DNA from: Candidatus Hadarchaeota archaeon
GTDB taxonomy: Archaea > CAYQAE01 > CAYVLA01
Direction: 5' to 3'
NCBI GenBank assembly: GCA_964621445.1
Contig: CAZUNO010000047.1
Span: 1-12,143 of the forward strand
DNA: 12,143 bases
Part shown: positions 1-12,143 of the stretch, one piece after another
How the letters are laid out: each line of letters opens with the position of its first letter
Position numbering within the stretch: position 1 is the first letter of the stretch
The notes under the pieces: generated by a model
Seen by the model: the letters and a program-made list of their open reading frames with translations, nothing else
The model's database searches: none
What the model was told of the DNA's origin: nothing
Program-made: the position numbers and the translations under genes

Positions 1-228
1 TATATCTTCTCGAATTCCGTCTCTACCAGAGACTCTAGGCCCTTTGACCCTAACCCAAACAAATAATACCTGTGGACCTGGTGGCTAGGGAGAGCACAGA
101 TCATTATCGATAGTAACGCAAGGCCATATCACCCATTCGGAGTGAAATGGCAAATATCCCACCTCCTTCCCCCTTTTGAGGCGACCCAGAAGCGAGTATC
201 CTACCCTTGGTAAACTGAACGAGATCAC

Positions 229-236
229 TTTTATAG
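229..236 (+). promoter_or_regulatory. Putative archaeal TATA box for the sulfatase operon
   Basis: TTTTATAG lies 31-38 nt upstream of ATG 267 in an otherwise mixed-composition intergenic region. Confidence 0.5.
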
Positions 237-266
237 AGTGTCAAGAAAGCGTTGAGGAATCTGGCC

Positions 267-1679
267 ATGAGCAATTCACAGCCAAACATACTTGTCCTAT
301 TAACCGAACAGCATCGAGGTGACTCCCTTTCGTGTGAGAGGCATCCGGTCTTGCTCACCCCGACCATGGACCGCATAGCGGGACGCGGCGTCAGGTTCTC
401 AAGGGCTTACAGTACCTGCCCTGTTTGCATACCTGCCAGGCGGTCCCTGCTCACCGGACAGTCCCCCTCAACCCACGGGGTTCTCGGCTATGGGAGAAAA
501 CCTTGGAACGAGTCATCGATAGCGGATGAGCTGTCGAAGGCCGGCTATCAGACCGCCTGGATCGGGCGGGACATGCATCAGGAACCCCCCGAAAAGAGAT
601 GCGGCTTCGAGACAACCATTCTCAGCGGAATGCGTAACCCCGGCAATCCCTATGATCAGTTCTTGAAAAACAACCAGCCCGAAGGCGGAGGAGGGTACTA
701 CGGCAGCGGCGTAATGCACAATGACTACACTGCGCGGCCCTTTCATCTCCCTGAGAATCTACACCACACCACCTGGACGGTGGGCCAGGCATTATCCTGG
801 CTCAAGGAGCGCGACAGAGGCCGTCCCTTCTTCCTGGTAGTCTCTTTCCTGGCAGCCCATCCCCCTCTGATTCCCCCTGCATGCTACTTCGACCGCTATC
901 TTCGAACCGGGGTTCCCGACCCCTTCATCGGTGACTGGGCAAGACCGCCCGAGAATGACGGCATCGGCATGGGACAGTCATCCTCAAAGGTGAATCTCAA
1001 GGAAGAGGCCCTTCTGAGCGCCCGGGCCGGGTACTATGGACTGATAAACCATCTCGACGACCAGATGAATCGCCTTCTGAACCCCGTGACGGGAATACAG
1101 AGAATGACCGACAACAACACAGCGGTCATCATGACAAGCGACCATGGTGAAATGCTGGGGGATCACTACTGCTGGGCCAAGTCGCTGCCCTACGAGGGCG
1201 CCGCCCGGATTCCGTTGCTTATCAGTGTGCCGGATAGGTTCGAAGCGAGGGCCAACAGCGTGGTTGACAGGCCGGTGGGCCTGGAGGATATCTTGCCCAC
1301 CGTTCTGGAGATTTCAGGGGTGGATATCCCGGACTACGTGGATGGTAGGAGCCTCCTGCCGCTGCTGAGAGGGGACCGTGAGGCGGCATCTAACTGGCGA
1401 AGATACATTCACATCGAGTATGCGGATCCCAGGGCATTCCACGCCCTGACCGACGGCAAGGAGAAGTATGTGTGGTTTGCCGGGGACGACCGCGAACAGC
1501 TCTTTGACCTGAAGAACGATCCGGGCGAGTGCATCAATAAGGCGGATGATCCTGATTGGGCCAAAAATGTCGGTCGGTGGCGTCGGCTGATGGTTGATGA
1601 GCTGACGGGTCGCCCTGAGGGCTTCACCGACGGAGATGAACTGATCGCCGGTCGGCCCTATCCAATGATAATGGAGTAG
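267..1679 (+). CDS. Cys-type formylglycine-dependent sulfatase (arylsulfatase/choline-sulfatase-like), 470 aa, cytoplasmic
   Basis: N-terminal PNILVLLTEQHRGD, signature CPVCIPARRSLLTG (CxPxR), PFFLVVSFLAAHPP, TSDHGEMLGDH, AKSLPYE, and C-terminal EQLFDLKNDPGE. ATG 267 is preferred over TTG 252 because of GAGGA at 254-258 and TATA spacing. No signal peptide. Confidence 0.93.
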   Translation: MSNSQPNILVLLTEQHRGDSLSCERHPVLLTPTMDRIAGRGVRFSRAYSTCPVCIPARRSLLTGQSPSTHGVLGYGRKPWNESSIADELSKAGYQTAWIGRDMHQEPPEKRCGFETTILSGMRNPGNPYDQFLKNNQPEGGGGYYGSGVMHNDYTARPFHLPENLHHTTWTVGQALSWLKERDRGRPFFLVVSFLAAHPPLIPPACYFDRYLRTGVPDPFIGDWARPPENDGIGMGQSSSKVNLKEEALLSARAGYYGLINHLDDQMNRLLNPVTGIQRMTDNNTAVIMTSDHGEMLGDHYCWAKSLPYEGAARIPLLISVPDRFEARANSVVDRPVGLEDILPTVLEISGVDIPDYVDGRSLLPLLRGDREAASNWRRYIHIEYADPRAFHALTDGKEKYVWFAGDDREQLFDLKNDPGECINKADDPDWAKNVGRWRRLMVDELTGRPEGFTDGDELIAGRPYPMIME

Positions 1680-1688
1680 ATCAAGCAA

Positions 1689-3107
1689 TTGCAACCCGAT
1701 ATCGTATGGATCTACTGTGATGAGTTGCGGACGGACGCGCTTGGCTGTTACGGCCATCCAACCATGCGGATGTACACCCCGAATATTGACCGGCTGGCCG
1801 CCAGCGGGGTGCGCTTTGCCAATGGCTTCTGCAACTCACCGGTCTGCGTCCCCTCGCGCATGTGCACTTTGACCGGCCTCCGCCCCGAGGACACCGGTGT
1901 GTACAACAATGAAGGCAGCTGGAGGAACTTCCGCATGCCATTCCGGCCGGAGACCTTTCCCCAGGTACTGGCGGCAAGCGGCTACCGGACTGCCAACTTC
2001 GGCAAGATCCATCTCGCCCGCGAAATGTTACCGGGGCCTGACTCCGATCGCACGGTATTCCAGCATCATGATCACGGGGGCGCCGAGATGGACTTCTGGT
2101 CGCATCTTGGCAATGACCGTGTGAAGATGGTGCGGTCCCCGATTGGAGGTATGAATGGCGGTGTCTACCCCGCCGGTGAGCCATACCCGCCCGATGAGGT
2201 CATGGCACGTGCGCTGCGGTGGATGAGATCTGTTGAGAGGCCTTTCCTGGTGCGTATGTCGCTCCTGCAGCCACACACACCGGTTTTGCCCCCGGAGAGT
2301 TACATACGACTCTATTCGGGCCAGGACCCGGGGCTGCCTGAGCCGTTGCCCGACACGATGTCCGAGTTTGAGAAACGCGTGGCGGATATCCATGGTCTGG
2401 ATCGCATGCCCCGGGAGAAGCTGAGGTCGGCGCGATTATCGTACTATGCGCAGGTCGCCTGGATCGATACACAGGTGGGAATAGTGCTTACCGAGCTGGA
2501 ATGCAAAGGTCGTCTTGAAGAGACCATAGTCATGTTCGGGTCCGATCACGGGAATCCCCTTGGTGACAGCGGGGCCTTTGGGAAACACACCTTTACCCCC
2601 ACCGTGCATCGGGTGCCCCTGATCATATCACTACCCGGCACGCTGCCAGAGGGAGAGGTCCGTGACGATATCTGCGAGAGCCTCGATGTTGGCCGTACAC
2701 TGCTGGGCCTCGCCGGAATCTCGGCTCCAGATCAGTTCAGGGGGCGTGATCTCTTCACGGACCCGGAGCCTGAGGCCATCTACTCGACAATAGGATTCGG
2801 GCAGCCTGACAGCAAGCTCGCCCCGAATGGGGGTATTGGGGAATGGACGGAGAACCGTGGGTGGCCGCGACGCTGTTGCATCCGAACCGGGGAGTTCAGA
2901 CTCGATATGAACGTGCTGATCGACAACCAAAGACCAGCGCCCGAAGATGAAGACGTATTCCTGGTCGATGTCAGGAAAGACCCTGGAGAGTTCACAAACC
3001 TCGCAGCCGATCCTGACTATTCAGATGTTGTTCAAGACCTGGCCGGAAAGCTCGAGAAGCACGCTGAGGGCGGTGTCGAGATCCCGTCCACATGTCTTGT
3101 ACGATGA
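1689..3107 (+). CDS. Cys-type sulfatase, 472 aa, cytoplasmic
   Basis: PDIVWIYCDELR, CNSPVCVPSRMCTLTG, GYRTANFGKIH, PFLVRMSLLQPHTP, GSDHG, and DPGEFTNLAADPDY. TTG start is uncertain. The gene is in the same frame as the upstream sulfatase and separated from it only by TAG plus 3 codons. Confidence 0.92.
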   Translation: MQPDIVWIYCDELRTDALGCYGHPTMRMYTPNIDRLAASGVRFANGFCNSPVCVPSRMCTLTGLRPEDTGVYNNEGSWRNFRMPFRPETFPQVLAASGYRTANFGKIHLAREMLPGPDSDRTVFQHHDHGGAEMDFWSHLGNDRVKMVRSPIGGMNGGVYPAGEPYPPDEVMARALRWMRSVERPFLVRMSLLQPHTPVLPPESYIRLYSGQDPGLPEPLPDTMSEFEKRVADIHGLDRMPREKLRSARLSYYAQVAWIDTQVGIVLTELECKGRLEETIVMFGSDHGNPLGDSGAFGKHTFTPTVHRVPLIISLPGTLPEGEVRDDICESLDVGRTLLGLAGISAPDQFRGRDLFTDPEPEAIYSTIGFGQPDSKLAPNGGIGEWTENRGWPRRCCIRTGEFRLDMNVLIDNQRPAPEDEDVFLVDVRKDPGEFTNLAADPDYSDVVQDLAGKLEKHAEGGVEIPSTCLVR

Positions 3108-3131
3108 ATGTTTCAGGTCCGAGAGACAGAT

Positions 3132-3138
3132 AGGAGGT
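3132..3138 (+). promoter_or_regulatory. Shine-Dalgarno sequence for the GH99-like gene
   Basis: AGGAGGT lies 6 nt upstream of the in-frame GTG at 3145. Confidence 0.8.
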
Positions 3139-3144
3139 ATAACG

Positions 3145-4251
3145 GTGGGACACTATGACGTCGCTGCTTTCATCTGGCCTGCCTTCCACCACGATCCCCG
3201 CATGGAGGACATCTGGACGGAGGGTGACGGCGAGTGGATGACCGTTCGCAACGCCAAACCCCGCTTCGATGGACACAATCAACCCAGGGTTCCCCTGTTT
3301 GGTTACCAGGATGAAGCCGATCCAGGTGTGATGAGGCAGCATGCTGAGCTCGCCCTCGAGCACGGGGTGAACGTGTTCATAATGGACTGGTACTGGTACG
3401 AGGATTCCCCGTTCCTCGAAAGGCAGCTCAACGAGGGCTTGATGCCCGGGATCAAGGGAACCGGTATGAAGTTCTATCTGATGTGGGCAAACCACGATGC
3501 AGGCCTGACCTGGGACCCGATCACCGATGACACGGATATCTTCTGGAGGGAAGCAGTTGACAGGGCGACATTCGAAAGGATCGCCCGGAGATGGATAGAG
3601 AGGTACTTCTCGCATGACAACTATTACAAGATAGACGGTTGTCCCGTTCTTTGCCTGTACGACCTTCCAGCATTTGTGGATGGTATTGGCGGGACAGGCG
3701 AGGCGAAGAGGGCACTGGCCTGGTTTCGAGCTGAGGTGAAGGAGGCAGGTTATCCGGACCTCCATCTGCAAAACACCTACATGGGCCATATACCGATGGA
3801 TATCCTGTCCAGTTGCCCCGATCTTGAGATCGGACCCTCCGGGGCGGTCAATGCAATTGGCTTTGACAGCGTGACCCGCTACCAGTGGGTACATGTTGCG
3901 GGAGCGCAGGACCGGGAGTACTCGGAGTGGGGGGAGATCGGTGTGGATGACTGGGATATAATGCTGAAGCGGTTCGGCAGTGTTGTTCCACACGTCTCGG
4001 TCGGTTGGGACAACAACCCCAGGTTCACGACATACAGACAGATAGTCAGGGATGAGTCACCAGAGCTATTCGAAGGATTTCTGAGAAGGGCAAAGGGATT
4101 CCTCGACACGCATCCCGAGCAGCACAGACTGGTGACATTGAACTCATGGAATGAGTGGACCGAGGGTTCGTATCTACTGCCGGACGAGAGATCTGGATAT
4201 GGCTTTCTCGAGGCAGTCAAGGCTGTATTTGGAGGCTCTAGTGACATCTGA
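3145..4251 (+). CDS. Glycoside hydrolase family 99-like (WbsX-like) domain protein, 368 aa, cytoplasmic
   Basis: VAAFIWPAFH, GEWMTVRNAKPRFDGHNQPRVPLFGY, HGVNVFIMDWYWY, FYLMWANHD, NYYKIDGCPV, VGWDNNPR and NSWNEWTEGSYLLPD are typical of the WbsX/GH99-like family. The start is moved from 2947 (which overlaps sulfatase 2) to GTG 3145 with a perfect SD. Confidence 0.88.
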   Translation: MGHYDVAAFIWPAFHHDPRMEDIWTEGDGEWMTVRNAKPRFDGHNQPRVPLFGYQDEADPGVMRQHAELALEHGVNVFIMDWYWYEDSPFLERQLNEGLMPGIKGTGMKFYLMWANHDAGLTWDPITDDTDIFWREAVDRATFERIARRWIERYFSHDNYYKIDGCPVLCLYDLPAFVDGIGGTGEAKRALAWFRAEVKEAGYPDLHLQNTYMGHIPMDILSSCPDLEIGPSGAVNAIGFDSVTRYQWVHVAGAQDREYSEWGEIGVDDWDIMLKRFGSVVPHVSVGWDNNPRFTTYRQIVRDESPELFEGFLRRAKGFLDTHPEQHRLVTLNSWNEWTEGSYLLPDERSGYGFLEAVKAVFGGSSDI

Positions 4252-4522
4252 ACGGGCGACCTGGGGCGTCCGGGCCTCAGGATGGACCCTTGGTCTATCG
4301 GGTGCCGAATAGATTAGTGGGCTTGGAGAATACCTTGCAGGTCCAAGGACAAAAGCCCGAGGTAATGGATGGCTATATCTTTGGAGATCTGCCTACCTGG
4401 GGCACAGGCTTTAGGCATGCCACCAGTTCCATAGAAAGCCCGGGGCATGTTTCAAGATAATCAGGATCTCTCTTCAGTTCCCGGGCTGTGGTCGAAACGA
4501 GGAATGTAAGTGGGGGAATCCG

Positions 4523-5779
4523 TTACTCGGTTCTCTGCCCACGGAAGCTTGTCGATGCGACCTCCCGGTAGAGCCTCTGCCGTATCATTAATGACCAGAC
4601 AATGAAACCTGCCAGAATCGACGTGGCGCTGACTATCAGCCACTGGGCCAGGTAGATCCAGACCAGGGCACGGTCCTTTCTCTCAATGGCGAGGGCATTG
4701 AGTTCCTCTAAATCCTGTATGAACTGGCTGTAGGCCGACCGGGCCTGTTCATACTCCTGCCTCAGGTACATCTCGTCTGCCTCTCCTTTCGAGTCCATCA
4801 CATCATCCATGCCCTCGAATATTGGCGCCATGTTTGCGCCGAAACCCTCCGCGAACTCGATGGTCCCTAGCAGCAGCGAGGTTCGGGTATTGAACCCTGT
4901 GATCTTTGACCTGATGTCGTGTATTATCTCCACGTCATCGGGCAGCTGCCTCCCAGTGCTGTACAGTATCATATTCATTATTATGTCAAAGCCGTATGGA
5001 TTCGCCATCGGATCCTGCCACCACCACTCCGTCAGCGAATCATGTGTGGTCCAGGTAATGCCTTCTCCATACTGCCATGAGATGATCTGAGGGGTGCACC
5101 CTGGCTTCTGGTTTGCCCGATCGGCGAATGGCCCCTTGATCCAGGACCAAACAACGGCCCCCGGGCGTGGGATCAGTAGGGCACAGCGGTAGCCCGAGAG
5201 GTACCATGGCACATCCTTGCCTTTGAACATGGTGAGAACCGGCGGGAGTCCGGTTCCTTCCTCCAGGATTATGCGGCCGTCCCTGGGATAGCGAGACCAT
5301 CCCGCGCCGATGGTCAGCAGCGCCTCGACATCGTTCGGGAACGCCCTCTGGGTTGCGGAGTCCGCCCAGTCCTGGAAATATTGCGTGCTGAGGAGGGATC
5401 TCGAATTCATACCTCCGGTGCCTTCCAACACGGCATCATGCATCCATCTCTGCTGGAGGGGGCTGAACATGCCCATCTGGGTTCCCTCGAAAAGCATGAA
5501 ATCCTGGATCTGTACCCCTTCATAGCTGCGCGGGAAGTAGATCCTCACGAACTTCTTGATCTGGGGATCTCCTCCAGGCACGGACCGACTGGGAACGAAG
5601 AGGGGCGATATCATGGGCTCGCCCATGAACCAAGAACTTATGAGGCGTGTATCGTCCACCCTGCCGGTCAGAAGGGCCCCGATCTTGTCCGTTTTCTCGT
5701 GAAGGCCTTTACACGGCACCAGGAATAACCCCAGCATGACCAGGAGGATCGCCGAGAGATATCGTGGCCTGATGATCAA
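4523..5779 (-). CDS. Membrane-anchored hypothetical protein (paralogue A), 418 aa: signal peptide, globular domain, helical stalk, C-terminal TM helix
   Basis: N-terminal MIIRPRYLSAILLVMLGLFLVP and C-terminal hydrophobic WIYLAQWLIVSATSILAGFIVWSLM followed by basic RQRLYR. It has clear full-length similarity to 9168-10430. TTG start. Confidence 0.88.
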   Translation of the reverse strand: MIIRPRYLSAILLVMLGLFLVPCKGLHEKTDKIGALLTGRVDDTRLISSWFMGEPMISPLFVPSRSVPGGDPQIKKFVRIYFPRSYEGVQIQDFMLFEGTQMGMFSPLQQRWMHDAVLEGTGGMNSRSLLSTQYFQDWADSATQRAFPNDVEALLTIGAGWSRYPRDGRIILEEGTGLPPVLTMFKGKDVPWYLSGYRCALLIPRPGAVVWSWIKGPFADRANQKPGCTPQIISWQYGEGITWTTHDSLTEWWWQDPMANPYGFDIIMNMILYSTGRQLPDDVEIIHDIRSKITGFNTRTSLLLGTIEFAEGFGANMAPIFEGMDDVMDSKGEADEMYLRQEYEQARSAYSQFIQDLEELNALAIERKDRALVWIYLAQWLIVSATSILAGFIVWSLMIRQRLYREVASTSFRGQRTE

Positions 5780-5802
5780 CGCATTCAGCGCACCGTGGCG
5801 GG

Positions 5803-5808
5803 TTTAAA
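5803..5808 (-). promoter_or_regulatory. Putative TATA box for a near-leaderless transcript of paralogue A
   Basis: TTTAAA lies 24-29 nt upstream of TTG 5779, and no SD is visible before the start. Confidence 0.55.
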
Positions 5809-5865
5809 TGTATTGCCGTAGCCAGAGCAGCTGTCTCGGCATCTCAGGGACGATTCCCCACAGGG

Positions 5866-7287
5866 CTACGAATGTGAGAATGAATGGTGCAGTTGGACAT
5901 TGTCGTCGGTTCGGCTCTGCCAGTCCCGGATCCTTTCAAGGAGGTCCGACATCAGACCTTCATATCTCCCAGATTGGGCAAGATTGTTGATCTCCATGGG
6001 ATCATCCTCCAGGTTGTACAGCTCATGCCTCCCTATGGTTGAGTAGGTGAACCTCCAGCCATCTGGTGTAAGAATCGTCCGGGTGGGGTCTGTCAACGCA
6101 TCTGCAGCCCGATCAGGCGCTTTTCGGCCTTTTCGTATATTCCACTCTATTATCGCGCCCTCATTAGTTACCTCCCCGCCATCGATTATAGGATTCAGGG
6201 TCTCCCCCTGGAGGTGTTTGGGGATCTCCTCGCCCATGATGTCGAGGATCGTGGGAAGCAGATCGATATGGCTAACGGGTTCGTGGACGGTGATTGGTTC
6301 CTTCTCTCCAGGTGTCCTGATGATGAGCGGGACCCTGATAGCCTCCTTGTACATCACCCCCTTCTGTAGCAGTCGATGGCTGCCCAGCATGTCCCCGTGG
6401 TCGGCCGTGTAGACGATCACCGTCTCGTCATACAGGTCGCATTCCCGTAGGGTCTCGAGAATTGTTCCCACATGGGTGTCAACCTGGCTGCACAGCCCCC
6501 AGTAGTTGGAGACAAGCTTTCTCCATTCCTCCTCGTCCTGGAGGTTCCAGGAACGGTATCCCTTCTCGTAGAAGGACCGGTAGCGGTGAAGTGCCTTGGG
6601 GTGCTGGTCCTCGGTTGGAGGATGGTGGAAATTCTCCGGCAGCTCTATTTCATTGGGATCATACTGCCCGTCCCTTGGACCGTGGTAGGGCGGATGGGGT
6701 TCATGGAATCCGACGAAGAGAACGAAGGGCCGCCTCCGGTTCTCCCGGATGAACCTCGAGGCCTCGCGAGCGAGGTATGCAGTCTTCGAGAATTCCTCCG
6801 GTATTTTAGTGCAGGCAAGGTTGTCAAAGGTGTTGTCCTCACCCGGCTGGAAGCCGTTCTTGACGAGAAAGTTGTAGTAGGTTGAGCGGTCCCCGCGGTC
6901 ACGTCCGGGACGATAGTGTTTGTGGTAGTCATCCTGTATGCTTCTCCACTCATCGAACCCGTGCTGACGGAAGACCTCATCCCCTAGATGCCATTTACCA
7001 TAGTACCCGGTTACGTACCTGTGTTCAGGCAACATCTCCGGAAGACAGGGCACGTTCAGCGGGAGTACGGTGTTGTCGGCTGTGCACCCAGTTGAATGAG
7101 GATAGAGTCCTGTGAGAAGGGAGGAGCGCGAAGCTGTGCAGACCGGTTGTGTCACGCAGGTTTGCTCAAACACTACCCCTTCCGAGGCAAGCCTATTCAG
7201 GTTCGGCATCTGGATACGGGAGTTACCATACGCGGCCATGGTATCGGTTCTCTGCTGATCAGTAAATATGAATAGAAGATTCGACAT
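5866..7287 (-). CDS. Cys-type sulfatase, 473 aa, cytoplasmic
   Basis: C-terminal part of the 879-aa track ORF. It starts MSNLLFIFTDQQRTD at ATG 7287 and contains QPVCTASRSSLLTG (CxAxR), GYYGKWHLG, PFVLFVGFHEPHPP, TADHGDMLGSH, LQKG and ELYNLEDDPMEINNLA. Confidence 0.93.
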   Translation of the reverse strand: MSNLLFIFTDQQRTDTMAAYGNSRIQMPNLNRLASEGVVFEQTCVTQPVCTASRSSLLTGLYPHSTGCTADNTVLPLNVPCLPEMLPEHRYVTGYYGKWHLGDEVFRQHGFDEWRSIQDDYHKHYRPGRDRGDRSTYYNFLVKNGFQPGEDNTFDNLACTKIPEEFSKTAYLAREASRFIRENRRRPFVLFVGFHEPHPPYHGPRDGQYDPNEIELPENFHHPPTEDQHPKALHRYRSFYEKGYRSWNLQDEEEWRKLVSNYWGLCSQVDTHVGTILETLRECDLYDETVIVYTADHGDMLGSHRLLQKGVMYKEAIRVPLIIRTPGEKEPITVHEPVSHIDLLPTILDIMGEEIPKHLQGETLNPIIDGGEVTNEGAIIEWNIRKGRKAPDRAADALTDPTRTILTPDGWRFTYSTIGRHELYNLEDDPMEINNLAQSGRYEGLMSDLLERIRDWQSRTDDNVQLHHSFSHS

Positions 7288-7308
7288 GGTGTCGGTTCTC
7301 TGAGGATC
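7237..7308. repeat. 24-bp imperfect direct repeat (21/24 identical), 48-bp period
   Basis: CATGGTATCGGTTCTCTGCTGATC (7237-7260) versus CATGGTGTCGGTTCTCTGAGGATC (7285-7308). On the minus strand these read DQQRTDTM and DPQRTDTM. Confidence 0.85.
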
Positions 7309-7647
7309 GATCCCCTTATGTGTTGTTTCCAAATGAATACCCAACCCCCAGTCAACCATGCAAACGGAGGACGGCCAAAACCCGGCTTCTCGTCCCAGGG
7401 TCTGCATGTCTTGAAATTTGATGGCAAATAACGGAAACATGTGTTGCTCGCAGCATCTGGTCCCAATATGCGCATTAAGCAACCCTGGCCGAGGTTCGTT
7501 ACCTGTCGTATCCGCCTCGTGGAGGTATGGGGGTGGAGAAATAGACAGGGGCCGGTTGAAAGCAGGCAGACAAGTAGTAAACCTTCGTTGATATTCGAAA
7601 CCCTTTTTCAGTCTCGAGCGAGTATTAAAGGCATGAAGGGCTAAATC

Positions 7648-9140
7648 ATGACCCCAAGCCCGACCGCACTTCCCGGGTACTCGCCCCACGGAGACCCCGC
7701 GAGAAACCTCAACACACGCGGGCCAGAGATATTGGCGGTATGCGCGTGCCTCCTGTTGAGCCCGGTGCTCGGTGTCCCCTCCTTTGATAGCGACGAGAGG
7801 ATCGTGGGAACCTACTACTTCTACTGGTACGACTGGAATTCGAGCCTTCACTTCTTCGTCGGGGCCGAGGACGCCCTGACCAATCACCCGCCCGAAATCG
7901 AATGGGTGAGCTACCTGAGCGAGGAGTGGCATAAGGGGGAGCTTCTGGATATGATGGATGCCGGGATCGACTTCCTCCTGCCGGTGTACTGGGGCGATTC
8001 GTACGCGTTGCCCTGGTCGGGCATAGGGGTAGAGAGGTTGGTCGATGCCGAGGAGCAGATTATAGCTCGAGGCATGCGGCCTCCGAAGATAGGGATGTTC
8101 TACGACACCACATCGCTGATGCTCGAGCACAGGTACCGTGGCATGCCCGGCGAAAGGCCTAACCTGAGCACCGAGTACGGAAAGGACCTGTTCTACTCGA
8201 TGATACGAGACTTCTATCGTCGCATCCCGGAAGCGCTCTGGGCGAGGCTGGATTCGGCGGCTGTGGTGTGGCTCTACTCCTCGGCATGGGTCTCGGACTA
8301 TGATCAGAGCCTGGTCGAGTATACGCGGCGGAGGTTCCGGGAGGATTTCAACTCGAGCGTGTTCATTGTCCGTGAGAGGTCGTGGAGTCTGGACACGGAT
8401 ATGAAGTACGGCTGGGGGGCCGCACTTGGTCCGTCGCTCCTGGATGTGACGGCGATAGGTCCAGGCTTCGATAACGAGGGGGCGGTGAGATGTTACGGTC
8501 AGCAACCGCTTGAGCGAGATCGGCTCGATGGATACAGCTACAGGGATGATTGGGAAGAGGCGCTGCGGGCGGCCTCAAACATAATCGTGATCGAAACGTG
8601 GAATGAGCTTCACGAGGGGACCGAGATATGTGAGACGGTTGAGCTGGGCCGGAAGTACATAGAGATCACGGCCGAGTACGCCCGCGCCTTCAAGGAGGGT
8701 TCGTGGGAAAACCTTAAGGAGATCGATTCTGAGGTTTCCCTGGATCCGATGAGGCTGCAGGGCGGGTCTGCGGAAACCATGGCCATTAACATAACCGTGA
8801 TGAATCGCGGTTGGAGAAGCTGGCCCGAGTACCTGGACCTCGTTTCCTCTTCCTGGGCATCGACTCCTCGGGAAGGACCAGCCGCACCGTTCACCTCGAC
8901 TTCCCGCACCGCCTCTCGACAGATGAGGGACACTCGGAGATCGCTCACCTAGGGCTACCGGGCGTCGAGGGGGAATACAGGGCGTTGGTCTCGACAAGCT
9001 ACCTGGACAGACAGCTGGAGATGACCGCGGTCGTCCCCGAGACCTCCGCGCTCCCAGCCCTCATTCTGCTCGGGGCATTGATTGCCAAATCGAACTCAGT
9101 CACTGGCCTAGTACCTGCGGCCTGCATGCAAATAGTGTAA
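7648..9140 (+). pseudogene. Secreted DUF5010-like (GH99/GH71-like) protein with Ig-like domain and VPE-TM C-terminal anchor; apparent 1-nt frameshift near 8841 (pseudogene or sequence error), about 497 aa when rejoined
   Basis: Hydrophobic ILAVCACLLLSPVLG, then VGTYYFYWY, ELLDMMDAGIDFLLPVYWG, PPKIGMFYDT, GPGFD and IETWNELHEGT. ORF 7648-8952 degenerates into low-complexity sequence after WPEYLDL, while the -1 frame (8811-9140) continues FLFLG...LDFPHRL...LGLPGVEGEYRALVS...VVPETSALPALILLGALIAK. The start codon is uncertain. Confidence 0.75.
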
Positions 9141-9144
9141 TAAG
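9138..9144 (+). promoter_or_regulatory. Possible TATA box for paralogue B
   Basis: TAATAAG lies 24-30 nt upstream of GTG 9168, the same spacing as for paralogue A. It overlaps the TAA TAA stop of the upstream gene, so it may be coincidental. Confidence 0.35.
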
Positions 9145-9167
9145 GCTAGAAATGGCATGGTCTTAGC

Positions 9168-10430
9168 GTGGTCAGGAAGAGGGCTCTCGGAGCGTTGGCT
9201 GTTCTTCTATTGTTCACGGGATCGGTCTTCGCCCAGGACAAGCCGAGGAGGATCAAGGTGATGGGGACCGGCAGGGCCCTGAGCATGCCTATACTGGCCT
9301 CTTGGTTTATCACCGAGCCGTCAACGGACCCACTCATCGTGCCCACCAGGGCGCACGGCGATGTCCAGCCGAGGGACATAAGGCGTTTCGTGAGGATCTA
9401 CTTTCCGCGGAGTTATGAGAGTTTGCTGGATTACGAGTTCTTCTTCCTGGCTCAGATCGATATGTTTTCCCTCAGCGACCAGCAGCAGCAATGGCTCTAC
9501 GATGGGCTGACGAATTATCGGAAGGGCGGCGTCAATACGAGGAGCGCAAACAGCGTGAACGCCAATTTCTACATGCCGTGGGTCGAGAGCCAGGTCTCCG
9601 ATGTATTTCCCAATGATGCGTTAGCGGTCATATCCAGCGACAGGAACTTCGATTCCCCTGAGGGTCCTCTGATCATCAGGGGTGACGCGGATCTGCCAAA
9701 TATCATGAAACCCTACAAGGCGACGATCGAGCGTATCATCCCGTGGTACGTGAGTCATCAGAACCCCTTCCCGCTCACCATACCAAAACCGGGTTCAACG
9801 ATCCTATCCTACACGCGGAACAGCCAGGGAATCGAGTCTCCGGTCCCCGGGCAGATCGCCCAGGTCTTCTACTGGCGCTGGAACAAGTCCATAACCTTCA
9901 CTTTCAGGGGCGTGGTCTACGATCCGTTCTGGAGCACATCCCCGTCCGGGGCTCAAGATGCGAATCCGTATGCCCTGGACATCATTTCCAATATCGTCTG
10001 GTTCAGCACCGGGAGGTATCTGCCCGCCGACCATTTCAAGGTGCACGACTTCAGGCGCGACCTCTTCGACTTCGGGCTCCAGCAGAGCGTCCTCACCAGT
10101 CTCCTGGACTTCGCGGAGATCTTCGGCGCCAATCCAGCCGACGAGTACGCCAGGCTCTCGGACATTCAGGACATCCGGACCCAGGCGTCGGACTACTACC
10201 TCGAGGGAGACTTCGACGCCGCCTACGAGGAGATGGGGATGGCCCTGCGGTCCATGGATGGGCTCCAGGAAGAGGTGGTTAGACTGAAAGACCGTGCGAT
10301 GTTGTGGGTCTACGTGGTGGAGTGGCCAATCACCACCGCGGTTTTCCTGATCGCGGGCTTCGTGCTCTGGACCCTGATGGTGAGGAGGAGGCTCTACAGC
10401 CATGTCTCCACCACCGCACTTTCTCGATGA
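9168..10430 (+). CDS. Membrane-anchored hypothetical protein (paralogue B), 420 aa
   Basis: Signal peptide MVRKRALGALAVLLLFTGSVFA/Q and C-terminal TM WVYVVEWPITTAVFLIAGFVLWTLM followed by RRRLY. It shares FVRIYFPRSYE, GGxNxRS, FPND, ANPY..DII.N, STGR.LP.D, FAE.FGAN and KDRA..W.Y with 4523-5779. Confidence 0.9.
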   Translation: MVRKRALGALAVLLLFTGSVFAQDKPRRIKVMGTGRALSMPILASWFITEPSTDPLIVPTRAHGDVQPRDIRRFVRIYFPRSYESLLDYEFFFLAQIDMFSLSDQQQQWLYDGLTNYRKGGVNTRSANSVNANFYMPWVESQVSDVFPNDALAVISSDRNFDSPEGPLIIRGDADLPNIMKPYKATIERIIPWYVSHQNPFPLTIPKPGSTILSYTRNSQGIESPVPGQIAQVFYWRWNKSITFTFRGVVYDPFWSTSPSGAQDANPYALDIISNIVWFSTGRYLPADHFKVHDFRRDLFDFGLQQSVLTSLLDFAEIFGANPADEYARLSDIQDIRTQASDYYLEGDFDAAYEEMGMALRSMDGLQEEVVRLKDRAMLWVYVVEWPITTAVFLIAGFVLWTLMVRRRLYSHVSTTALSR

Positions 10431-10499
10431 TCACCTGGCCCTCGGTCCATCCCGCCTCGAATGTTTGGCTGATGTGCGGATGTCCAAAAAATAGCTTTC

Positions 10500-10513
10500 G
10501 TATCTGTTTAGCT
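10500..10513 (+). repeat. IS66 left terminal inverted repeat
   Basis: GTATCTGTTTAGCT, 13/14 match to the reverse complement of 12129-12142. Confidence 0.88.
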
Positions 10514-10547
10514 CTGGTTGAGTTTTGGTTTTGGTCCGGGTTTTTAT

Positions 10548-10562
10548 CGAAAGATTTAAATA
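10548..10562 (+). promoter_or_regulatory. BRE plus TATA box of the IS promoter
   Basis: Purine-rich CGAAAGA is followed immediately by TTTAAATA (10555-10562), 25-32 nt upstream of ATG 10587. Confidence 0.7.
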
Positions 10563-10566
10563 TATA

Positions 10567-10585
10567 GTATAAACATTGTTTATAC
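10567..10585. promoter_or_regulatory. Perfect palindrome, putative operator
   Basis: GTATAAACA-T-TGTTTATAC: perfect 9-bp arms with a 1-nt spacer, located between the TATA box and ATG 10587. Confidence 0.65.
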
Positions 10586-10586
10586 C

Positions 10587-10748
10587 ATGTCGAGTGTGGT
10601 CACTTCCAAGACGATAAAGGTCTCTATCTCTGAAGAGGTAGAGGAAGTCCTCAAGAAGAGCATCGTGCCCATTGGGAATGGAGGCCACGTTATCTGTCCC
10701 AAGGAACATATTGGGAAGACGGTGTACCTCGTGGTGTGCAAGGAATGA
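10587..10748 (+). CDS. DUF2080-family transposase-associated small protein (AbrB-like), 53 aa; absent from the ORF track
   Basis: Hand translation gives MSSVVTSKTIKVSISEEVEEVLKKSIVPIGNGGHVICPKEHIGKTVYLVVCKE*. The K.IVPIGNGGHV.CPKEHIGKTVYLVV pattern is characteristic of DUF2080. Its stop overlaps the transposase start (ATGA, 10745-10748). Confidence 0.85.
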   Translation: MSSVVTSKTIKVSISEEVEEVLKKSIVPIGNGGHVICPKEHIGKTVYLVVCKE

Positions 10749-12134
10749 GCTCCCAGACCCAGGGATCTGTACAGTTCCCTGGGTGCTGCTCGACCTGTCC
10801 CCGGGTAGCGAGTCTCGAGGACAGGGTGGAGGAGTTAGAGGCTGAGAACCGGGAGTTGAGAGAGAGGCTTTGTGTGGAGGGGAAGAGGTACCGGAGGCTG
10901 TGGAACAGGTATAGGAGGTACAGGAACCCTCACACTCCTCCGAGCAAGAGGCTGGGATCGAACAGGACCCGGTCGTCGAAGCCGAGGACCGGGCAGGGGA
11001 GTCCTGGGCGGAAGAAAGGCCACAAGGGGACTACCAGGCCTCGGCCCAAGCCTGACGAGACGGTGACGGTTACCGAAGAGGTGTGTTCTGGCTGTGGAGC
11101 TAGGCTCGGGGAGCCGGGTGAGACGGAGACCCGGGTTATAGAGGACATCCCCGAGCCAGGCCCGGTGAGAGCCACCGAGTACAGGATCGGTCACTACCCG
11201 GTGCCCGGGCTGCGGGGAGGAGACGGTAGCCACGCACCCCGACCTCCCACCGGAGGGGAGGTTGGGCTACAACGCGGTGGTGCAGACCACTCTCTACAAG
11301 TACCACGCGAGATCAGTGCACAGGAAGACCAGGGACCCCCTCGGCGCACTGGACGGGCTCCAACTGTCCAGCGGCACGGTGTTCGATCTTACCAGGAGAG
11401 CCAGTGACTGGCTCCGCCCTCACTACATGGAGGTTGTTCAAAAGATAAGGGATGCCGACGTGCTGTACGCAGACGAGACAGGTATGAAAGTGGATGGAGA
11501 GAAGGGATGGATCTGGACCTTCAACTGTGACCAGGCCACGCTGTTCGTGATGAGGATGAGCAGAGGTAGAAAAGTCCTGGACCAGGTTCTGGGCGACGAG
11601 TTCCAGGGAAAGATGGTGGTGGACGGGTGGAGATCCTACCCAGCATACACCAAGAACCTGCAAAGATGCTGGGCCCACCTGTTAAGAGAAGCAGACGACC
11701 TAGAGGCCACCGGGAGCAGTGAGGAAGGGAGAGAGATCGCCCAGGAACTACACCACATATACAACCAGCTCAACACCTTTATCCAGGGAAACCCTCCACC
11801 GAGGGACAGGGAGGCCAAAAAACAGTGGGCGATGTGGATGATGAGGAATCTGATAGAGAAGGAGTACAGCGACCAGAAGGTGGTGAAACTAGTGGGGAAG
11901 ATCAGGAACGGCCTCCACCACTGGTTCACATTCATCACCGACCCTGACCTCGAACCAACAAACAACCGCGCTGAACGAGCTCTCAGAGAACACGTCGTGC
12001 AACGAAAAATAATCGGAACCCTCAGAAACCAGAAAGGCATGCAGATCCACGAAACCATAACCACCATGCTAGCCACATGGAACCAGAAAGGACTAGACCC
12101 ACACCAACAAATGCACAAAACAATACGAAGCTAA
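10745..12134 (+). pseudogene. IS66-family DDE transposase (TnpC-like), about 462 aa when rejoined, interrupted by a 1-nt insertion at the C run 11197-11199
   Basis: Frame A has a coiled coil (LEDRVEELEAENRELRERL), NPHTPPSK, GRKKGHKG, CSGCG and IEDIPEP..EYRIGHY. Skipping one C gives RCPGCGEETVATHPDLPPEGRLGYN, which completes the Zn finger and joins frame B (ADETG, VDGW, QRCWAHLLRE, PTNNRAERALR). The stop TAA lies inside the right inverted repeat. Confidence 0.88.
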
Positions 12135-12142
12135 ACACATAC
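12129..12142 (-). repeat. IS66 right terminal inverted repeat
   Basis: AGCTAAACACATAC, the reverse complement of the left end with one mismatch. Confidence 0.88.
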
Positions 12143-12143
12143 T

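Follow-up and report, generated by a model that had tools for sequence, protein, structure and literature searches.

The small gene that precedes the transposase gene of this archaeal insertion sequence (IS) encodes a DUF2080 protein, and a palindrome lies between its TATA box and its start codon. Since the annotation of DUF2080 says only 'transposase-associated', the locus raises the question of what this protein does and whether it reads the palindrome as its own operator. The window, by which we mean the whole stretch of 12,143 nucleotides analyzed, is the entire contig C47 of a 3.2-Mb archaeal MAG; the IS occupies its final 1.6 kb, and the rest holds sulfatase and glycosyltransferase genes. 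From comparison of related loci we consider it likely, with a probability of roughly 70%, that DUF2080 binds a specific sequence in the IS promoter and thereby represses its own expression.

A first-pass annotation of this DNA had taken the element for an archaeal IS66, and its anatomy bears this out. The element covers positions 10500-12142 (1643 bp) and has an IS66 DDE transposase, terminal inverted repeats matching at 13 of 14 positions and 8-bp target duplications (Table 1). These limits, and the presence of at least two copies in the genome, follow from two pairs of matching flanks, TAGCTTTC around the window copy and TTTTGGAT around a second copy, where contig ends C41 and C15, each carrying TTTTGGAT, abut the left and right ends of the IS. 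The exact junction at 10500 is seen with other flanks on contig C41 and in loose ends in runs X1 and X2, a third left flank occurs in contigs of public runs, and a sediment run from another study contains a 1634-nt contig that spans exactly 10500-12142 with 72 substitutions. There are no TnpA or TnpB genes in the IS, where the 53-aa DUF2080 ORF is the only one to precede the transposase gene, and this absence fits the single-transposase IS66 subgroup. The order of parts is left end, BRE/TATA, operator, DUF2080 and overlapping transposase gene; the IS would therefore hold both a candidate repressor gene and its predicted operator, at the promoter that drives the transposase.

Table 1. Features of the insertion sequence and its left flank, in window coordinates.
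Feature	Positions	Strand	Remarks
Left target-site duplication copy, TAGCTTTC	10492-10499	.	Right copy on contig C16, directly past the IS end
Left terminal inverted repeat, GTATCTGTTTAGCT	10500-10513	+	13/14 complementary to 12129-12142
BRE-like CGAAAGA	10548-10554	+	Directly 5' of the TATA box
TATA box, TTTAAATA	10555-10562	+	Begins 12 nt before the operator start
Predicted operator	10567-10585	.	Units GTATAAAC (10567-10574) and GTTTATAC (10578-10585), spacer ATT
DUF2080 gene, 53 aa	10587-10748	+	PF09853, NF033496; loop G30-N31-G32
Transposase N-terminal frame	10745-11407	+	Coiled coil and start of IS66 zinc finger; lost near 11199
Frame-change place	11198-11201	+	CCC run in zinc-finger motif; also in X1 and X2 contigs
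Transposase second frame	11202-12134	+	CPGCGEE... and DDE_Tnp_IS66 domain
Right terminal inverted repeat	12129-12142	-	Pairs with left repeat, 13/14

The promoter is organized as had been described. BRE-like and TATA sequences adjoin each other, and a near-leaderless ATG one base past the palindrome opens a 53-aa frame that stops at TGA 10746-10748. We take CGAAAGA to be a BRE from its likeness to the archaeal promoter consensus, and among the comparative loci introduced below CGAAA stands at the same position in 25 of 76 (set 1) and 11 of 60 (set 2). Archaeal TATA boxes are centered about 26-27 nt before the transcription start, so transcription here should begin at about 10585-10587, which makes the DUF2080 gene probably leaderless and puts the operator at about -20 to -2. 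The identity of the ORF, also proposed at first pass, is upheld by both the Pfam profile (PF09853, E 1.2e-11, 44.6 bits, cut-off 21.5) and the NCBIfam profile (NF033496, 45.3 bits, cut-off 22), above their curated cut-offs. Judged from its sequence, the protein is almost neutral in charge.

The palindrome reads GTATAAACA-T-TGTTTATAC, is perfect, and was recovered by an independent inverted-repeat search as well; one of equal quality arises in 2 of 200 dinucleotide shuffles of the -45 to +8 region. Its original description as a 9-1-9 palindrome is accurate for the window, but the ninth pair is lost in relatives: because their spacers read aa, taa and aaa, the conserved arms are 8 bp long and the ninth pair is variable, a design of 8-bp arms around a free spacer of 2-3 bp. 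With up to three mismatches allowed, the window contains the operator pattern a single time and none of 200 shuffles contains it, and at up to two to three mismatches no further copy was found in the window or the assembly, except for one unrelated symmetric word on contig C8.

To place this site among its relatives we assembled two sets of DUF2080 loci. Set 1 drew on the window's own genome (three loci), on 40 relatives (with a DUF2080 match in 5 of 41 genomes, the window's own included) and on a collection of one genome per species, in which 142 of 161 pattern matches were confirmed and the best 80 taken. An HMM built from 12 family members identified 92 ORFs in these loci. Removal of seven loci with no usable start or upstream DNA (L017, L045, L078, L094, L096, L097 and L098), of the two window copies and of seven duplicate rows left 76 non-redundant loci. 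Set 2 came from JGI metagenome contigs, where 503 of at least 600 stretches with the pattern were confirmed and the best 80 taken; 17 duplicates, two loci with short upstream regions and one without a start were excluded, leaving 60 new loci. Each upstream region was scored by its best 18-20-mer between -45 and +8, counting the outer eight symmetric pairs.

Two-unit sites proved to be common upstream of DUF2080 genes. At least seven of eight pairs were present in 68 of the 76 set 1 loci and all eight in 36, compared with 17% and 1.0% of dinucleotide shuffles, 27 and 3 of 241 upstream regions of other ORFs in the same loci, and 10 and 0 of 65 in the AT-rich subset of those regions. Set 2 gave 47 sites with at least seven pairs, 30 of them perfect, among its 60 loci. 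Taking both sets together, 115 of 136 loci carry two 8-bp units spaced 10-11 bp apart in the TATA-to-start region, 66 of them perfect, and 21 have no good site. The position is conserved as well: the distance from TATA box to site has its mode at 12 nt (30 of the 63 sites with a usable TATA-like 8-mer, among the 68 with at least seven pairs), and at 44 of 115 loci the distance from the end of the site to the start codon is one base. In most loci the unit is itself palindromic (GTATATAC, GGATATCC, AGATATCT or ATATATAT), the two units being direct repeats one helical turn apart, with 3 nt or sometimes 2 nt between them. The pair GTATAAAC and GTTTATAC is found in the window's own clade, as seen in the window, L022, L019 and L130, and there the spacers vary (att, aa, aaa, taa).

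The sequence of the unit varies in step with the protein. The family loop reads G-x1-x2-A-K/H-V with a nearly invariant glycine, and the outer two bases of the unit track the two residues after that glycine: G-N-G goes with GT, G-N-S with GG, G-T-S with AG and G-T-G with AT. In the window the loop is I-G-N-G-G-H-V and GT begins all four half-sites, which makes N31 and G32 the candidate specificity residues. Among set 1 sites with at least seven pairs, the predicted dinucleotide is found in 14 of 15 of class NG, 12 of 15 of class NS, 14 of 15 of class TG and 21 of 23 of class TS. Considered singly, N at x1 accompanies G in 27 of 30 sites and T accompanies A in 36 of 38, with the remaining five ambiguous and none contrary; at x2, G accompanies T in 28 of 30 (two ambiguous) and S accompanies G in 34 of 38 (three with another base, one ambiguous). 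Each residue tracks one base, and the four classes thus form a two-by-two code.

This rule was fixed on set 1 and then applied unchanged to set 2, where it fits 7 of 13 NG sites, 12 of 15 NS sites and 17 of 19 TG sites with at least seven pairs; the TS class is absent among such sites. The NG misses comprise five ambiguous sites and one TA, several of them, by eye, slips of register by the site picker in AT-rich DNA; the NS misses include two mixed GG/GT sites, and the TG misses are two TA register shifts. Register slips aside, another class's dinucleotide appears at no set 2 site. The first-pass inference of binding thereby stands up to the comparative check suggested with it, a search upstream of homologues for position-conserved palindromes covarying with the protein: 97 of the 115 sites fit the code, a number to be set against at most 42 in 10000 shuffles of the class labels, in a test that ignores relatedness. 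The 18 sites off prediction are mostly register ambiguities in AT-rich repeats or mixed half-sites. At the level of half-sites, GT makes up 72 of 112 in class NG, GG 93 of 120 in NS, AT 125 of 136 in TG and AG 73 of 92 in TS.

Could shared descent of protein and site account for this covariation? Closely related pairs argue otherwise. L051 (TS, with AGATATCT twice) is 88% identical outside the loop to L033 and L038 (NS, with GGATATCC twice), all in one MAG; L072 (NG, GTATATAC) and L074 (NS, GGATATCC) are also 88% identical outside the loop, and L016 (NG) and L024 (TG) are 76% identical. In each of these close pairs all four half-sites have switched together. A tree of IS66 transposases (32 sequences, 451 columns, from 33 loci with an IS66 DDE match, leaving out the fragment L070 as well as L053, which matches the IS66 zinc-finger domain only) shows the classes interspersed, with seven residue changes and seven base changes; independent pairs on its supported branches are concordant in six of six (p 0.031) and five of five cases (p 0.0625). 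The DUF2080 tree itself, with 51 columns, is poorly resolved. It offers three and one independent pairs on supported branches, all concordant and too few for a sign test to reach 0.05, and nine and eight if all branches are used. Furthermore, only about 110 bp separate the operator from the loop codons and the two are co-inherited, so that swapping of whole modules could also produce concordance on the transposase tree.

The identity of the neighboring transposase provides a further view of the same question. We compared with Pfam 91 downstream ORFs, taken as up to the two longest of 215 downstream segments. In addition to IS66, the classes occur with DDE_Tnp_1 (L014 TG, L048 TS, L082 TS, L095 NS), DDE_Tnp_IS240 (L031 NS, L054 TS), rve (L021 TG) and DUF772/DDE_Tnp_1_6 transposases (L035 and L039, both TG). 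Because the same classes recur across five transposase families, operator type follows DUF2080 and not the transposase. The close pairs, the transposase tree and the transposase families all argue, from sequence comparison, that protein and site covary beyond what shared descent would give. The host lineages span many archaeal phyla, and a library of protein representatives holds 550 relatives at E <=0.001, including tandem proteins of about 90-110 aa with two DUF2080 halves. One weak locus was found when viral contigs were searched for tandem genes, and the same search in 301 genomes of one phylum returned only weak single-domain matches, in three genomes. The window's own genome has three DUF2080 loci, the other two being of class NS with deviant sites.

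The natural tandem proteins are also informative about fold. The model of a monomer (pLDDT 84.9) gives a VIA-align Z of 2.0, and the prediction of a homodimer scored 0.39 against a mark of 0.42. In the model of one tandem protein (pLDDT 90.3, pTM 0.79) the two halves repeat within one all-beta domain; such a pseudo-symmetric barrel fits a dimeric unit, as far as modeling can indicate, and it places x1-x2 in a tight turn joining the third to the fourth strand of each half. Its best VIA-align Z is 5.7, and the matches listed, all weak, are six-stranded barrels of RIFT or double-psi type: PhS018 (2glw, Z 4.3 over 74 aligned residues), ribosomal eL33 and uL3, the N-terminal barrels of V/A-ATPase subunits and of FliI, Gar1, aspartate decarboxylase and a SelB domain. 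One paper describes PhS018 as a RIFT barrel of high two-fold symmetry, and attributes to RIFT and double-psi barrels a common GD-box and a presumed homodimeric ancestor (PMC11258233); for the connection to swapped-hairpin barrels it refers to Coles 2006 and Alva 2008. DUF2080 probably belongs to the world of cradle-loop barrels.

Evidence for the more specific claim that DUF2080 is AbrB-like is divided. In its favor, hhalign against 27 PF04014 (AbrB) domains from related genomes places VtPfGngAkVxxPKxyi (G-x-x-x-x-V-x-x-P-K) on the first hairpin of AbrB/MazE (probability 34.7%, E 4.1e-4, 18 columns), and one such domain, that of L125, carries a MazE-like W-G-N-S loop. Other comparisons gave no such link: the 53-aa protein has no Pfam match to PF04014 at E <=1, Foldseek with the monomer and tandem models gave no match at E <=0.001, and AbrB, MazE, SpoVT and MraZ are not among the VIA-align matches listed for either model. 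A search of solved structures with the DUF2080 profile returned two chance-level rows only (E 0.11 and 0.39), and the ESM Atlas held no usable DUF2080 neighbor outside PF09853. The hairpin motif of the claim therefore holds as a motif-level similarity between the DUF2080 loop and the AbrB/MazE loop, and membership in the AbrB superfamily is unproven.

These observations suggest a simple regulatory circuit. One promoter would drive the leaderless DUF2080 gene and, by translational coupling, the transposase gene. DUF2080 would be a small sequence-specific DNA binder, probably acting as a symmetric dimer on each 8-bp unit, in which case two dimers would occupy the 19-bp site. Residues x1 and x2 at the hairpin tip may recognize the two outermost base pairs in every half-site, with asparagine pairing with G and threonine with A at x1, and glycine with T and serine with G at x2. 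Bound units would block the recruitment of RNA polymerase or the opening of the promoter, and DUF2080 would in this way lower its own synthesis along with that of the transposase in a negative feedback. Since the protein can diffuse, it should act in trans on every copy with the same type of operator, and a new copy arriving in a DUF2080-free cell would be expressed until the protein accumulates. Of the first-pass claim that DUF2080 binds and represses at this palindrome, the binding part finds support in conserved, covarying sites, whereas the repression part draws on the position of the site. We infer repression rather than activation because the site falls between TATA box and start; archaeal repressors at such positions block polymerase recruitment, and activators sit upstream of the BRE.

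Other roles for the site and the protein have to be weighed against autorepression. DUF2080 might bind the site chiefly for the sake of transposition, marking or occluding the end, helping or hindering the transposase, or serving as an architectural cofactor. The site is only 67 bp in from the left end, DUF2080 is found nearly always with transposases, and the TnpA and TnpB proteins of bacterial IS66 elements are thought to act in transposition, all of which would suit this idea. However, the place of the site is fixed to the TATA box and start codon and not to the IS end, and a search of the IS, its right end included, turned up no second site. The module is used with five unrelated transposase families that have differing ends, and it occurs also without a nearby transposase (for example at L036, L084 and L090). 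We therefore regard a role chiefly in transposition as unlikely. We hold it to be quite improbable that some other factor, such as a host regulator or the transposase, binds the site and that the match to the loop merely records the shared descent of linked DNA. The linkage of operator and gene and the weakly supported independence on the DUF2080 tree leave room for such a factor, but it would have to be shared and to change in step with DUF2080. It would also have to account for a factorial code in which x1 is matched to base 1 and x2 to base 2, and neither to the other base, for the reproduction of that code out of sample, for concerted changes in all four half-sites between 88%-identical proteins, and for its recurrence across many archaeal phyla and different transposase families.

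Two further explanations concern what the palindrome and the protein are. One DUF2080-type protein is a validated antitoxin against a nuclease toxin (PMC10440598), which raises the prospect that DUF2080 neutralizes a partner protein, or else that it turns the promoter on; yet the IS contains no toxin gene, and a site between TATA box and start is usual for archaeal repressors and not for activators. We consider either of these functions highly improbable here. Finally, the palindrome could work as nucleic-acid structure, either a cruciform or a hairpin in the RNA, which would halt read-through from outside or hide the start codon; the palindrome does extend to that codon, and shielding of the transposase gene against external transcription is common among IS elements. 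We give this idea the smallest chance of all. A fold energy of -6.8 kcal/mol corresponds to a z-score of -0.8 and is equaled in 40 of 200 shuffles; palindromic units in direct repeat are needed by a symmetric protein but not by a hairpin, and covariation with protein residues would go unexplained. Autorepression by DUF2080 is thus the reading that we carry forward.

What the promoter controls in this particular copy is less straightforward. The transposase was described as coupled to DUF2080, and the ATGA overlap is present (transposase ATG at 10745-10747, DUF2080 stop at 10746-10748), but the transposase is not one open frame. With the transposases of two relatives as queries, tblastn leaves frame +2 at ...EYRIGHY (about 11199) and resumes in frame +3 at CPGCGEE (11202). 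The downstream frames match PF03050 (E 4e-41) and NF033517 (245.5 bits, cut-off 180). The X1 and X2 contigs contain the same frame change, so an error confined to this assembly does not explain it; it may be a defect or a programmed shift, and in the divergent X4 copy there are three single-base gaps near 11118-11197, summing to 3. The switch in this copy may consequently govern a defective gene. Coupling is the common arrangement elsewhere, with the downstream ORF overlapping the DUF2080 stop in 34 of the 41 loci that have a long downstream ORF.

In the searchable full-text literature we found no assignment of a binding site or of a role in IS control to DUF2080. A 'transposase-associated protein' is named in passing, and weak homology to DUF2080 is reported for CalpT, from which no usable structure link could be drawn; an archaeal IS survey leaves DUF2080 unmentioned in the passages covered. 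An IS-encoded autorepressor, a known kind of regulator, would likely be the first functional assignment for the family. DUF2080 gains with it a likely function, a predicted exact operator and a two-residue, two-base recognition rule, and one small cassette becomes tied to insertion sequences of several families in many archaeal phyla. Such a cassette bears on how transposition is restrained in archaeal genomes. It could also provide a very small, retargetable DNA-binding scaffold, with predicted repressor/operator pairs that do not cross-react for use in archaeal genetics, and would aid the annotation of promoters and leaderless starts in uncultured archaea.

More tentatively, and at somewhat less than even odds, DUF2080 may be a minimal programmable DNA reader of about 50 aa, its two hairpin-tip residues setting the outer base pairs of the half-sites by a simple combinatorial code. 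The cassette would be a portable module taken up by at least five unrelated archaeal transposase families, and single-residue switches with matching changes in the operator would divide insertion sequences into groups free of cross-repression. Copy number would then be sensed separately in each group, giving what amounts to an immunity system for jumping genes. Mixed classes within genomes were found in 8 of 11 cases, compared with a proportion of 0.75 expected from class frequencies. This is no enrichment, and as co-residence matches chance expectation, selection for orthogonality is not indicated.

Our findings fit into a broader picture of small regulators and of the elements that carry them. 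The IS presumably resembles the single-transposase IS66 subgroup (ISBst12-like or ISH10-like elements), with which it has in common a zinc-finger IS66 DDE transposase, an 8-bp duplication, GTA...-type ends and the lack of TnpA and TnpB; it differs in its added DUF2080 cassette and in the frame change of its transposase gene. The AbrB, MazE and SpoVT proteins (PF04014, with MraZ as a tandem form) are likewise short and beta-rich, with a G-N-S...V..P(K) hairpin motif, and DUF2080, probably dimeric and with natural tandem fusions, is like them in these respects too. They autoregulate at symmetric or repeated sites in their own promoters, as DUF2080 appears to do by comparative evidence. In the models, by contrast, the helix after PK is shorter in DUF2080 than in AbrB and an extra N-terminal hairpin replaces the last strand, and among solved folds the closest of the matches listed are RIFT-type barrels, with Z of 4-5.7, rather than AbrB. 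Among archaeal regulators, MDR1, Phr, LrpA and the TrmB family use operators similarly placed from about -20 to the start, in the region of polymerase recruitment and DNA opening; these are host proteins of 15-40 kDa and of the winged-helix or Lrp type, whereas DUF2080 is a 6-kDa protein borne by a mobile element.

The closest functional parallels may lie in the InsA proteins of IS1 and IS2. Each is likewise the product of a small first gene of an IS, a DNA-binding repressor that acts at the element's own promoter close to the left end, where it reduces expression of the transposase, and that can also reach further copies in trans. DUF2080 differs from them in belonging to another protein family without a helix-turn-helix, in having an archaeal BRE/TATA promoter whose site follows the TATA box and precedes a leaderless start, and in the separation of that site from the terminal repeat; furthermore, its cassette serves at least five transposase families with four or more specificity classes. 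The existence of such classes recalls, by analogy only, the immunity groups of temperate phages, in which related repressors differ in a few residues, their operators match and the groups do not cross-react. In the case of DUF2080, the elements so divided would be insertion sequences.

The insertion sequence at window 10500-12142 is also repeated, in diverged form, in another microbial community. A 1634-nt contig from a sediment metagenome of a different study (run X4) has both of its termini coinciding exactly with the ends of the element and shares about 95% identity with it. Within the IS66 transposase gene of the window copy, the reading frame changes from +2 to +3 at a CCC run (11198-11202) that lies within the zinc-finger motif, and contigs from two public runs read this change identically. 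It may represent either a defect or a programmed shift. At the 3' end of the gene, the final stretch of roughly 240 bp (11900-12143) has a coding strand rich in A and C, with a GC skew of -0.26 and an AT skew of +0.44.

Features of the window and of other contigs (C46, C58) of the same genome, G000
Feature	Position	Orientation or neighborhood	Type
Three-sulfatase cluster and WbsX-type glycosyltransferase gene	window 252-8505	upstream of the insertion sequence	
DUF2080 gene L011	G000 C46:12480-12626	divergent from fragmented ORFs	HGNSARVGVPKKW
DUF2080 gene L012	G000 C58:962-1108	divergent from fragmented ORFs	HGNSARVGVPKKW

One of the sulfatases carries an N-terminal extension of about 400 amino acids. 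Judged by sequence, the ORFs beside L011 and L012 look like transposase, and the sites upstream of these two DUF2080 genes (AGTTATCC-at-GTATAACT; GGTTATCC...) depart from the simple code relating loop class to the outer two bases of each half-site. A symmetric word on a further contig of this genome (GTATTAAC-N3-GTTAATAC, C8:92603-92621) differs from the window operator by two mirror-image changes; it may be a chance match, since a reversed-pattern control yielded equally numerous hits.

DUF2080 modules also occur in pairs of unlike specificity class on opposite strands, namely NG with NS on a 2157-bp Hadarchaeum contig (L022) and TS with NS on a short contig (L048), which suggests nested or adjacent insertions. 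DUF2080 genes were likewise found on short contigs of bacterial MAGs, in bins assigned to Aminicenantia, Nitrospira, Kosmotogaceae, Pirellulales, Nealsonbacteria, Bacteroidales, Ignavibacteriaceae, Kapaibacterium, and Minisyncoccia. Four such loci were kept (L037, L046, L086, and L088), and all bear the archaeal-type promoter module; L097 and L098 had no usable start, and L043, L073, and L079 were set aside as duplicates of L042, L070, and L076, their contigs being identical to contigs from archaeal MAG bins. Mis-binning is the likely explanation for the bacterial assignments, with inter-domain transfer as the alternative.

Tandem-duplicated DUF2080 proteins occur naturally (P0013, P0019, P0020, P0087, P0106, and P0129, among others in the protein library), and their halves often differ in loop residues, as in GNG paired with GTG. 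For proteins that combine two loop types in this way, the operator units are predicted to be asymmetric.
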